Both the position numbers and the translations under genes were made by a program. From contig JBEIPA010000013.1 of the NCBI GenBank assembly GCA_040377305.1, forward strand, positions 32,001-96,000: DNA of 64,000 bases. The letters run 5' to 3'. The DNA is from Flavobacteriales bacterium. GTDB lineage: Bacteria; Bacteroidota; Bacteroidia; Palsa-965. How positions within the stretch are numbered: the first letter of the stretch is position 1; each line of letters begins with the position of its first letter. Of the stretch, positions 1 through 64,000 are shown one piece after another. The notes beneath the pieces are model-generated. The model was not told the origin of the DNA. It saw only the letters and a program-made list of their open reading frames with translations, and made no database searches.

Positions 1-2
1 CG

Positions 3-2072
3 AATTTTGATTCATGTATGATTATTACAAACAGCGCCTTTATTGGTGGCACGGTATACGTTCGGGGAATTACATCGTGCCCTGATACTAATAACAATAC
101 CCGCAACGGAACAATTTTATTCTTGAGTCCTCCTGCAGTATCCGCAGGCGTCGCCGACACACTATCCTGCATCGTCACGCAAACCACGCTATATGGAACG
201 TGTACGCCTGCACCATTCAGCTGGGCGTGGACTGGTCCAAATACGTTTAGTAGCGCAGACTCATGCATCGCAAATACAGCTGGAATGCATTATCTCACTT
301 GTGTAGGAACAAATGGTTGCAGAAGAAGTGATAGCACTTTCGTATTCGCCGACACAATCCCGCCAACGCTTGTCCCATTCACCGCTCCAACAATTACCTG
401 CGCAAACGATAGCGTATATCTCGATGCGTCTTCTCAGTATCCGAACGATTCGTTACGATGGAGCATCGGTGCTGGTTCATATCCAAATCCGGCTTTGGTA
501 ACTGCATCAGGAAATGTGTTACTCGTCGTTACAGATCGTGGTAACGGATGTTCGTCGACAGATACAATTTTTGTGAGTGCGAATACATCCACACCAAATG
601 CATCCATTAGTTACACCGACACATTGCTTACATGTGCGGTTGATTCGATTTTACTTAGTGGAAATTCCACAGCTACTGGCGGCGCATCATTTTACTGGCG
701 CGATACAGCATTGACTGTATTTCCAGATCCCTTGTGGGTAACGATACCCGGAGCCTATTTGATGACCGCTACTGGTAATATCAATGGATGTACCACCACA
801 GTTGGTCCGGTTTACATCAACGGCTGGTATACGCCACCAAACATCACACTCGCTACCGACTCCTTCAACATCAACTGCTCGTCCGATTCTGTTCTGCTCA
901 GCGGTTCTTCGCTTACAGTGAGCGCAACATTGCAATGGACCGATTCGGTATTGTTCAATAATGCGAACCCTGCAATGACGGGTGCACAGGGAATGTATTA
1001 CCTCATCGCAACAGACACACTGAATGGATGTGTTGCCGTTGATTCTGCTTACGTTGGTTTTGAAGCAACGCTGGATGTGACTGGAGTGAATGACACTGCA
1101 ATTTGTCCGGGAAGCGGAGCAGTGCTCTATGTTTCTCCGATCGGTGGAACGTCTCCGTATTCGTATCAGTGGAATAACTCGGGGGGAAATGTTGCACTCG
1201 TTACAGTTTATCCGGGCGATACTTTGCAATACATCGTGAGCGTAACTGACGGTGCTGGTTGTGTTGGTGAAGACACCGTCGTTGTGAATGTGCCGGATCC
1301 GATTCTCGATTCGGTGCTTTCGTTTCAGCCTTGCGATCCATTGCAACCAACCGGACAAATTCAGGTTTATCCCTGGGGCGGCGTGCCACCGTATCAGTTT
1401 TCTATTGACAACGGATTAAGCTGGCAGTCGAGTGGAGTATTCGGCGGATTAACGTTTGGCAGCTACAATGTTTTGATTGAAGATGCAATCGGCTGCTCGC
1501 AAACTGCAATCGGAATAATTGATACCAACTCATTGAGTCCCGCTCCGGAATTTCTCGTGAGCACTTCACCTGAATTGGGCGATACAATTGTGATCGTCGA
1601 CATTTCAAATCCACGTCCCGATTCTGTGGTGTGGATTTTTCCGGCGAACACCATAATCGTTGATACATCAATGTTCTCTCCGGCCATTGTTCCGGGAGAT
1701 ACCGGTGCATTCACGATTTCCATGCACGCGTTTTACGGTTCGTGCGAAGTGGTGCTTAATCGTCTCGTGAATATTCAACCATTCGATTCTACGAATGCAA
1801 GTCCGTGGATGTCGAATGCAATTGATTCACTCATTCTCTACCCGAATCCAAACAGCGGAACTTTTACTGTACACACCGAGTTGCAGGGAAAACAGGATTT
1901 CATCATTCTGATCATCGATGAATTTGGAAACGAGCGGGGCAGACAACACGTGTCGGACGCCGATGAATGGACCGGACAGATGTCGGTGAATAATCCTGTG
2001 CCGGGTAATTACATTCTTCGTGTTATCGCTGAATTCGATTCTGCAGAAATGATTTTCGTGATTGCCCAATGA
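3..2072 (+). CDS. T9SS-secreted protein with SprB-like/Ig-like repeats and type A C-terminal sorting domain (5' truncated by window edge)
   Basis: Frame open from base 3; repeated Cys/Thr-rich beta modules (ITC..DS, GG(T/V)xPYxY/F, YxVxVTDxxGC); C-terminal LYPNPNSG...GNYILRV motif. Confidence 0.85.
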   Translation, partial: NFDSCMIITNSAFIGGTVYVRGITSCPDTNNNTRNGTILFLSPPAVSAGVADTLSCIVTQTTLYGTCTPAPFSWAWTGPNTFSSADSCIANTAGMHYLTCVGTNGCRRSDSTFVFADTIPPTLVPFTAPTITCANDSVYLDASSQYPNDSLRWSIGAGSYPNPALVTASGNVLLVVTDRGNGCSSTDTIFVSANTSTPNASISYTDTLLTCAVDSILLSGNSTATGGASFYWRDTALTVFPDPLWVTIPGAYLMTATGNINGCTTTVGPVYINGWYTPPNITLATDSFNINCSSDSVLLSGSSLTVSATLQWTDSVLFNNANPAMTGAQGMYYLIATDTLNGCVAVDSAYVGFEATLDVTGVNDTAICPGSGAVLYVSPIGGTSPYSYQWNNSGGNVALVTVYPGDTLQYIVSVTDGAGCVGEDTVVVNVPDPILDSVLSFQPCDPLQPTGQIQVYPWGGVPPYQFSIDNGLSWQSSGVFGGLTFGSYNVLIEDAIGCSQTAIGIIDTNSLSPAPEFLVSTSPELGDTIVIVDISNPRPDSVVWIFPANTIIVDTSMFSPAIVPGDTGAFTISMHAFYGSCEVVLNRLVNIQPFDSTNASPWMSNAIDSLILYPNPNSGTFTVHTELQGKQDFIILIIDEFGNERGRQHVSDADEWTGQMSVNNPVPGNYILRVIAEFDSAEMIFVIAQ

Positions 2073-3769
2073 GAAAGTTCGCGTTCATATTTCTTCTGCT
2101 TTGCTCACTGAGCGGATTTCTTAACGGTCAAAATCTCGAGAAGATCGGCAAGAAGGATATGATCACCATCGGCGGATCGATGAATCTCAATTCGATTTTC
2201 TACGACGCACACGGATTCATTCCTCGTCGCGATCCGTACACGTGGTATTTCAACGGTTCGCTGAACGTAACCATTCTGGATGTATCGTTGCCGTTCACGT
2301 ACAGCTACTCGAATCAGCACGGAACGTACACGCAACCGTTCAACATGCAAAGTTGTTCTCCGAAATACAAGTGGGCACAGGCGCATATAGGAACAACAGC
2401 ACTCACCTATTCGCCATACACATTGGGCGGACATCTGTTCACCGGTGGCGCACTCGAGCTTACACCCAACGGATTTTTCATTGGAGGAATGTACGGTCGA
2501 TTCCGAAAAGCGGTGGCTGACGATCCCATTTCGCAAACTGCAGAACAGGTCAGCTACAAGCGAATGGGTTATGCATTTAAAGCAGGTTACGAGAACAACG
2601 GACAAGCATTAACTGTTTCGTATTTCCATGCAGCCGATGATCCGAACTCTTTGATGTTTGTTCCGCCCGACGCGAATCTTTCTCCGATGGAAAATTCAGC
2701 AATCGGAATCAGCGGAAAAACTACACTGTGGGAAGTGCTGAATGTTACCGGGGAATTTGCCGCATCCGGATTAACACGAAACATTTTCTCCGAAGATGAA
2801 ACCGCCGATTATAACGGCTGGGAGAAATGGCTTGTGCGTACGAAGACGACGACTGAATTTTATCGCGCATGGAAAGCATCCGTTGGTTATAGCACGAAAT
2901 TGTTTTCCATTTCCGTACTGCACGAGCATGTAGATCCCGGCTATCAGACATTAGGCGCGTATTTCTTCAACAATGATCTTGAGAATTACACCGTTGCGCC
3001 GGCTTTTCGTTTTCTCAAGGGAAAATTGTCGGTGAGTCTGAACACCGGATTCCAGAGGAACAATCTGGCGGGTGATCGTCTAAGCACCACACAGCGTTGG
3101 GTTGGAAGTGCGAATGTTTCATTCAATCCTTCGAAGCACTGGATGATCAGTACGGCGTATTCGAATTTCTCGTCGTACACACGCAATCGTCCGAATGCAG
3201 ATCCATTCTGGACTCCTTCGCCGGCAGATACACTGAGCTTTTACCAAATTGCACAACAAGGAAACGCAACGGTGAGTTACAACTTCGGTGAGAAAATCAC
3301 GAAGCAAACGTTTGCGATCATCGGGTCGTATCAAGTCACCGGACAACAACAGTCTGGCGACCTCCTGCCTTCCACAAAAATTCTGAATGGTAATTTCACA
3401 TGGAATGTTTCCTGGATCAAATCGAAGTGGTCTGTAACTACACTCGCGAATTATAATCAGGCAGATGCCGGAATTATTTTCACGCAGCAGTTTGGTCCCG
3501 GACTTCAGCTTGGAAAAGCGTTCATGCAAAATCGATTGCGTTTTTCCGGAGGTGGAGTGTATAATCGCTCCATGGCCAATTCCGTTTTGCTCAATCACGT
3601 GATAAGCTATCGCGCTCTATTTTCGTTCACACCCAAAGTGAAAAACGAAAAGTTGGGTCGACCATCTCTGAGTGCGAACGCAGTTTACGTGAATAAACTT
3701 CCGGTGGTGGAAGGGTTGGAGGCGACGGGGGAGTTGACTGTTACGGTGAATGTTGGGTATTCTTTCTGA
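2069..3769 (+). CDS. Putative outer-membrane beta-barrel protein
   Basis: Signal peptide, amphipathic beta-strand pattern, C-terminal VGYSF; ATGA overlap with upstream T9SS cargo gene. Confidence 0.75.
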   Translation: MRKFAFIFLLLCSLSGFLNGQNLEKIGKKDMITIGGSMNLNSIFYDAHGFIPRRDPYTWYFNGSLNVTILDVSLPFTYSYSNQHGTYTQPFNMQSCSPKYKWAQAHIGTTALTYSPYTLGGHLFTGGALELTPNGFFIGGMYGRFRKAVADDPISQTAEQVSYKRMGYAFKAGYENNGQALTVSYFHAADDPNSLMFVPPDANLSPMENSAIGISGKTTLWEVLNVTGEFAASGLTRNIFSEDETADYNGWEKWLVRTKTTTEFYRAWKASVGYSTKLFSISVLHEHVDPGYQTLGAYFFNNDLENYTVAPAFRFLKGKLSVSLNTGFQRNNLAGDRLSTTQRWVGSANVSFNPSKHWMISTAYSNFSSYTRNRPNADPFWTPSPADTLSFYQIAQQGNATVSYNFGEKITKQTFAIIGSYQVTGQQQSGDLLPSTKILNGNFTWNVSWIKSKWSVTTLANYNQADAGIIFTQQFGPGLQLGKAFMQNRLRFSGGGVYNRSMANSVLLNHVISYRALFSFTPKVKNEKLGRPSLSANAVYVNKLPVVEGLEATGELTVTVNVGYSF

Positions 3770-3787
3770 TTTTACGTGCGGCAATAG

Positions 3788-5038
3788 TTACTTCATGTAT
3801 TCTTTGCCTTTTGAATCGATAAAGAAGTAGGTGCCGTTTTTCTTAACCTTCATTAGACCGGAATCGAAATACGTTTCTTCAATGTATTCGTAGACGAAAG
3901 GAATAACCGTATTATTATTCTGATCGATAACTCCCCAGAATCCGCCCTTGAGAGCGGCAAAAAAACCTTTTTCGCTTACAAATTTTGTTTGATCGTAGGT
4001 CGCAGAAATTACCAGTTTTCCTGCCTTATTCATAATTCCCCACAGTTTTGTTTGAGGATCAACGATGGGAATTGATGTGCTGTAAAAAGATGGAGCACCC
4101 ATGTAACCAACGGTGTAGATGTAATCAAAGAGTTTTTCTCCTTTCTTGTTGATGTATTGCCACTTCCCATTTTCCTGAACTGCTGCAACACCTGAATAAA
4201 ATGCATTGACCCTGTCGTACTTCGCCTCAACTACAACTTTCAGATTTTCATCAACAAAACCTTCTTTACCGTTGCATTTGAATTTTGCGAGACCTTCGTG
4301 CCAATCAAATGAACCACCACTCATATCCAATTTCCCTTCACAAGAAAGTTCATGTGTTTTTTTACCCGATAGATCTGTCGTGTAAATCTGCTTGCCGTTA
4401 ATACCAGGATCTTCTATCGAATGAAGAATGTTGTTTGCGCCAACAAGCTCAATGTTGTGGTCTTCAGTAAGTAGTTTTTTGCCGGTTTTGTCAATGATAC
4501 TTTGTCTTGTGACTCTTTTGCCGTCGAGGTCCAGCAATTCGGTCACTTTGGCTTTCCCAAATCGAAATTGTTCGATGTAATTATAAGTAGCCGGAACTAG
4601 CTCTTTTCCTTTAGCATCCATGTATCCCCATAATTTCCCCTGTTGAAATCCGAAGAGTCCGTCTCCAACGAAATGGAACGCCGTATACTTAAAATCAGTA
4701 ACAACTTTATAGGAACTATTCATTAGTGCCTGTATTGAATTATGGTCAACTAAAGCCCAGCATCCATCACCTTTATTATCGATTGATTTGTAAGCTGGTT
4801 TTACTACTTCCTTTCCGTTAGAATCAACGAGTCCGCAGTTATTATCGATATAGACAAGGAATGCGTTGTTTCCTGCAAAGGAAACATAGGTATAAACCGG
4901 TTCAATTAACGTCGCTCCTTTCCAATCTACAAAACCGAACTTGTCACCGGTTTTCATTGGAATTGCATTAAAAGTTCCGGCTGCTGCAAACAGAGGGAAA
5001 AGCAGGATGATCAGAAGTTGTGGAATTGAGTTTCTCAT
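3788..5038 (-). CDS. WG-repeat (KWG Leptospira-type) secreted protein
   Basis: Signal peptide; repeated KWG/KFG-(F/Y)-I-D-xxG..VI...Y units. Confidence 0.85.
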   Translation of the reverse strand: MRNSIPQLLIILLFPLFAAAGTFNAIPMKTGDKFGFVDWKGATLIEPVYTYVSFAGNNAFLVYIDNNCGLVDSNGKEVVKPAYKSIDNKGDGCWALVDHNSIQALMNSSYKVVTDFKYTAFHFVGDGLFGFQQGKLWGYMDAKGKELVPATYNYIEQFRFGKAKVTELLDLDGKRVTRQSIIDKTGKKLLTEDHNIELVGANNILHSIEDPGINGKQIYTTDLSGKKTHELSCEGKLDMSGGSFDWHEGLAKFKCNGKEGFVDENLKVVVEAKYDRVNAFYSGVAAVQENGKWQYINKKGEKLFDYIYTVGYMGAPSFYSTSIPIVDPQTKLWGIMNKAGKLVISATYDQTKFVSEKGFFAALKGGFWGVIDQNNNTVIPFVYEYIEETYFDSGLMKVKKNGTYFFIDSKGKEYMK

Positions 5039-5237
5039 AGCGAGTTGGGGTTATTGAATACTCTAAAATAGCAGTTTTTATTACAACAATCAGGCTGTAC
5101 TAATTTGACATTGAGAAACTCACCGCCAAACTATCTTTTGTTCAATTGATTCTTGGGTCGTCCGCGAAAAAGAAAGCGATATGGATAATTCAGGGTGCAG
5201 CGGAATCAATAGTAAAAGCGACTGTTTTCGATAGCCA

Positions 5238-6029
5238 TCAGTCGATCTTCTCAACGTTAATATCATCCACATACAACACCGTCTCACTTTCCTTCGTATT
5301 CGCAGTTATACCGAACTCAATGCTCTGATACATTCCTTTGGTACCTTGTTGCGAGTATAGAAAATCTTTCGGCAACGTTTTGCGGTTGTCACTCGAGAGA
5401 ATTTGTAAGCCATCCTGCCAAACGCGGATGTATCCTTTTTTCTTCTGCGATAGTTTTACTTCCAGCGTAAGATTGAACCACTGATCGCGAGGCAATGCAA
5501 TAGCCTGTCCTTCGCTTTGGTATACATCATCGTTGAAGAATTTGTGTTCGAGTGTAATTCCCGCTGCAGTGGTGTTAGCAAGCCGCATCCCCGGACCGGC
5601 TCCAATAGCTGCTTGTTCTTCAAAGTCGAAAAGAAAAATCCAGTCTTTGCTTTCTGTTCCTTCGATGTAATACCATGCAGAGATTCGCACAACGTCACCT
5701 TCGTAGAAAGCCATTTGTTGTTTGACGACACTGCATTTTGAAACTCTGTCAGTAGGAGAAGCGTGCGCGAAGAACTTCAGCGACTTGTTTCCTCCGTGTA
5801 CAATATTAGTGTCGAATGCAATGTAGTTGCCATCAACGGTGTTCTGATGAAACGACCAGCGAGTATCATTGTTGTTGAACATGGAATCGACATGCGCATA
5901 GGATTCGAAATCTTCGCTCATGGAATTTGGACCATCGAACCATTTTTCTTTTTTGCAGCCTTCCGTTATTCCCAGGAGAAGAAACAGCGTAACCACGGCA
6001 CACGGAAACCAGAATAGTTTACTCTTCAT
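5238..6029 (-). CDS. Polysaccharide lyase-like (jelly-roll, heparin lyase I-like) lipoprotein
   Basis: Start re-assigned to MKSKLFW (GGAGG upstream); lipobox-like EGC; PRDQWFNLTLEV..GYIRVWQDG and LYVDDI motifs of ConA-like/PL folds. Confidence 0.6.
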   Translation of the reverse strand: MKSKLFWFPCAVVTLFLLLGITEGCKKEKWFDGPNSMSEDFESYAHVDSMFNNNDTRWSFHQNTVDGNYIAFDTNIVHGGNKSLKFFAHASPTDRVSKCSVVKQQMAFYEGDVVRISAWYYIEGTESKDWIFLFDFEEQAAIGAGPGMRLANTTAAGITLEHKFFNDDVYQSEGQAIALPRDQWFNLTLEVKLSQKKKGYIRVWQDGLQILSSDNRKTLPKDFLYSQQGTKGMYQSIEFGITANTKESETVLYVDDINVEKID

Positions 6030-6561
6030 GTTTGCCTCCCAGTTTATATCCGAGTGAAATTCCGGCCCAGTGTTGCCACTGATAATCGACAAGCCAGCCA
6101 ACGATTGGTGTATATGACACACGCGCGAACCATTTTTTGTCTTTCGGTTCGAAACGATAGCCAAGCACCAGTGGCGACTTGATATAGAACGCAGCTTTAG
6201 TTGTAACGGCGGGTGCCAATCCGGCTCCTAGTTCCAGTTTATGTTTGCCGCAACCATAAATCCAATTTACCATAACCGGAAAAATCAATGCGACGCCGTT
6301 GTTCTTGTCAATGGGAGTCATTGAAAATCCAAAGCGCCATCCGAAATAATAACCCGAGTGAGGTGGCGATCCGCACATGTCGCGAAATTTCGGACCGTAG
6401 TCGGAAGGAACCCACAATGGTTTTTCGAAATTGATGGAAGCTAATCCACCGCTGCCTCCAAGTTCGAAATACAAATTACGTGTGGTCTGTGCACGCGAAG
6501 CCAGACTCGCAAGTAGCAGTGTTACAATTAAAAATGTTCGATATGTGAAATGGATTTTCAT
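6019..6561 (-). CDS. Hypothetical small outer-membrane beta-barrel protein
   Basis: Signal peptide; YFELGGSGGLASINFE and C-terminal WAGISLGYK strand. Confidence 0.6.
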   Translation of the reverse strand: MKIHFTYRTFLIVTLLLASLASRAQTTRNLYFELGGSGGLASINFEKPLWVPSDYGPKFRDMCGSPPHSGYYFGWRFGFSMTPIDKNNGVALIFPVMVNWIYGCGKHKLELGAGLAPAVTTKAAFYIKSPLVLGYRFEPKDKKWFARVSYTPIVGWLVDYQWQHWAGISLGYKLGGKHEE

Positions 6562-6562
6562 T

Positions 6563-7651
6563 CTAACATTTTACTTTGGATGCAATGCAGAGGATATAGC
6601 TACCGGGAATAATGCTGGCACGTTGGACCATCGTTGTTCCCCTCGCATTCACTAGTTTATGATAGGTCTCACAATTCGTTTGGTAGCGTTGACTGACGGA
6701 TGTGAATGTCTTGCTTTTCACAGGCGTTCGGGATTCTTCATAACTATAATAGTAGAACTGCCGGACTTTATCTCCAGTGAGAATGTCTTCAAAGGTGTAG
6801 AAAAGTGCTCCTCTTTGTACTTCATTCAATTGTGGTCGCATAGTGGTGTCGGTACACATGGACAGTGCGGCATTCAGATAGCATCTGAAGCCGGCGAGAA
6901 TATATTCGCAATCATAGACTGCTACTCCGACACCGGCGTACTTTACATCCCAATAATCTGACACGGTATCTTTGTATCCAAGAGTGAAACGAAACATTGC
7001 GGTATCCAATTGATAGAACATGCTTGCAATGGTTTGTTGATTGTATCCGATTTCCGCTAAGTTCTTTTTGAATAAGGCTACCGTGTCAAACAAACGGTAC
7101 AGCAGATCATGTGTTTCAGAACGAAAGTCCGACGTGTTGCAGAATGAAATCAATGTATCGCGTGAGTTCAACATGACGGTGCGTGAATCGTTGATCAGCA
7201 CGTCGAGTGAGTCCAGTGATTTCTGGTTGGCATCTCTGCCATAAATCATGTTGTCTTCCAGGAACACCATCATGAGATTGTCCAGATAAACCACCGGGAC
7301 AATTCCGCTAATATTCGGATTTCCAAATGCAAGTGCAGCGGTGTCGCCTGAAGTATTTACTTTCAGAGCAGCGGCGCATTTTTTCGCATGTGAATTATAA
7401 GTTGCCTCAGGTAGTTTACTTTGCTGATCACTGAAGCACTTGCGTACTGCTATTTCTGCGAGCTCGGTTGATTTTAAACGTTGCAGAATCAGAGTCTGAC
7501 TTCTCGCATACTTAGCAGGTGCTCCGAATAGTGTATTGTAACCGGCAGACCCAAGCATCATCCTGGAATACACCGAATCAGTCTGCGCAAGTCCTTGACC
7601 GGCCAAAAGTGACAGAAATAGTGCAATAAAAAGGGTGCAGCGGAAAGACAT
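6563..7651 (-). CDS. Hypothetical secreted protein
   Basis: 362-aa ORF with signal peptide, 1 bp from next gene; no family recognised. Confidence 0.6.
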   Translation of the reverse strand: MSFRCTLFIALFLSLLAGQGLAQTDSVYSRMMLGSAGYNTLFGAPAKYARSQTLILQRLKSTELAEIAVRKCFSDQQSKLPEATYNSHAKKCAAALKVNTSGDTAALAFGNPNISGIVPVVYLDNLMMVFLEDNMIYGRDANQKSLDSLDVLINDSRTVMLNSRDTLISFCNTSDFRSETHDLLYRLFDTVALFKKNLAEIGYNQQTIASMFYQLDTAMFRFTLGYKDTVSDYWDVKYAGVGVAVYDCEYILAGFRCYLNAALSMCTDTTMRPQLNEVQRGALFYTFEDILTGDKVRQFYYYSYEESRTPVKSKTFTSVSQRYQTNCETYHKLVNARGTTMVQRASIIPGSYILCIASKVKC

Positions 7652-7962
7652 TACCGAAAGTTAAGCAAATGTGGCATTCAGTTATTGACTCAATTCGGCC
7701 ACTTGTGTTGTTCGCCAATACCACGAACTGGTGATTCACGTTGTTTGTTATGGAATCGGCACTGCCCTTGCATCCTAATCGTGAAAGCGACAGAAAACGC
7801 CCGTCCGAACGGATGTTCATCCGGGCGGGCAGCTCAGTACCGTTTAGTATGATTGACAAAAATTAGATAAACCGGAATCAGAGTAACTAAGCTAAGTGTA
7901 CCGCGTCCCATAAGTAACAAAACGTAAATGATGACATTTTTTACACCACTAACTCCACACCC

Positions 7963-8604
7963 ATGTCAGCATTTGCCCCTATACTATCCGTTCGGAAACC
8001 CGATATCAAAGTCGGACTCTTCCTCTTCGCAGGATTACTTCCGGTAAGTTGTATCGCACTTCACTGCGCTGAAGTCATCACGCTGAAAAATGCACTCTGG
8101 TTTCTGATCATTCCGACAATTCTAATAGCGTTCGCAACGAGCAGCATTGATCGTAAATTATTGCAGCTGGTTTTACGCGGATGGATTTCGGGAATCATCG
8201 CAGTTGCACTTTATGATCTTTCACGGGTTCCGTTTATTCTCGCAGGCTGGGCAGATTTCATTCCACATATTTCAGCATGGTTAACCGACACGAATGAAAA
8301 TTCTTACCTCATTGGTTATACCTGGAGATATGCCGGCAATGGTGGTGGACTTGGAATTGTATTTTTCCTGCTCGCAAATCATTTTGGCTGGAAGAAATAC
8401 ATAGTCAGCAATGCAGTTTCGTACGGACTACTTGTATTCGCAAGTCTCGTTGCACTGCTCCTGATATTTCCGGGCGCACAGAAGATGATGTTCGAAATCA
8501 CACCGCTTTCCTTCTTCGGTGGAATGATCGGGCACATCGTTTACGGATATGTTCTCGGCAGATTGGCAAAGCGCGGCCTGACCGGAGTTACCGATGAAAA
8601 ATAA
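7963..8604 (+). CDS. Hypothetical integral membrane protein
   Basis: About six hydrophobic segments; YDLSR and GHIVYG motifs. Confidence 0.7.
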   Translation: MSAFAPILSVRKPDIKVGLFLFAGLLPVSCIALHCAEVITLKNALWFLIIPTILIAFATSSIDRKLLQLVLRGWISGIIAVALYDLSRVPFILAGWADFIPHISAWLTDTNENSYLIGYTWRYAGNGGGLGIVFFLLANHFGWKKYIVSNAVSYGLLVFASLVALLLIFPGAQKMMFEITPLSFFGGMIGHIVYGYVLGRLAKRGLTGVTDEK

Positions 8605-8635
8605 ATTTTCGTAAAGTCATATGACACGCAGGAAA

Positions 8636-8667
8636 GTGTTCCCGCCGACTGGGTCGACGGGAAACAT
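8636..8667 (-). terminator. Hairpin between convergent ORFs, possible terminator
   Basis: gttcccgccgac-tggg-tcgacgggaaac imperfect stem-loop. Confidence 0.45.
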
Positions 8668-8675
8668 TTTCTACA

Positions 8676-8807
8676 CTATCCAGAGCGATAAAAGAGCTTC
8701 GCAACTGCTCCGCAGATTCGGTTCATGAAGTCTGCAAGTGCATTTTGACGCGTATTCGCTATAGTAGGACGCATGCTGTTCAATACAAATCGGTTGTAGT
8801 TTTTCAT
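8676..8807 (-). CDS. Putative 43-aa small protein MKNYNRFVLNSMRPTIANTRQNALADFMNRICGAVAKLFYRSG
   Basis: Hand-translated; A-rich initiation region aaaaccaaatgaaATG; followed by hairpin. Confidence 0.4.
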   Translation of the reverse strand: MKNYNRFVLNSMRPTIANTRQNALADFMNRICGAVAKLFYRSG

Positions 8808-8818
8808 TTCATTTGGTT

Positions 8819-8938
8819 TTAATAGTTAGATAACAATTTCAGTACCAAGAAAAGTAGAAGCGCAATTTCAAATGCGGTCATCTGCTTTACGATACGCCAT
8901 CCTGCATGAAGCAGTCGTGTAAGTAATACTGTTTTCAT
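8819..8938 (-). CDS. Putative 39-aa hydrophobic small protein MKTVLLTRLLHAGWRIVKQMTAFEIALLLFLVLKLLSNY
   Basis: Hand-translated; C-terminal TM-like segment; 11 bp upstream of the next small ORF. Confidence 0.4.
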   Translation of the reverse strand: MKTVLLTRLLHAGWRIVKQMTAFEIALLLFLVLKLLSNY

Positions 8939-9050
8939 AGTTTACGGTATTAGTGACCGATTGGTTTTCTCTGTGGCTCGCCTTCCCATTGGAAAAGGCG
9001 CACGATACATAGTAATCCACTCTGACCAGTGCAGTTTTACAGATACAGCA

Positions 9051-9260
9051 CATTACTGCCCACTGCATTTCTGCCCAACTGCCTACTGCCCAACTGCATT
9101 ACTGCCTACTGTTCAGGAGGTGGATCTTCCGGAGGCTTTTCAGTAGTGATACCGAAAGTCGCTCCATCATTGGTGATTGTTGCCGTAGCACGAGTTGCAT
9201 TCATTGTTTTTAACCTCCTTTCTCATTCAGTTGGCAGTAAGCAGTTGGGCAGTAGGCAGT
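9051..9260. repeat. ACTGCC-rich short-unit inverted repeat arms enclosing a small ORF
   Basis: 9078-9110 actgcctactgcccaactgcattactgcctact matches reverse complement of 9229-9260 with 1 gap and 1 mismatch. Confidence 0.85.
9106..9204 (-). CDS. Putative 32-aa peptide MNATRATATITNDGATFGITTEKPPEDPPPEQ
   Basis: Hand-translated; AAGGAGG at 9214-9220 (minus), 9 nt before ATG. Confidence 0.5.
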   Translation of the reverse strand: MNATRATATITNDGATFGITTEKPPEDPPPEQ

Positions 9261-9400
9261 CGATACGACTACTGAAACAACCACCGCGTGCGGTTAATTG
9301 TTATTGATGATTCTGTTGTTGGTGATTTTTTGTCATGCCGAGTAGACGCGAACATCTGCGGAGCAGCTTGTGGGTGAATACCGTCGTACCGAGACAGGAC

Positions 9401-9431
9401 AAAAAACGCCCCGTACGTTTCCGTCGGGGCG
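9401..9431 (-). terminator. Intrinsic terminator / attenuator
   Basis: cgccccg...cggggcg stem followed by TTTTTT on minus strand. Confidence 0.75.
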
Positions 9432-9454
9432 CTTCGTGTGATATATTAAAATAC

Positions 9455-9544
9455 CTACACCTCGCTTCCCGGGCGGGACGCATCACCGACACATGGAATA
9501 TCCATGCTGCAGAGTGACTGTTTAAATTGGTGTAGTGTGTTCAT
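9455..9544 (-). CDS. Putative 29-aa leader peptide MNTLHQFKQSLCSMDIPCVGDASRPGSEV
   Basis: Lies between a TACATTTG promoter box and an intrinsic terminator; A-rich initiation region. Confidence 0.5.
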   Translation of the reverse strand: MNTLHQFKQSLCSMDIPCVGDASRPGSEV

Positions 9545-9583
9545 TTTTCGTTTTTCCGAAACCGATTTTACGGAGACGGGGCG

Positions 9584-9591
9584 CAAATGTA
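9584..9591 (-). promoter_or_regulatory. Bacteroidota sigma70 -7 box (TACATTTG)
   Basis: Exact TAnnTTTG match upstream of the leader ORF. Confidence 0.6.
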
Positions 9592-9648
9592 AATGATTAG
9601 AAGAATATGAGTCAAGGAAAATGAAAAATATATTTTGTTGCGCAGATT

Positions 9649-11424
9649 TTATTGAACGAATCGCACGGGCCACGTCATCTTTATCGCAACAGGTCGACCA
9701 TTCATTTTGCCGGGAATCCAATTCGGCATTGTACTGAACACACGAATTGCTTCTGTGGCAAATCCAGGCGCACCGGGTACTCCTTTAGCAATTGTTACAT
9801 CCGAAACGGAGCCGTCTGCATTAACCACGAAGGAAACGTAAACGGTTCCCGCCTTGCCTTGTTCCTTTTCCAGTGCCGGAAAAACAATGTTATGTTGCAG
9901 ATACGACTGCAAACTATCGCCTGGAAACTTGGGCATCTCTTCAGCAAAGGAGAAAACATCACGTGTATTCTCTACGCTGGCTTCAGATGCAGCGACGATA
10001 ACATCACCATAGTCGCCTTCCTGAGTGATCTCTCCGATTACTTCTGTTGTTTTTTGCCGAAGATCAAATTCTGTCTTAAAGTGATTCTCTAAAATGGTAT
10101 CATAGGCTACACTACCGGACTTAACTTCAACACCGCTTTTGTTCCAGACGCGGATCGAATCCTGCAAGTAGCCATACCCGGCTTTACCAGTGATTTTCTT
10201 TTTTCCATTCGAATAAAAAGCAATGTACTTTCCGCTTGCACGACCATCTTCATATTCTAAACTCGTGAGCACAGCACCTTTCGAATTATAGCGTGTCCAT
10301 ACTCCTGTTTTTTCACCCCGTAAATAGTTGCCCGTGTAACAAAGAAAACCGGTGCTGTCGTATTCCTGGTAAACTCCTTCTGGTTTGTCGGATCGGCGTT
10401 TTACAACCGACAGAAGTTTTCCGTTGGTATGGTATCTGTATTGCGTACTGAATGGACGATACATATAGGTATATGGATAATCTGCCTTAGACGGAAAAGA
10501 GTCCAGATATATTTCGCGCGTTACCAGATGGCCCTTTAAACTATAATACAAGGAGGAGTCGACCATTTTTTCTGAAGCGTAATAAGTCTGACGGGTGAGT
10601 TTTCCGTTTGTCCATCTTTTCTCCGTGTAGTGTGTTCCGCCGGTGTTTATTCTCACCTGTTGCAGTTTTCCTGACTCAGTCCATGTAGAATCGTAACGGG
10701 TGATTTCCCCACCGAGGTAGTATGCACTCCTGATTCGGACACCTTTACGTTCCGAGTATTCCGTATAAACACTATCGCGTGCACCAAGTTTGTAATGGCC
10801 CGTTGACTTCAGGCTTCCGTTGGCATACCAGATTACTTCTTCTCCGCTTTGTAAACCATCCTGAAAATACTGACGAGCACTGAGCTTGTTGTTTAGATAG
10901 ACAACGCGTGGGCCATCTTGCTTTCCATTTTTGAACGTCGTGGAATCAATAACGGAACCTAAGTACTCGCCGATCTGCGTGGTCTTCACCCACACACCGT
11001 GCATTCTTCCGTTCACGTAGTATCCGCGGATGGTCGGACCGTATGATTCTTCGAAATATTCACCGTGCAGTGTATCATTGCGATACGTTTCCACTTTAAT
11101 CGAATCACCATTATTATTCAGGCGAACCCATGTACCCACCTTCTTACCGTTTGAATAAGTACCAATGGAGGACGGATTTCCGTAATCATTGAACTTTTTC
11201 TCTACGCCGTCCTTTACTCCTGCTTTGTAAGTTGTTTCTTCAAGCAGTTTGCCGCTTTTATGATGGTAAGTCCAGACACCTGTTTTCTGTCCTTTCTTCA
11301 TTTTGCCTTCGCGATAGTATCCGTTCGACTCGGTGATTCGCTCCACACCTTTCTTCTTCTTCTCTTGCGCAAATGAAGAAACGCTACTGAGTAGAGCAAA
11401 AAGGATAAGGACATACAGTTTCAT
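9649..11424 (-). CDS. MORN_2/YwqK-type repeat protein with C-terminal TonB domain
   Basis: Signal peptide; GxWxxYxxxG repeats; EEMPKFPG...GTVYVSFVVNADGSV...WIPGKMNG...PVRF TonB_C; start set at MKLYV. Confidence 0.85.
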   Translation of the reverse strand: MKLYVLILFALLSSVSSFAQEKKKKGVERITESNGYYREGKMKKGQKTGVWTYHHKSGKLLEETTYKAGVKDGVEKKFNDYGNPSSIGTYSNGKKVGTWVRLNNNGDSIKVETYRNDTLHGEYFEESYGPTIRGYYVNGRMHGVWVKTTQIGEYLGSVIDSTTFKNGKQDGPRVVYLNNKLSARQYFQDGLQSGEEVIWYANGSLKSTGHYKLGARDSVYTEYSERKGVRIRSAYYLGGEITRYDSTWTESGKLQQVRINTGGTHYTEKRWTNGKLTRQTYYASEKMVDSSLYYSLKGHLVTREIYLDSFPSKADYPYTYMYRPFSTQYRYHTNGKLLSVVKRRSDKPEGVYQEYDSTGFLCYTGNYLRGEKTGVWTRYNSKGAVLTSLEYEDGRASGKYIAFYSNGKKKITGKAGYGYLQDSIRVWNKSGVEVKSGSVAYDTILENHFKTEFDLRQKTTEVIGEITQEGDYGDVIVAASEASVENTRDVFSFAEEMPKFPGDSLQSYLQHNIVFPALEKEQGKAGTVYVSFVVNADGSVSDVTIAKGVPGAPGFATEAIRVFSTMPNWIPGKMNGRPVAIKMTWPVRFVQ

Positions 11425-11483
11425 AGAGTTCAATTTTGCTGCAAGTTATAGAATCAATACGAGCAGAATTCTTCGGAGTCTAT

Positions 11484-13055
11484 TCATTCCAAACTAAACC
11501 GTATGGGCAAACTCCAGAGTACACGAACTGGTCCTGAAGCATCTTCTCCCGGAATCCATTTCGGCATTGATTTTACTAAGCGAATAGCTTCGTTTTTGAA
11601 TGCGCGGTTATTCTCAGGTGTGACCTTGGTAATCTGAATGCCCGTTAATGAACCATCTGCTTCCACGATATACTGCACATCAACCCGACCTTCGATTTCC
11701 GTTTCCAATTCGTGCCGTGGATATTTCAGGTTCCGGAACATAAATGCACGTAAGGAATCGTTGCCGCCGGGAAACGTTGGTATCACTGGTGGAATTAATA
11801 CCAGATCATGTGCATCAGATAACCTGTAAGGCGACTCAGGTCCATCGGGAACATTGTAAAGCGGAATAACCGCGAGTGAGTTTTCAATGGAATCAATTTG
11901 AGCAAACACCTTGTTGTAAGCTGGCGTGGCCATTCGTAGTTTCTTGCCCTCAATTGAATACACTTGAATGCTGTCTTCTGCATAACGAACACGCATATTT
12001 CCGTTGTCGTAGTAGTACGTTGTCGCGATAATGCTTCCGTGTTTGAAGTTGACTATACGAGTTACATTTCCATTCGCGCCATAATCATAGCGCAGACTGT
12101 CTTTCCCATCCGGACTGCTCAGTGTCTTGATCAACAACTTTCCGTTTTGATCATACACGTAGTTTGCTGAATGCACCACAGATTTACCATCGTAACACTT
12201 CTTGTAAATCGAACGCGATTGAATTTTTCCGTTCGTATGATATAGATGAATACTATCGACAATGAAACTGCTGTACCATTCTATCTTTCCCGGAACACCA
12301 GGTTTCTGATTGATGATAAATACTGCGGCATCATTGGGCGAGCGATATCTCGTTTCGCAGTAGATCGAGTCGCTGTTTGCAAAAAATAACTTTTCGGTTT
12401 TGTCTTTCTTCCCGTTTGCATACCACAACTCAATCATGACATGGCCATTCATCGATATTCGCCAGACACTATCGCGCACATCGTTCTTGTAATAACCGTG
12501 TACCACGCGATTGTCAAATAGTTCAGCGTGAAAAGATCCATTACGTTTATCGGCTGAATAGTTGCAAACGATGAGTGAATCTCCGTTGCTGATAGTCCAC
12601 GTGCCCGTTTTTTGATCCTGATACATTTCGCCCCGTGACCAATATTGTGTAACAGTATCCCGTTCATACGTGTATCCGAAACGTTGTCCGTACAAATATG
12701 TACAGTACTGAGTTGTGTCGCCTTTCTGGTCGAATGTTGCGCTGATTCCATTTCGCTTGCCATCGAAGTAGGTAATCACCCACTGCCGATTTCCATTTGG
12801 CCAATAGCCGGAATGCTCACCCCAGGCTTTACCATGCCTGTATCGGCCGACACTTTTTCGTTTATGAGTCGGGTAGGAAGTATACCACTTACCGTGTTTC
12901 AGGTAATTCTTCGTTCGCCCAACAGAAATGCTTCCGTCTTCGTGGTGAATGACATTGCGCCCATGTTTCTTGTCTGTTGTTGCCTGAGAATGCAACAGGA
13001 TTGAAGTACACAAAAAAATGAAGCAGAGTAATGGTCGGAGTTGTGGGATTGACAT
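11484..13055 (-). CDS. MORN_2/YwqK-type repeat protein with C-terminal TonB domain
   Basis: Signal peptide; MORN-like repeats; PTFPGG...LKYP...EGRVDVQYIVEADG...MPKWIPG. Confidence 0.85.
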   Translation of the reverse strand: MSIPQLRPLLCFIFLCTSILLHSQATTDKKHGRNVIHHEDGSISVGRTKNYLKHGKWYTSYPTHKRKSVGRYRHGKAWGEHSGYWPNGNRQWVITYFDGKRNGISATFDQKGDTTQYCTYLYGQRFGYTYERDTVTQYWSRGEMYQDQKTGTWTISNGDSLIVCNYSADKRNGSFHAELFDNRVVHGYYKNDVRDSVWRISMNGHVMIELWYANGKKDKTEKLFFANSDSIYCETRYRSPNDAAVFIINQKPGVPGKIEWYSSFIVDSIHLYHTNGKIQSRSIYKKCYDGKSVVHSANYVYDQNGKLLIKTLSSPDGKDSLRYDYGANGNVTRIVNFKHGSIIATTYYYDNGNMRVRYAEDSIQVYSIEGKKLRMATPAYNKVFAQIDSIENSLAVIPLYNVPDGPESPYRLSDAHDLVLIPPVIPTFPGGNDSLRAFMFRNLKYPRHELETEIEGRVDVQYIVEADGSLTGIQITKVTPENNRAFKNEAIRLVKSMPKWIPGEDASGPVRVLWSLPIRFSLE

Positions 13056-13152
13056 TGGAATACAATTTACAACTCCAGCGTGATCAAACCACGATCACAT
13101 AGTGGAATGTTCGTTTCGTTTTACAACTGGTAGTAAAACCGAGAACCTGAAA

Positions 13153-14808
13153 CTACTGCAGCTTAAACTTCACCGGCAGCGTATAGTACACCCTTACAAT
13201 TTTCCCTTTCGTTTTCGCGGGAGTCCATTTCGGCATAGCGCGCATAAGCTGCATCGTTTCTTTCGTGAAGCCCGGTGCACCCGCAACCACTTTCACAATT
13301 TGGATATCGGAAAGTGTTCCATCTTTTTCTACAAGGAATTTAATGTGTACTTCTCCTTCTTTACTCAAGCGGCGCTCCGGTTCCGGATACTGAACATGCT
13401 TTTTAATAAATGCATTCAGCGAGTCTTTTCCACCCGGGAACATAGCAGGAATGTCTGACCATTTTCCTTCACCGGTAATTGAATCACCCATCATCACAAC
13501 TCCTTTGCGTTTGTGATCGGCAGGAAAATTATTCGGGTCACGGAAATTCACTTCCGGAAACTGGTTCTGAACCTCAGCAATTGTTTTCGAGTAATTCGGA
13601 TTCGACGGCGGCACGCGCGAACCGTTTTTATCGTAGACGAGAATGGTATCCGTAATCGATTCGTAGCAATACGCTTTCACTTTCATCTTACCGTTCGGAT
13701 GATACGCCATGAACCAACCAAACGGTAAATTCTCCTGGTAGTTGATGGTGGTTTGCAAACGCCCGAGTGAATCGTACAGCAACCACGTTCCTGTTTTCTG
13801 CAAACGATGCTTGTAGCCTTTCGCCTGCAATTTTCCATTCGCATGATAAGCGCGATAGAAATAGAACTGCGTCATTCCATCATCATTGGTATAGGAAGTG
13901 TACAGTTCATCTTTCGCGCGACCTGACGGATGATATGAAATTGCTGAATCGAGATTGCCTTGGCCGTTGTAATACCAGCGCGACGCAAGTTTTCCGTTCG
14001 GATCATTTGTAACAACCAGTCTCACTTCTCCGTTCGGGTGGTAAGATGTTATGGCATGAATCTTCGTAGTGTCATCACCGTATTCAGTCGTATTCGCTGC
14101 GTGTATGCCACGTTCGAAATCGTGTACGAAGTGAAGTTTACCTCTGCGGTACTCCCGCCAAATACCGTCTTTTTCATCGTCAACGTAATTTCCCGATTTA
14201 GAAAGTTGTCCGGTTTTCACATCGTATTCGCGATAGGAACCATTGCGCTTGCCTTGCTGCCAGAATGTTTCAGAATAACGAACACCATTGTGATAAATCA
14301 CAGAACGGCCTTCGCGTAAACCATTCACGAACATCGTACTGTCTTTTACGCGATTGTTGTAATGATCAATACTGTCTGCTACTCGCAATCCGGTTTTCTT
14401 GCCACGATCGTATGTGCCCACAATTTTCTTATCATCCCATTCATAATAGTACTTACCGTGTAATGTGTCAAACAACCAGCCGATTTCACTTACAACTTTT
14501 CCGTTCACTTTCGTAATGAAAATTCCGTTACGCTGATTCACAGTATAATTGCCACGTACTTCAGTCGAATCTTCGATTCGCCAAAAAGCACCGCTGCGTT
14601 TTCCGTTCAGAAAATTTTCCTCACGAATTATTTTACCTTTTGAGTCGTAAGTTGTCCAGGTTCCTTCGCGCTGACCATCTTTAATTCTGCCTTTTTCAAC
14701 ACGACCTTTTTCAATGGGAATGGAAATCTTCCCGTTTTTCTTTTGTGCAGAGACAGGAATAGAAAAGAGGAAAAGGCAGAGCAGCGCTGCTAGTAAACTG
14801 TACTTCAT
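13153..14808 (-). CDS. MORN_2/YwqK-type repeat protein with C-terminal TonB domain
   Basis: Start set at MKYSLL; signal peptide; MORN-like repeats; PAMFPGG...VQYP...EGEVHIKFLVEKDG...MPKWTP. Confidence 0.85.
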   Translation of the reverse strand: MKYSLLAALLCLFLFSIPVSAQKKNGKISIPIEKGRVEKGRIKDGQREGTWTTYDSKGKIIREENFLNGKRSGAFWRIEDSTEVRGNYTVNQRNGIFITKVNGKVVSEIGWLFDTLHGKYYYEWDDKKIVGTYDRGKKTGLRVADSIDHYNNRVKDSTMFVNGLREGRSVIYHNGVRYSETFWQQGKRNGSYREYDVKTGQLSKSGNYVDDEKDGIWREYRRGKLHFVHDFERGIHAANTTEYGDDTTKIHAITSYHPNGEVRLVVTNDPNGKLASRWYYNGQGNLDSAISYHPSGRAKDELYTSYTNDDGMTQFYFYRAYHANGKLQAKGYKHRLQKTGTWLLYDSLGRLQTTINYQENLPFGWFMAYHPNGKMKVKAYCYESITDTILVYDKNGSRVPPSNPNYSKTIAEVQNQFPEVNFRDPNNFPADHKRKGVVMMGDSITGEGKWSDIPAMFPGGKDSLNAFIKKHVQYPEPERRLSKEGEVHIKFLVEKDGTLSDIQIVKVVAGAPGFTKETMQLMRAMPKWTPAKTKGKIVRVYYTLPVKFKLQ

Positions 14809-14903
14809 GAAATGGGTATTTGCCGGTTCGAAGGTACGTACGAAGAGCAGGGGAGGCAAGATTTATTCGAAAGGAAGTCGCGTTTAACAGTGAGTTTGCC
14901 TCT

Positions 14904-14941
14904 AAAAAACAAACCCCGGCTATCTGTGCAGATGCCGGGGT
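14904..14941 (-). terminator. Intrinsic terminator
   Basis: accccggc...gccggggt stem with T-rich tail on minus strand, downstream of 14993-15583. Confidence 0.65.
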
Positions 14942-14992
14942 GAATCGTGTCGTGTCCAGACGAGCATTCGCTGTCTGGACAAGTAGCTGTTG

Positions 14993-15583
14993 TTATTTTA
15001 CAGTCACCTGTTTGCTGTAGTATTCCTGAACAGATGAGCTTACAATCGTATAAGTTCCTGCAGCGAGACGCGCTTCGAGATCCGTTGCAAGCAGAGGATC
15101 AGAATCGCTGGTAACTTCAACTTTAGTGTAGTATTCGTCGCCTGCATTGTTGCGAACAACAATTAGAATTGGGCCGTGTGATGTACCAGCTGTTGATTTT
15201 CCAACGGAAGGAGAAGTCGGAGCGCCAGCCTTGTATTTAACCGGAGTTGCATTCGAAAAAGTAATGTTACCATCAGCATCTATTACTTTGATGCGGTAGT
15301 AAGACATTCCGTCGAGCGGCTGAAAATCTGTTTCCATGAATTCCGTATTCACCGAACCTGGTTCAATGCGTGCGATTGAAGCGAAATCGATGCCGTTCTT
15401 AGAGCGCTCGAGTTCATATACATCAATCGATGATCCGGTGGTTGACCACGAAAGAAGCACATGTGAGTCGAGTGGGGTAGCGGTCAGGCTGGTCACAAAA
15501 CCGTCCTTAGTTGCGGAGACTTCAGTCGCATTCACGCTAAGCGTGAAGAGGAGAACCGCGGCAGACAAAATAACCTTGCGCAT
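14993..15583 (-). CDS. Secreted protein with FN3-like module
   Basis: Signal peptide; VLLSW.T...YELERSKNGIDF...SYYRIKVIDADG motif common in Bacteroidota exported proteins. Confidence 0.7.
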   Translation of the reverse strand: MRKVILSAAVLLFTLSVNATEVSATKDGFVTSLTATPLDSHVLLSWSTTGSSIDVYELERSKNGIDFASIARIEPGSVNTEFMETDFQPLDGMSYYRIKVIDADGNITFSNATPVKYKAGAPTSPSVGKSTAGTSHGPILIVVRNNAGDEYYTKVEVTSDSDPLLATDLEARLAAGTYTIVSSSVQEYYSKQVTVK

Positions 15584-15769
15584 GAAATTGGAGTTATGTT
15601 TTTTTCGTGTGTCTTATAAATGTACAAAAGCGTTTCTTTGCATGCAAGAGTGAACGGCTCATTTTCAGGGAATTAGTGGTTAGTAAATGAGTCTGGTCAG
15701 TACGATCACAAAATATAAATTAATCTGAATTTAACACAACTTTGTCGAATGATTTGCCACCTTAATGCC

Positions 15770-16804
15770 ATGAAAAGCCTCTTCACCCTAATTCTGTTTA
15801 CCGTCCTCACGACCTCGATTTTCGCTCAGAAAGACGCAATGGTCGCTTTCTGGAATGTGGAAAACTTGTACGACACGGTAGATGATCCGGCTGTGCAAGA
15901 CGAGGAATTTCTGCCTTCCGCTAAGAAGGAATGGAACTCCGTAAAGTATAATACGAAGCTGAAAAACACGGCTGAAGTCGTTCTGAAGATGAACAACGGC
16001 ATCGGTCCTGATATTCTCGGCATGGCTGAAGTGGAAAACAAAGATGTGCTAGTTGATCTCACCACGAAAACCGATCTCAAAAAACAGAAGTACGGAATTG
16101 TACATTATAATTCTCCTGACCAACGCGGAATTGATGTGGCGCTGATTTATAAAACGAAATCGTTTACAGTGCTGTCGTCATCAAGTGTTCCTGTTGTGTT
16201 ACCGATTGGACCGAAGGATTCAGCCGCACCCCGACCAACTCGCGATATTCTTGTTGTGCGCGGAATCCTAAACAAGAAAGACACGATTTGTATTCTCGTT
16301 AATCACTGGCCATCGCGTTTAGGTGGAGTGGAGCAGAGTGATCCGAAGAGATTGGCGGCAGCGAAGACTGCGGGGCTGATCGTAGATAGTCTCCGTCAAT
16401 TGTACACTAATGTCGAAATACTTTTGATGGGTGATTTCAATGATGAGCCCACTGATGCAAGTGTTAAGTCCTTGACGTATGATTACAAATTAGCTCACAT
16501 GCCATACGGCGGCATGGTTAAGATAATTGACAACCTGATGGACTCCATCAAAGCATCAGGAGACGGAACTCACTACTACAAAAAGGAAAAAAGCTGCCTC
16601 GATCAGATTCTGGTGACGACGAACTTAAAAGAGAAGAAGTCATACTACGTCACACAAGCATTCATCTTCAAACCCGATTGGCTTTTCGCAGAGGTGTATA
16701 AGAATGATGGATTATCTCCGAAGAGAACGTGGGCGGGATCGAGATATATTGGTGGATATAGCGATCACTTGCCGGTTTACACGATTCTGAAGTACCAGAA
16801 ATAG
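15770..16804 (+). CDS. Endonuclease/exonuclease/phosphatase family secreted nuclease
   Basis: WNVENLYD, EVEN, NHWPSR, GDFND, YSDHLP motifs; signal peptide. Confidence 0.92.
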   Translation: MKSLFTLILFTVLTTSIFAQKDAMVAFWNVENLYDTVDDPAVQDEEFLPSAKKEWNSVKYNTKLKNTAEVVLKMNNGIGPDILGMAEVENKDVLVDLTTKTDLKKQKYGIVHYNSPDQRGIDVALIYKTKSFTVLSSSSVPVVLPIGPKDSAAPRPTRDILVVRGILNKKDTICILVNHWPSRLGGVEQSDPKRLAAAKTAGLIVDSLRQLYTNVEILLMGDFNDEPTDASVKSLTYDYKLAHMPYGGMVKIIDNLMDSIKASGDGTHYYKKEKSCLDQILVTTNLKEKKSYYVTQAFIFKPDWLFAEVYKNDGLSPKRTWAGSRYIGGYSDHLPVYTILKYQK

Positions 16805-16815
16805 CTCTCGTTTCT

Positions 16816-16884
16816 CTGCGAGGCCTTACACGGCGACACAGAGAAACGGAGCCCGTTGTTTTCTAGTTCCCACGAGAAACGGCG
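16816..16884. repeat. Left arm of inverted repeat flanking the GxxExxY gene
   Basis: 16869-16884 is the exact reverse complement of 17496-17511; 16816-16851 matches reverse complement of 17639-17674 at 32/36. Confidence 0.85.
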
Positions 16885-16940
16885 CATCACTGGCGCGATG
16901 TCAATCCTGGTTAGCAGCAGTTCAATTGAAAACGAAATTC

Positions 16941-17381
16941 TTAATCGCGGAGTTTCTTTTCCCATTCAGTTGCGTCGTCTAGTCTTTTGCGTGTAATTCC
17001 TTCTTTCATAAGTGGAACATGAAAATTCGCAACATAGCCGAGTCGCTTACCGGCAAGTTTCATATAGCTGAGTAGTTGCGCTTCATGTACAGGTAAAATA
17101 TCTGCAACGGATTTCAATTCGATGATAATTTCATCTTCCACGAGTATGTCCAATCGAAAATGCTTCTTTAATACTTTACCTCGATATGTAACTGGTATCC
17201 GTAGCTGGGGTTGGAACTTTATCCCACGATGAGTTAATTCTTCCTCAAGGCAAGCTTGGTAAATCGATTCGTGAAATCCTGGCCCAGTTCTTCGGTGAAC
17301 TGAAAACATTGCATCTACGGCTTTGTCAGCGATCTTATTTAATTCCTCGATGCTCTTCGGTGTTTTTCCTTCGTCATTCAT
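16941..17381 (-). CDS. GxxExxY protein (PD-(D/E)XK nuclease superfamily)
   Basis: GPGFHESIY, RLDILVE..IIELKSV, AQLLSY motifs. Confidence 0.93.
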   Translation of the reverse strand: MNDEGKTPKSIEELNKIADKAVDAMFSVHRRTGPGFHESIYQACLEEELTHRGIKFQPQLRIPVTYRGKVLKKHFRLDILVEDEIIIELKSVADILPVHEAQLLSYMKLAGKRLGYVANFHVPLMKEGITRKRLDDATEWEKKLRD

Positions 17382-17410
17382 ATAATTAGGTTTAAGGTTT
17401 ATATATGAGG

Positions 17411-17418
17411 CAAAGTTA
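17411..17418 (-). promoter_or_regulatory. -7 promoter box (TAACTTTG) for the GxxExxY gene
   Basis: Exact TAnnTTTG match about 30 bp upstream of ATG. Confidence 0.6.
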
Positions 17419-17496
17419 AATCAGCATTTTTAAAATAGCCGTTTACAAACGTTTATGTTTAAGACGGTAACAACAATAGAGATCGCCTTGCGATCC

Positions 17497-17678
17497 GCCG
17501 TTTCTCGTGGGTTTAGAATGAGGAATGTTTTTAGGTCTCGGAAATTTCTCCGTTGCGCTGTGCCGCCATGTAAAGCGCCGCAGGCATGCCGTCACTCGTG
17601 GGTTTAGGATGAGGAAAGGATTTAGGTCTCAGAAATTTCTCCGTTTCGCTGTGTCGCCGTGTAAAGCGCCGCAGGCAT
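17497..17678. repeat. Two tandem imperfect 91-bp units (right arm of the GxxExxY inverted repeat)
   Basis: 17497-17587 and 17588-17678 both read gccgt..ctcgtgggtttag...taaagcgccgcaggcat. Confidence 0.9.
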
Positions 17679-17679
17679 A

Positions 17680-19770
17680 CTAAAGTTTGACAGCAACAAC
17701 ACACACATCATCCACCTGATCGAAATTCTTCTTCCACTCTTCAAACGACTTCCGTATAAACTCCGATTGCTCCTGCATGGATTTATCCGAAACAGAAACC
17801 AGCAATTCCTTAAACGGTTTATACTTCATCTTCTTCCCGAAAGGTCCGCCAAACTGATCAGCATATCCATCCGAGAACAATACAACTTCATCTCCTTTTT
17901 CAATTTTCACCGTGTGCAGTTGATAAGGACGATAACGTGACTCTCCGGCACCAATCATCAGCTTATCCGCTTTGTACTCTGTGATCACACCATTGCGTAA
18001 AACGTACATCGGATTAAACGCACCCGAATAATAAATCGTTTGAGATTTCTCGTGATAGCAGCATAACGCAACATCCATTCCGTCTTGCACAGAGTTTCCT
18101 TCCTCTTCATTCCGGTGACGAAGTACACGGTGAATTTCCTCATCGAGAAACGCAAGAATCTTATCCGGCATTACCAACTTGTGATCACTTAAGGCTTTTC
18201 CCAGAATGCTGTGACCAACTACACTCAATAATGCGCCCGGAACTCCGTGACCCGTACAATCGATTACACCAAACAACTTGTAATCACCTTCCTGTTCGAA
18301 CCAGAAGAAATCTCCACTCACAATATCTTTCGGAAGAAAACAACACCATGAATCCGAAAACAACTCGCGCATTTTTTCATCCGAAGGAAGAATCGCGTTC
18401 TGAATTCTCTTCGAATAAACAATAGAATCTGTAATGTCTTTGTTTTTCTCCTCGATAATTTCCTTCTGCTCCTGAATTTCTTCTTTCTGCTTCTCGAGTA
18501 ATTGTGCACTTCGCTTCTTCACGAGGTAACGATTAAATGCAACCATTCCAAGAATGAGTACAAGCACACCCAGAACGATAGCCGCAAGCAACATGAGGTC
18601 TTTCTTTTCACCCTTCGCCTTCTCCAAATCCAACTCTCGCTGATTTCTTTCATTTTCAATGGCAACACGCATCTCATTCACGATACTGCTCTTGTTCATG
18701 TTGAACATGGTATCGCGGGTGGCCTGCATTTTCTTGTAATAGAACAATGCAGAATCGAGCTTGCCGGTGTGTTCATACGTGCGGGAAATTTCCTCGTAGT
18801 AATTGTCCATCGTATAGATGTCCTGAATTTCTTCCGCAATCTTGACACCGCGTGAGAGGTAAAACAATGCGCTGTCATACATGCCCAGTTCATTGAAAAG
18901 ATTTCCTAAATGATAACTCGATTCCGAAATCACCGATCCCGATTCAATGAGATAGCCTAGCGCAATTGATTTGCGGAAATACGCAAGCGCCGTATCTGTT
19001 TGTCCTTTCCAGTGCTCAATAATGGCAAGGTGATCGAAAGATGATGCGAGTGCGCGCGTGTTGTCGTACTTCACCGAGAAGTAGTGTGCGCGGCGAAATG
19101 CTTTCTCGGCTTTTGATGTATCGCCAAGCTGCATATATGTAGCTCCAAGGTTTCCATACACGATGTACAATTTCTCATCGGTGGAATCAAGCTCAAGCAT
19201 GGTCTTCAACGCTTCCTCGTAAAATACCAGCGCTGAATCGTGCTGCTCCATCACAGAGTAAATGGTACCGATGTTCACTTTCATGTACACCGTCTTGAAC
19301 GGTTGATTGGAAAGCTTCGTCCAGTAATCGCTCTTCAGATAGCAGTCGAGGCATTTTTTATTCTGTCCGATGTCGCCATAGGAATTGCCCAGGTTGGAAT
19401 ACAAAGCCGCCAGCTCACTTGGTTTTTCACGAGGCAGTGCCCGCTCCAATCCCATCTCGAAATATTTAATGGCACTGTCATGCTTGCTGATGTTGTAATA
19501 CACCAGGCCTTTCTGCAGGTAACCACCGATAATTCCACCTTCCCACTCGAGTTCCATTGCGAGCTCCAGCGATTGCTCTGCATACTCTAAAGCGATGGCA
19601 GGATTGTCGTGACGGTTGTAATAAGAAATTTCCCGGAGAACATTCACCCGATGCGTGTCTTCCGCGGTCGGTAACACCTTCATGAGACTGTCGGATTTTT
19701 CCTTGTCTTGAGCGCACAGGAAAGCCGGCAAAAATGCGAGTAAGAAAAGTAGGGCTGAATTCCGATTCAT
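17680..19770 (-). CDS. Membrane-anchored TPR sensor with cytoplasmic PP2C/SpoIIE phosphatase
   Basis: Signal peptide, TPRs, TM helix, coiled coil, VSGDF, DCTGHG, DGMD, SDGYADQFGG, VDDV; start set at MNRNS. Confidence 0.9.
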   Translation of the reverse strand: MNRNSALLFLLAFLPAFLCAQDKEKSDSLMKVLPTAEDTHRVNVLREISYYNRHDNPAIALEYAEQSLELAMELEWEGGIIGGYLQKGLVYYNISKHDSAIKYFEMGLERALPREKPSELAALYSNLGNSYGDIGQNKKCLDCYLKSDYWTKLSNQPFKTVYMKVNIGTIYSVMEQHDSALVFYEEALKTMLELDSTDEKLYIVYGNLGATYMQLGDTSKAEKAFRRAHYFSVKYDNTRALASSFDHLAIIEHWKGQTDTALAYFRKSIALGYLIESGSVISESSYHLGNLFNELGMYDSALFYLSRGVKIAEEIQDIYTMDNYYEEISRTYEHTGKLDSALFYYKKMQATRDTMFNMNKSSIVNEMRVAIENERNQRELDLEKAKGEKKDLMLLAAIVLGVLVLILGMVAFNRYLVKKRSAQLLEKQKEEIQEQKEIIEEKNKDITDSIVYSKRIQNAILPSDEKMRELFSDSWCCFLPKDIVSGDFFWFEQEGDYKLFGVIDCTGHGVPGALLSVVGHSILGKALSDHKLVMPDKILAFLDEEIHRVLRHRNEEEGNSVQDGMDVALCCYHEKSQTIYYSGAFNPMYVLRNGVITEYKADKLMIGAGESRYRPYQLHTVKIEKGDEVVLFSDGYADQFGGPFGKKMKYKPFKELLVSVSDKSMQEQSEFIRKSFEEWKKNFDQVDDVCVVAVKL

Positions 19771-19929
19771 GGGTCCGGTGAAAGTACGAAATAACACCCG
19801 AAAAGATGATGGGATTACCTGATGATAAAATGATAGCATGGAGCCCTCGTGGATCTACCGGTTTCGCATCCAATAATCCAATAATTCTATCATCCTATCA
19901 TCGGCGAAAAGTCACGTTCTTTGCAGCGA

Positions 19930-21858
19930 GTGAAACCAAAAGATGAACTCCGAAAACTAGTCGACCTCCTCGTAATTGAGAAGGAGGAAGATCTGCGTCA
20001 GTATCTCGAGCAGTTCGAGCGTGGTAGCGTGACCGAACGGCGGAAGAACGGCGTTACGTGGTATCCTTTGCGAATCAACGCGGAAGAAATGGGACCCGGC
20101 GATTATGTGACGGTTGAATTCGAGCGCACTCAAGGAATAGATGAAGCGCATCAGTTCTCGAATGGAAAGCTGGTAGAACTCTTTTCAAATTCCGCGGAAG
20201 GTGAACAAGGAAAAATTCAGGGAACAGTCCGGAATATCTGGGGTAATCGTATGCGTATTGCCTTCACAACCGATGAACTTCCGGGATGGGTCGATCGTGG
20301 GAAACTGGGAGTGAATGTGTTGTTCGATGAAGCGAGTTACCGCGAAATGGTAATCGCATTGCAGAAAACGATTGATGCAGAAAACAATCGGCTTGCAAAG
20401 TTGCGCGATATCCTATACGGGATTGAGAAAGCGACTTTTGAAAAGAAAGAAGATATCACGGTAGCGCATGCATTAAACCAGTCGCAACAGGAAGCGGTGC
20501 AACTTATCGTTTCTGCGAATGATGTTGCTGTGGTACACGGGCCTCCCGGCACCGGAAAAACAACAACGCTGATTCGTGCGATCATGCAGACTTTACAGCA
20601 CGAGAAGCAGGTTTTGGTTTGCAGTCCGAGTAATGTTGCAGTGGATCTCATGACAGAGAAACTTGCGTTACAAGGTGTGAATGTTTTGCGTTTAGGAAAT
20701 CCTGCCCGCGTATCGGAAGAGGTGATGAACAACACGCTCGACGTGAAGATGATGAATCATCCGAACTGGAAAGAGCTGAAAGAATACCGCAAGCGTTCTG
20801 AAGAGTTTTTCTCGATTGCGAAAAAGTACAAACGCAACTTTGGTGCGAGCGAACGTCAGCAGCGCGATCTTATGTTCAAAGAAGCACGTGCCTTGCAGAA
20901 GGAAGCGGGCATGCTCGAAGATTATATTCTCTGGGATCAATTTGAGAATGCACAGGTGATTGCATGCACTCCGGTTGTTGCGGCAGGACGACTCATGCGC
21001 GATCTGAAATTCCGGACTGTTTTCATTGACGAAGCGGCACAGGCACTCGAGCCCATGGCGTGGATTCCTATTTCGAGAGCAGAGCGGGTGATTTTCGCCG
21101 GCGATCATTTGCAGTTACCGCCAACCGTAAAATCGAAACGTGCAGAAGACGGAGGACTGAAATACACCTTATTCGAACGTGTTGTTAAATCACAACCGCA
21201 AACAACGGCTCTGCTTCGTACGCAATACCGCATGCACGATTCCATCATGGGATTCTCTAACAGGATGTTCTACGAATCCAAACTGGAATCGGATGTCACC
21301 GTGAAAGATAATCTCCTGAGTTTCGATGAGAACGATGCGCTGTTGAATCGGCCGTTTGAATTTATTGATACTGCCGGAAGTGGTTACAATGAAATTCAGA
21401 ATCCCGAGTCGTTAAGTTATTCAAATCCGGAAGAAGCCGAGCTGTTGATTTCTCACTTGCAGAAGGTGTTAGCACAGTATGATGCTCGCCCTGATGAGCC
21501 GTTGCGCATTGGCATCATCGCTCCGTACAAGAATCAAACGGAATACATCCGCAATTACATTCAGGAGCACGAGAGCTTCAAAGATTCGCGGCACCATTTT
21601 TCTGTACGCACCGTCGATGGTTTCCAGGGACAGGAGCGCGATATCATGTGCATCAGTATGACGCGCAGCAACGATAGCGGTGAAATCGGATTTCTTTCCG
21701 ACACGCGTCGCATGAACGTTGCGCTCACACGCGCGAAAAGAAAACTACTGGTGTTCGGCGACAGCGCCACTCTTGCTAACCATCCTTTTTACAAGAAGTT
21801 TTTGGATTATGTAGAAGAGATTGGTGGGTATAGAAGTATGTGGGAGTTTATGGAGTAG
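19930..21858 (+). CDS. SF1 helicase, IGHMBP2/Upf1-like (DNA2/NAM7) family
   Basis: HGPPGTGKT, IDEAAQ, GDHLQLPP, QYRMH, TVDGFQGQE, NVALTRA; GTG 19930 or TTG 19921 start. Confidence 0.93.
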   Translation: MKPKDELRKLVDLLVIEKEEDLRQYLEQFERGSVTERRKNGVTWYPLRINAEEMGPGDYVTVEFERTQGIDEAHQFSNGKLVELFSNSAEGEQGKIQGTVRNIWGNRMRIAFTTDELPGWVDRGKLGVNVLFDEASYREMVIALQKTIDAENNRLAKLRDILYGIEKATFEKKEDITVAHALNQSQQEAVQLIVSANDVAVVHGPPGTGKTTTLIRAIMQTLQHEKQVLVCSPSNVAVDLMTEKLALQGVNVLRLGNPARVSEEVMNNTLDVKMMNHPNWKELKEYRKRSEEFFSIAKKYKRNFGASERQQRDLMFKEARALQKEAGMLEDYILWDQFENAQVIACTPVVAAGRLMRDLKFRTVFIDEAAQALEPMAWIPISRAERVIFAGDHLQLPPTVKSKRAEDGGLKYTLFERVVKSQPQTTALLRTQYRMHDSIMGFSNRMFYESKLESDVTVKDNLLSFDENDALLNRPFEFIDTAGSGYNEIQNPESLSYSNPEEAELLISHLQKVLAQYDARPDEPLRIGIIAPYKNQTEYIRNYIQEHESFKDSRHHFSVRTVDGFQGQERDIMCISMTRSNDSGEIGFLSDTRRMNVALTRAKRKLLVFGDSATLANHPFYKKFLDYVEEIGGYRSMWEFME

Positions 21859-21868
21859 TACAATTTCG

Positions 21869-22288
21869 CTACTGAGCTTTCGCACTAATCTTCTTTCCAA
21901 TACGCATCAGCAAACGGGAAACAACACTATTGATCCATCCAGTTGCGCCCAGTAATGGCGTCACTAGTACGAGTAGGAACAGCATACGCCACGGAGCATA
22001 TGCCGGGTTATCGCCGAAGATTGCCAGCATGATACCAATTGAGATGCCGGTCGTCAACCATGTAGCAAATGATTTATTAAAAATTGCTACCGATAGATTG
22101 ATAATTACAATGAGTCCTACAGCGAACACGAAGAGATAATAAATCAAGATACCAAAGGCAACACCTTGATGATGGTGAATGGAGGTATCATATTTCTGCA
22201 ACAGGTAAAGCGAAAAATAAAGCGCGGCCCAAAGAGTGCAGCACTGAATCGAAGCTGTGATTAAGGCAGTGATAGTCCGTGTAAGCAC
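21869..22288 (-). CDS. Hypothetical membrane protein (about 4 TM)
   Basis: Hydrophobic 139-aa ORF filling the gap downstream of the prenyltransferase. Confidence 0.6.
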   Translation of the reverse strand: MLTRTITALITASIQCCTLWAALYFSLYLLQKYDTSIHHHQGVAFGILIYYLFVFAVGLIVIINLSVAIFNKSFATWLTTGISIGIMLAIFGDNPAYAPWRMLFLLVLVTPLLGATGWINSVVSRLLMRIGKKISAKAQ

Positions 22289-22330
22289 GTTAGCGGGATT
22301 GAAAACTGCAAATCGGCTGCAGTTTTAAGA

Positions 22331-23308
22331 TTAGTTTTCGCGTACCATTAACGAATCGGTAAATCCCCGCAGCAGTTTTTTCTTCGCGTCATCCACTTGC
22401 ATACTCTCCAACGCAGCAATTCCCATTTCGTAGTGTTTCTGCATTTCTGATTCTGCAAGTGCACGAATTCCGATCTGATCGTAAATCGCAGTTACTGCTT
22501 TGACTTTCTCAGTTGAACTATCGCCACTTACTTGCATCCAGTTGAGCAACGCTTCTTTCGAGTACGCATCAGCTTTCTCCAAAGCAGAAATCAACAGAAA
22601 TGTTTTCTTGTTCGAAACGATATCTCCACCCACTTGTTTTCCGAATTTCTCCGGATCGCCATACACATCGAGAATGTCATCCTGCAACTGAAATGCAATT
22701 CCAATGTGCTTTCCGAATTCGTACAACTTGTGCGCTTCTGTTGCGTAAGCTCCTCCGCACAATGCTCCGATTTCCAGCGAAGCTGCTAACAGAACCGCAG
22801 TCTTCAATTCAATCATGCGGATATACTCCGGAATCGTAACCTTCTCGCGCGATTCGAAATCCATATCCATTTGCTGTCCTTCACAAACTTCTAATGCCGT
22901 TCGGGTAAACACATCGAGAACGTGCGGAAGAATATGCGGGGGTGATAAAGCTATTCTGCGGAATGCTTCGGTGTACATCGCGTCTCCGCTTAGAATAGCA
23001 ATGTTCGAATTCCATTTCGAGTAAACGGTTTCTCTTCCGCGACGCAACGGCGCATTGTCCATAATGTCGTCGTGGAGCAATGTGAAGTTGTGAAAGAGCT
23101 CAATGCCAATTGCAGCCGGAAGCGCTGACCGGACATCTTGCGTAAACATTCCCGCACCAATCAGTGAAAGCAAAGGGCGCATTCGCTTGCCGCCATGCGC
23201 GAGCGTATATTTCAACGGCTCATACAAACGCGCTGGTTCTTTCGGCAAACCGGAAACGAAACGTTCTATATCTGCGGCAATAATTTCCTGGTAATGCTGA
23301 ATATCCAC
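22331..23308 (-). CDS. Polyprenyl (FPP/GGPP) diphosphate synthase
   Basis: GGKRMRP, LHDDIMD..LRRG, FQLQDDILD motifs. Confidence 0.93.
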   Translation of the reverse strand: MDIQHYQEIIAADIERFVSGLPKEPARLYEPLKYTLAHGGKRMRPLLSLIGAGMFTQDVRSALPAAIGIELFHNFTLLHDDIMDNAPLRRGRETVYSKWNSNIAILSGDAMYTEAFRRIALSPPHILPHVLDVFTRTALEVCEGQQMDMDFESREKVTIPEYIRMIELKTAVLLAASLEIGALCGGAYATEAHKLYEFGKHIGIAFQLQDDILDVYGDPEKFGKQVGGDIVSNKKTFLLISALEKADAYSKEALLNWMQVSGDSSTEKVKAVTAIYDQIGIRALAESEMQKHYEMGIAALESMQVDDAKKKLLRGFTDSLMVREN

Positions 23309-23310
23309 GA

Positions 23311-24255
23311 TTAGAGTATGAAGCGGGTGTCGTTGAGCAATTTTTTCAATCCTTCTTCGAGACTGAGCGGTTGACGGTTGAGCAGCTTTGTCATTTTCTG
23401 CGTGTCGGGCATGCGGCGTGTCATGTCGCCTTCTGAAAGTGAAGGGCCCATAATGACTTTCGATTTAGATCCGGTAATCGCGATAATCTTATCTGCCAGT
23501 TCACGTATTGTAATTTCCTTATCGCTGCCGATGTTCACTACGTCGTTTACAATTTCATTATTGTAAAACGCATGCAGACAAGCTTCCGTGTTATCGTCGA
23601 TGTAACAGAAGGTGCGGGTTTGTCTTCCGTCTCCATTCACCACAATGTCTTCACCTTTCAGTGCTGCAGAAACGAAACGGGAAATCACAAAGTCTTTGCT
23701 CTGCTTCGGTCCGAATGTATTGAAGAATCGGAAGATGGTATATTCCAGACCGAATTCTTTCTGATACGATTTCAGATATGCTTCTCCGGCATTCTTCACA
23801 ATTGCATAAGGCAAACGTGAATTGAGCGGAGTAGTTTCTTCATTCTGCGGAAGCTCAACAGGTTCACCGTACACTTCAGAAGACGAAGAGAAGAACACGC
23901 GCTTCACACCGGAATTCTTCGACAACTCCAGAATGTTTTTGAATCCTTGCAGATCACGCAACACCATCACCGGGTTATCGAGCGTACGCTGTACACCAAC
24001 CACGGCAGCATAATGAAACACATACTCAAACCGATGAGACATCATCACCGTCGACAAATCGATGTAATGATTAACATCACAACGAATGAAGCGTATGTTG
24101 TCGTGCGAAGAAACCGGAATTTTATCCTGCGAGCCTGTAAGCAGATTATCCACAATCACAATGAAGTAATCCGGATTCTCCGCAAGTTTCTCGACAATTG
24201 CGCTGGCAATAAAACCGGCACCGCCCGTTACAAGTATGTATGTTTTCTTAGCCAC
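23311..24255 (-). CDS. NAD-dependent nucleotide-sugar epimerase/dehydratase
   Basis: TGGAGFI, SSSEVYG, YAIVK (YxxxK). Confidence 0.9.
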   Translation of the reverse strand: MAKKTYILVTGGAGFIASAIVEKLAENPDYFIVIVDNLLTGSQDKIPVSSHDNIRFIRCDVNHYIDLSTVMMSHRFEYVFHYAAVVGVQRTLDNPVMVLRDLQGFKNILELSKNSGVKRVFFSSSSEVYGEPVELPQNEETTPLNSRLPYAIVKNAGEAYLKSYQKEFGLEYTIFRFFNTFGPKQSKDFVISRFVSAALKGEDIVVNGDGRQTRTFCYIDDNTEACLHAFYNNEIVNDVVNIGSDKEITIRELADKIIAITGSKSKVIMGPSLSEGDMTRRMPDTQKMTKLLNRQPLSLEEGLKKLLNDTRFIL

Positions 24256-25127
24256 TAGCCGATCAGACTTACAAGATATTGACCATAACCGCTTTTCATT
24301 AGCGGATCGGCAAGTGCTTGCAGCTGCGCTTTGTCAATGAAGCCGGAACGAAAAGCAACTTCTTCAATGCAACCAACTTTCAATCCCTGACGTTCTTCAA
24401 TGATTGAAACATAATTGCTTGCCTGCAACAACGAAGCATGTGTGCCGGTGTCAAGCCACGCGGTGCCACGATTGAGAATACTAACTTCAAGCTTGCCGCG
24501 TTCGAGATAAATTCTGTTTACATCGGTAATTTCCAGTTCGCCACGAACACCCGGTTTCAGGTTACGCGCAATTTCAATTACGGAATTATCGTAGAAGTAA
24601 ATTCCGGGAACTGCGAAATTCGACTTCGGTTGTTTTGGTTTCTCCTCAATGGAAATTGCTTTACCACTTGAGTCGAATTCAACAACACCATAACGTTCCG
24701 GATCGTGAACGTGGTAAGCGAATACCATTCCGCCACCTGTGGTTTGCACTTTCTTGCTTGCGTCACGCAATGTGCCGGAAAGATTTGATCCGTGAAAAAT
24801 ATTGTCACCTAGAATCAAAGCGGCATGATCATCGCCAATGAAATCTGCACCAATCGTGAATGCCTGCGCAAGTCCTTTAGGTTCCGGCTGCACCGCATAC
24901 TCGAAACGCATCCCAAGTGATTTTCCATCACCAAGGAGCTTTTCGAAATTCGGAAGATCAACCGGAGTTGAAATGATCAGTACTTCGCGTACACCGGCAA
25001 GCATGAGCGTGCTCAGCGGATAATAGATCATCGGCTTGTCGAACACCGGCATGAGCTGTTTACTTACTGCCAGCGTTAGCGGATGAAGTCGCGTGCCGGA
25101 ACCTCCGGCGAGAATAATTCCTTTCAT
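24255..25127 (-). CDS. rfbA: Glucose-1-phosphate thymidylyltransferase
   Basis: [16 protein letters not shown]...[21 protein letters not shown]. Confidence 0.96.
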
Positions 25128-25132
25128 AAGTC

Positions 25133-27685
25133 TTATTCCTGTTCGGTGTTTTGTTGAATGGTCAGCTTTTGCGAATCAATATCTTCTTCTTCGTCGTAAA
25201 TCTCAATAAGAGGCTCTTTCATCAACGCGCGTGTTGCGTTCCACTTCTCCAGGGAGAGTAAGATGCATGGCAACAAAACGAGATTGGTAATGAGTGACAC
25301 CAGAAGTGTTATCGACAAAAGTATTCCCAATGCAACTGTCCCTCCGAATCCGGAGAAAATGAAAATTGCAAAACCGAAGAAGAGAATGACATTGGTGTAA
25401 ATCATGCTCAGGCCGGTTTCTTTGATAGCCAGACTAACAGCTTGTGATGCGCGAGCGGCAGAAAGTTTTCTGAGCTGCGATCGGTATTCGGTTAGAATGT
25501 AGATCGTACCATCAGATGCAATTCCGAAAGCAATCGAGAAAATCAGAATGGTCGACGACTTGAATGGAATCCCGCAATAGCCCATAATACCAGCTGTCAT
25601 GACCAACGGAATCAGACAAGGCAACTTCGACAGAACAATAATAGCTACGGAACGGAAAAGAATCATTCCGATAAGAAGGATCAAACCGATTGCGATCGAC
25701 AACGACACGAATAAGTGGTGCACGAGATAATCGAAGCTGCGCAGGAACATTAATGAATGTCCGGTAAGATCGATCTTGTAATAGCTTGACGGGAAAAGTG
25801 AATCGATAATCGGCACAATTCGTGCGGCAATTTTCTTCGCACTATCAGAACCAACATCGGCCATCTGAATGCTAACGCGTGTCGACATGCGCGAACTGTC
25901 GATGAACGAATTCAGTCGTCCTTGCTGACCTTTCACTGTGCCACTGTAATCGGCAAGCGCTTTCAGATCAACAACGTTGTTTGGTAAGCGATATGCTTTT
26001 GGCTTCCCGTCTTTGTAAGCCTGATATGAGAACTTCAGTACTTCAACAACAGAAACTGGTTTCGAGAAAGCTGGAATTGAAGTGATGAATCGTTGCAGGG
26101 AATCAATGTTCTTCAACACTTGTCCCTCCTGATCAAACAGATTACGTGGACCCAGCGTGTCTTTCGCAAAGTCATTCGGATCGAGCGTCCATCCGTTTTT
26201 CGCGTACACAGCCTTGATGCTGTCGTTCAAACGAGGCTTCACCTCAATGGCAACTTCGAAAGGAAGAATTCCATTGAAGTGATGTTCAAAGAATTTCAAA
26301 TCGACATACATCGGTTCGTCTTGCGGAAGATCATCTACCACATAACCAACAACGGAAATAAACTTGAATCCGAATGCCGAAATAAGTGTAACAATGGCCA
26401 CACCGAGGTAAATTTTCTTGCGGTGATTGTGAACGAGATGATTTACCAGATCGAGAATGCGATTGATGCGTTTTCCTTCCAGGTGACGACCCTGCTTCGC
26501 TTTCGGCGCAGGCAGGTAGCTGAAGATAATTGGTGTGAGAAAGAGTGCAACGAAATAGGTGATCATGACGTTCACAGCAGCAATTACACCGAACTGAACA
26601 AGCATATCACTCTTGGTAAAGTAGAAAACGCCAAAACCAATTGCTGTAGTTAAGTTCGCGAGCAAATTCGAAAGACCAACTTTTTGCACCATGCGGGCAA
26701 GTGCTTTCGTTTTTTGTCCGTGATGCGCGTATTCTTCCTGATACTTATTAATTAAGAAAATACAGTTCGGTATTCCTATGATTACAATCAACGAAGGAAT
26801 CATCCCGGTCAGAACTGTGATCTTGTAACCAAACAACGCCATTGTGCCCAGTGAGAAAATCAGTCCAACGATTACAACAACCAACGAGAAGAATGTTGCG
26901 TTGAAGTAGCGGAAGAAGACGAAAAGTATAAGTGCAGTTACGCCAATTGATAAGAAGAGAAACAACTGCATCTCACCGCCAATTTTCTGCATGTATTGCG
27001 TTCGTATGTGCGGCATCCCCGAAACGTGCATCGCACTTAATTCCGAATCTTCAATAGTACCGTCATTATCCGCGTCAACTCCTGTTTCCGGAATTTTGTA
27101 ATTCGTTGCATACGCTTCACCGAGCGCATTAATCTGATTTACTATTGCAACACGATCTTTAGCGTGAAGGACTTCCTGTGTAAACGTGATGACCATTACA
27201 GTCGCCATCGTTTCTTTATTAATGATCAACCCTTCGTAAAACGGTAAACGCCAGATTTGTCTCTTCAGGCTATCAACTTCCTCTTGTGTAGTTGGCCGAT
27301 TTTGAACAACCTGCACGATATCGAATTTTGTGCTGTCATCATCGCGTACAACATTGTATAAACGCGCAGTCGACATTACTTCCTGCACACCTTCGATCTT
27401 GCGAACGTTTTCTGTCAAGTCATACCATCCCTGATACTTGCTGAGTGTAAACATGGTACTGTCCTGAAAAGTCAGGAGCATCACGTTTCCGTCTTCACCA
27501 TATTTCGCTTTAAACTTTTCGTAGGCGATGGCCATTTCATCGTCTTCCGGCAGAACACGCGCGTACTTGTACGAAAGCTCAAGGTGTCCGCTCGCCCACC
27601 AACCCATAAACCCTGTGAGCAAGAGGATAATGATGAGAAGAGGAACGCGTTGACGAAGAATGAAATGCGAAAGTTTTGCCCACAT
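25133..27685 (-). CDS. MMPL/RND family transporter
   Basis: Two repeats of periplasmic domain plus TM bundle; [16 protein letters not shown]. Confidence 0.88.
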
Positions 27686-27841
27686 AATAATCTGCCCGCC
27701 GTACGGGAATGCTAGAGCCGGTAAATTTAGGAAATTTAAGGGGGTAAGGGTCGGAAAATTACCCCAAATAACGACCTGTTTTAGAGGTCTTTATGAATTC
27801 ACTTACAACTAATTACGCTTGCAATTGATTAAGTAGCTTTG

Positions 27842-29035
27842 ATGACTGTGAATCGAGAGCAATCCACCAAGCCAAATTTGTTCCAGATCTTTCTCCTCTT
27901 CCTGAAAATGGGAGCAACAGCGTTTGGCGGAAATGTGGCGTTGGTTGCTGCAATCAGAACTGAAATCGCCGACAAAAAAAAGTGGGTGAGCGACACAGAG
28001 ATTCTGGATCTCATGATTGTCGGGAATATTTTGCCGGGACCTCTCGCAACCAATGTTGTTTTTGCAATTGGAAAAATTCTTCACGGAGTTGCTGGCGCAT
28101 TCGTGGCTTTGTTCGCGGTGCTACTTCCATCTTTTATCCTTATGTGCGTTTTGTCGTGGGCGTATTTTCAAATCGGCACCAATGATCACGTAACATCCAT
28201 CATGAACGGAATTATTCCTTGCGTTTCGGGAATCATCGCTGCTACTGCATGGAATCTCGTGAAGAAAAATGTAAAAGGCGTGTTGCAATACATCATCGTT
28301 GTTGCAGCTGCAGGCGCAATGTTGTACTGGCACGGATTTTATCTCACACTAATTATCGTTGGTGCTTCAGCCATTATCGGTCGTGCATTTTTCTATTCGA
28401 AGCGGGAAGTAAAACCAGTCGTGCAAAGTGAAAGTCTTCGTATGGTTTTTGTTTTGCCCACGATTGTTATTCTCCTTTTTTCGGGAATTTACTTTCTCCC
28501 CGACATCAACATTGTCGTGACTAACACGAAGTCGGTTGCGCTCACATTTGGTACGATGAGTGTTACGCTTTTCGGTGGTGGATATGTTTTCGTACCAGCG
28601 ATGGAAGCCGTAGTTGTCGACAAAATGCTTTGGATGACTTCACGACAATTTTCAGAAGGAATTGCACTCGGTCACGCAACCCCGGGGCCAATCATGATCA
28701 GCTCTGTATTTGTTGGCTGGAAAGTTTCCGGATTCTGGGGAGCTCTCGCAGCAGCACTTGCGTTGTTCATTCCACCTGCAGTGGTCATGTACGTCGCACA
28801 ACATTTCATGCAGAAGATCAAAACGAACGACGGTGCAGAAGCTGCATTCAAAGGTGTGCGTCCTGCCGTTATCGGAATGATTGCGGCTTCCGTTTGGATC
28901 ATTTTCTCGAGCGGAACATTGAGCATTCCTGCTTTTGTCATCTTCGCGGTATCCTGTGCCTTGTGTATCTGGAAAAACCCTGAGTCGATTTTACTCGTGC
29001 TTGGAGCTGCGGTGGCAGGTTGGGTGATCTGGTAA
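27842..29035 (+). CDS. chrA: Chromate ion transporter (CHR) family, long chain
   Basis: Duplicated FGG and PGP motifs (AFGG..LPGP; LFGGG..TPGP). Confidence 0.9.
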   Translation: MTVNREQSTKPNLFQIFLLFLKMGATAFGGNVALVAAIRTEIADKKKWVSDTEILDLMIVGNILPGPLATNVVFAIGKILHGVAGAFVALFAVLLPSFILMCVLSWAYFQIGTNDHVTSIMNGIIPCVSGIIAATAWNLVKKNVKGVLQYIIVVAAAGAMLYWHGFYLTLIIVGASAIIGRAFFYSKREVKPVVQSESLRMVFVLPTIVILLFSGIYFLPDINIVVTNTKSVALTFGTMSVTLFGGGYVFVPAMEAVVVDKMLWMTSRQFSEGIALGHATPGPIMISSVFVGWKVSGFWGALAAALALFIPPAVVMYVAQHFMQKIKTNDGAEAAFKGVRPAVIGMIAASVWIIFSSGTLSIPAFVIFAVSCALCIWKNPESILLVLGAAVAGWVIW

Positions 29036-29037
29036 AT

Positions 29038-29233
29038 GGAACACGGATTTAAATGCCCTTTGTTTTCTAAGTGCTCGCTCGGATGCCTTCAGTAAATACA
29101 TCGCTCAGGTATTGGATTTTATGAGATAAACCCAAAACGTATCTCATAAGATCTGATTCCCCGATTCGCTATCCACCGTGCTAATCCGGGCGATGAACTA
29201 ACACGCCGCGTTCCAATTCAAAATCCGCGTTCC
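29038..29233. repeat. Nested inverted-repeat element (short copy)
   Basis: Outer ggaacacggattt/aaatccgcgttcc; inner ggattttatgagata/tatctcataagatct; same motifs at 58408-58701. Confidence 0.7.
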
Positions 29234-29260
29234 TTTTTTCGCTGTATCTTAGCGCTTCCA

Positions 29261-30286
29261 ATGAAACAAGCCATCCAATTCATAGGAACTCAACGTTCAG
29301 GATCGAATCTTTTGCGCGTCATGCTCAATCAGCATCCGCAAATATCGGCGCCTCATCCTCCGCATATATTGCAGGTGATCATGCCCTTGCTTCCAATGTA
29401 TGGCGATCTTCAAATCGAAACATCATTTGAAAAATTGGTGAATGATGTGTGCACGCTGGTCGAGAAAAATCCTGTGAACTGGTCGGTGAAATTTGACCGG
29501 GGTGCAATCCGGGAAATGTGCGCGAACAATTCGTTACCACAAATCATGCGCGCAATTTATTTCACAAAAGCAAAATTGAAAAACGCTTCGTGGTGGTGCT
29601 GCAAGAGCATGGCGAGTGTTCACTACGCAAAGGAAATCGAGGCAAGCGGAATTCATCCGGTGTATTTGTTTCAGTATCGCGATGGAAGAGATGTTGCCTG
29701 TTCGTTTCGTAAAGCTGTAGTGGGAGAGAAGCACATGTATTTTCTCGCGAAGCAATGGAAGCACGAACAGGAATTATCAATGGCACTGCGAGAACAATAC
29801 GAAGACCGTACAATCACGGTGCAGTACGAAACATTCATGACCGATACGGAAGGAACTCTGCAAGATATTTGTGCTAAGTTGCAGCTCGACTATACTTCTG
29901 AAATGTTGAATTACGCTGACGCAGATGAATCGAAAATTACTGCTTCTTCCGGAAAAATGTGGAGCAACCTCACTAAGCCTTTGATGCGGAATAATTCAAA
30001 AAAATATCTCACAGAAATGACCCACGACGACCTGGTGATTTTTGAATCGGTTGCAGGCGACACGTTGGAGAAGTTGGGTTACGTACGCGAAATACCTGTG
30101 AGTCTCCTTAGGAAATACACGGATGATGACGTGAAACAATTCGCCGTACATAACGCACTGTGGCAGTCGGAAGCAAAAGCTTTGGCGGTTGAAGACATGT
30201 CGAAGCGTAAAGAACAGGACACTTTTGTCGCTGAATTGAAAAAACAATTTGTTGCTTATGAAAAGTCTGGTGTTGCGCGCGCTTAG
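29261..30286 (+). CDS. PAPS-dependent sulfotransferase family protein
   Basis: GTQRSGSNLL 5'-PSB loop and RDGRDVACS 3'-PB motif; no signal peptide. Confidence 0.88.
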   Translation: MKQAIQFIGTQRSGSNLLRVMLNQHPQISAPHPPHILQVIMPLLPMYGDLQIETSFEKLVNDVCTLVEKNPVNWSVKFDRGAIREMCANNSLPQIMRAIYFTKAKLKNASWWCCKSMASVHYAKEIEASGIHPVYLFQYRDGRDVACSFRKAVVGEKHMYFLAKQWKHEQELSMALREQYEDRTITVQYETFMTDTEGTLQDICAKLQLDYTSEMLNYADADESKITASSGKMWSNLTKPLMRNNSKKYLTEMTHDDLVIFESVAGDTLEKLGYVREIPVSLLRKYTDDDVKQFAVHNALWQSEAKALAVEDMSKRKEQDTFVAELKKQFVAYEKSGVARA

Positions 30287-31970
30287 TTTGATTCTACTTG
30301 CTTCGATGATTGTACCGAAGTTGAATGCACAGATCACGACACTGGCTTCGGTGTTCGCACCTGTTCCTTTTCTTCCGAATTCAACAATAATTCCGATTCC
30401 GGGAAGCACGATCAATTACACGCATGTGATGTTCGATCATCCGCCAGTGGACAAGGCAGTGCTCTATGGATTTTATTTAACTGAACAATCCGATAAGGGT
30501 ATTTCTACGGAGTGGAAACTCACAGACAGCACCACCTCCACGTTGATGAACGTGCTGAAATTCGGCAAGTCATACCAATGGCATTACACGGCACTGAATG
30601 CAAGGAATAAAGTGATTTTTACCTCTCCCGATTATAAATTCAGCATTGTTGCATTGCCGGCGAATAGCCGAGTTCGCGTAGTGACAAATGAGAAGGATAA
30701 GAATCAAGGCGGCTATATTTCCTTTGATTATCATTGCATGATTGCGGATCGCAATGGAAATCCTATTTGGATCTTGCCGGAGGAACCTAAGAAGGAATAC
30801 ACGCGTGATGATCGCGTTCGCGACATTCGGGTTACATCTGCAGGCACGATTACGTTTATCACAAACCGGAACGCATTTGAAGTAATGCCCGACGGAAGAA
30901 TCTCCTGGCGTGGACCAAAGAGCGGTCCAGCAACTGTTGAAGCATTGCATCATGGAGTTGAACGTTTACCCAATGGAAATCTGATGACGTTGGGAAATCA
31001 CACCGTTCGTATGCCCGTCCCTTTCGATACAGCAATTGTCCCGGTTGAGTTTGGAGTTGTTGTGGAATATGATCGCAAAGGAAGTATCGTGTGGAAATGG
31101 GATTCGTACTCGTATTTACGTCCCGCAGAAATTGAATTCAGGAAGTTATCCAGTGGGCAGTGGAATTCTTCATCACACATGAATGCATTCCGTCAGACAA
31201 CGGAAAATGGTATCGTGTATGTGTACGCTGGCTTTCGTGATCTCGACCGTCTGGTTAAAATTGAAAAGTCGAGTAGCAAGGTGGTGGGCACATACGGAAC
31301 ACAAATGAATTCCGGTTATGGCTGGAAGTACAATAATTTGTTTCATGCGCAACATGATGTTTGTCCGCTGCGCGATGGGAATATCGCAGTGTTTAATAAC
31401 GATTCATTGACTCGTGACGGAGTCATTTCTTCATTGGTCATTTTCAATCCGGTCAATTCAGCGCTTGTGTTCAGAATGACTTGCGAAGCAAAGGGAGAAA
31501 CCGACGGCAAGAGCGAAAAGTGTGGGGGAGTGGATGAGTTGCCGAATGGAAATCTACTCGTGAATTGTGGCAATGTAAATCGGACATTCGAACTTGATGC
31601 GAATCATAAAGTGGTGTGGGACGCCTACACGGAATATGCTCCTTCAGATACTTCGGGTTGGAAGCCGGCGGGACAGTATCGTTCGCACTATTGTGCTTCG
31701 TTGTATCCGGTGTGGTTTACGACCAATATCGTGAACACGACGAAGAAAATGGTCACGATGAAAATCTGGAATGAAGGTGACAATGCAGACAAGTACACCA
31801 TTCAATATATGGTTGGAAAGAGTTGGATAACACTTTCTTCCGTGGAGGTACAACCTTACAAAAGTACAACCGCGATGATTCCAAGAGTGAAAGGTGTAGT
31901 ATTCTCGAAGATCAAGGTGATTTCTGAAGCTAATCCGGATTTCTTCCGCACACTTGATGTTGTTGAATAG
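30258..31970 (+). CDS. Aryl-sulfate sulfotransferase (ASST)-like exported beta-propeller
   Basis: Signal peptide; LHHGVERLPNGN, SHMNA, AQHD motifs; overlaps upstream gene by 29 bp. Confidence 0.8.
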   Translation: MKSLVLRALSLILLASMIVPKLNAQITTLASVFAPVPFLPNSTIIPIPGSTINYTHVMFDHPPVDKAVLYGFYLTEQSDKGISTEWKLTDSTTSTLMNVLKFGKSYQWHYTALNARNKVIFTSPDYKFSIVALPANSRVRVVTNEKDKNQGGYISFDYHCMIADRNGNPIWILPEEPKKEYTRDDRVRDIRVTSAGTITFITNRNAFEVMPDGRISWRGPKSGPATVEALHHGVERLPNGNLMTLGNHTVRMPVPFDTAIVPVEFGVVVEYDRKGSIVWKWDSYSYLRPAEIEFRKLSSGQWNSSSHMNAFRQTTENGIVYVYAGFRDLDRLVKIEKSSSKVVGTYGTQMNSGYGWKYNNLFHAQHDVCPLRDGNIAVFNNDSLTRDGVISSLVIFNPVNSALVFRMTCEAKGETDGKSEKCGGVDELPNGNLLVNCGNVNRTFELDANHKVVWDAYTEYAPSDTSGWKPAGQYRSHYCASLYPVWFTTNIVNTTKKMVTMKIWNEGDNADKYTIQYMVGKSWITLSSVEVQPYKSTTAMIPRVKGVVFSKIKVISEANPDFFRTLDVVE

Positions 31971-32098
31971 TTTGAAGGCGGTCCGCGTTTGTGGCAATGC
32001 AACTTGCGAGTTGCGGCAGAAACGAAGGAATTAATGTGCGCTGATCGTACCGTAAATCCGCAACCCTTTTCTCCCCAAAACGGAGTAACTTTATAGCA

Positions 32099-33100
32099 AT
32101 GCTCCGCACTATCACACCGTATCGACTTTGGAATGCAATGAAGCTCTATACTTCATTTCGCAAATCGAAGCGTACAAAACGTGCGGATCTAACCGCGTTG
32201 CCAATTAGTATTTCGGTTGAGCCAACTACGAGTTGCAATTTACGTTGTCCGGAATGCCCAAGCGGGTTGAGAAGTTTCTCGCGCCCCACAGGAATGATGA
32301 GTGAAGAACTGTTTCGCAAAATCACCGACGATGTGAAGTCGCATGTGATGTACATGAACTTTTATTTTCAGGGCGAACCTTTTCTGAATTCAAAGCTGAC
32401 GGAGATGATTCGTTATGCGCACGACAAGAAGATATTCACGTCGACATCAACCAATGCACATTATCTCGATGAAGAGAATTGCCGGAAGATAGTGGAATCG
32501 AAACTGGATCGTCTGATTATTTCCATTGACGGCTCAACACAGGAAACGTACGCGGCTTACAGAATTGGCGGTTCGCTTTCGAAAGTGATTGAAGGCACGA
32601 AGAATATTGTCGCGATGAAACAAAAAATGAAATCGCGCAAACCTGAAATTGTTTTTCAGATGCTGGTTGTGAAGCCGAATGAACACCAGGTTCACGAAGT
32701 GCAAACACTTGCGGAGAAACTGGAAGTGGATGAAGTTGTTCTGAAAACAGCACAGGTTTACGAGTATGAAAACGGCAACGAGCTAATTCCAAACAATGAA
32801 GAGTACTCGCGCTACAAGCGTGGCGATAACGGTCGTTGGGAATTAAAGAACGAGCTTGAAGATCACTGCTGGAAGATGTGGCACTCGTGTGTGATAACCT
32901 GGGATGGTTCAGTTGTGCCGTGTTGCTTCGATAAAGATGCGCACCATAAACTCGGAACACTGAAAACATTTTCGTTCAGCGAAATTTGGTTCAGCGAGCC
33001 GTATAACAAATTCAGGAATGCCGTGTTGAGCGGACGCAAAGAAATAGACATTTGCAGGAACTGCTCGGAAGGTTCGCATGTGTACGCCGGTGTGGAGTAA
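32099..33100 (+). CDS. Radical SAM protein with SPASM/twitch domain
   Basis: CNLRCPEC; C-terminal C...ITWDGSVVPCC...CRNC. Confidence 0.92.
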   Translation: MLRTITPYRLWNAMKLYTSFRKSKRTKRADLTALPISISVEPTTSCNLRCPECPSGLRSFSRPTGMMSEELFRKITDDVKSHVMYMNFYFQGEPFLNSKLTEMIRYAHDKKIFTSTSTNAHYLDEENCRKIVESKLDRLIISIDGSTQETYAAYRIGGSLSKVIEGTKNIVAMKQKMKSRKPEIVFQMLVVKPNEHQVHEVQTLAEKLEVDEVVLKTAQVYEYENGNELIPNNEEYSRYKRGDNGRWELKNELEDHCWKMWHSCVITWDGSVVPCCFDKDAHHKLGTLKTFSFSEIWFSEPYNKFRNAVLSGRKEIDICRNCSEGSHVYAGVE

Positions 33101-33217
33101 CAGTTCATTTGTATTCTGAGCACGGTATCGTGACCTGTTTGTGGAAACCGAGATGTTAATGGTCAATCAACCGCAAAGGCGCTAAGACGCAAAGGACGCA
33201 CAAAGATTTCCTGGAAC

Positions 33218-34390
33218 TTAGAACGCCTCTCCCACAAAAATATAGAAGCCTGGACCTTCACGTGTGAACGCAACATCTACGCGCGTGAAAATGTCTTTCT
33301 TTTGAAAAATCAAATAGCGTATTCCACCACCCCCGGACACCACTAGGTGTTCAAACTTCACATGATTCCATTCCGGGAAAACTGTTCCTGCTCCAATGAA
33401 CGCAGCAAGTCCCCAACGTTTAGTGAATGAAAAAGGAAGTGGCAACATTCTGAATTCAGCCTGTGCAGCGATGAGATTATTATCGCGGTAACGCCCCGTG
33501 TAATAACCACGCATCATCATTTCTCCACCCATCAGGGCGAGCTGATTGAAGGGAACAGTTCCGGCATTAAATTGTCCGACCGCCTGCAGTGCTAACACAT
33601 TTCGTTTCTGCATCGGAATGTATAGACGCTGATCAACGAAAACTGTACTCATGTTGAAATCACTTCCCCATGATTTATCAGAATGCAGGTATGCGATTTC
33701 TGAGTAAATGCCGTGACGAACATTGAGTACGTTGTGTCGGTTATCATAAACCAAACCAAGGCCCATTTCCAGATTCGCATAACCCGTGTGTCCATGCGGC
33801 AATTGAATAGGATGTGTTGATGTTGGAATGAATTCTACTTTCGACAAACGCTGAAAGTCAAATTCTGCTCCAACGTAAAGATTCTTGTAAACCTTTCTCA
33901 GAACACGTTGGCGCGCCTGAATAGTTACGGCATTGACCTGTGCAATGTGATGCTCTCCGCTCTCGGGACCAATTCCAAAATAGAGTAGAGGGTAACTTTG
34001 AAATTTGGAATGTCCGAGAAGAAACCATTTGTTATCGTCGGAGTAAAGTGCGTTGTCGAGAATAACGCCGTACTGTTGTTCCAGCGTAAAAAATGTGAAT
34101 GCACTTATTTCTGACAAGCGGTTTGTGGTGTCGCGCTTCGCATGAAATACATAAAGACTGCTGATCCCAAATTCCCAACTTGTTTCAGGCGCAAACGCCA
34201 CCGTAGGATAAGCCATGAACTGCGGCTTCGAGGGTTCCTCATGATTATTGAGGACGTGATTGATATAACGTACAAAAAGATTCGGTCGACGCGCTTGTGT
34301 TGTGGTATCATCCTGCGCGTACAAATTCACGCACGAAAACGTAAGCACACACGCAAGCAGAAATGCACGTAAACCGATCAGCGGAAACAT
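33218..34390 (-). CDS. Omp85 (BamA/TamA-like) barrel protein without evident POTRA domains
   Basis: LMGGEMMMRGYY.GRYRD motif, C-terminal GEAF; start set at MFPLIG. Confidence 0.85.
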   Translation of the reverse strand: MFPLIGLRAFLLACVLTFSCVNLYAQDDTTTQARRPNLFVRYINHVLNNHEEPSKPQFMAYPTVAFAPETSWEFGISSLYVFHAKRDTTNRLSEISAFTFFTLEQQYGVILDNALYSDDNKWFLLGHSKFQSYPLLYFGIGPESGEHHIAQVNAVTIQARQRVLRKVYKNLYVGAEFDFQRLSKVEFIPTSTHPIQLPHGHTGYANLEMGLGLVYDNRHNVLNVRHGIYSEIAYLHSDKSWGSDFNMSTVFVDQRLYIPMQKRNVLALQAVGQFNAGTVPFNQLALMGGEMMMRGYYTGRYRDNNLIAAQAEFRMLPLPFSFTKRWGLAAFIGAGTVFPEWNHVKFEHLVVSGGGGIRYLIFQKKDIFTRVDVAFTREGPGFYIFVGEAF

Positions 34391-34507
34391 TGGTCTAAAA
34401 TACGAAAGAAAGCGCTCACCGTCATCGCGAGGCACGACGCGATCCCACGAGCGGAACATAATTTACACTGGACGTGTAGCGGAAGACGAAAGCGCTTCTT
34501 GACTTGG

Positions 34508-35293
34508 TCAGTATTCCATAGTTCTCACCAACTTCCCCTCTTCATAAAACTCTTCTTTGATGAGCTTGCCGGATTCGTTGTAGTAGGACCAGGTGCCGAT
34601 TTTGTCGGGAGCTTTCCACTGTGTCTCCAACGGACAAGGGGGATATTGACCTTTTACATGTAGTTGTCCATTGCTGTACCAAGATGTGAATTCACTACAC
34701 AAGTAGGGCATAAGCCGGGTAGATTCTTCCATCTTCTGACCAGATTCGTAGTATGTGATATATGGTTGGGGTTTCCGAAGATTTGGATCACCTGGCAAGA
34801 ACGTGAGTTGTCCATTTTCATAGTACTGTGCACTATAATGCCATGTTACATGCTGGTCGTTGGGAGAATCACGCATGGATAAATTCTTTTCAGAAATTGC
34901 GCCTGAACGATAGTAATGCAATTCATAACATGTGTCGTTGGAAAAATACATTTCCATTTTAAGTCCACCTTCTACATACCACTCTTTCGATCGCCAACAA
35001 TTGCCACAGCTATCTACGGGATGACTCCACGATTTGACTTTTCCATTCCTAAACCAAGCCGTATCTACGCTTTTATAAATATCAGCTTTGATATACCGGG
35101 CGCGATTTTTGAATTTCGAATCATAATATATCATCCACATTCCAGATCGCAATTCATATTTCACAAAATACGATGTGTCACCCTCTACGATCGAGGTCTT
35201 GACAATACTCGTATCACCAATCCACGTTTTCTTTTCCTGCGCGAATGATGTTGCAGAAATAACAAAAAATAAGATGATCAATTTCCATCGCAT
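34508..35293 (-). CDS. Secreted MORN_2/YwqK-type repeat protein
   Basis: Signal peptide (MRWKLII); YYENGQ, WYSNGQL, GTWSYYNESGKL repeats. Confidence 0.75.
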   Translation of the reverse strand: MRWKLIILFFVISATSFAQEKKTWIGDTSIVKTSIVEGDTSYFVKYELRSGMWMIYYDSKFKNRARYIKADIYKSVDTAWFRNGKVKSWSHPVDSCGNCWRSKEWYVEGGLKMEMYFSNDTCYELHYYRSGAISEKNLSMRDSPNDQHVTWHYSAQYYENGQLTFLPGDPNLRKPQPYITYYESGQKMEESTRLMPYLCSEFTSWYSNGQLHVKGQYPPCPLETQWKAPDKIGTWSYYNESGKLIKEEFYEEGKLVRTMEY

Positions 35294-35404
35294 ACCCCAA
35301 GTTAAACAAAAAGCGCCCCATCTCTGAAGCGCTTCTGTAATCAAAATTCGTGTTGTGTTTTAACAAGAGTCTGTACACCCGTCTCCGATCTCCCAACTCC
35401 CAAC

Positions 35405-35968
35405 TTACACCGTCATAATATCCTTCTCCTTCGCCTCCAAATGCTTATCCACTTTCGCAGAATACGTATCTGTCACTTGCTGAACTTTTGCTTCTCCACC
35501 TTTCACTTCGTCTTCAGTAAGTCCGCCTTTGAGTAGTGCGCGAACTTGTTCGTTTGCTTCTTTACGCGCTGTGCGGATAGAAACTTTCGCGTGCTCTCCT
35601 TCTTCTTTTGCTTTCTTCACCATCTGCTTACGACGTTCTTCCGTCATCGGAGGAATTGCGCAGATGATCATGACTCCGTTGTTGGTTGGATTGAATCCAA
35701 GATTCGCTGCCTGTATAGCGCGCATGATTGGATCGATCATGGATTTCTCCCAGGGCTGAACTGCAAGCGTTCTTGCTTCCGGAGTGTTTACGTTTGCCAC
35801 CTGATTAAGCGGCGTCATCGTTCCGTAATAGTCAACCATGATTCCGTCGAGCATGCCTACGCTCGCACGACCACCACGGATCTTTGCGAGTTCGTTCTCG
35901 AGGTGTTTCACTGCACCGTCCATCGACTCTTCGGTGCTTTCTATAATGAATTTAAGTTCTTCGCTCAT
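35405..35968 (-). CDS. frr: Ribosome recycling factor
   Basis: IRGGRAS, VDYYG, PPMTEERRK. Confidence 0.97.
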   Translation of the reverse strand: MSEELKFIIESTEESMDGAVKHLENELAKIRGGRASVGMLDGIMVDYYGTMTPLNQVANVNTPEARTLAVQPWEKSMIDPIMRAIQAANLGFNPTNNGVMIICAIPPMTEERRKQMVKKAKEEGEHAKVSIRTARKEANEQVRALLKGGLTEDEVKGGEAKVQQVTDTYSAKVDKHLEAKEKDIMTV

Positions 35969-36005
35969 AAAAAGGTATTTACGTAAAAATAAGAGTTTTC
36001 GTGAA

Positions 36006-36107
36006 TGGGGATTAGGGAATTAAGGTATTAGGGTATTTAGGTGTTTGGAAATCGACATTTTAGTTTTGCCCAAATACCCCAATCCCCTAATACCTTAGTC
36101 CCTAACC
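36006..36107. repeat. Low-complexity inverted-repeat shell between pyrH and frr
   Basis: ggattagggaattaaggtattagggtatttagg arm versus cccaaataccccaatcccctaataccttagtccctaacc arm. Confidence 0.7.
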
Positions 36108-36113
36108 GTGGTC

Positions 36114-36818
36114 TTATAGTGATACAAGTGTCCCTACTTTCTCTCCCGTTACCACCTTCTTCAGGTTCCCCTTCTTATTCATATCGAAAACGATAATAGG
36201 AAGGTTATTCTCCTTGCAAAGCGTGAACGCAGTAAGATCCATCACATTCAGGTTCTTCTGATACACTTCGTCGAATGAAATATGTTCGAACTTGGTTGCC
36301 GTTTTATCTTTCTCCGGATCGGCCGTGTAAATGCCATCAACACGCGTTCCTTTCAGAACAACATCTGCTTCGATTTCGATTGCACGCAATGATGCAGCTG
36401 TGTCTGTTGTGAAATACGGATTACCCGTTCCTGCTCCAAAAATAACCACGCGGTTTTTTTCGAGGTGACGAACGGCGCGACGACGAATGAACGGTTCACA
36501 AATCTTGTTCATCTCAATTGCCGACTGCAAACGTGAAGGAACTTCGAGTTTCTCCAGCGCCGACTGCAAAGCCATGCTGTTGATCATGGTTGCAAGCATT
36601 CCCATGTAGTCGCCTTGAACGCGATCCATGCCGCCGTCTTCTGCCTGTATTCCACGGAAAATATTTCCTCCGCCGATTACGATCGCAACTTGCACGTCTT
36701 TCGAAATCTCTTTAATCTCTGCAGCGTATTGACCCAACACATCGTGATCAATACCGAATTGTTTGTTGCCCATCAGCGACTCTCCGCTGAGCTTGAGAAG
36801 TACTCTTTTGTATTTCAT
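36114..36818 (-). CDS. pyrH: UMP kinase
   Basis: [24 protein letters not shown]. Confidence 0.97.
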
Positions 36819-36830
36819 AAACGTAAGGTC

Positions 36831-36856
36831 AAAAAAAATCCCTCCGAAGAGGGATT
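36831..36856 (-). terminator. Intrinsic terminator after tsf
   Basis: aatccctc-cgaa-gagggatt stem with T-run on minus strand. Confidence 0.7.
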
Positions 36857-36872
36857 GAAATTAAATCAATGA

Positions 36873-37697
36873 TTATCCGAGAGCAATGCGGCGGAAAGCA
36901 GTAACAGTTGCATCCTTGTCAGCAGTTTGAATGTACTGACGGATCGTTTTCTTCGCATCCTTAATGAACTCCTGGTTCAACAATGTATTTTCCTTGTAGA
37001 ACTTGTTGAGTTTGCCTTGCGCGATTTTCTCAACCATGTCTTCCGGTTTTCCTTCAGCGCGGGTTGTTTCACGTGCAATCTCAAGCTCACGCTCCAGAAT
37101 AGTTGTGTCAACATCATCCTTGTCAAGTGCAACAGGTGCCATTGCTGCAGTTTGCATCGCAACGTCTTTTGCAATTTCATCGCTCACTTCTTTGTTGAAA
37201 CCAACGATTACAGCAAGACGATTTCCAGGGTGATTGTATGCAACAACTTTAGTTGCTTCTACTTGTTCGTAGCGTGAAAGCTCAATTTTCTCACCGATAC
37301 GACCAACTTGTTCAGTAACCTTTTCTGCAATCGTCATTCCATCGCCGTAAGGCAATGCAAGAAGTGCAGCAAGATCAGCCGGCTTCTGGTTCAAAGCAAT
37401 TTGTCCCATTGCAGAAGCAACTTTTCCGAAATCTTCATTCTTAGCAACGAAGTCTGTTTCGCAGTTCAGAACTACAACAACTCCACGTGAGCCTGTAGTC
37501 TGTGCAATAACATATCCTTCTTTTGCATCGCGGTCGCTGCGGTTAGCCGCAACTTTCTGACCTTTTTTGCGCAACAAGTCGATAGCAGCTTCGAAGTCCC
37601 CGTTTGTTTCAACGAGTGCTTTCTTGCAATCCATCATTCCCGCGCCTGTGATAGTACGCAGCTTGTTTACGTCTGTTGCTGTGATTGTAACTGACAT
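36873..37697 (-). CDS. tsf: Elongation factor Ts
   Basis: TGAGMMDCKKAL, NCETDFVA. Confidence 0.97.
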   Translation of the reverse strand: MSVTITATDVNKLRTITGAGMMDCKKALVETNGDFEAAIDLLRKKGQKVAANRSDRDAKEGYVIAQTTGSRGVVVVLNCETDFVAKNEDFGKVASAMGQIALNQKPADLAALLALPYGDGMTIAEKVTEQVGRIGEKIELSRYEQVEATKVVAYNHPGNRLAVIVGFNKEVSDEIAKDVAMQTAAMAPVALDKDDVDTTILERELEIARETTRAEGKPEDMVEKIAQGKLNKFYKENTLLNQEFIKDAKKTIRQYIQTADKDATVTAFRRIALG

Positions 37698-37806
37698 TAT
37701 TATTTCTCTTAATTCTGTTATACTTCAATTTAATTAAGGCGCTTGACAGATTCAGCGGAGTCGAAGTGTGACTGCCGGCTGCACTACTGCAAGACTGCCG
37801 GCTGAA

Positions 37807-38811
37807 TTAACGACCTGTCGGCTTACGCGGACCGCCAGTTGAAGGACCACGATTCGGGCCACCAGGACCACGACTCTGTCCGCCACCAGGACCGCGATTG
37901 AAACCACCCGTGTTGCCACCAGGGCCACGGTTGAATCCGCCAGTGTTTCCACCAGGACCACGGTTAGCACCGCCAGTGTTTCCACCGCGAACAGGTTTCT
38001 TAGCTAAGCCAGGACCTTTTTTCTCACCGCGTTTTTCTTCGCCGTCTTCAGTTTCGTATTTCTTCAGGCGACGCTCGTCAAGATCGTTCTCGTCGTTTTC
38101 TTCTTCGCCTTTGTCTTTGTCGATCTTACGATCTTCAAGACCTTCCTGAACCGCTTTACAAACGATGTCAATGATCAGGCTGATTGAAGTTGAAGCGTCG
38201 TCGTTAGCAGGAACTGCATAATCAACTTCGTTCGGATCTGCATTGGTATCAACCATTGCAAAAGTTGGAATTCCCAAACGGTGTGCTTCAGCAACTGCGA
38301 TGTGCTCGTTAACGATATCAACGAGGAAAATAGCTGCAGGCAAACGAGTCAGGTCAGCAATTGAACCGAGGTTATGCTCGAGTTTCGCACGCTCACGAGA
38401 CAACATAAGGCGCTCTTTCTTAGAAAGGATCTCCCATGTTCCGTCTGTGCCCATTTTATCGATGCTCGCCATTTTGCGAATCGCTTTACGGATCGTAGCG
38501 AAGTTGGTAAGCATTCCGCCTGGCCAACGCTCAGTTACGTAAGGCATACCGATCTTCTTTACTTTCTCAGCAACGATATCTTTTGCTTGTTTCTTCGTAG
38601 CAACGAAGAGGATTTTTTTACCAGAGCGTGCAATTTGCTTCAAAGCACTGCAAGCTTCTTCCAGTTTCACAACCGTCTTGTTCAGATCGATAATGTGAAT
38701 ACCGTTCTTCTCAGTGAAGATGTAAGGAGCCATTGCTGGGTTCCACTTACGGCGAAGGTGACCAAAGTGTGCACCTGCTTCGAGAAGTTCGTTAAATGAT
38801 GTTCTTGACAT
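37807..38811 (-). CDS. rpsB: 30S ribosomal protein S2 with acidic and Gly/Arg/Asn-rich C-terminal extension
   Basis: [29 protein letters not shown]. Confidence 0.97.
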
Positions 38812-38841
38812 GATGTCTGTATAATGAATTGTAAATACCGA

Positions 38842-39228
38842 TTAACGTTTGCTGAACTGGAAGCGGCGACGTGCTTTACGACGACCAAATTTCTTACGTT
38901 CAACCATGCGAGGGTCACGAGTAACGAGACCGTCAGCGCGAAGTTTTGGCTTCACTTCCGCATCCAACTCAATGAGTGCACGGGAAATAGCAAGGCGAAT
39001 TGCTTCTGCCTGACCGGTTGTTCCGCCACCTTCTACGTTTACACGGATGTCGAACTGTTCGTTCTGTCCGGTAAGTACCAAGGGCTGGATTACTTTGTTC
39101 TGAAGAACTTCTGTAGAGAAGTACTGTTTGTAGTCACGATTGTTGATCGTGATGGTCCCATTTCCGCGCTGAAGATAGATGCGCGCAACTGCTGTCTTAC
39201 GACGACCAAGTGTGTTAGTTACTTCCAT
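38842..39228 (-). CDS. rpsI: 30S ribosomal protein S9
   Basis: GRRKTAVAR, TRDPRMVERKK, QFSKR. Confidence 0.98.
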   Translation of the reverse strand: MEVTNTLGRRKTAVARIYLQRGNGTITINNRDYKQYFSTEVLQNKVIQPLVLTGQNEQFDIRVNVEGGGTTGQAEAIRLAISRALIELDAEVKPKLRADGLVTRDPRMVERKKFGRRKARRRFQFSKR

Positions 39229-39692
39229 TATGCTCTCTCCTTAATGGTTTTAAGATCGATTTTCTTAGGGTTCTGAGCTTCCTGCTTGTGTGAAGTTCCA
39301 GCGTAAACGAATACGTTACGACGAAGACGATCACCAAGAATTGTTTTAGGAAGCATACGGCCGATTGCAAGTTCCAAAATGCGCTCAGGCTTTGAGTTCA
39401 ACAACTCTTTTGGAGTTGCGAAACGCTGACCTCCTGGATAACCAGTGTGGCGCACGTAAACTTTGTCAGTCATCTTCTTTCCTGTGAAGCGAACTTTCTC
39501 AGCATTAATAATTACTACATTATCACCGCAGTCAACGTGCGGAGTGTAGCTTGTCTTGTGCTTGCCACGTACGAGGTAAGCAACCTTAGAGGCTAGGCGA
39601 CCAACGGTTTCATTCTCCGCATCTACCAGAAGCCACTCTTTTTTTACAGTAGCCGAGTTAAGGTTAGCTGTTTTGTAAGATTGTGTATCCAC
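39228..39692 (-). CDS. rplM: 50S ribosomal protein L13
   Basis: GRLAS...GKHK..YTPHVDCGD, HTGYPGG; GTG start. Confidence 0.98.
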   Translation of the reverse strand: MDTQSYKTANLNSATVKKEWLLVDAENETVGRLASKVAYLVRGKHKTSYTPHVDCGDNVVIINAEKVRFTGKKMTDKVYVRHTGYPGGQRFATPKELLNSKPERILELAIGRMLPKTILGDRLRRNVFVYAGTSHKQEAQNPKKIDLKTIKERA

Positions 39693-39749
39693 TTGTTTTA
39701 TTTAATTAGTTCTACCTGAGCAGAATTTCCCTTTGTTCAAAACGGGCTG

Positions 39750-39757
39750 CAAAGATA
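39750..39757 (-). promoter_or_regulatory. -7 promoter box (TATCTTTG) of the rplM operon
   Basis: Exact TAnnTTTG match 57 bp upstream of start. Confidence 0.7.
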
Positions 39758-39872
39758 CGCGCATTTCTAAGTTCACCAAAGATGAGGTTGAACATCAATG
39801 TATGAATCGCCGAATTTTGCCTGAAAAAAGCGATTTGTGAGGAAGAAGACGCTGGGCAATCATGATGATAAC

Positions 39873-39921
39873 GTCTTATATAATAGACATTAAACGTATA
39901 TTTGTCTATTATAATAGACAA
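39873..39921 (+). promoter_or_regulatory. Tandem palindromic operators overlapping the hipBA promoter
   Basis: Perfect 20-bp palindrome ttgtctattataatagacaa (39902-39921), imperfect copy gtcttatataatagac (39873-39888), TATATTTG box at 39897-39904. Confidence 0.75.
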
Positions 39922-39923
39922 TT

Positions 39924-40241
39924 GTGAAACGACAAGCACTTTTATTGCCATCCGCAAAAAATATTCTCAGCGAAATGGGAGAGAACCTTCGTCTCGCACG
40001 TCTGAGAAGAAAGATAAGCGCACAACAAGTAGCGGAACGCGCAAACATCAGCCGATCTACTTTGTGGATGATTGAAAAAGGTTCTCCGGCTGTTGCAATG
40101 GGTGCGTACATGCAGGTTTTATTTGTGCTTGGGCTGGAAAATGATCTCGGCAAAGTTGCGGCAGATGACGTGCTCGGAAAGAAGCTTCAGGATCTGGAGT
40201 TAATGCCAAAAGAGCGAGCACCTAAACGTCCGAAGGAATGA
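39924..40241 (+). CDS. XRE-family HTH protein, HipB-like antitoxin
   Basis: LRLARLRR..SAQQVAERANISRSTL..IEKG; ATGA overlap with HipA-like gene. Confidence 0.88.
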   Translation: MKRQALLLPSAKNILSEMGENLRLARLRRKISAQQVAERANISRSTLWMIEKGSPAVAMGAYMQVLFVLGLENDLGKVAADDVLGKKLQDLELMPKERAPKRPKE

Positions 40242-41479
40242 ATCCGATTGAAGTTTGGTCGCAATGGGTGGGAATGAATGAAGCAGCACGCGTTGGGCTT
40301 ATTCATGCAGGAGAATCGCGCGGACAAGAAATACTTTCGTTTGAATACGATGCAAAGTGGATGAAGACACGTCATCACGTGCTTGATCCTTATTTGCAGT
40401 ATTATTCCGGGAAATTTTTTCCGCGCAGCGGTTCTGAAAGCTTTGGTTTGTTTCTCGATTCTTCTCCTGGAGATTGGGGACGCATGCTGCACAACAAATA
40501 CGAACAAGTGCTCGCGCGAAAAGAGAAACGCGAAGTAAGTAAGCTGCATGCATCCGGTTTTCTTGTGCGTGTATTCGATTACTATCGTCAGGGTGCATTG
40601 CGTTTCAGGTTTAACGCAAATGAAGAATTCGTAACGAGTGATGAACAATTCTTCCTGCCGACGTTTGCTTCGCTGAAAGAACTCGAACGTGCTAGTGTAA
40701 TTTGCAGCAACGAGCACGTCAATGACAAAGATTTTCCGACTGCAATAGAAGCACTTATTCATCCCGGCGGCGCGCTGGGAGGGAAGCGTCCGAAAGTAAA
40801 TGTGATTGACGACGAGTGGCAAATGTGGATGGCAAAATTCCCATCACCGCAAGATCAGTCTGACATTGGCGGTTGGGAATTTGTGGCACACACCTTGGCT
40901 GGACTCGCAGGAATAAATACGAGTTCAGTACTGCTGAAAAAATCGAACGCTCATCATCACACTTTTCTTTCGCAACGTTTCGATCGAAATCTGAAAGGAG
41001 AACGAATTCATTTTGCATCGGCCATGACTATGTTGGGTTATGCCAATGAAAATGATTCGCTGCAACGCGTAAGTTATCTCAACATGGCAGAGTTTCTCAT
41101 GCGGCATGGTTCAGATGTAAATCGCGATCTGGAAGAGTTGTGGAGAAGAATTGTGTTCAACATTGCAATCAGAAACACGGATGATCATTTACGTAATCAC
41201 GGTTTCTTGCTCAACGATCGTGGTTGGGAACTGTCACCTGCATTTGATCTGAATCCAACGGGTGGAGATTCACTTTCACTCAACATTTCGGAGAGCGACA
41301 GTTCATGCGATTTCGAACTCGCGATGCGTGTGGCGCCTTATTTCCGGATCAGCGACGCGCGTGCGAAGAGCATTATGCAGATTGTGAAAGTTGCAGTGGG
41401 GCAGTGGAGAAAAGTTGCGTCCGATGCCGGCCTTACAAAAGCCGAGATCGAACGCATGAGTAGTTCTTTTGAAAAGTAA
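40238..41479 (+). CDS. hipA: HipA-family kinase toxin
   Basis: LGGKRPK, AKFP, RFDR, NTDDHLRNHGF, LSPAFDLNP. Confidence 0.9.
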   Translation: MNPIEVWSQWVGMNEAARVGLIHAGESRGQEILSFEYDAKWMKTRHHVLDPYLQYYSGKFFPRSGSESFGLFLDSSPGDWGRMLHNKYEQVLARKEKREVSKLHASGFLVRVFDYYRQGALRFRFNANEEFVTSDEQFFLPTFASLKELERASVICSNEHVNDKDFPTAIEALIHPGGALGGKRPKVNVIDDEWQMWMAKFPSPQDQSDIGGWEFVAHTLAGLAGINTSSVLLKKSNAHHHTFLSQRFDRNLKGERIHFASAMTMLGYANENDSLQRVSYLNMAEFLMRHGSDVNRDLEELWRRIVFNIAIRNTDDHLRNHGFLLNDRGWELSPAFDLNPTGGDSLSLNISESDSSCDFELAMRVAPYFRISDARAKSIMQIVKVAVGQWRKVASDAGLTKAEIERMSSSFEK

Positions 41480-41488
41480 TCTGAACGA

Positions 41489-43099
41489 TTATGGATTTGC
41501 GCGCTGCAAATGACAGAACGCATTCATCTTACGTCCATCGCAGGCAGAAGTGAGAATGTAGTAGTATACACCTTCCACTAACTGTCCGCCGTCCCAATCG
41601 TTTTTGTAGTTGTCGCTCTTATATACTTCAGCGCCCCAACGATCGAATACTTGTAATCCCCAGCCGTCACCTGAAATGCATGAGAATGCGAGGAAATCGT
41701 TTTTGCCGTCTTTGTTGGGAGTGAATACGTTTACAAGATTGCACACATAGCTTTCACACGGATCGTATTCGCAGTCAGACCATACGCAGCAACTGCCTAG
41801 CCATGTTTTTGGTTGGTCAGTTAAGTCGCCGTTGAGATCAATCATGTACGAAGTGGTGTACACGAAATCAGGATCGGTTGCCACCATGGAATTTCCACTG
41901 CGCTTTACGCCGGTAAGTCCATATACTTTATGCGTTGCTCCGTCGGGGTTGTACGCATCATACTTAATCGCATCTGAGCTTGCCCATACGAGTTGTTCGC
42001 AACCGGCGTTAACTCCTGGAGTTGCATCGTCATCGTAAAAACCGAAATCAGCACCGCCTGAAGTATTCGCACAAATAGCATCGTCCAATCCGATAACGCC
42101 AATGTGTAACCAACGCTCGATGATCCACGAGCCGGTAGAATTTTCAAGAAGGTAAACGCGGCTATTGTGTGCCGACAAACTTGACATATCTATTTGAGAA
42201 CGCTCTGCGCAAAGCAAGTGTCCATCAACTGAAAAGTTGAGTGTAGAAATCACACAGCCTGGACCCAGCGGCGACCACTGACTTACGAAATCTTCGACCT
42301 GATACTCGAATTGTTCCGTGCCGGAGAAATTTCCATTGGCATCAAGAGCTACTGAATAAATGCAATTCTTGTCGCGCGGAGCTGCCGGCGCTGGTCCCGG
42401 AGTATACGCGTTACGGCACCAAACGCTAAAGAACAATCTGCAATTTCCTGCACCGTCTTTCGTAACGGCTACACCAAACGGCAGTTCACCGAGAGCAGCC
42501 CATCCGGCTGTACCATTATCTGCAGTGAAGGGATCGAAAGTGCTCAGGATATTTCCATTGAGATCGTAGCGATAAATTTTGCCGTCTTCGAAGTTGGTCA
42601 CGAAGAGTTGGTCGTTGTATTGATCGAAGTTGATGTTTCCAAGACCTGAGCCCGTATTCGGAATTTGCGTTGTGCTTGAACTGCTACCTGCATTCACAGT
42701 GGTCACAAAATCATCTACGCTCCAGTCCAAAGCATTCACGCGATAAATCCCCGCAGAACCTGCAGAACCTTGTATTACGCTTTGAATATTGTACGTACCG
42801 CATGCAGCAACATACATATTGCCGGAGCCATCAACGGTTATACCGAAAACGCTGCCCATACGAGATACTTTGAACTGATTCGGATCGGCCGAATTGCTCA
42901 GTAGCATATTGGTCATCGCCCAGTTGTTTCCCTGTGGTGCATTGACGACTACATCGCGTGTATCATACACGTTCAAACAGAGCTCGGAGGCTGTGTCGGA
43001 GGGATAGTGGGTCATTGCAGCCATTCCAATAAAGGAAGCGACCTGTGCTGGGAGGGAAAGTGTAATTGCAGAAACAAAGAGTAGTGTTGCGTAGCGCAT
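41489..43099 (-). CDS. Secreted beta-propeller-like protein with type B T9SS (CHU_C / gliding-motility-associated) C-terminal domain
   Basis: Start set at MRYATLL; NVFTPNKDGKND..VFDRWG..WDG..GVYYY. Confidence 0.85.
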   Translation of the reverse strand: MRYATLLFVSAITLSLPAQVASFIGMAAMTHYPSDTASELCLNVYDTRDVVVNAPQGNNWAMTNMLLSNSADPNQFKVSRMGSVFGITVDGSGNMYVAACGTYNIQSVIQGSAGSAGIYRVNALDWSVDDFVTTVNAGSSSSTTQIPNTGSGLGNINFDQYNDQLFVTNFEDGKIYRYDLNGNILSTFDPFTADNGTAGWAALGELPFGVAVTKDGAGNCRLFFSVWCRNAYTPGPAPAAPRDKNCIYSVALDANGNFSGTEQFEYQVEDFVSQWSPLGPGCVISTLNFSVDGHLLCAERSQIDMSSLSAHNSRVYLLENSTGSWIIERWLHIGVIGLDDAICANTSGGADFGFYDDDATPGVNAGCEQLVWASSDAIKYDAYNPDGATHKVYGLTGVKRSGNSMVATDPDFVYTTSYMIDLNGDLTDQPKTWLGSCCVWSDCEYDPCESYVCNLVNVFTPNKDGKNDFLAFSCISGDGWGLQVFDRWGAEVYKSDNYKNDWDGGQLVEGVYYYILTSACDGRKMNAFCHLQRANP

Positions 43100-43284
43100 A
43101 ACTCGGATTTTGATGATACTAAAGTCGGAAAAAGAGGAATGCAGAAATAATGTACTTGCCGGTAATCTTACGAGGTCAAGACCCCATTTGGTTACACCGC
43201 AACGCATGTTTCTGAAGAATAGTGTACCCAAATATTGGGATGATTAAACATTCACGGGGGTAAAGACAGTGAAAAGCACAAAAA

Positions 43285-45204
43285 TCAGATTTCCGCACCC
43301 AGGATGAGAATGTCGTCGGGTTGCTCGAGTTTGTTGCTGTGTTCGCTGATGTACTTGTCGATTTCAGATTGAGATTTCAGGGCTGCCAGTAGATCATACA
43401 CATGACGCTGGTCGGAACCCGGGAGGGAAGTCAACCCATCGCTAAACAGGAATAGCTTATCAGACTTCTGCAGTTCCACAGAATTTCTCGTGAAGGGATT
43501 TACCGTTCCGCTCACCGAACCCGCACGTTGTTCTGCACCACGATATTCAATCACCTGATTTTTGCGCACCAGAATCACCGGCATTCCCGCAGAAGAGAAA
43601 TGCATTTCTGTTTTCTCCTTGTTGAATCTGCAAACAGCAATTTCAATGGTATCAGAAACGAGTGGAGTACTTTCCGCAATGCCGTCGTGTTGCAATGCAC
43701 CGCGCACTTTCATGTTGAGCTCATAAAGAATTTCTTCGGGTGCATGAACTTTGTTCTCAATCACAATTCCGTTGAGGAAAGAAGCTGCCATTACACTCAT
43801 GAATCCGCCAGGCACTCCATGGCCGGAGCAATCGCCAAGCGCAATGAAATAGTCGGATTCGGTTTCTGCAATCCACCAGAAGTCGCCACTAACAATTGAG
43901 CGAGGTCGATTATATAGAAATCCTTTCGGAAAAATGGCCTTCAGCTGGCTTTCGATCGGAGTAACCGCTTCCTGAATTCTTCTTGCGTAGTTAATACTAT
44001 CGGTGATGTCTTTGTTCTTCGATTCTATGATTGCTTTCTGCTGTTCGAGAACAAGTCCTGCTTTCTTCCCCATTTTAATTCGTCCGAACAAAAGAATGGC
44101 AATCACAATGAATCCAACCGATGAAACAATTCCGCCTGCAACATAAATTTTCTGTTGACGATCATCTTCTTCCGCAATGGCAAGTGCCTTCTCCGTTTTT
44201 TCTTTGTCGTAGAGCGTTTCCAGATTCTTGATGTTTTGCTGATTCTTTGTGCTGAGAATACTGTCTTTCAAAGACTGATAGCTCGTATAGTATTCAAGCG
44301 CGAGTTTATCGTTGCCGGATGCTTCATACAACTCAGCAATACGTCGTAGTTGGTTCATGCGCGAATCACGAACATTTAAACGAGTTGAAATGCTCAAAGC
44401 AGAGTCCATGGCGCTTAATGCCGCCGGATAATTTTTCTGAAATTCCCGCAGCTCAGAAAGCGAAAGCCAGAGTGCCATCATGTCATACGGATTCTCTTCG
44501 TTGCGCGCAATCACGAAAGCTGCATTCATCAGTGAATCTGATGTCTTAATATTCCCTTCCGTCGCCAGACAATATGCTGTTCCGGCCATATTTGCAGCGA
44601 TCCAGTGTTTGAGATCATATTTCTCCGCTGCAAGCAGTCCTTCATGGAAATATTCTTTGGCGAGAAGAAAACTATCTACTTCAATGTTGTGGCGACCCAG
44701 AAAATTCGCGATGGGAGCAATTCCGCTCTGGTCGTCTCCTGCGCGATAAAATGCGTAGGCCATGCGTTGGTATTTCAGGCTGAGTTCAAGACTGTCCATC
44801 GATTCGTAGACAAGTGCGAGGTTATGATAGGATCCGCCAACATCACTCGGGTCAGCGTCCGACCCGTCTTTAAGACGTATGGATTGCAGATGCGCATTGA
44901 TGGCTTCCGGATAACGACCCATATCGGCATAAATAGTTCCGGCTACGTTTTGTGCAGCGGCTTCTCCCAATACATTGCCTTGCTCGCGGGCAATGGCAAG
45001 AGCACGATTGACAATCACCAGTCCGGTGTCCAGATCGTGGTAGCTGATGTCCCACGCAAGCGCAGTCAGCGCAACTACAATCTGCGAATCGGATTCGTTC
45101 AGCGTTAACAGCAACTTTGAAAGCGAATCAATGTCCTTCTTGTCCTGTGCCTGCAAGCTTGCGACAGAAAAAATCAGAAGGAATATGTAAATCAGCTTCT
45201 TCAT
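43285..45204 (-). CDS. TPR sensor with divergent PP2C/SpoIIE domain
   Basis: Signal peptide, TPRs, TM; VSGDF, DCSGHG, FSDG, PDD retained; DGMD and DQFGG altered or absent. Confidence 0.88.
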   Translation of the reverse strand: MKKLIYIFLLIFSVASLQAQDKKDIDSLSKLLLTLNESDSQIVVALTALAWDISYHDLDTGLVIVNRALAIAREQGNVLGEAAAQNVAGTIYADMGRYPEAINAHLQSIRLKDGSDADPSDVGGSYHNLALVYESMDSLELSLKYQRMAYAFYRAGDDQSGIAPIANFLGRHNIEVDSFLLAKEYFHEGLLAAEKYDLKHWIAANMAGTAYCLATEGNIKTSDSLMNAAFVIARNEENPYDMMALWLSLSELREFQKNYPAALSAMDSALSISTRLNVRDSRMNQLRRIAELYEASGNDKLALEYYTSYQSLKDSILSTKNQQNIKNLETLYDKEKTEKALAIAEEDDRQQKIYVAGGIVSSVGFIVIAILLFGRIKMGKKAGLVLEQQKAIIESKNKDITDSINYARRIQEAVTPIESQLKAIFPKGFLYNRPRSIVSGDFWWIAETESDYFIALGDCSGHGVPGGFMSVMAASFLNGIVIENKVHAPEEILYELNMKVRGALQHDGIAESTPLVSDTIEIAVCRFNKEKTEMHFSSAGMPVILVRKNQVIEYRGAEQRAGSVSGTVNPFTRNSVELQKSDKLFLFSDGLTSLPGSDQRHVYDLLAALKSQSEIDKYISEHSNKLEQPDDILILGAEI

Positions 45205-45357
45205 ATTCTGATTCCTATTACGAGAACGTCATCGATGCCGACGAAGGCACCGCCTTGTCGGCATCGTGACTTCGAGTGAGCCAAAACAATATTCAGGACG
45301 TTCTCTTGATGTGTTCGCATGGTTATATTCTGATTCCTATTACGAGAACGTCATCGA
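45203..45357. repeat. 33-bp perfect direct repeat (gene 3' end) bracketing an 89-bp structured insert
   Basis: atattctgattcctattacgagaacgtcatcga at 45203-45235 and 45325-45357. Confidence 0.92.
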
Positions 45358-47287
45358 CCTGTTCATGCGAACCTTTCCATTCGCTGAAACGTTCATTGAG
45401 GATGCGTTGCTGTTCGTTGCAACTCTTGTCCGCAACCGTGCAGAGAATATCCCGCAGCTGTTTGTACTTCAGTTTTTTTCCTTGCGGGCCACCAAACTGA
45501 TCGGCATAACCATCGCTGAAGATGTAGATCATGTCGCCCGGTTCGCAATCGTGTTCGAGCAAAGTAAAAGGACGCACATCGCCCACGTATTCTCCAACCG
45601 GAAATTTATCGGCGCGGTATTCAATCACCTGATTTTTCCGGATTACCCAAAGTGGATTCATTGCGCAGGCAAAACGAAGTTTTTTCCTGTCGTTCGAGAA
45701 AGAGCACATCACCATATCCATTCCGTCTTTCAGGCCGGAGTTTTGGCCGCCAGAACGATTAAGAGCGGTGATCACTTTATCGCGTAGTTGGTTGAGAATT
45801 TCAGCCGGAGAAGAAACTTTTCGTTCCGTAATAATTTCGAAAAGAAACACGCTACCAAGCATGCTCATGAATCCACCAGGAACTCCGTGGCCGGTGCTAT
45901 CCGCTCCGGCGAGGAAAAATTCTCCATCCTGTTCGCTGCACCACCAGAAATCGCCGCTCACAATATCTTTCGCACGAGACAACACAAACGCATCAGTGAA
46001 GTTTCGGGTGAGCTGTTCGATCGAAGGTACTACGGCATCCTGAATGCGGCTTGCGTAGTTAATGCTGTCGGTAATGTCCTGATTTTTCTCTTCGATAAGC
46101 TGGCTTTGGCGTGCCGTTTCCTGATTCGTTTCCTTGCGGAATTTGTTTCGCTTGTAAAGCATGACTACAAGAAAAACCAGCACGATGAAAGCGATGATAA
46201 TTGCAATCAGGAACCATTGACGGGTATCAGCTTTACTGCTGAATAGCTCGAGTTGTTGTTTCTGTTTGTCGCTTTCAAACTTTGCTTCAAGATTGCGCTG
46301 GTGATTCAGGACGTCGTCGTTTACAATTGAATCGCGAAGCAGCATGTATTTTTTCAGGTAGAGGAGAGCGCTGTCGTATTGTTGCTCAGTCTGGTAAGCC
46401 GCGGCCAGATTGCTATACAGATCAACCACTTCTTCGCGAACACCAATCTGGCTGAAGATATTGAGGCACTGGTGCATGTATCTGATTGCACTTCTGTTTT
46501 GATTGCGGTACAGAAGAATTGCAATCTGGTTCGACATGATCTGTGCACGGGAGTATTCGTCATCCAGTGTGTCGATCATTTCCCATGCGCGGTTGATGCA
46601 AAAATCAGAGCTGTCTTCGTTGCTCATACGCGCATAACAAACGCCCAAAGCACTCCATGACATCGCCTCCACAATGCTCTCTCCCATTTTTGCTGCAAGC
46701 TGTTGAGATTTTGAGAAAGTAATTTTCGCTTCATCGAAATAGCCGGTGCGCATATACAAGGAGCCGAGGTTGACGTATGCAACGGAAAGTCCCCGTTCAT
46801 AGCCCGCTTGTTCGTAAATGTCAACAGCACGCTGCAAGGTGGAGCTCGTCATTGCCGTATCGCCCATCGATGAATACACGAGCGACATATTCATGTATGC
46901 TGTACCCGTACGACGAGGATCACCAAATTTCTCTGCTTCTTCCAGGCCCTCAATGTGTGCAGCGAGCGCTTCGTCGAACTCACCCATGTCGTTGTAGGTG
47001 GCGCCGAGAGTATTGAGACACATTATTTTTCCCAATGGGTAATTAATTTTCTTTGCAACCTTCAGTCCCTCTTGCGCATATTCAATACCCAGGGTGAGAT
47101 TGTAGTATGCGGTGTCCCACGCAACGCGATTGAAGTAGAGCACTTTTAAGGTGTCATCGGGAAGTGCTTGCAGATCGGCAACTGAACGTTTAGACGGAGC
47201 ATCCACTTTTGGCATTTGTGCACGCACTGGTATTGTTGCAAATAGCAGCAGCGAAAGCAGAATAGAAGCGCGGATGACCTGTGGCAT
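45323..47287 (-). CDS. TPR sensor with PP2C/SpoIIE phosphatase
   Basis: Signal peptide, TPRs, TM; VSGDF, DSTGHG, DGMD, SDGYADQFGG, VDDV. Confidence 0.9.
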   Translation of the reverse strand: MPQVIRASILLSLLLFATIPVRAQMPKVDAPSKRSVADLQALPDDTLKVLYFNRVAWDTAYYNLTLGIEYAQEGLKVAKKINYPLGKIMCLNTLGATYNDMGEFDEALAAHIEGLEEAEKFGDPRRTGTAYMNMSLVYSSMGDTAMTSSTLQRAVDIYEQAGYERGLSVAYVNLGSLYMRTGYFDEAKITFSKSQQLAAKMGESIVEAMSWSALGVCYARMSNEDSSDFCINRAWEMIDTLDDEYSRAQIMSNQIAILLYRNQNRSAIRYMHQCLNIFSQIGVREEVVDLYSNLAAAYQTEQQYDSALLYLKKYMLLRDSIVNDDVLNHQRNLEAKFESDKQKQQLELFSSKADTRQWFLIAIIIAFIVLVFLVVMLYKRNKFRKETNQETARQSQLIEEKNQDITDSINYASRIQDAVVPSIEQLTRNFTDAFVLSRAKDIVSGDFWWCSEQDGEFFLAGADSTGHGVPGGFMSMLGSVFLFEIITERKVSSPAEILNQLRDKVITALNRSGGQNSGLKDGMDMVMCSFSNDRKKLRFACAMNPLWVIRKNQVIEYRADKFPVGEYVGDVRPFTLLEHDCEPGDMIYIFSDGYADQFGGPQGKKLKYKQLRDILCTVADKSCNEQQRILNERFSEWKGSHEQVDDVLVIGIRI

Positions 47288-47316
47288 TCTGTCAAATGTA
47301 CAATTAAGTGTAGCGG

Positions 47317-47462
47317 AATCCCATTACGAGAACGTCATCCATGCTGACGAAGGACAAGCCTTGTCGGCATGGTGACTTCGAGTGAGCAAAATAAGTGTAC
47401 TGGACGCTCTCGTTCAAAGGTTCATTTTTAAAATCTAAATCCCATAACGAGAACGTCATCCA
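47317..47462. repeat. 25-bp direct repeat (1 mismatch; gene 3' end) bracketing a homologous structured insert
   Basis: aatcccat(t/a)acgagaacgtcatcca at 47317-47341 and 47438-47462; insert similar to 45236-45324. Confidence 0.9.
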
Positions 47463-49371
47463 CCTGCTCAAGATCCCCTCTCCATGCGTCAAATTCTTTG
47501 ACCAACCCGGCTTCCTGATTCATCATCGGTTCTTGCGCGTTCTGAAGCATGAATTCCCGCAGGCGTTTCTGCTTGTATTTTTTTCCTTTGTGGCCACCAA
47601 ACTGATCAGCGAATCCATCTGTGCTGAGATAAACACTGTCTCCTTTCTGCAGCGTAATTTCAAATTCGGTGAAAGGATCGGGTTGTGTGGTATGGCTCAA
47701 TCCTACCGGAAATTTATCCGGTCCGTGAATTTGCAGGGTGCCGTCGCGTATGTGTACAAGTGCATTATTCGCACAGGCAAAACGAAGACGACCGGAGTTG
47801 TTCAATGCGCACAACACAACATCCATTCCGTCTCGCGCCTCCTCGTTGCCTTCACGATTAAGCGAACTGATTACGTTGTGACGAACTTCATTGAGTAATT
47901 GAGCCGGACTTGTGTTCTCATGTTCTGCAAGTGCACGGTTGAGCAAGTTGATGTTGAGCAATGACATGAAAGCCCCAGGAACTCCGTGTCCAGTGCAATC
48001 AGCGACTGCGAAATAGAATTCATCCTCATGTTCTGCGCACCACCAGAAATCGCCGGAGACAATATCCTTCGGCTTGTACAGAATAAAATTCTCCGGAAGA
48101 TGCGTGTTCACCATCGTGCGTGAACCCAACAATGCCGTCTGAATTCTTCGCGCGTAGTTGATACTATCGAGGATACTTCTGTTCTGATCTTCGATTGCAT
48201 CGTATGCCTGTTTCAGTTCCACGTTTTTCAGTCGGTGAATTTCCGCTTGCTGATCGGCTTGGGCGGTAGCATGTTTCTGCTGCATTGATTTGATGCGAGT
48301 CGTCACTTCTTCACCAGTGATTTCCGCTTTGATTCGGTAACCGGTTTCGAGGTGGTCGAGGGCATTCTTGAAATCTGCTTTCGCTTTGTACAGTTCTGAC
48401 AGCAATGTGTGACACACGATTATTTTCTGCTTCAAACCGCCTTCAGCGCTGATCATTAATGCATCCTGAAGCAATTGCTCGGCCGGTCCAAAATCCGTTT
48501 GGGCGATATGAATTCTGGCGAGTTCAATTTCAGATGTAATAATCCCCGGCCAGTACTTTAGATTTTTACGGATGTTCAGCGCTTCTTCCAGGGAAAGTTT
48601 GGCTTTGGTGTTGTCTCCGCGTTTGGAGTAGATTACACCAAGATCATTTAGGACACGACTGATCGCAGTCTGGTGCCCGGTGCTCCGATATCCGGTGAGC
48701 GCTTCTTCATTTAATGCAATGGCCTCGTCGAATTCGTTACGCGCAATGTGAATGGATGCTATTCCGGAATTGATGCGTGCCAGTTGGTAATTGAGCATAT
48801 GTTTTGTCGCCACTTCCTTCGCGTGCAAAAAATAGTTCATTGCATTATCGAACTCCTGCATGTCGGAATGAAAAACACCCAACTGAAAATCAGACCACCC
48901 TATACTTTCGGGATCAAATTTCTCTGAAAGCTTGCGGGCTTCATACGCCAGTGCAAATGCTTTTTCACGCTCACCGTTCGACCAGCAGTTGAAAGCAAAC
49001 ATCTGCTTTGCAATAGCCGCTGCGAAAGATCCTGGTGCGAGACTCAGCAGTTGTTCTGCATGTTCAAACTCGGCAATTGCATCTTTCTGCCTGTTCTGCT
49101 GACGGTAATAAAAGGCAATGTAGAGTCGTGCGAAAGCTTCCAGTGTGGGATCATTTTCCCGTTGTCCCTGCGCGGCTAATTCAGAACTGAGTTTGTAGCA
49201 TTCTTCAAAAAGATAATCCGATGCGCTGGTAAGGAAGATAATCTTTATCGCCAGTTTATCTTCTTCCCCGGGGATTTCATCCAGACGATTGTTCAGCCAC
49301 TCTATAGAGAAGTACATCGGTTTGTTTAACCGTACTGCATTTCCCAATGCGCTCTGAACGCGATCGGCCAT
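47428..49371 (-). CDS. Cytoplasmic TPR protein with PP2C/SpoIIE phosphatase
   Basis: No signal peptide or TM evident; TPRs; full PP2C motifs; start overlaps kbl stop (TAATG). Confidence 0.9.
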   Translation of the reverse strand: MADRVQSALGNAVRLNKPMYFSIEWLNNRLDEIPGEEDKLAIKIIFLTSASDYLFEECYKLSSELAAQGQRENDPTLEAFARLYIAFYYRQQNRQKDAIAEFEHAEQLLSLAPGSFAAAIAKQMFAFNCWSNGEREKAFALAYEARKLSEKFDPESIGWSDFQLGVFHSDMQEFDNAMNYFLHAKEVATKHMLNYQLARINSGIASIHIARNEFDEAIALNEEALTGYRSTGHQTAISRVLNDLGVIYSKRGDNTKAKLSLEEALNIRKNLKYWPGIITSEIELARIHIAQTDFGPAEQLLQDALMISAEGGLKQKIIVCHTLLSELYKAKADFKNALDHLETGYRIKAEITGEEVTTRIKSMQQKHATAQADQQAEIHRLKNVELKQAYDAIEDQNRSILDSINYARRIQTALLGSRTMVNTHLPENFILYKPKDIVSGDFWWCAEHEDEFYFAVADCTGHGVPGAFMSLLNINLLNRALAEHENTSPAQLLNEVRHNVISSLNREGNEEARDGMDVVLCALNNSGRLRFACANNALVHIRDGTLQIHGPDKFPVGLSHTTQPDPFTEFEITLQKGDSVYLSTDGFADQFGGHKGKKYKQKRLREFMLQNAQEPMMNQEAGLVKEFDAWRGDLEQVDDVLVMGFRF

Positions 49372-50570
49372 TATGCGTGAACGTGTTTTATTACACCAAG
49401 TTCTTTACCCACTTTCTCAAACGCAGCAATTGCCTTGTCGAGATGCTCTTGCTCATGTGCTGCGCTGAGCTGAACTCGAATACGAGCCAGACCTTTCGGA
49501 ACAACCGGGAAGAAGAATCCGATCACGTAAATTCCTTCTGCCAGTAGTTGTTCTGCGAATTGCTGTGCAAGTTTTGCATCGTACAACATCACAGGAACAA
49601 TTGCAGAATCGCCTTTGCGATATTCGAGGCCGATGCGATCCATCCCTTGCTTGAAGTATTTTACGTTCGCTTCGAGCTTATCGCGCAAAGCAGTTGTTTC
49701 ACTCAGCATGTCGAATACAGCAATAGAAGCACCAACGATTGCAGGAGCCAATGAATTCGAAAACAAATAGGGACGGGAACGCTGTCGAAGCATCTCGATG
49801 ATTTCTTTTTTACCGGTTGTGAATCCACCCATCGCACCGCCCATAGCTTTACCGAGTGTGCCGGTGATAATATCCACTCTGCCCATGCAGTCGCCTGCTT
49901 CAATTGCACCGCGACCGGTTTTGCCAATGAAACCTGTTGCGTGTGATTCATCAACCATCACAAGTGCTTTGTATTTATCAGCGAGGTCGCAAATTTCTTT
50001 CATAGGAGCAACGTAGCCGTCCATAGAGAACACGCCATCCGTTACGATGATTTTAAAACGACAATTCGCAGCAGCCTGCAATTGCGCTTCAAGATCTGCC
50101 ATGTCGCAATTCTTATAACGAAAACGTTGTGCTTTACACAAGCGAACACCGTCAATGATTGAAGCGTGGTTTAGTTCATCAGAAATGATAGCATCGTTTT
50201 CTCCCAGCAAAGGTTCGAACACGCCGCCGTTTGCATCGAAGCAGGCAGCGTAAAGAATAGTGTCTTCTGTCTGGTGAAATTTCGCGATTTTATCTTCCAG
50301 TGTTTTGTGAATATCCTGTGTTCCGCAAATGAAACGAACAGATGACATTCCGTACCCGTGAGAGTCAAGCGCCTTCTGAGCGGCTTCTGTTACTTTCGGA
50401 TGAGAAGAAAGTCCGAGGTAATTGTTCGCACAGAAAATGATCACCTCTTTTCCGTTCACTTTCACCACCGCGCCCTGCGGAGTAGTGATTACACGTTCGC
50501 GTTTGAACAATCCTGCTTCGTCAATGGAAGCAAGTTCTTTCTTGAGAAAATCCTGAAATTCGCCGTACAT
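49371..50570 (-). CDS. kbl: Glycine C-acetyltransferase (2-amino-3-ketobutyrate CoA ligase)
   Basis: [35 protein letters not shown]; start set at MYGEF. Confidence 0.95.
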
Positions 50571-50605
50571 AGGAATGAAAAAATTAGAGAGGTAAAAATA
50601 AGCAA

Positions 50606-51547
50606 CTATCGGCTGATTTGCTTCAAGGAAAAGCCTTGTTTCAGCAACCATTCTGCATAGGCACGATGTACATGCACAAGGGAGTTTTCATCTGGTTCAG
50701 CCTTATTTCCAACACGTTTCAGGATGAATAAGCGGTGGTGCCCATAATCGGGTTCAATTTTCCGTACCACTTCAAACTCCTCAGCAGCAATCGCACCGTT
50801 CGGGGCCGGGAACTTGTACATAGGACTTCTAACTTCAGTGAGTAAAAGTTCAGCCGCTGGTCGGAAGTCAAACCCATGATTTTTTCCCAGTGCATAAACT
50901 TCTTTCGCCTGTTTGGCATCAACTGTCCACGTTGCAATTTTTCCCGTGGATTCCAGCTGTCTACATGATTTCATTTGATGACGAAGCGACAGGATCATGT
51001 ATTCTTCTCCAACAAATCCGAACAGATCGATGGGAAATACGTTGAATTTTTCCCCGTCGGAAATTACGGCAGCACGAATTTCTCTCGGAGTGCTGTATTG
51101 CAGTTTGAGAAAGTCGTACTCGTATTTTGTGAGATCAATATTCCCGGGCTTCTTCTTTCGAAATAGTGAAAGAATACGATCATTAGATTGATGAACTTCC
51201 AACTCGAGATATTGTTTGCGTGATGAACACTGTACAATGGTCAGGTTCTTCTCACCGAGCTGAATTGTCTCTCGCGACCGGCCATCTACATAGCCTGCAA
51301 TTTCCTTTGACCTGACGTCAATTACTTCGAATGAATGCAGAGCATGCGAGTGCTCGTTACTGGAAATTCCGTTTGCTACAATCCCTAATAGTGGCGGCTT
51401 ATATCCTAAAAACAGTAGTTCGTGCTCTGAATGGTCGTTAACCGTTCTCACAGTTTTTAACGCTCGCTGCAAATCTGCTCGTCTTGCCGTTACGTATTCT
51501 GTTGGAAGCGTGATGCCTAACACTATTTTACGTAGAAACTTCCTCAC
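50606..51547 (-). CDS. Hypothetical protein with C-terminal flavin-reductase-like split-barrel region
   Basis: Start set at GTG (RKFLRK); NVFPIDL..LSLRH and G-H-x-LF motifs resemble Flavin_Reduct. Confidence 0.55.
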
Positions 51548-51614
51548 AAGTTGAAGTTCCGAATTCTTCACTGATGTTAAACAGCGACCACCAAATATCT
51601 TATTTTTACCCCGA

Positions 51615-52160
51615 TTGACGTCCGCAACTAAATATTCCGAAGAACAGCTCGTTGAGCGCCTTACCGCGCAGGACAAGGAAGCTTTTAGTTATCTCTACGA
51701 TAACTACTCGGGCGCACTCTATGGAACGCTCATTCGAATTGTGATTGACGAAGACGTTGCGCAGGATTTGCTTCAGGAGACTTTCGTTAAAATCTGGAAG
51801 AGTTTTACCTCGTACAATGCGCAAAAAGGACGTTTGTACACATGGATGGTGAATATTGCCCGCAATCTCGCGATTGATCACAAGCGTTCGCGTTCGTTCA
51901 AATCATCAGAGAAAAACCAAGACATTGATAAGTCCGTAGGTGCTATTAACAGGTCGCAAAAGACCGTGTTCAATATTGACCGTATTGGGCTGAAGGAAAT
52001 TGTTGAGAAGCTGAAGCCCGAGTCGAGAGAGATGATTAACCTGTTGTATTACTCCGGCTATACGCAGGAGGAAGCATCGAAGGAATTGAATATGCCTTTG
52101 GGAACTGTGAAGACAAGAACGCGAACGGCATTAATTGAATTGAGAAAACTGATTGGATAG
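51615..52160 (+). CDS. ECF sigma factor (SigK-like)
   Basis: AQDLLQETFVKIW, TWMVNIARNLAID, PLGTVKTR. Confidence 0.93.
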   Translation: MTSATKYSEEQLVERLTAQDKEAFSYLYDNYSGALYGTLIRIVIDEDVAQDLLQETFVKIWKSFTSYNAQKGRLYTWMVNIARNLAIDHKRSRSFKSSEKNQDIDKSVGAINRSQKTVFNIDRIGLKEIVEKLKPESREMINLLYYSGYTQEEASKELNMPLGTVKTRTRTALIELRKLIG

Positions 52161-52978
52161 TGGACGCTAAGCAACTCATAGAATCCGGATTACTGGAGAC
52201 CTACGCAATGGGACTCGCATCTGCAGAAGAGGCGAAGCTGGTTGTGGAAATGGTTGCGCGTTATCCGGAAGTGAAAGCAGAGCTTAGTGCGATTGAAGAA
52301 TCCCTTGAAAATTTTGATCGGAAGAATGCAGTGGAACCACCGGCGCATCTGAAAGAAGAAATTCTTGCTGGAGTTTCCGGTTCCCAGTTTCCGGTTTCTG
52401 GCAATGGAAAAAGGGAATCGAAGATCGTTGAGTTGCAGCCGAAATCGAATCAGTTCTACAAATTGGCCGCGATGGCGGCAAGCGTCGCTTTAATTTTTGG
52501 AATATTTTATGTGCAGAGATTGAAGGAAGATGTCGAGAATTTGCAAAACGAAGTAGCGTCCATCAATGAAGATCGTGTAGCTATGACAATCGCTCTTCGT
52601 AATAGTGATTCGTTCGCTACTAAGCTTCAGAACGACATTGCCTTGTTGTCTAAACCTGGAATGAAAAGCATAGAGCTTAAAGGAATGGCTGATGTTGCTC
52701 CCGACGCAAAAGCTATGGCGTATGCAAATACATCAACGGGCGAAGTATATCTCGAGATCATGAATTTACCGGAAACTCCCGAAGGAATGCAATATCAGTT
52801 CTGGGGAATTGTAGATGGCAAACCGGTAGATGCAGGCATGATCACGTTCGATGAATTTGCTTTTACAATGCGCGAGATGAAAGTTGTTCCAAACACAACC
52901 GCATACGCAATTTCCCTCGAACCGAAAGGTGGTTCTCAATCACCAACGGGGAAGATTTACGTGATGGGGAATTCGTAG
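52160..52978 (+). CDS. Anti-sigma factor (RskA-like)
   Basis: IESGLLETY.MG, single TM, QYQFW...AISLEPKGGS.SPT; coupled to sigma gene. Confidence 0.9.
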   Translation: MDAKQLIESGLLETYAMGLASAEEAKLVVEMVARYPEVKAELSAIEESLENFDRKNAVEPPAHLKEEILAGVSGSQFPVSGNGKRESKIVELQPKSNQFYKLAAMAASVALIFGIFYVQRLKEDVENLQNEVASINEDRVAMTIALRNSDSFATKLQNDIALLSKPGMKSIELKGMADVAPDAKAMAYANTSTGEVYLEIMNLPETPEGMQYQFWGIVDGKPVDAGMITFDEFAFTMREMKVVPNTTAYAISLEPKGGSQSPTGKIYVMGNS

Positions 52979-53093
52979 CTTATAGTACGCGGATTGAGCT
53001 GATCGGGCGGATCACGTAGGATATTTTTCACAAGACATCGGCACATCGGAAATCGAAAATCGGCACATCGGATTTCGTACCTTCGGTTCCCTT

Positions 53094-54254
53094 ATGAAAA
53101 AGAAAATCATGCTTCTCGGTTCGGGCGAACTCGGAAAAGAATTTACTATCGCCGCGAAACGACTCGGTCAACATGTAATTGCAGTTGATTCGTATGATCA
53201 TGCTCCGGCAATGCAGGTTGCTGATGAACGGGAAGTGATCAACATGCTTGATGGCAATGCGCTCGATGCGATTGTAGATAAGCATCGTCCTGATTTGATT
53301 GTACCGGAGATTGAAGCCATTCGCACGGAACGTTTTTACGATTACGAATCGAAAGGAATACAAGTTGTACCGAGTGCGAAGGCAGCGAACTTCACGATGA
53401 ACAGAAAAGCAATTCGTGATCTCGCAGCGAAAGAATTAGGATTGCGTACTGCGAAGTACGATTACGCAACTACCCTCGAACAATTCCGCGAAGCCATTGA
53501 TGCAATCGGAATTCCCTGCGTAGTAAAACCGCTCATGTCTTCATCCGGTAAAGGACAAAGCGTGGTGAAGTCGTATGATGACATTGACAAAGCCTGGCAA
53601 TATGCCATGAGCGGAACACGCGGAGATTTGCTCGAAGTAATTGTGGAAGAGTTTGTGAAGTTCGAGTCTGAAATCACATTGCTTACAGTAACTCAGAAGA
53701 ACGGCAACACACTTTTTTGTCCGCCGATTGGTCACAGACAGGAGCGCGGCGATTATATGGAAAGCTGGATGCCGCATCCGATGTCGAACGCGCATTTGAA
53801 CGAAGCGGAAGAGATGGCAGGAAAAGTTACCCGTGCTTTAGGTGGAGAGGGAATATGGGGAGTAGAATTTTTCCTTGCGGAGAACGGAGTTTATTTCTCC
53901 GAGCTTTCACCGCGCCCGCATGATACGGGTATGGTGACGTTAGCGAATACGCTTCCGCTGAACGAATTTGAATTGCATTTGCGTGCTGTTCTTGGATTAC
54001 CCATTCCGGATATCACTTTGCAAAGAGCAGGAGCGAGTGCGGTGGTTCTCGCCAGTACAGAGGGTGTTCCGAATATCAGCGGGCTCAACGATGCACTGAA
54101 CGAACCGCTTGTCGATGTAAAAGTTTTTGGCAAACCGGTTACTCGTCCGTACCGACGTATGGCTGTTGCACTAGCGTGGGACAAACCGGGAACGGACATC
54201 AAGTTACTTGTTGCGAAAGCGCAAAGTGTAGCGGCGAAAGTGAAAGTGCATTGA
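53094..54254 (+). CDS. purT: Formate-dependent phosphoribosylglycinamide formyltransferase
   Basis: [34 protein letters not shown]. Confidence 0.96.
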
Positions 54255-54266
54255 TTGTACATTCGC

Positions 54267-54341
54267 TTATAGACCAAGCATCAGCATCAGCGGAGTAATC
54301 AGCACCACTAGTACGAGCAGAAAGAGCGGAGGGAATTTCAT
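54267..54341 (-). CDS. Putative 24-aa hydrophobic peptide MKFPPLFLLVLVVLITPLMLMLGL
   Basis: Hand-translated; A-rich initiation region caacctaaaacaaaaagccATG. Confidence 0.45.
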   Translation of the reverse strand: MKFPPLFLLVLVVLITPLMLMLGL

Positions 54342-54472
54342 GGCTTTTTGTTTTAGGTTGTTATTACTTGTTAGATGTGCAATTCTTAGACCGGTTTAAT
54401 CGTTTCTCGCTAAGGTTTACAAGTGGCATTGTCAACTCAACAAGTGGGCACTTTGGGGTCAGGTTATTAAAG

Positions 54473-55132
54473 CTATTCCCGGCGCAGTAGCTCGATATCA
54501 GCGATCAGTTGTTCTACATCCAGCTGAATTGTGCCATTGTATATTCCGCGAATACGACCGGTTTTGTCAACCAGAATGAAATGCTCGGTGTGCAAGAACT
54601 CTGTACTGTCTTTCGTAAATCCTAATTCCTGTTCTGCGAAGTACGACTGGCGTGCGAGATTGTAGATTTCACTTTTCGGTCCGGTAAGAAAATGCCAGTT
54701 GTCAAAGTTGATGTCTTTGCCTTCGGCGTAATTTTTCAAAACCGGAACGCTATCCTGCCACGGCGTTACGCTGTATGACATCATCACCACATCACTGTCG
54801 TTTCCATAAGCGTTTGCAACAAGTTTCATGTGATCCGTCATTCTTGGGCAAATGCTGCCGCAGCTGGTGAAGAAGAAATCAGCAACATGAATTTTTCCGG
54901 TGAGATCATTACGCGTGATGACTTCTCCGTTTTGATTCTGTAAACTGAAGTGTGCAATGCGATGTGTGATCATGATTGCCGCTTCGCTGGGCTTATTGAA
55001 AAAGTGCGGAGTAAAATCAGGTGTATTGAAATAGGGCATCTGATCTTTCTGCATGGTAGACGTTTCACGGGCGTCTGAATTCAAACAACCTGTGAATGCA
55101 ACACTGCTAAGGACTGACGCTGTCAGCAACAT
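54473..55132 (-). CDS. SCO1/SenC family copper chaperone (lipoprotein)
   Basis: FFFTSCGSICP and distal His (FLHTE); start uncertain (55132 or 55162). Confidence 0.9.
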   Translation of the reverse strand: MLLTASVLSSVAFTGCLNSDARETSTMQKDQMPYFNTPDFTPHFFNKPSEAAIMITHRIAHFSLQNQNGEVITRNDLTGKIHVADFFFTSCGSICPRMTDHMKLVANAYGNDSDVVMMSYSVTPWQDSVPVLKNYAEGKDINFDNWHFLTGPKSEIYNLARQSYFAEQELGFTKDSTEFLHTEHFILVDKTGRIRGIYNGTIQLDVEQLIADIELLRRE

Positions 55133-55724
55133 TAACACAGTTTTCGGTGCCAAAAAGTCCATAACGTTTATTGTTTTTAATGACGTAGTTCGATTTGATT
55201 TGTCCGCCCGGAAACCAGATTTGTTGTTTGCCATTTTCATGTCCTGCAACGAAATGCTGTGAGCGAAATAGTTGTCCGTTTGAGTACCACTCGATGTATT
55301 CACCTTCGTAAATATCTTTTCCGTAGTGATAAATGAATCGCGGGGTTCCGTTGCTGTACCATCCGAAATGCGTTCCTTCTTTTCTCCCATCAATATACTT
55401 TCTCACTTCACAAAGCATTCCGTTGTCGTACCAGCTTCTCGATTCACCATGCTCTTTTCCGTTGCGGTATTGAGTGGTCTTGATCGTATCACCACCCGCA
55501 TTCAGAAAGAAGAGGACTCCGTGTGCAACTTCACCATTTACACTGGTGATCCCGCGGCGGGAAGAGATCTGTACACTGTCACCGTTTCTCCATCGGTAAA
55601 CGGGTACAGATCCTTCCGTGCGACAGGAGGCAATGATACTGATTGCCGCCACGAGAGCAACCGTCGCGTAAGTTGCTGCTTTAATGTGACCACGTTCCCT
55701 GAACTCCATAATATCCGTTGCCAT
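55107..55724 (-). CDS. MORN_2/YwqK-type repeat lipoprotein
   Basis: IIASC lipobox; WYDNG, WYSNG repeats; start uncertain. Confidence 0.8.
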   Translation of the reverse strand: MATDIMEFRERGHIKAATYATVALVAAISIIASCRTEGSVPVYRWRNGDSVQISSRRGITSVNGEVAHGVLFFLNAGGDTIKTTQYRNGKEHGESRSWYDNGMLCEVRKYIDGRKEGTHFGWYSNGTPRFIYHYGKDIYEGEYIEWYSNGQLFRSQHFVAGHENGKQQIWFPGGQIKSNYVIKNNKRYGLFGTENCVNVADSVSP

Positions 55725-56451
55725 TGATGTAAGGGATGTCTGCTGTAATGTGGTAATGGTAAGTTCCGTTCGGATAATCTTCCGTTACTCCGTAATGGCC
55801 GTGGTACACATCAAGATCTGCACTCGTCAGCACCACATTATTTTCCATGGGGCCATAGATCGGAAATCCATCGAGCATGAATCCCATCAATGCATCTGCA
55901 CCTTGATTGGTGGTGAGGAAATTCGGTTCTATGTGATAGTGATACTCATTCATCGGTGTGGGATGTCCACCGTATAAATCGAACGAAACATATTCGCCGC
56001 TCGTAGTTGTGATGAGTTGGTTCTGCGCCTGGTATTGATTGAAGAATGCAATACCATTCAGCGCAACTCCGATTGTTGCCGCAGTCAATGCGGTGTGTGT
56101 ACTTGCTTCTGTCGGATTAAGCGGCAGGCGGAAGGTGGTGTTTGTAGTTGCAACTAGATTTCCCGGTGCCTGATTAAAACCAACACGTGTATCGTCGATC
56201 CACATGGTGCTTTCCCATTGTGTATTGAGGAAGTACGGACTCTGGTGATCAGGAACTCCGTTCGTCTTGATCACAATGTAATCACCATCGATGTACATGT
56301 CGGTTGCGCCATAGATTTTCTCATATACTGCGGGCACATCTTCATCGGAAGTAGCAGAAAGATCAACATCATCTTTTTTACATGCTGTGAATGCTGTAGC
56401 GGCGAGGAGAAAAATAAAAACGTTTTGGGTGAAGTGGGCTGGGCGATGCAT
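55681..56451 (-). CDS. YHYH-domain lipoprotein
   Basis: FTAC lipobox; EYHYH and TYHYH motifs; GVALNG, DGFPIYGP. Confidence 0.9.
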   Translation of the reverse strand: MHRPAHFTQNVFIFLLAATAFTACKKDDVDLSATSDEDVPAVYEKIYGATDMYIDGDYIVIKTNGVPDHQSPYFLNTQWESTMWIDDTRVGFNQAPGNLVATTNTTFRLPLNPTEASTHTALTAATIGVALNGIAFFNQYQAQNQLITTTSGEYVSFDLYGGHPTPMNEYHYHIEPNFLTTNQGADALMGFMLDGFPIYGPMENNVVLTSADLDVYHGHYGVTEDYPNGTYHYHITADIPYINGNGYYGVQGTWSH

Positions 56452-56558
56452 AGTTGTACGATTTAAATTATACTTCCTTAACGCATCGACGTTTCAGAAT
56501 GTTTTAATAAAACACAGGTTGGCGGAGAATGAAAGTTTTTGTGCGGTGAATCAAACGT

Positions 56559-56593
56559 AAAAGTCCCGACTCACTTTCGTGGTCGGGACTTTT
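56559..56593 (-). terminator. Intrinsic terminator (symmetric A/T tails)
   Basis: aaaagtcccgac...gtcgggactttt. Confidence 0.75.
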
Positions 56594-56614
56594 CGTCTCA
56601 AGGTTATGCCACTA

Positions 56615-58342
56615 TTATTCTACGATGAGCTGCTCCGTTACTTTAGCAGTACCCGTGTAAACATTAACAAAGTAAACGCCTGAAGTGAAGTTCTTCAGAT
56701 CAACGTAAGTTGCTGTTGATGTTGCAGTCGTTGTGTAAACAACTTGTCCAAGTGTGTTTGTGATTTCAACGACCTGATCTACGGCTGTAGATATTACTAC
56801 TGACTCGTTTGCCGGATTCGGGAACAAGGAAACATGAGGAGGTCCGGGAATAGAAGGAACACTTGCAGCCGGATCAATGACAACGGGAGTTCCCATTGTA
56901 GCCAGAGGAATGTTTACCATCTGACCATCGATTGCTCTCACGTTCGACAGTGTCAGATTCATTGTACTCATCGTACTCACGTTTGCAGCAGTGAATGTCA
57001 CTGTTCCAATGTAACCGTATCCATTCACTTCAGTGTGTGTGGTGCGACACATTGCAATGTCGTTAGTTCCCGTTGCAGAATTGTCGTGTGCGAAACCTAA
57101 CATGCTGGTGTTTTTGATTCCCACCATTGATCCTGCGAAAGATGTGCTGGTGGATCCGGTCTGCACGAGCATGTTGTCGTAGACCAGTGTGAAAGAAATA
57201 CCATATAAATTATTCACTGGCATTGCTTGCGATCCCATATAAACATCAGCGGTAATTACACCTCCCGGAGCAACGGTGTCGGTGATTACGTCGAGGTAAA
57301 GCGTAGGCGCCGTAAGCGGATCAACTTGAGGTAATTCTAAACGGAACGTGTGGGTTTGCAAATAGTTCTGTGAAATTGCAAGCGTGTCGTTTATGTCGAC
57401 AATTCCGTCACCATTTGTATCCGCGTGTTTGTAGTTCGCACCGAGTGGTACAGACTGCGACCAGTCTGCAGATGCTTCTGCTTGCCACGAAGTAGTTGCA
57501 CCTACGCGTGGAGTTCCCGTTGCGCCGTATGCTACACCAAGTGTGAGAACATCCATGTTGTTCGCTTGCAAATCGTAGTCAGCGTCGCCGGGCCAAACGT
57601 TTGGAGTTGGCGCACCGAAACACGATACATCGATGTACGTGTAACCAAAGTGTCCGCTGAATGCGCAATCGGAATTGACAAATTCAATGGTGACAGTCTG
57701 GCCAACAAGCGAAGAAAGATCAATGCTCAATGGAGTCCAGCGACGATACAGGTGTGAAAAGTTTGCACCAGAAATGATATAAGGAACACTTGGGTCGCCT
57801 GCCCAGATGGTGTCACACAATGCTACAACAGGTGTTCCTGTCTGGTCAAGTACATTGACCATGAAGTACGGTTGCATATCCCACACGTGCGAAGGATCTT
57901 CCATCACAGAAGCGAATTGAAACTGAAACCAGTTGTTGTTCGCAGTTACAGTATACGGAAGCATGAGTTTCTCACATTCAGCTCCGGGCAATGCATTACC
58001 TAAACGCACAGAGGCGATTCCACCCCCGGGCGCAAGTGTTGTCATTTGCGTATCGGGCAGCATCGTTATAGGATCAGTCACAACTGAATCGATCTGATTC
58101 ACTGTAATGATTGTATGACGAGCTGTTGCGTTGTATACCGAGGCATTGTTGCCGTTGGAAATCAAACCTGCAGACCACGGAACACTTGTAAGAACACCCG
58201 AGTTTGTTCCGGTTGCACCTGTCCAGCCTACAAATGTGCTGTCGTCGAAATCCTGGTTGTTGCAATTGGATTGTGCATGCACACCTACGGAAGAGGCGAT
58301 AAGTGTACACGCAAGAATAGTTTTGAGTAGAGGTTGTTTCAT
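56615..58342 (-). CDS. T9SS type A cargo with dockerin-like Ca-binding loops and cohesin-like domain
   Basis: Signal peptide; WPGDADYD and ADTNGDGIVDIND; LFPNPA...GVYFV C-terminal domain. Confidence 0.85.
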   Translation of the reverse strand: MKQPLLKTILACTLIASSVGVHAQSNCNNQDFDDSTFVGWTGATGTNSGVLTSVPWSAGLISNGNNASVYNATARHTIITVNQIDSVVTDPITMLPDTQMTTLAPGGGIASVRLGNALPGAECEKLMLPYTVTANNNWFQFQFASVMEDPSHVWDMQPYFMVNVLDQTGTPVVALCDTIWAGDPSVPYIISGANFSHLYRRWTPLSIDLSSLVGQTVTIEFVNSDCAFSGHFGYTYIDVSCFGAPTPNVWPGDADYDLQANNMDVLTLGVAYGATGTPRVGATTSWQAEASADWSQSVPLGANYKHADTNGDGIVDINDTLAISQNYLQTHTFRLELPQVDPLTAPTLYLDVITDTVAPGGVITADVYMGSQAMPVNNLYGISFTLVYDNMLVQTGSTSTSFAGSMVGIKNTSMLGFAHDNSATGTNDIAMCRTTHTEVNGYGYIGTVTFTAANVSTMSTMNLTLSNVRAIDGQMVNIPLATMGTPVVIDPAASVPSIPGPPHVSLFPNPANESVVISTAVDQVVEITNTLGQVVYTTTATSTATYVDLKNFTSGVYFVNVYTGTAKVTEQLIVE

Positions 58343-58407
58343 CTAAGATGTATTTCGTTTGCTAATGCAAAATACAGAAAGGAAAGCAGCCATCCAACGC
58401 GGTTTTA

Positions 58408-58701
58408 ACGCGGATTTTGATGTCCGAGGATTGCTAGGCGTATTTATGGATGATTCTGCTGATTAGGAAGGGTGGGTTTTGGATTTTATGAGATAAGCTC
58501 AAGAAGGTGGTCATTGGGTGTTCAAACAACGTTAACCAGCTTTTCTGTCGTTAGAAAGAACCTTGCGCTTGAATTGCGGTTCGGTTCCAAAATTCAACAG
58601 CTGATTAAGCTTATCTCATAAAATCCAATTCCGCGCTTGTAGTATATACAACACTCATCCCTTCAAGGAAATTAACACGCAACGGACATCAAAATCCGCG
58701 T
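58408..58701. mobile_element. MITE-like nested inverted-repeat element (long copy)
   Basis: Perfect 19-bp outer IR (58408-58426/58683-58701) and perfect 21-bp inner IR (58479-58499/58608-58628). Confidence 0.65.
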
Positions 58702-58712
58702 CCAATTTCCCG

Positions 58713-59810
58713 TTAGTTCAACCGAAACATCTTCCCCGGCAAAGACTTCACCGCTCCTGCAAACTCCAACTGCAAAAGCATCGCAGAAACTTTTCCCATA
58801 GGCAATTCCGACATCAAACGAATTTCATCGATGTGTACGTTGCCCATTCCGCGCATACACGCAACGACTTTTTCTTCATCGCCTGAAAAAGTTTGTAAGG
58901 TGGTTTGAACAACTTTGGATGCATCCGGTTTTTCCCAGCCCATGGCATAAGCTACATCATCTGCAGAATCAATCAATGCAGCTTTGTTGCGCTTGATCAT
59001 GGCATGACAGCCTGCTGATGCGGCTTCACCAACTCTTCCGGGAAATGCAAACACATCGCGGTTGTAGTTCATTGCGAATTCTGCGGTGATCATTGAACCT
59101 CCGCGTTCACCCGATTCAACCACAATCACGGCATCGGAAAGTCCGGCAACAATTCGGTTACGCTGCGGAAAATTTTCACGATCCGGGTTTGTTTCACAGG
59201 GAAAATCGGTGAGTAAACCACCTTGCGAAATCATTTTCTTCGCAGTGCCGGCATGAACACGTGGATAAACTTCATCGAGTCCGTGCGCGAGTACTCCAAC
59301 CGTATCGAGCCCTTGGTCCAATGAAGCACGGTGAGCACAAATGTCGACTCCATACGCCAGTCCGGACACGACCAGCACATTGTATTTCACTAAATCGGCA
59401 ACGAGCTTTTCGCAAAGTTGTGTTCCGTAATCTGTAATTTGACGGGTACCGATGATGGAAACAATTCTCTTCGCATTCAGGTCAGCAGATCCTTTGTAGT
59501 AGAGCAGAGGAGGAGAGTCGTAGCAATGCTTCAAACGCGACGGATAGTTCGGTTCCGTGAAATACAACATTTGAATTCCGGTTTTCTCAATGCGCTGCAA
59601 TTCCTTTTCCGCTTTCGCGCGATAGTCACGATCGGTTACCAGCTTGGCCGTAATTGTTCCGATACCGGGAATAGTTTCCAGGAGCTTTTTCTTCTCACGA
59701 AAAACAGCTTCGGCACTGCCACAATGCAATACCAATTTTTTAGCAATCACGGGTCCAATGCCCGGAATCATCGTCAGAGCGATACGCCCTGCATATTCGT
59801 CGAAACACAT
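58713..59810 (-). CDS. dprA: DNA-processing protein DprA
   Basis: IIGTR, VSGLAYGVD, FPQRNRIVAGLS, VVES..GGSMITA. Confidence 0.96.
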   Translation of the reverse strand: MCFDEYAGRIALTMIPGIGPVIAKKLVLHCGSAEAVFREKKKLLETIPGIGTITAKLVTDRDYRAKAEKELQRIEKTGIQMLYFTEPNYPSRLKHCYDSPPLLYYKGSADLNAKRIVSIIGTRQITDYGTQLCEKLVADLVKYNVLVVSGLAYGVDICAHRASLDQGLDTVGVLAHGLDEVYPRVHAGTAKKMISQGGLLTDFPCETNPDRENFPQRNRIVAGLSDAVIVVESGERGGSMITAEFAMNYNRDVFAFPGRVGEAASAGCHAMIKRNKAALIDSADDVAYAMGWEKPDASKVVQTTLQTFSGDEEKVVACMRGMGNVHIDEIRLMSELPMGKVSAMLLQLEFAGAVKSLPGKMFRLN

Positions 59811-59862
59811 AGTACTTAACAAACTTTTATTTTACATTGCAATAACATTCCGCTCCATTGTG

Positions 59863-62205
59863 ATGAAGTCAATATTGTACCTAACGGGCTTTCTTCTTGC
59901 AAATTTCCTCTTTCTTTCTGAGATAAGTGCGCAACAAACGTTTGTAAACGGCTCTGTGACCGATAGTGCCTCAGGAGAGGCTTTAATCGGCGTTATTGTG
60001 ACCACTTCTCAAGGCAAGGGCGGGGTTACGGACATTAATGGAAACTTTCACGTCGAAGCGACCTCCGGGGAAATTGAGTTCACATTAAACTACACGGGTT
60101 ACCGCACACTCATTCAATCGCGTAATGTTATTGTGGAACAGGACGTGATGCTGGAATTCAAAATGGTGCGCACGAGCAAGGAACTGAATGTGGTCGTGGT
60201 TTCGTCCGGGCGTTACGAACAGAAAATTGGTGAGGTGCCGATTTCAATGGAAGTCATAAAGCCCGCACTTATCCAGAACAAGAATACGACGAACATCAAC
60301 CAGGTAATTGATCAGACTCCGGGCGTGAATGTTACCGATGACCAGGCAAATATTCGCGGAGGAAGCGGATTCAGTTATGGAAGTGGTTCGCGTGTACTGC
60401 TTGTTGTTGATGACATGCCTATGCTTTCCGGTGATGCGCAGGATGTAAAATGGAATTATCTCCCGATTGAAAACGTTTCTCAGATTGAAGTAATGAAAGG
60501 AGCATCGTCTGCACTCTTCGGTTCATCTGCTTTGAATGGAGTAATTCATTTCCGTACTGCTTACCCAACGAGTAAACCGGCTACAAACATTACCATGTTC
60601 TCCGGTTTCTATGATGAGCCTCAGCGTGCGTCGTTGAAGTGGTGGCCGAACGCAAATCCAATGTTCAGCGGAATCAACTTCGGACATTCCCGTCAGGTGA
60701 AGCAATGGGATTTGGTTTTCGGTGGACACATTTTCAACGATGATGGTTACCGCTATCTCGAAACAGAACAGCGTATGCGATTCAATATCAATACGCGGTA
60801 TCGTTTCAAAAAAGTTGACGGACTCACAGCGGGCATCAACGCAAACCTGATGCGCACACAAGGCGGTCTATTCATACTCTGGGAAAACGATTCACTCGCG
60901 TACACACCACTCGATTCAGGAATTCAGAATTACAAGAACTTCCGTTATAACGTTGATCCGTTTATTATTTATCGCGGACCGAAAGGACATAATCACGCAT
61001 TACGCACCCGTTTGTTTGTGACCGATAACAACAACGATACGGAACAAGGCTCTCTCGCCCAATTCTATTACGGAGAGTACCAGTATCAGTTTCGCTTCAA
61101 AAATGAAGTGGCGTTCACTGCAGGACTTGTCGGTTCATACACGCACGTTGTGTCTGATTTGTACGACGATGCCGCAGACGGAGTAGGAATTGATTCAGCT
61201 GCGCCGCGCATTGGCAGAAACATGTCAGCGTATTTTCAGTTCGACAAAAAATTCTTCGACAAACTTTTTGTTACTGTGGGCGGTCGCTTCGAATATTATC
61301 GTCTCGATACTGCGGTTACGGAATATTCCATGGTGGTGAGGAATGATACGTTGCTTACAGTTCCTTTCCGTCCTGTTGTTCGAATTGGAGTGAACTATCA
61401 GATTGCAGAAGCGACATACATCCGCACTTCATACGGACAAGGTTATCGTTTCCCCTGCATTGCCGAGAAGTACGTGCGTACGAGTGCCGGTGGATTGGAA
61501 ATTTATCCGAATGAAAAACTTCAGCCGGAGTACGGTCATTCAGCTGAAATCGGAATCAAACAAGGAGTCGTAATAGGAAACTGGAAAGGTTATGCCGATG
61601 CTGCAATATTCTGGATGCAGTATTCGAACATGATGGAATTCAAATTCGGTGCGTACGGAAATCCGTTGACAGATCCGTTGTTCGGTTTCGGATTTCAAAG
61701 TGTAAACATTGGGCCAACGCGCGTGCGGGGAGTTGATTTCTCCATCATGGGCGAAGGAAAAATTGGCATGCTGGATGTTACCTTGCTTGCAGGATACACC
61801 TATATGGATCCGCGATCACTCGCTTACAACGCCGCAGTCGATACGCTAAGCTCTACAGCAAACTATAACGTACTGAAGTATCGCTACCGTCACCTCGCGA
61901 AGTTTGATTGCGAAGTGAGCTACAAGAAATTCTCTGTCGGATTAAGTGCGCGTTACAACAGCTACATGGAAGCTATCGACAAAATATTCGTGCAGGTAGA
62001 CAACATTATTCCGGGAATCAAAGACTATCGTGAGATTCACAACAAGGGCGATATTCAGTTTGACTCGCGTATGATGTATCGCATCAATGAAACATTGCGG
62101 GTGTCGCTAATTACAAACAACATCTTCAACCGCGAGTGTACATCACGTCCTTCGGATGTACTGGCGCCACGCAATTTTGCTTTCCAGGTGCAGCTGAAAT
62201 TCTAG
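59863..62205 (+). CDS. TonB-dependent receptor with N-terminal carboxypeptidase-regulatory-like domain
   Basis: Start set at MKSILY; plug motifs IRG, IEVMKGASSALFGS; C-terminal Phe. Confidence 0.92.
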   Translation: MKSILYLTGFLLANFLFLSEISAQQTFVNGSVTDSASGEALIGVIVTTSQGKGGVTDINGNFHVEATSGEIEFTLNYTGYRTLIQSRNVIVEQDVMLEFKMVRTSKELNVVVVSSGRYEQKIGEVPISMEVIKPALIQNKNTTNINQVIDQTPGVNVTDDQANIRGGSGFSYGSGSRVLLVVDDMPMLSGDAQDVKWNYLPIENVSQIEVMKGASSALFGSSALNGVIHFRTAYPTSKPATNITMFSGFYDEPQRASLKWWPNANPMFSGINFGHSRQVKQWDLVFGGHIFNDDGYRYLETEQRMRFNINTRYRFKKVDGLTAGINANLMRTQGGLFILWENDSLAYTPLDSGIQNYKNFRYNVDPFIIYRGPKGHNHALRTRLFVTDNNNDTEQGSLAQFYYGEYQYQFRFKNEVAFTAGLVGSYTHVVSDLYDDAADGVGIDSAAPRIGRNMSAYFQFDKKFFDKLFVTVGGRFEYYRLDTAVTEYSMVVRNDTLLTVPFRPVVRIGVNYQIAEATYIRTSYGQGYRFPCIAEKYVRTSAGGLEIYPNEKLQPEYGHSAEIGIKQGVVIGNWKGYADAAIFWMQYSNMMEFKFGAYGNPLTDPLFGFGFQSVNIGPTRVRGVDFSIMGEGKIGMLDVTLLAGYTYMDPRSLAYNAAVDTLSSTANYNVLKYRYRHLAKFDCEVSYKKFSVGLSARYNSYMEAIDKIFVQVDNIIPGIKDYREIHNKGDIQFDSRMMYRINETLRVSLITNNIFNRECTSRPSDVLAPRNFAFQVQLKF

Positions 62206-62210
62206 GCTGT

Positions 62211-62361
62211 TTTACCTCATAGGATCATAGCCCTTTGTTTTCTTGTTGGGCGAAAGAACTACATAGTTCACAAGAGAATATCGCTGCGCGATATTTCTCG
62301 TGTGTTCTATGATCGCGTAGCGCCTTAGCACCTAACGAAAACTATGTTCCTATGTGGTAAA
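62211..62361. repeat. Long imperfect intergenic palindrome
   Basis: tttacctcataggatcatag / ctatgttcctatgtggtaaa outer arms; inner gagaatatcgc-tgc-gcgatatttctc. Confidence 0.75.
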
Positions 62362-62506
62362 TTTCACACCTCTTAACAGGCGGACCGAAAACACTTATCC
62401 GTCCAAACTGCTACACTGTTAATTCTATTGCTCCATTTGCGGATTTGGCCCGTAAGTCACATGTCATTTGGCGCAAATTGGTGTTATAATAGAAAGTAAC
62501 ACCAGC

Positions 62507-63181
62507 ATGAACGCCGTCCAAAGCCCGCTGAAATTAACATTGAGTACCACCCTGAAGATTATTTTCTGGGTGCCGACCATTTTCCTGAGTCTGCTGCTGG
62601 TGTGGAATACCATTCCGTATTTCACGTTCAACGAAAATCTTCCTTTTCTGAAAGAGCGGGCAGTGCTGCTTGAGAAATCAGTTTGGAAGATTTGTTTCTA
62701 CACGCACATTTCCGCAGGCGCGTTCTGCATCACAACAGCGCTTATTCAGTTTTCTTCTTTTATTCTGAAGAAGCGCAAGAAGATTCACATCATCTCCGGA
62801 AAAATATATGTGTTCGTGGTTTTGCTCATCGGGGCACCGAGCGGATTGTACATGACCTACTTTGCAAAAGGCGGATACGCAGAACGAGGAGCATTCCTGG
62901 CAATGGCCGTGTTCTGGTTCTTCACCACCTACAAAGGATTTGTAACAGCTGCACGCGATAGAAATTTCGTTGCACACAAACACTGGATGATCCGCTCGTA
63001 TGCAATGGCATTAACCGCAGTTACATTCCGCATTTATCACATTTTGTTCGCTGACTTAGGAATGAACTCTTTCAACAACTATTCTCTTTCACTTTGGATA
63101 AGCATCATCGGCAATTGGCTGGTGGCGGAATTCGTAATCTACTTACAGTCTAAAAACTATCTAAAAACTTATTTATCATGA
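62507..63181 (+). CDS. DUF2306-like membrane protein
   Basis: FYTHI, H...GKIY, HKHWMIRSYA..L.AVTFR; start set at MNAVQ. Confidence 0.85.
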   Translation: MNAVQSPLKLTLSTTLKIIFWVPTIFLSLLLVWNTIPYFTFNENLPFLKERAVLLEKSVWKICFYTHISAGAFCITTALIQFSSFILKKRKKIHIISGKIYVFVVLLIGAPSGLYMTYFAKGGYAERGAFLAMAVFWFFTTYKGFVTAARDRNFVAHKHWMIRSYAMALTAVTFRIYHILFADLGMNSFNNYSLSLWISIIGNWLVAEFVIYLQSKNYLKTYLS

Positions 63182-63486
63182 AGTACTTCCTCTCCACCTG
63201 CATTGCACTGATGTTTGTTGCTGGCATTTACGGCGCAACTGATATGACACGTGACATCAAAAACGACGAACTCATCGACTACGAACACGTGCGCGATCGT
63301 CACGCGAAGAATTTATTGTTCATCATCAAGACAACCGGACTCGGCACATACAAATTCCGTTCGTATGCGAAAGAGTCGAAGGAGAATGAAGTGAAAGAAA
63401 CAAAAGTAGAAGAACAGGTAGAAGGAAAAGAGAAATCTGCGATGGAGTATTTTGAAGAATTCAGCCGCGGATGTGAAGATTGTTAA
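63178..63486 (+). CDS. Hypothetical protein
   Basis: ATGA overlap with upstream gene; N-terminal hydrophobic segment. Confidence 0.65.
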   Translation: MKYFLSTCIALMFVAGIYGATDMTRDIKNDELIDYEHVRDRHAKNLLFIIKTTGLGTYKFRSYAKESKENEVKETKVEEQVEGKEKSAMEYFEEFSRGCEDC

Positions 63487-63600
63487 AAGTGTACCCGGCT
63501 TTGTAACTTTTCAAACATGCCACTGTTATACTATCGGCGACCACGGAACTGCTATCGGTCGCCGGTGGACCTGGCCTGGACCGCAGCCTTGCTCCACGAC

Positions 63601-63640
63601 AAAAAAACCTACCGGGATGTCCTCCTTGGTGGGTTTTTTT
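63601..63640. terminator. Bidirectional intrinsic terminator
   Basis: aaaaaaacctaccggg...cttggtgggttttttt between convergent genes. Confidence 0.75.
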
Positions 63641-63659
63641 ATGTGGCGTCAGGTCCCGT

Positions 63660-63694
63660 TAAACCTTAAAGGTTTTTAAAACCTTTAAGGTTTA
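63660..63694. repeat. REP-like palindrome overlapping the gpmI stop
   Basis: taaaccttaaaggtttt-t-aaaacctttaaggttta. Confidence 0.7.
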
Positions 63695-64000
63695 TACGAG
63701 TGCGGTTCCAGTCATTTCTTTGGGCGACCCGATCTCCATCAATTTCAACAACGTCGGTGCAACATCCGCCAAACGTCCGTTCTGAATATTCGTGTATCGG
63801 TCATCAAGGAGAATACACGGAACAGGATTCGTGGTATGTGCAGTGTTTGGTGTTCCGTCAGGATTCACCATGTAATCTGCGTTGCCGTGATCGGCGATGA
63901 TGATGAAAGAGTAGTTATGTTTCTTTCCCGCTTCAACTACTTGTTTGAGACAAGCATCAACGGTCTCGAGTGCTTTCACCACTGCAGAAAAAACGCCGGT
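63692..64000 (-). CDS. gpmI: 2,3-bisphosphoglycerate-independent phosphoglycerate mutase (3' part, truncated by window edge)
   Basis: IADHGNAD, NTAHTTNPVP, LADVAPT, MTG. Confidence 0.93.
   Translation of the reverse strand, partial: TGVFSAVVKALETVDACLKQVVEAGKKHNYSFIIIADHGNADYMVNPDGTPNTAHTTNPVPCILLDDRYTNIQNGRLADVAPTLLKLMEIGSPKEMTGTALV

Follow-up and report, generated by a model that had tools for sequence, protein, structure and literature searches.

The DNA analysed here is a 64,000-nt window (positions 32,001-96,000 of contig JBEIPA010000013.1, assembly GCA_040377305.1) from a Flavobacteriales bacterium whose genome is labelled G000, and all coordinates are those of the window. It contains two elements, A and B, each at the end of a gene encoding TPR repeats and a SpoIIE domain. 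The features are as follows.

47428..49371, minus strand: gene B, TPR-SpoIIE/PP2C, 647 aa, with the incoming end of element B as its last 11 codons
47428..47460, minus strand: incoming gene end B (DDVLVMGFRF, stop), recoded synonymously relative to the native end
47400..47427, minus strand: decayed inverted copy of gene end B, after the stop, which can pair with the incoming end
47371..47383, minus strand: antisense arm of element B, 13 nt, which pairs with the Asp-Asp region and leaves two bulged bases
47341..47370, minus strand: core hairpin of element B, whose 3′ foot is the right junction
47304..47340, minus strand: displaced native end of gene B (DDVLVMGFRYT, stop), from comparison with an empty orthologue
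45323..47287, minus strand: gene A, TPR-SpoIIE/PP2C, 654 aa
45323..45355, minus strand: incoming gene end A (DDVLVIGIRI, TAA stop)
45294..45322, minus strand: decayed inverted copy of gene end A, after the stop
45265..45277, minus strand: antisense arm of element A, 13 nt
45235..45264, minus strand: core hairpin of element A
45201..45234, minus strand: displaced native end of gene A, with ATGA over the next start codon, like the empty allele of genome G015
43285..45204, minus strand: third TPR-SpoIIE paralogue, 639 aa, without an element, C-terminus PDDILILGAEI

Alignment bore out the gene-end repeats and homologous inserts described in an earlier sequence-only reading of the window. Positions 45203-45235 are identical to 45325-45357 (33/33), 47317-47341 match 47438-47462 at 24 of 25 positions, and the two inserts are 80% identical over 70 nt (E 1e-11), or 82% over 96 nt in a second alignment. 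The second, decayed inverted gene-end copy lies right behind the stop in inserts A, B, C7 and C26. The insert region folds better than shuffled sequence on both strands (z -2.9 to -4.4). An Rfam search of the region returned one below-threshold chance match, outside the element. A conserved mini-ORF was discarded as a candidate, because unit lengths range from 65 to 235, are not all multiples of three and share no common frame.

When the insert was searched for across the genome, G000 proved to hold six copies on five contigs, four of them beyond A and B. A profile search with the core gave five full matches and one partial match, with the next at E 0.57 and none beyond these six. Every one of the six sits where a SpoIIE/PP2C gene reaches its Asp-Asp end, so that 6 of 51 paralogues (counted as PP2C ORFs) carry the element. 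This supports the earlier proposal of a miniature element that restores the gene it enters and targets the conserved Asp motif of an enlarged phosphatase family. The inserts are real and not an assembly artefact, as contigs from three sequencing runs agree. In run X1, possibly the source sample, the site A insert formed a separate 149-nt contig with zero differences, and the site B insert lay within one long contig. Two contigs of run X3, from a different study, covered the site B insert, and run X2, from a third study, contained the C10 copy with zero differences. Unitig depth at site A was 9.7, against about 16 on the flanks. An association with GAC-GTT codons (6/9 versus 0/42) was discarded as circular, because the incoming end itself supplies those codons.

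Empty alleles were found in orthologous loci, at A, B and C10 in G015 (same genus) and at B in G007; the comparison in G015 covers these three sites, and its contig for the C26 orthologue ends short of the site. The native end and flank of the empty alleles match the downstream copy, and the ATGA overlap of site A is present in the empty G015 allele as well. At site B, the displaced end matches the empty orthologue at 28/33 positions and the incoming end at 23/33. Incoming ends are 77.6% alike, compared with 58.8% among other paralogue ends (0/5000 permutations) and 61.7% among displaced ends. Differences between the upstream and downstream copies of the five G000 pairs fall at codon positions 1, 2 and 3 in 8, 2 and 22 cases, respectively. 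The displaced ends are still open and protein-like, with an internal stop in 0 of 17 pairs, and the gene bodies are orthologous up to Asp-Asp without a long tract. The empty orthologues and the codon-position test identify the native end as the copy lying downstream and the incoming end as the one lying upstream, as had been read from the window. Relative to these genomes the element is an insertion, with an upstream end that is foreign at least in part. Upstream ends are hybrid, the first 20-23 nt being local and the tail foreign. In 17 of 27 loci the first seven residues are identical between both ends (shuffled mean 2.5), which is easier to reconcile with conversion or an orthologous donor than with a free cassette.

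The bulged subterminal hairpin stands at a fixed distance from the junction. Its stem is 88.8% paired and keeps both bulges; two-sided changes occur in 4 of 25 pairs, a weak count from only five related sequences. Pairing of the bulged arm is more complete with the incoming end (13/13 at C26, 11/13 at C21) than with the displaced end (8/13 and 5/13). The right junction is sharp and lies at the hairpin foot, at T^NGAYGAY. At C26 and C21 native-type sequence starts from the first base after the foot, and the junction therefore requires almost no homology. In AATCCCG-type copies the bases before the hairpin look like decayed W-K-G-N codons, so that their junction may have been inherited from one fusion rather than re-cut. 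The left side has no sharp boundary and shows homologous co-conversion of up to 54 nt: two G392 paralogues share 54 identical nt before Asp-Asp, and elsewhere the tract is 12-14 nt (G440) or a mild excess (G266 and G000). The site-specific recombinase and att-type crossover suggested by the sequence-only reading are thus still conjectural, the left boundary being fuzzy and no enzyme or long copy having been found. Folding energies of native and circle junctions, compared over 28 whole units, showed no consistent difference, and no U-tract follows the G000 core.

Another 9 Bacteroidia genomes contain the same architecture, at 24 loci in all; the units measure 65-235 bp, the right junction is identical and the hairpin feet are related. 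Outside G000 the search pattern itself required a displaced end. The GTCA...TGAC hairpin ends noted at A and B did not hold as a general feature, since other lineages have other feet. Most carrier genomes hold several copies. Tandem arrays are present in G189, G266, G392 and G087, and in the G087 array DN codons are common to internal and last units. The catalytic Asp is sometimes lost (DN, DG or YD). Presence is patchy, with 7 real carriers among 400 genomes and most genomes searched lacking the element; three of the ten matching genomes (G063, G230 and G006) contained no elements and were dropped.

The G000-type core occurs in 2 of 35 family genomes, G000 counted. In metH of G015 (L016), the same core lies within a displaced metH end at CAGGT^GGA, which resembles the PP2C target. 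In genome contigs the core pattern matched six times: L016 is real, four matches were judged chance, and L015, a possible core match, is not at any gene-end repeat checked. The single match in a metagenome search was also judged chance, and viral contigs gave no match to the core or the junction pattern. A phylum-wide hairpin-plus-end pattern matched in 2 of 401 genomes (L159 and L160), L160 being unrelated coding sequence. No earlier description of the element was found in the openly accessible literature.

G000 carries 10 Y1 genes, one of which has duplicated mutA ends on either side, with REP-like palindromes. No cognate Y1/HUH gene was detected, as none of 31 Y1 loci in six genomes had a PP2C-type core or junction; three had a generic ATCCCG..CGGGAT hairpin only. 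Longer, enzyme-bearing copies and excised circles had been named by the sequence-only reading as things to look for. No long cargo-bearing copy, full-length element or adjoining integrase was present among 29 loci (a limited sample), and no circle or excision joint was seen at B or C10 in sequencing contigs, which drop rare forms. A diversity-generating retroelement (DGR), group II intron or retron was ruled out, because the 99.99% complete G000 has no RVT_1 (reverse transcriptase) match and the repeat differences follow codon position, not adenines. Several tyrosine recombinases are encoded in G000, and one (C19) heads an integron-like array; no full integron integrase was detected, TIGR02249 giving no match above the cut-off. 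An attC cassette was ruled out by the lack of RYYYAAC / GTTRRRY boxes in the elements, unlike the C19 array. A homing-endonuclease element was ruled out because no endonuclease ORF lies inside and both copies usually keep the motif; none of six short GIY-YIG genes examined is at a PP2C end.

Our leading interpretation, to which we give slightly less than even credence, is a mini-cassette that replaces gene ends and whose hairpin foot was probably joined to the target by an HUH-type nuclease acting in trans. The cassette contains no gene, only the last 11 SpoIIE/PP2C codons, a spacer and the bulged hairpin. It lies before the Asp-Asp codons, with the native end displaced downstream and the gene still whole. 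It probably spreads between paralogues and lineages, through a hypothetical single-stranded DNA intermediate whose foot a hypothetical Y1/RAYT-type HUH nuclease would join to the target. On the left, the carried end, sometimes with up to ~50 nt before it, would pair homologously with the resident gene, which would yield hybrid ends and often local protein in different codons. The antisense arm could serve as a guide.

The restriction of all six copies to PP2C ends, the empty alleles, the greater likeness of incoming ends, the codon-position bias, the arm pairing, the near homology-free junction at C26 and C21, the kept bulges, the metH copy, the 24 further loci and the tandem arrays support the HUH-joined cassette. 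So do the Y1 gene between mutA ends and the behaviour of TnpA-type enzymes, which, according to PMC6006769, bind subterminal hairpins and set the cut position by base pairing. It is weakened by the lack of a cognate enzyme or cargo copy, the fuzzy left boundary, the same residues at 17/27 loci, a possibly inherited junction, weak covariation, folding energies without a consistent circle preference and the missing circle joint at B and C10. Like IS200/IS605 and REP/RAYT systems, as portrayed in PMC6006769, PMC3733652 and PMC5934647, the element has a short bulged hairpin with its foot at a fixed junction and possibly base-pair-guided target choice. Unlike them, it has no cognate Y1 gene, carries coding sequence, lacks a sharp left end, and occurs in low copy at PP2C ends only, not scattered between genes. 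Some copies in other genomes have cores that resemble CGTC-REP. A self-guided micro-element, which we consider rather improbable, would use the bulged antisense arm as a built-in DNA guide, able to pair with any paralogue that matches it at the Asp-Asp codons. Helped in trans by a nuclease of the host or of REP type, a gene-less circle of 65-120 nt would then home through the whole phosphatase family and swap the catalytic-Asp segment.

The main rival, a serious if lesser possibility, is spread by recombination with no dedicated enzyme. One ancestral fusion of a hairpin and a duplicated PP2C end would have been copied from a filled orthologue or paralogue donor, with transformation as one possible route. 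Homology within the gene would anchor the copy on one side and a short microhomology would act at the displaced end, much as in homology-facilitated illegitimate recombination or synthesis-dependent strand annealing. Co-conversion upstream of Asp-Asp, hybrid ends with a local 20-23 nt and a foreign tail, the 17/27 same-residue loci, the shared DN codons of the G087 array and the missing mobilising enzyme all suit it, as do many other gene-end duplications in G000 (26 of 3480 ORFs versus 11 controls). However, paralogue ends are just ~59-62% alike, gene bodies show no long tract up to Asp-Asp, the bulges are kept, and at C26 and C21 the very first base behind the foot is already native-type. 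Without drive, moreover, direct-repeat deletion should outrun insertion. Homology-facilitated illegitimate recombination has a homology anchor on one side and a near homology-free joint on the other, as seen here; the present case differs in that different lineages share one joint position, to the base, and in that the recipient loses nothing.

Integrative elements such as phage 21 and e14 at icd bring a substitute 3′ end for their target gene. CIMEs and microCIMEs occur at rpmG, rpsI, fda and rplL, and PMC7563491 describes gene-less microCIMEs of 130-220 bp as well as tandem accretion at the 3′ ends of genes. Shared with these are insertion at a gene 3′ end, a gene kept whole, a displaced native end, small gene-less forms and tandem accretion. 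It is nonetheless unlikely that the repeats are attL/attR of a gene-stripped tyrosine-integrase element targeting PP2C ends. Tandem units and the tyrosine recombinases of G000, including that of the integron-like array, are consistent with such a remnant, but no integrase-bearing parent was found at any of 29 loci, no viral contig has the junction or core, attC-type R boxes are absent and the left boundary of the directly repeated ends is fuzzy. Other differences are the 65-235-bp size, the hairpin and antisense arm at one end, left-side homologous co-conversion, and a target that is a ~50-member paralogue family rather than one housekeeping gene.

Slightly less probable again is a selected host module. 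The hairpin and second end would work at the RNA level, in coupling or in protecting the 3′ end, or would provide a spare C-terminus that a deletion brings into use, with the catalytic Asp sometimes lost. The open displaced ends (17/17 pairs without internal stop) would agree with this, and the depth at site A hints weakly that the population is mixed. However, the displaced end looks preserved because it was recently native, and outside G000 it was required by the search pattern. Patchy presence (7/400 genomes), empty orthologues, units of 65-235 without a common frame, the lack of a U-tract behind the G000 core and of an excision joint at B or C10 also speak against it. Finally, A and B are adjacent paralogues, but one old duplication carried by gene duplication, or an assembly artefact, is refuted for practical purposes by the empty orthologues and the contig matches in three runs, with six loci on five contigs and 24 loci elsewhere; the insert was neither confined to two loci nor spread over unrelated sites, the other outcomes that would have contradicted the sequence-only reading.

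Mitochondrial mobile ORFs offer a further parallel. In Allomyces atp6 and Glomus atp6, atp9, cox2 and nad3, according to PMC3630166, a foreign, synonymously diverged C-terminus is likewise fused in frame and the native one displaced downstream. Those ORFs encode a LAGLIDADG or GIY-YIG endonuclease in the same source, whereas this element encodes nothing; unlike them, its filled allele holds the target motif twice and is not immune.

Gene-restoring insertion has precedents in elements that bear an integrase and enter a single housekeeping or tRNA gene. The unit described here has no gene, measures 65-235 bp and lands on a protein motif common to dozens of paralogues; which end came in and which was displaced has been established, and both substrates are defined to base resolution by the empty and filled alleles. 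The movement of REP-like hairpins, chiefly those without a known transposase (PMC3733652), becomes testable with short oligonucleotides and a few enzymes chosen from this one genome. These phosphatase genes can also end in foreign codons, and the paralogue shuffling proposed earlier is seen for the last 11 codons only. With respect to replication strand, the counts were 1 of 6 carriers versus 25 of 45 other paralogues, and the skews were tiny.

The gene ends repeated at the two adjacent sites, A and B, belong to SpoIIE/PP2C phosphatase paralogues, which ORF and domain analysis located in the window:

Window (G000:C11:32001-96000), minus strand: three tandem TPR-SpoIIE/PP2C genes.

As the sequence-only reading had claimed, the repeats are identical at 33/33 nt in copies 122 nt apart (A) and at 24/25 nt in copies 121 nt apart (B), and BLAST and alignment showed the two inserts to be homologous. 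The assembly artefact feared in that reading was not borne out: both inserts are present in contigs of sequencing run X1, possibly made from the source sample itself, and in runs of two other studies the B insert was covered by two X3 contigs and the copy on contig C10 by one X2 contig with zero differences. The X1 depth on the contig carrying the A insert (window 45206-45354) was 9.7 versus 15.7-16.5 on its flanks, possibly reflecting a mixed population of empty and filled alleles, or else noise. Elsewhere in the window (39924-41479), a small HTH gene precedes a HipA-like kinase ORF, a pair that we take from its motifs to be probably a toxin-antitoxin system.

BLAST of the source genome, G000, which its gene content probably places in Bacteroidota, found three further copies (C7, C10 and C26, named by contig); a sixth, C21, emerged when all 51 PP2C ORFs were surveyed. 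The proposed genome-wide search placed 6/6 copies in PP2C genes, at their Asp-Asp end; this motif includes a metal-binding Asp. In order, the unit comprises a gene end with its stop, a spacer, an arm of 13 nt whose sequence is antisense to the Asp-Asp region, the core hairpin of 30 nt and the second gene end; in A, B, C7 and C26 the stop is also followed by a decayed inverted gene-end copy. A core profile trained on the five full copies recovered these and the partial C7 copy, which has lost its core, and beyond the six copies nothing in G000 scored better than E 0.57. Across five sequences the stem is 88.8% paired and retains two bulges; both partners differ in 4/25 pairs, a kind of count that relatedness between sequences inflates.

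The suggested search for empty alleles found them in the same-genus genome G015 at A, B and C10, and in G007 at B. The orthologous ends matched the downstream copy better than the upstream copy (A, 30 versus 29; B, 28 versus 23; C10, 27 versus 24, of 33), upholding the view that the downstream end is ancestral and the upstream end incoming; the flank and the ATGA overlap also go with the downstream copy. Upstream ends were 77.6% alike (n = 6) versus 58.8% for other paralogues (0/5000 permutations), and displaced ends only 61.7% (n = 5). Differences between upstream and downstream copies fell at codon positions 1/2/3 as 8/2/22 in five G000 pairs, a third-position excess (p = 0.025) over the 50% that local duplication and drift should give; with all genomes pooled, 17 pairs gave 26/7/68, a count biased by the search pattern. 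Where the ends differ, the arm pairs with the upstream rather than the downstream end (13 versus 8, and 11 versus 5, of 13). The unit therefore came with its own end. We conclude that the cassette is real and is very probably a mobile, gene-end-replacing unit.

The exact G000 core was present in 2/35 genomes of the family. In G015 it interrupts metH, whose 3′ end is displaced, and the site there, CAGGT^GGA, resembles the PP2C target:

G000:C49 near 45772 (L169); L016:1745 and 3390-3547: displaced metH 3′ end in G000 and G015.

The double-end pattern matched in 5/401 genomes of the class and the junction pattern in 10/400, seven of them real; the junction pattern also matched in 4/10 and 1/18 genomes of two families. 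Double-end loci totalled 29, five in G000 and 24 in G011, G018, G087, G126, G189, G214, G266, G392 and G440, spanning four families and 65-235 bp. At least two loci occurred in 7/9 carriers other than G000, with tandem units in G189, G266, G392 and G087. In 28 folded units the hairpin foot usually ends at or crosses the Asp-Asp codons (GGGAT, GGGGT or GGCAT, then NGAYGAY). This constancy is partly selected for, because all search patterns demanded the Asp-Asp region and the junction pattern also the foot; the same junction was also found at loci from searches without the foot requirement.

The left side fits the proposed site-specific element poorly, having no sharp boundary: the 54 nt ahead of Asp-Asp are identical in two G392 paralogues, and G440 paralogues share 12-14 nt. 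Upstream similarity was slightly higher in carriers than in non-carriers (G266, 0.66/0.68 versus 0.58/0.55; G000, 0.54 versus 0.47, p = 0.03). The upstream copies at B and C10 are local over their first 23 nt and foreign only in the tail, which at B nonetheless encodes B's own F-R-F. The first seven residues are equal in both ends at 17/27 loci, against a shuffled mean of 2.5 under a null inflated by mixing genomes. In AATCCCG-type copies the junction may be inherited, since the bases 5′ of the hairpin resemble decayed W-K-G-N codons. At one G392 locus (L049, C22), a truncated PP2C gene is joined out of frame to the incoming end with ~15 nt of upstream sequence.

We tentatively favor, at somewhat short of even confidence, a hybrid route in which an HUH-type enzyme would recognize the bulged hairpin and join the right side at its foot, and the left side would be resolved through homologous pairing. 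A hairpin-reading enzyme is suggested by the sharp, nearly homology-free right junction at the bulged foot, the match of the arm to the unit's own end, the recurrence of copies among paralogues only ~60% alike and the reuse of the core at the similar metH site. Published work describes HUH enzymes as reading hairpins, with base pairing setting their cut sites (PMC6006769), and shows that extended pairing can restrict the targets of IS608 (PMC5934647). Recombination alone, with which the shared left-hand stretches also agree, is the main rival and somewhat less likely than the hybrid route.

G000 has 10 Y1 (HUH-type nuclease) genes, and 0/31 Y1 loci from six genomes were flanked by the element's core. 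No reverse transcriptase was found in G000, and no IntI match above cut-off. The longer, enzyme-bearing copies and excised circles that the sequence-only reading proposed to look for did not appear: none of the 29 double-end loci carried cargo genes, sequencing contigs held no circle joints and viral contigs no copy. An att remnant is improbable beside these cargo-free copies; a selected host module is slightly more so, with empty alleles in orthologues. In published work, CGTC REPs are described as having no dedicated transposase (PMC3733652), and no circles were recovered from the REP regions of E. coli by a library method blind to single-stranded DNA (bioRxiv 10.1101/2024.07.17.603846).

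No description of hairpin cassettes at the ends of PP2C genes turned up in our literature search. Phage 21 and e14 bring a substitute gene end, as this element does; it shares this also with microCIMEs (PMC7563491) and mitochondrial mobile ORFs (PMC3630166). It lacks the endonuclease ORF of the latter, and no integrase-bearing full-length element was found at any of the 29 loci.

Gene-end duplication is a broader habit of G000: among ORFs of at least 200 aa, 26/3480 had their end repeated within 400 nt versus 11 controls. In several of these duplications a REP-like hairpin lies at the junction or close to it. One example encloses a nuclease gene:

G000:C52:172669-173025 (L028): RAYT-like Y1 gene and REP-like palindromes, enclosed by two mutA 3′ ends that lie 846 bp apart.

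In G015, too, this Y1 gene lies 3′ of mutA, and four other genomes have different sequence at that position. In the displaced metH end of G000, an 18-nt palindrome replaces 3 nt; it also forms part of REP-like repeats elsewhere (C19:56801 and C19:151766). Distinct REP-like hairpin families accompany duplicated ends on C44, C30, C1, C50, C35, C48, C22, C51, C10 and C14; at several of these ends a GATCGC-N4-GCGATC hairpin lies close to the junction. At C50:1830-2210 the end of a seventh PP2C gene is present three times, with heptamer-repeat units rather than a hairpin between copies. An integron-like array (C19:49999-56688) comprises a tyrosine recombinase of 293 aa that scores below the TIGR02249 cut-off, and then eight or more small ORFs with a repeated attC-like hairpin between them. 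Short GIY-YIG genes (C21:101-383 and C49:161849-162155) lie between repeated tRNA-like sequences that bear small palindrome insertions.
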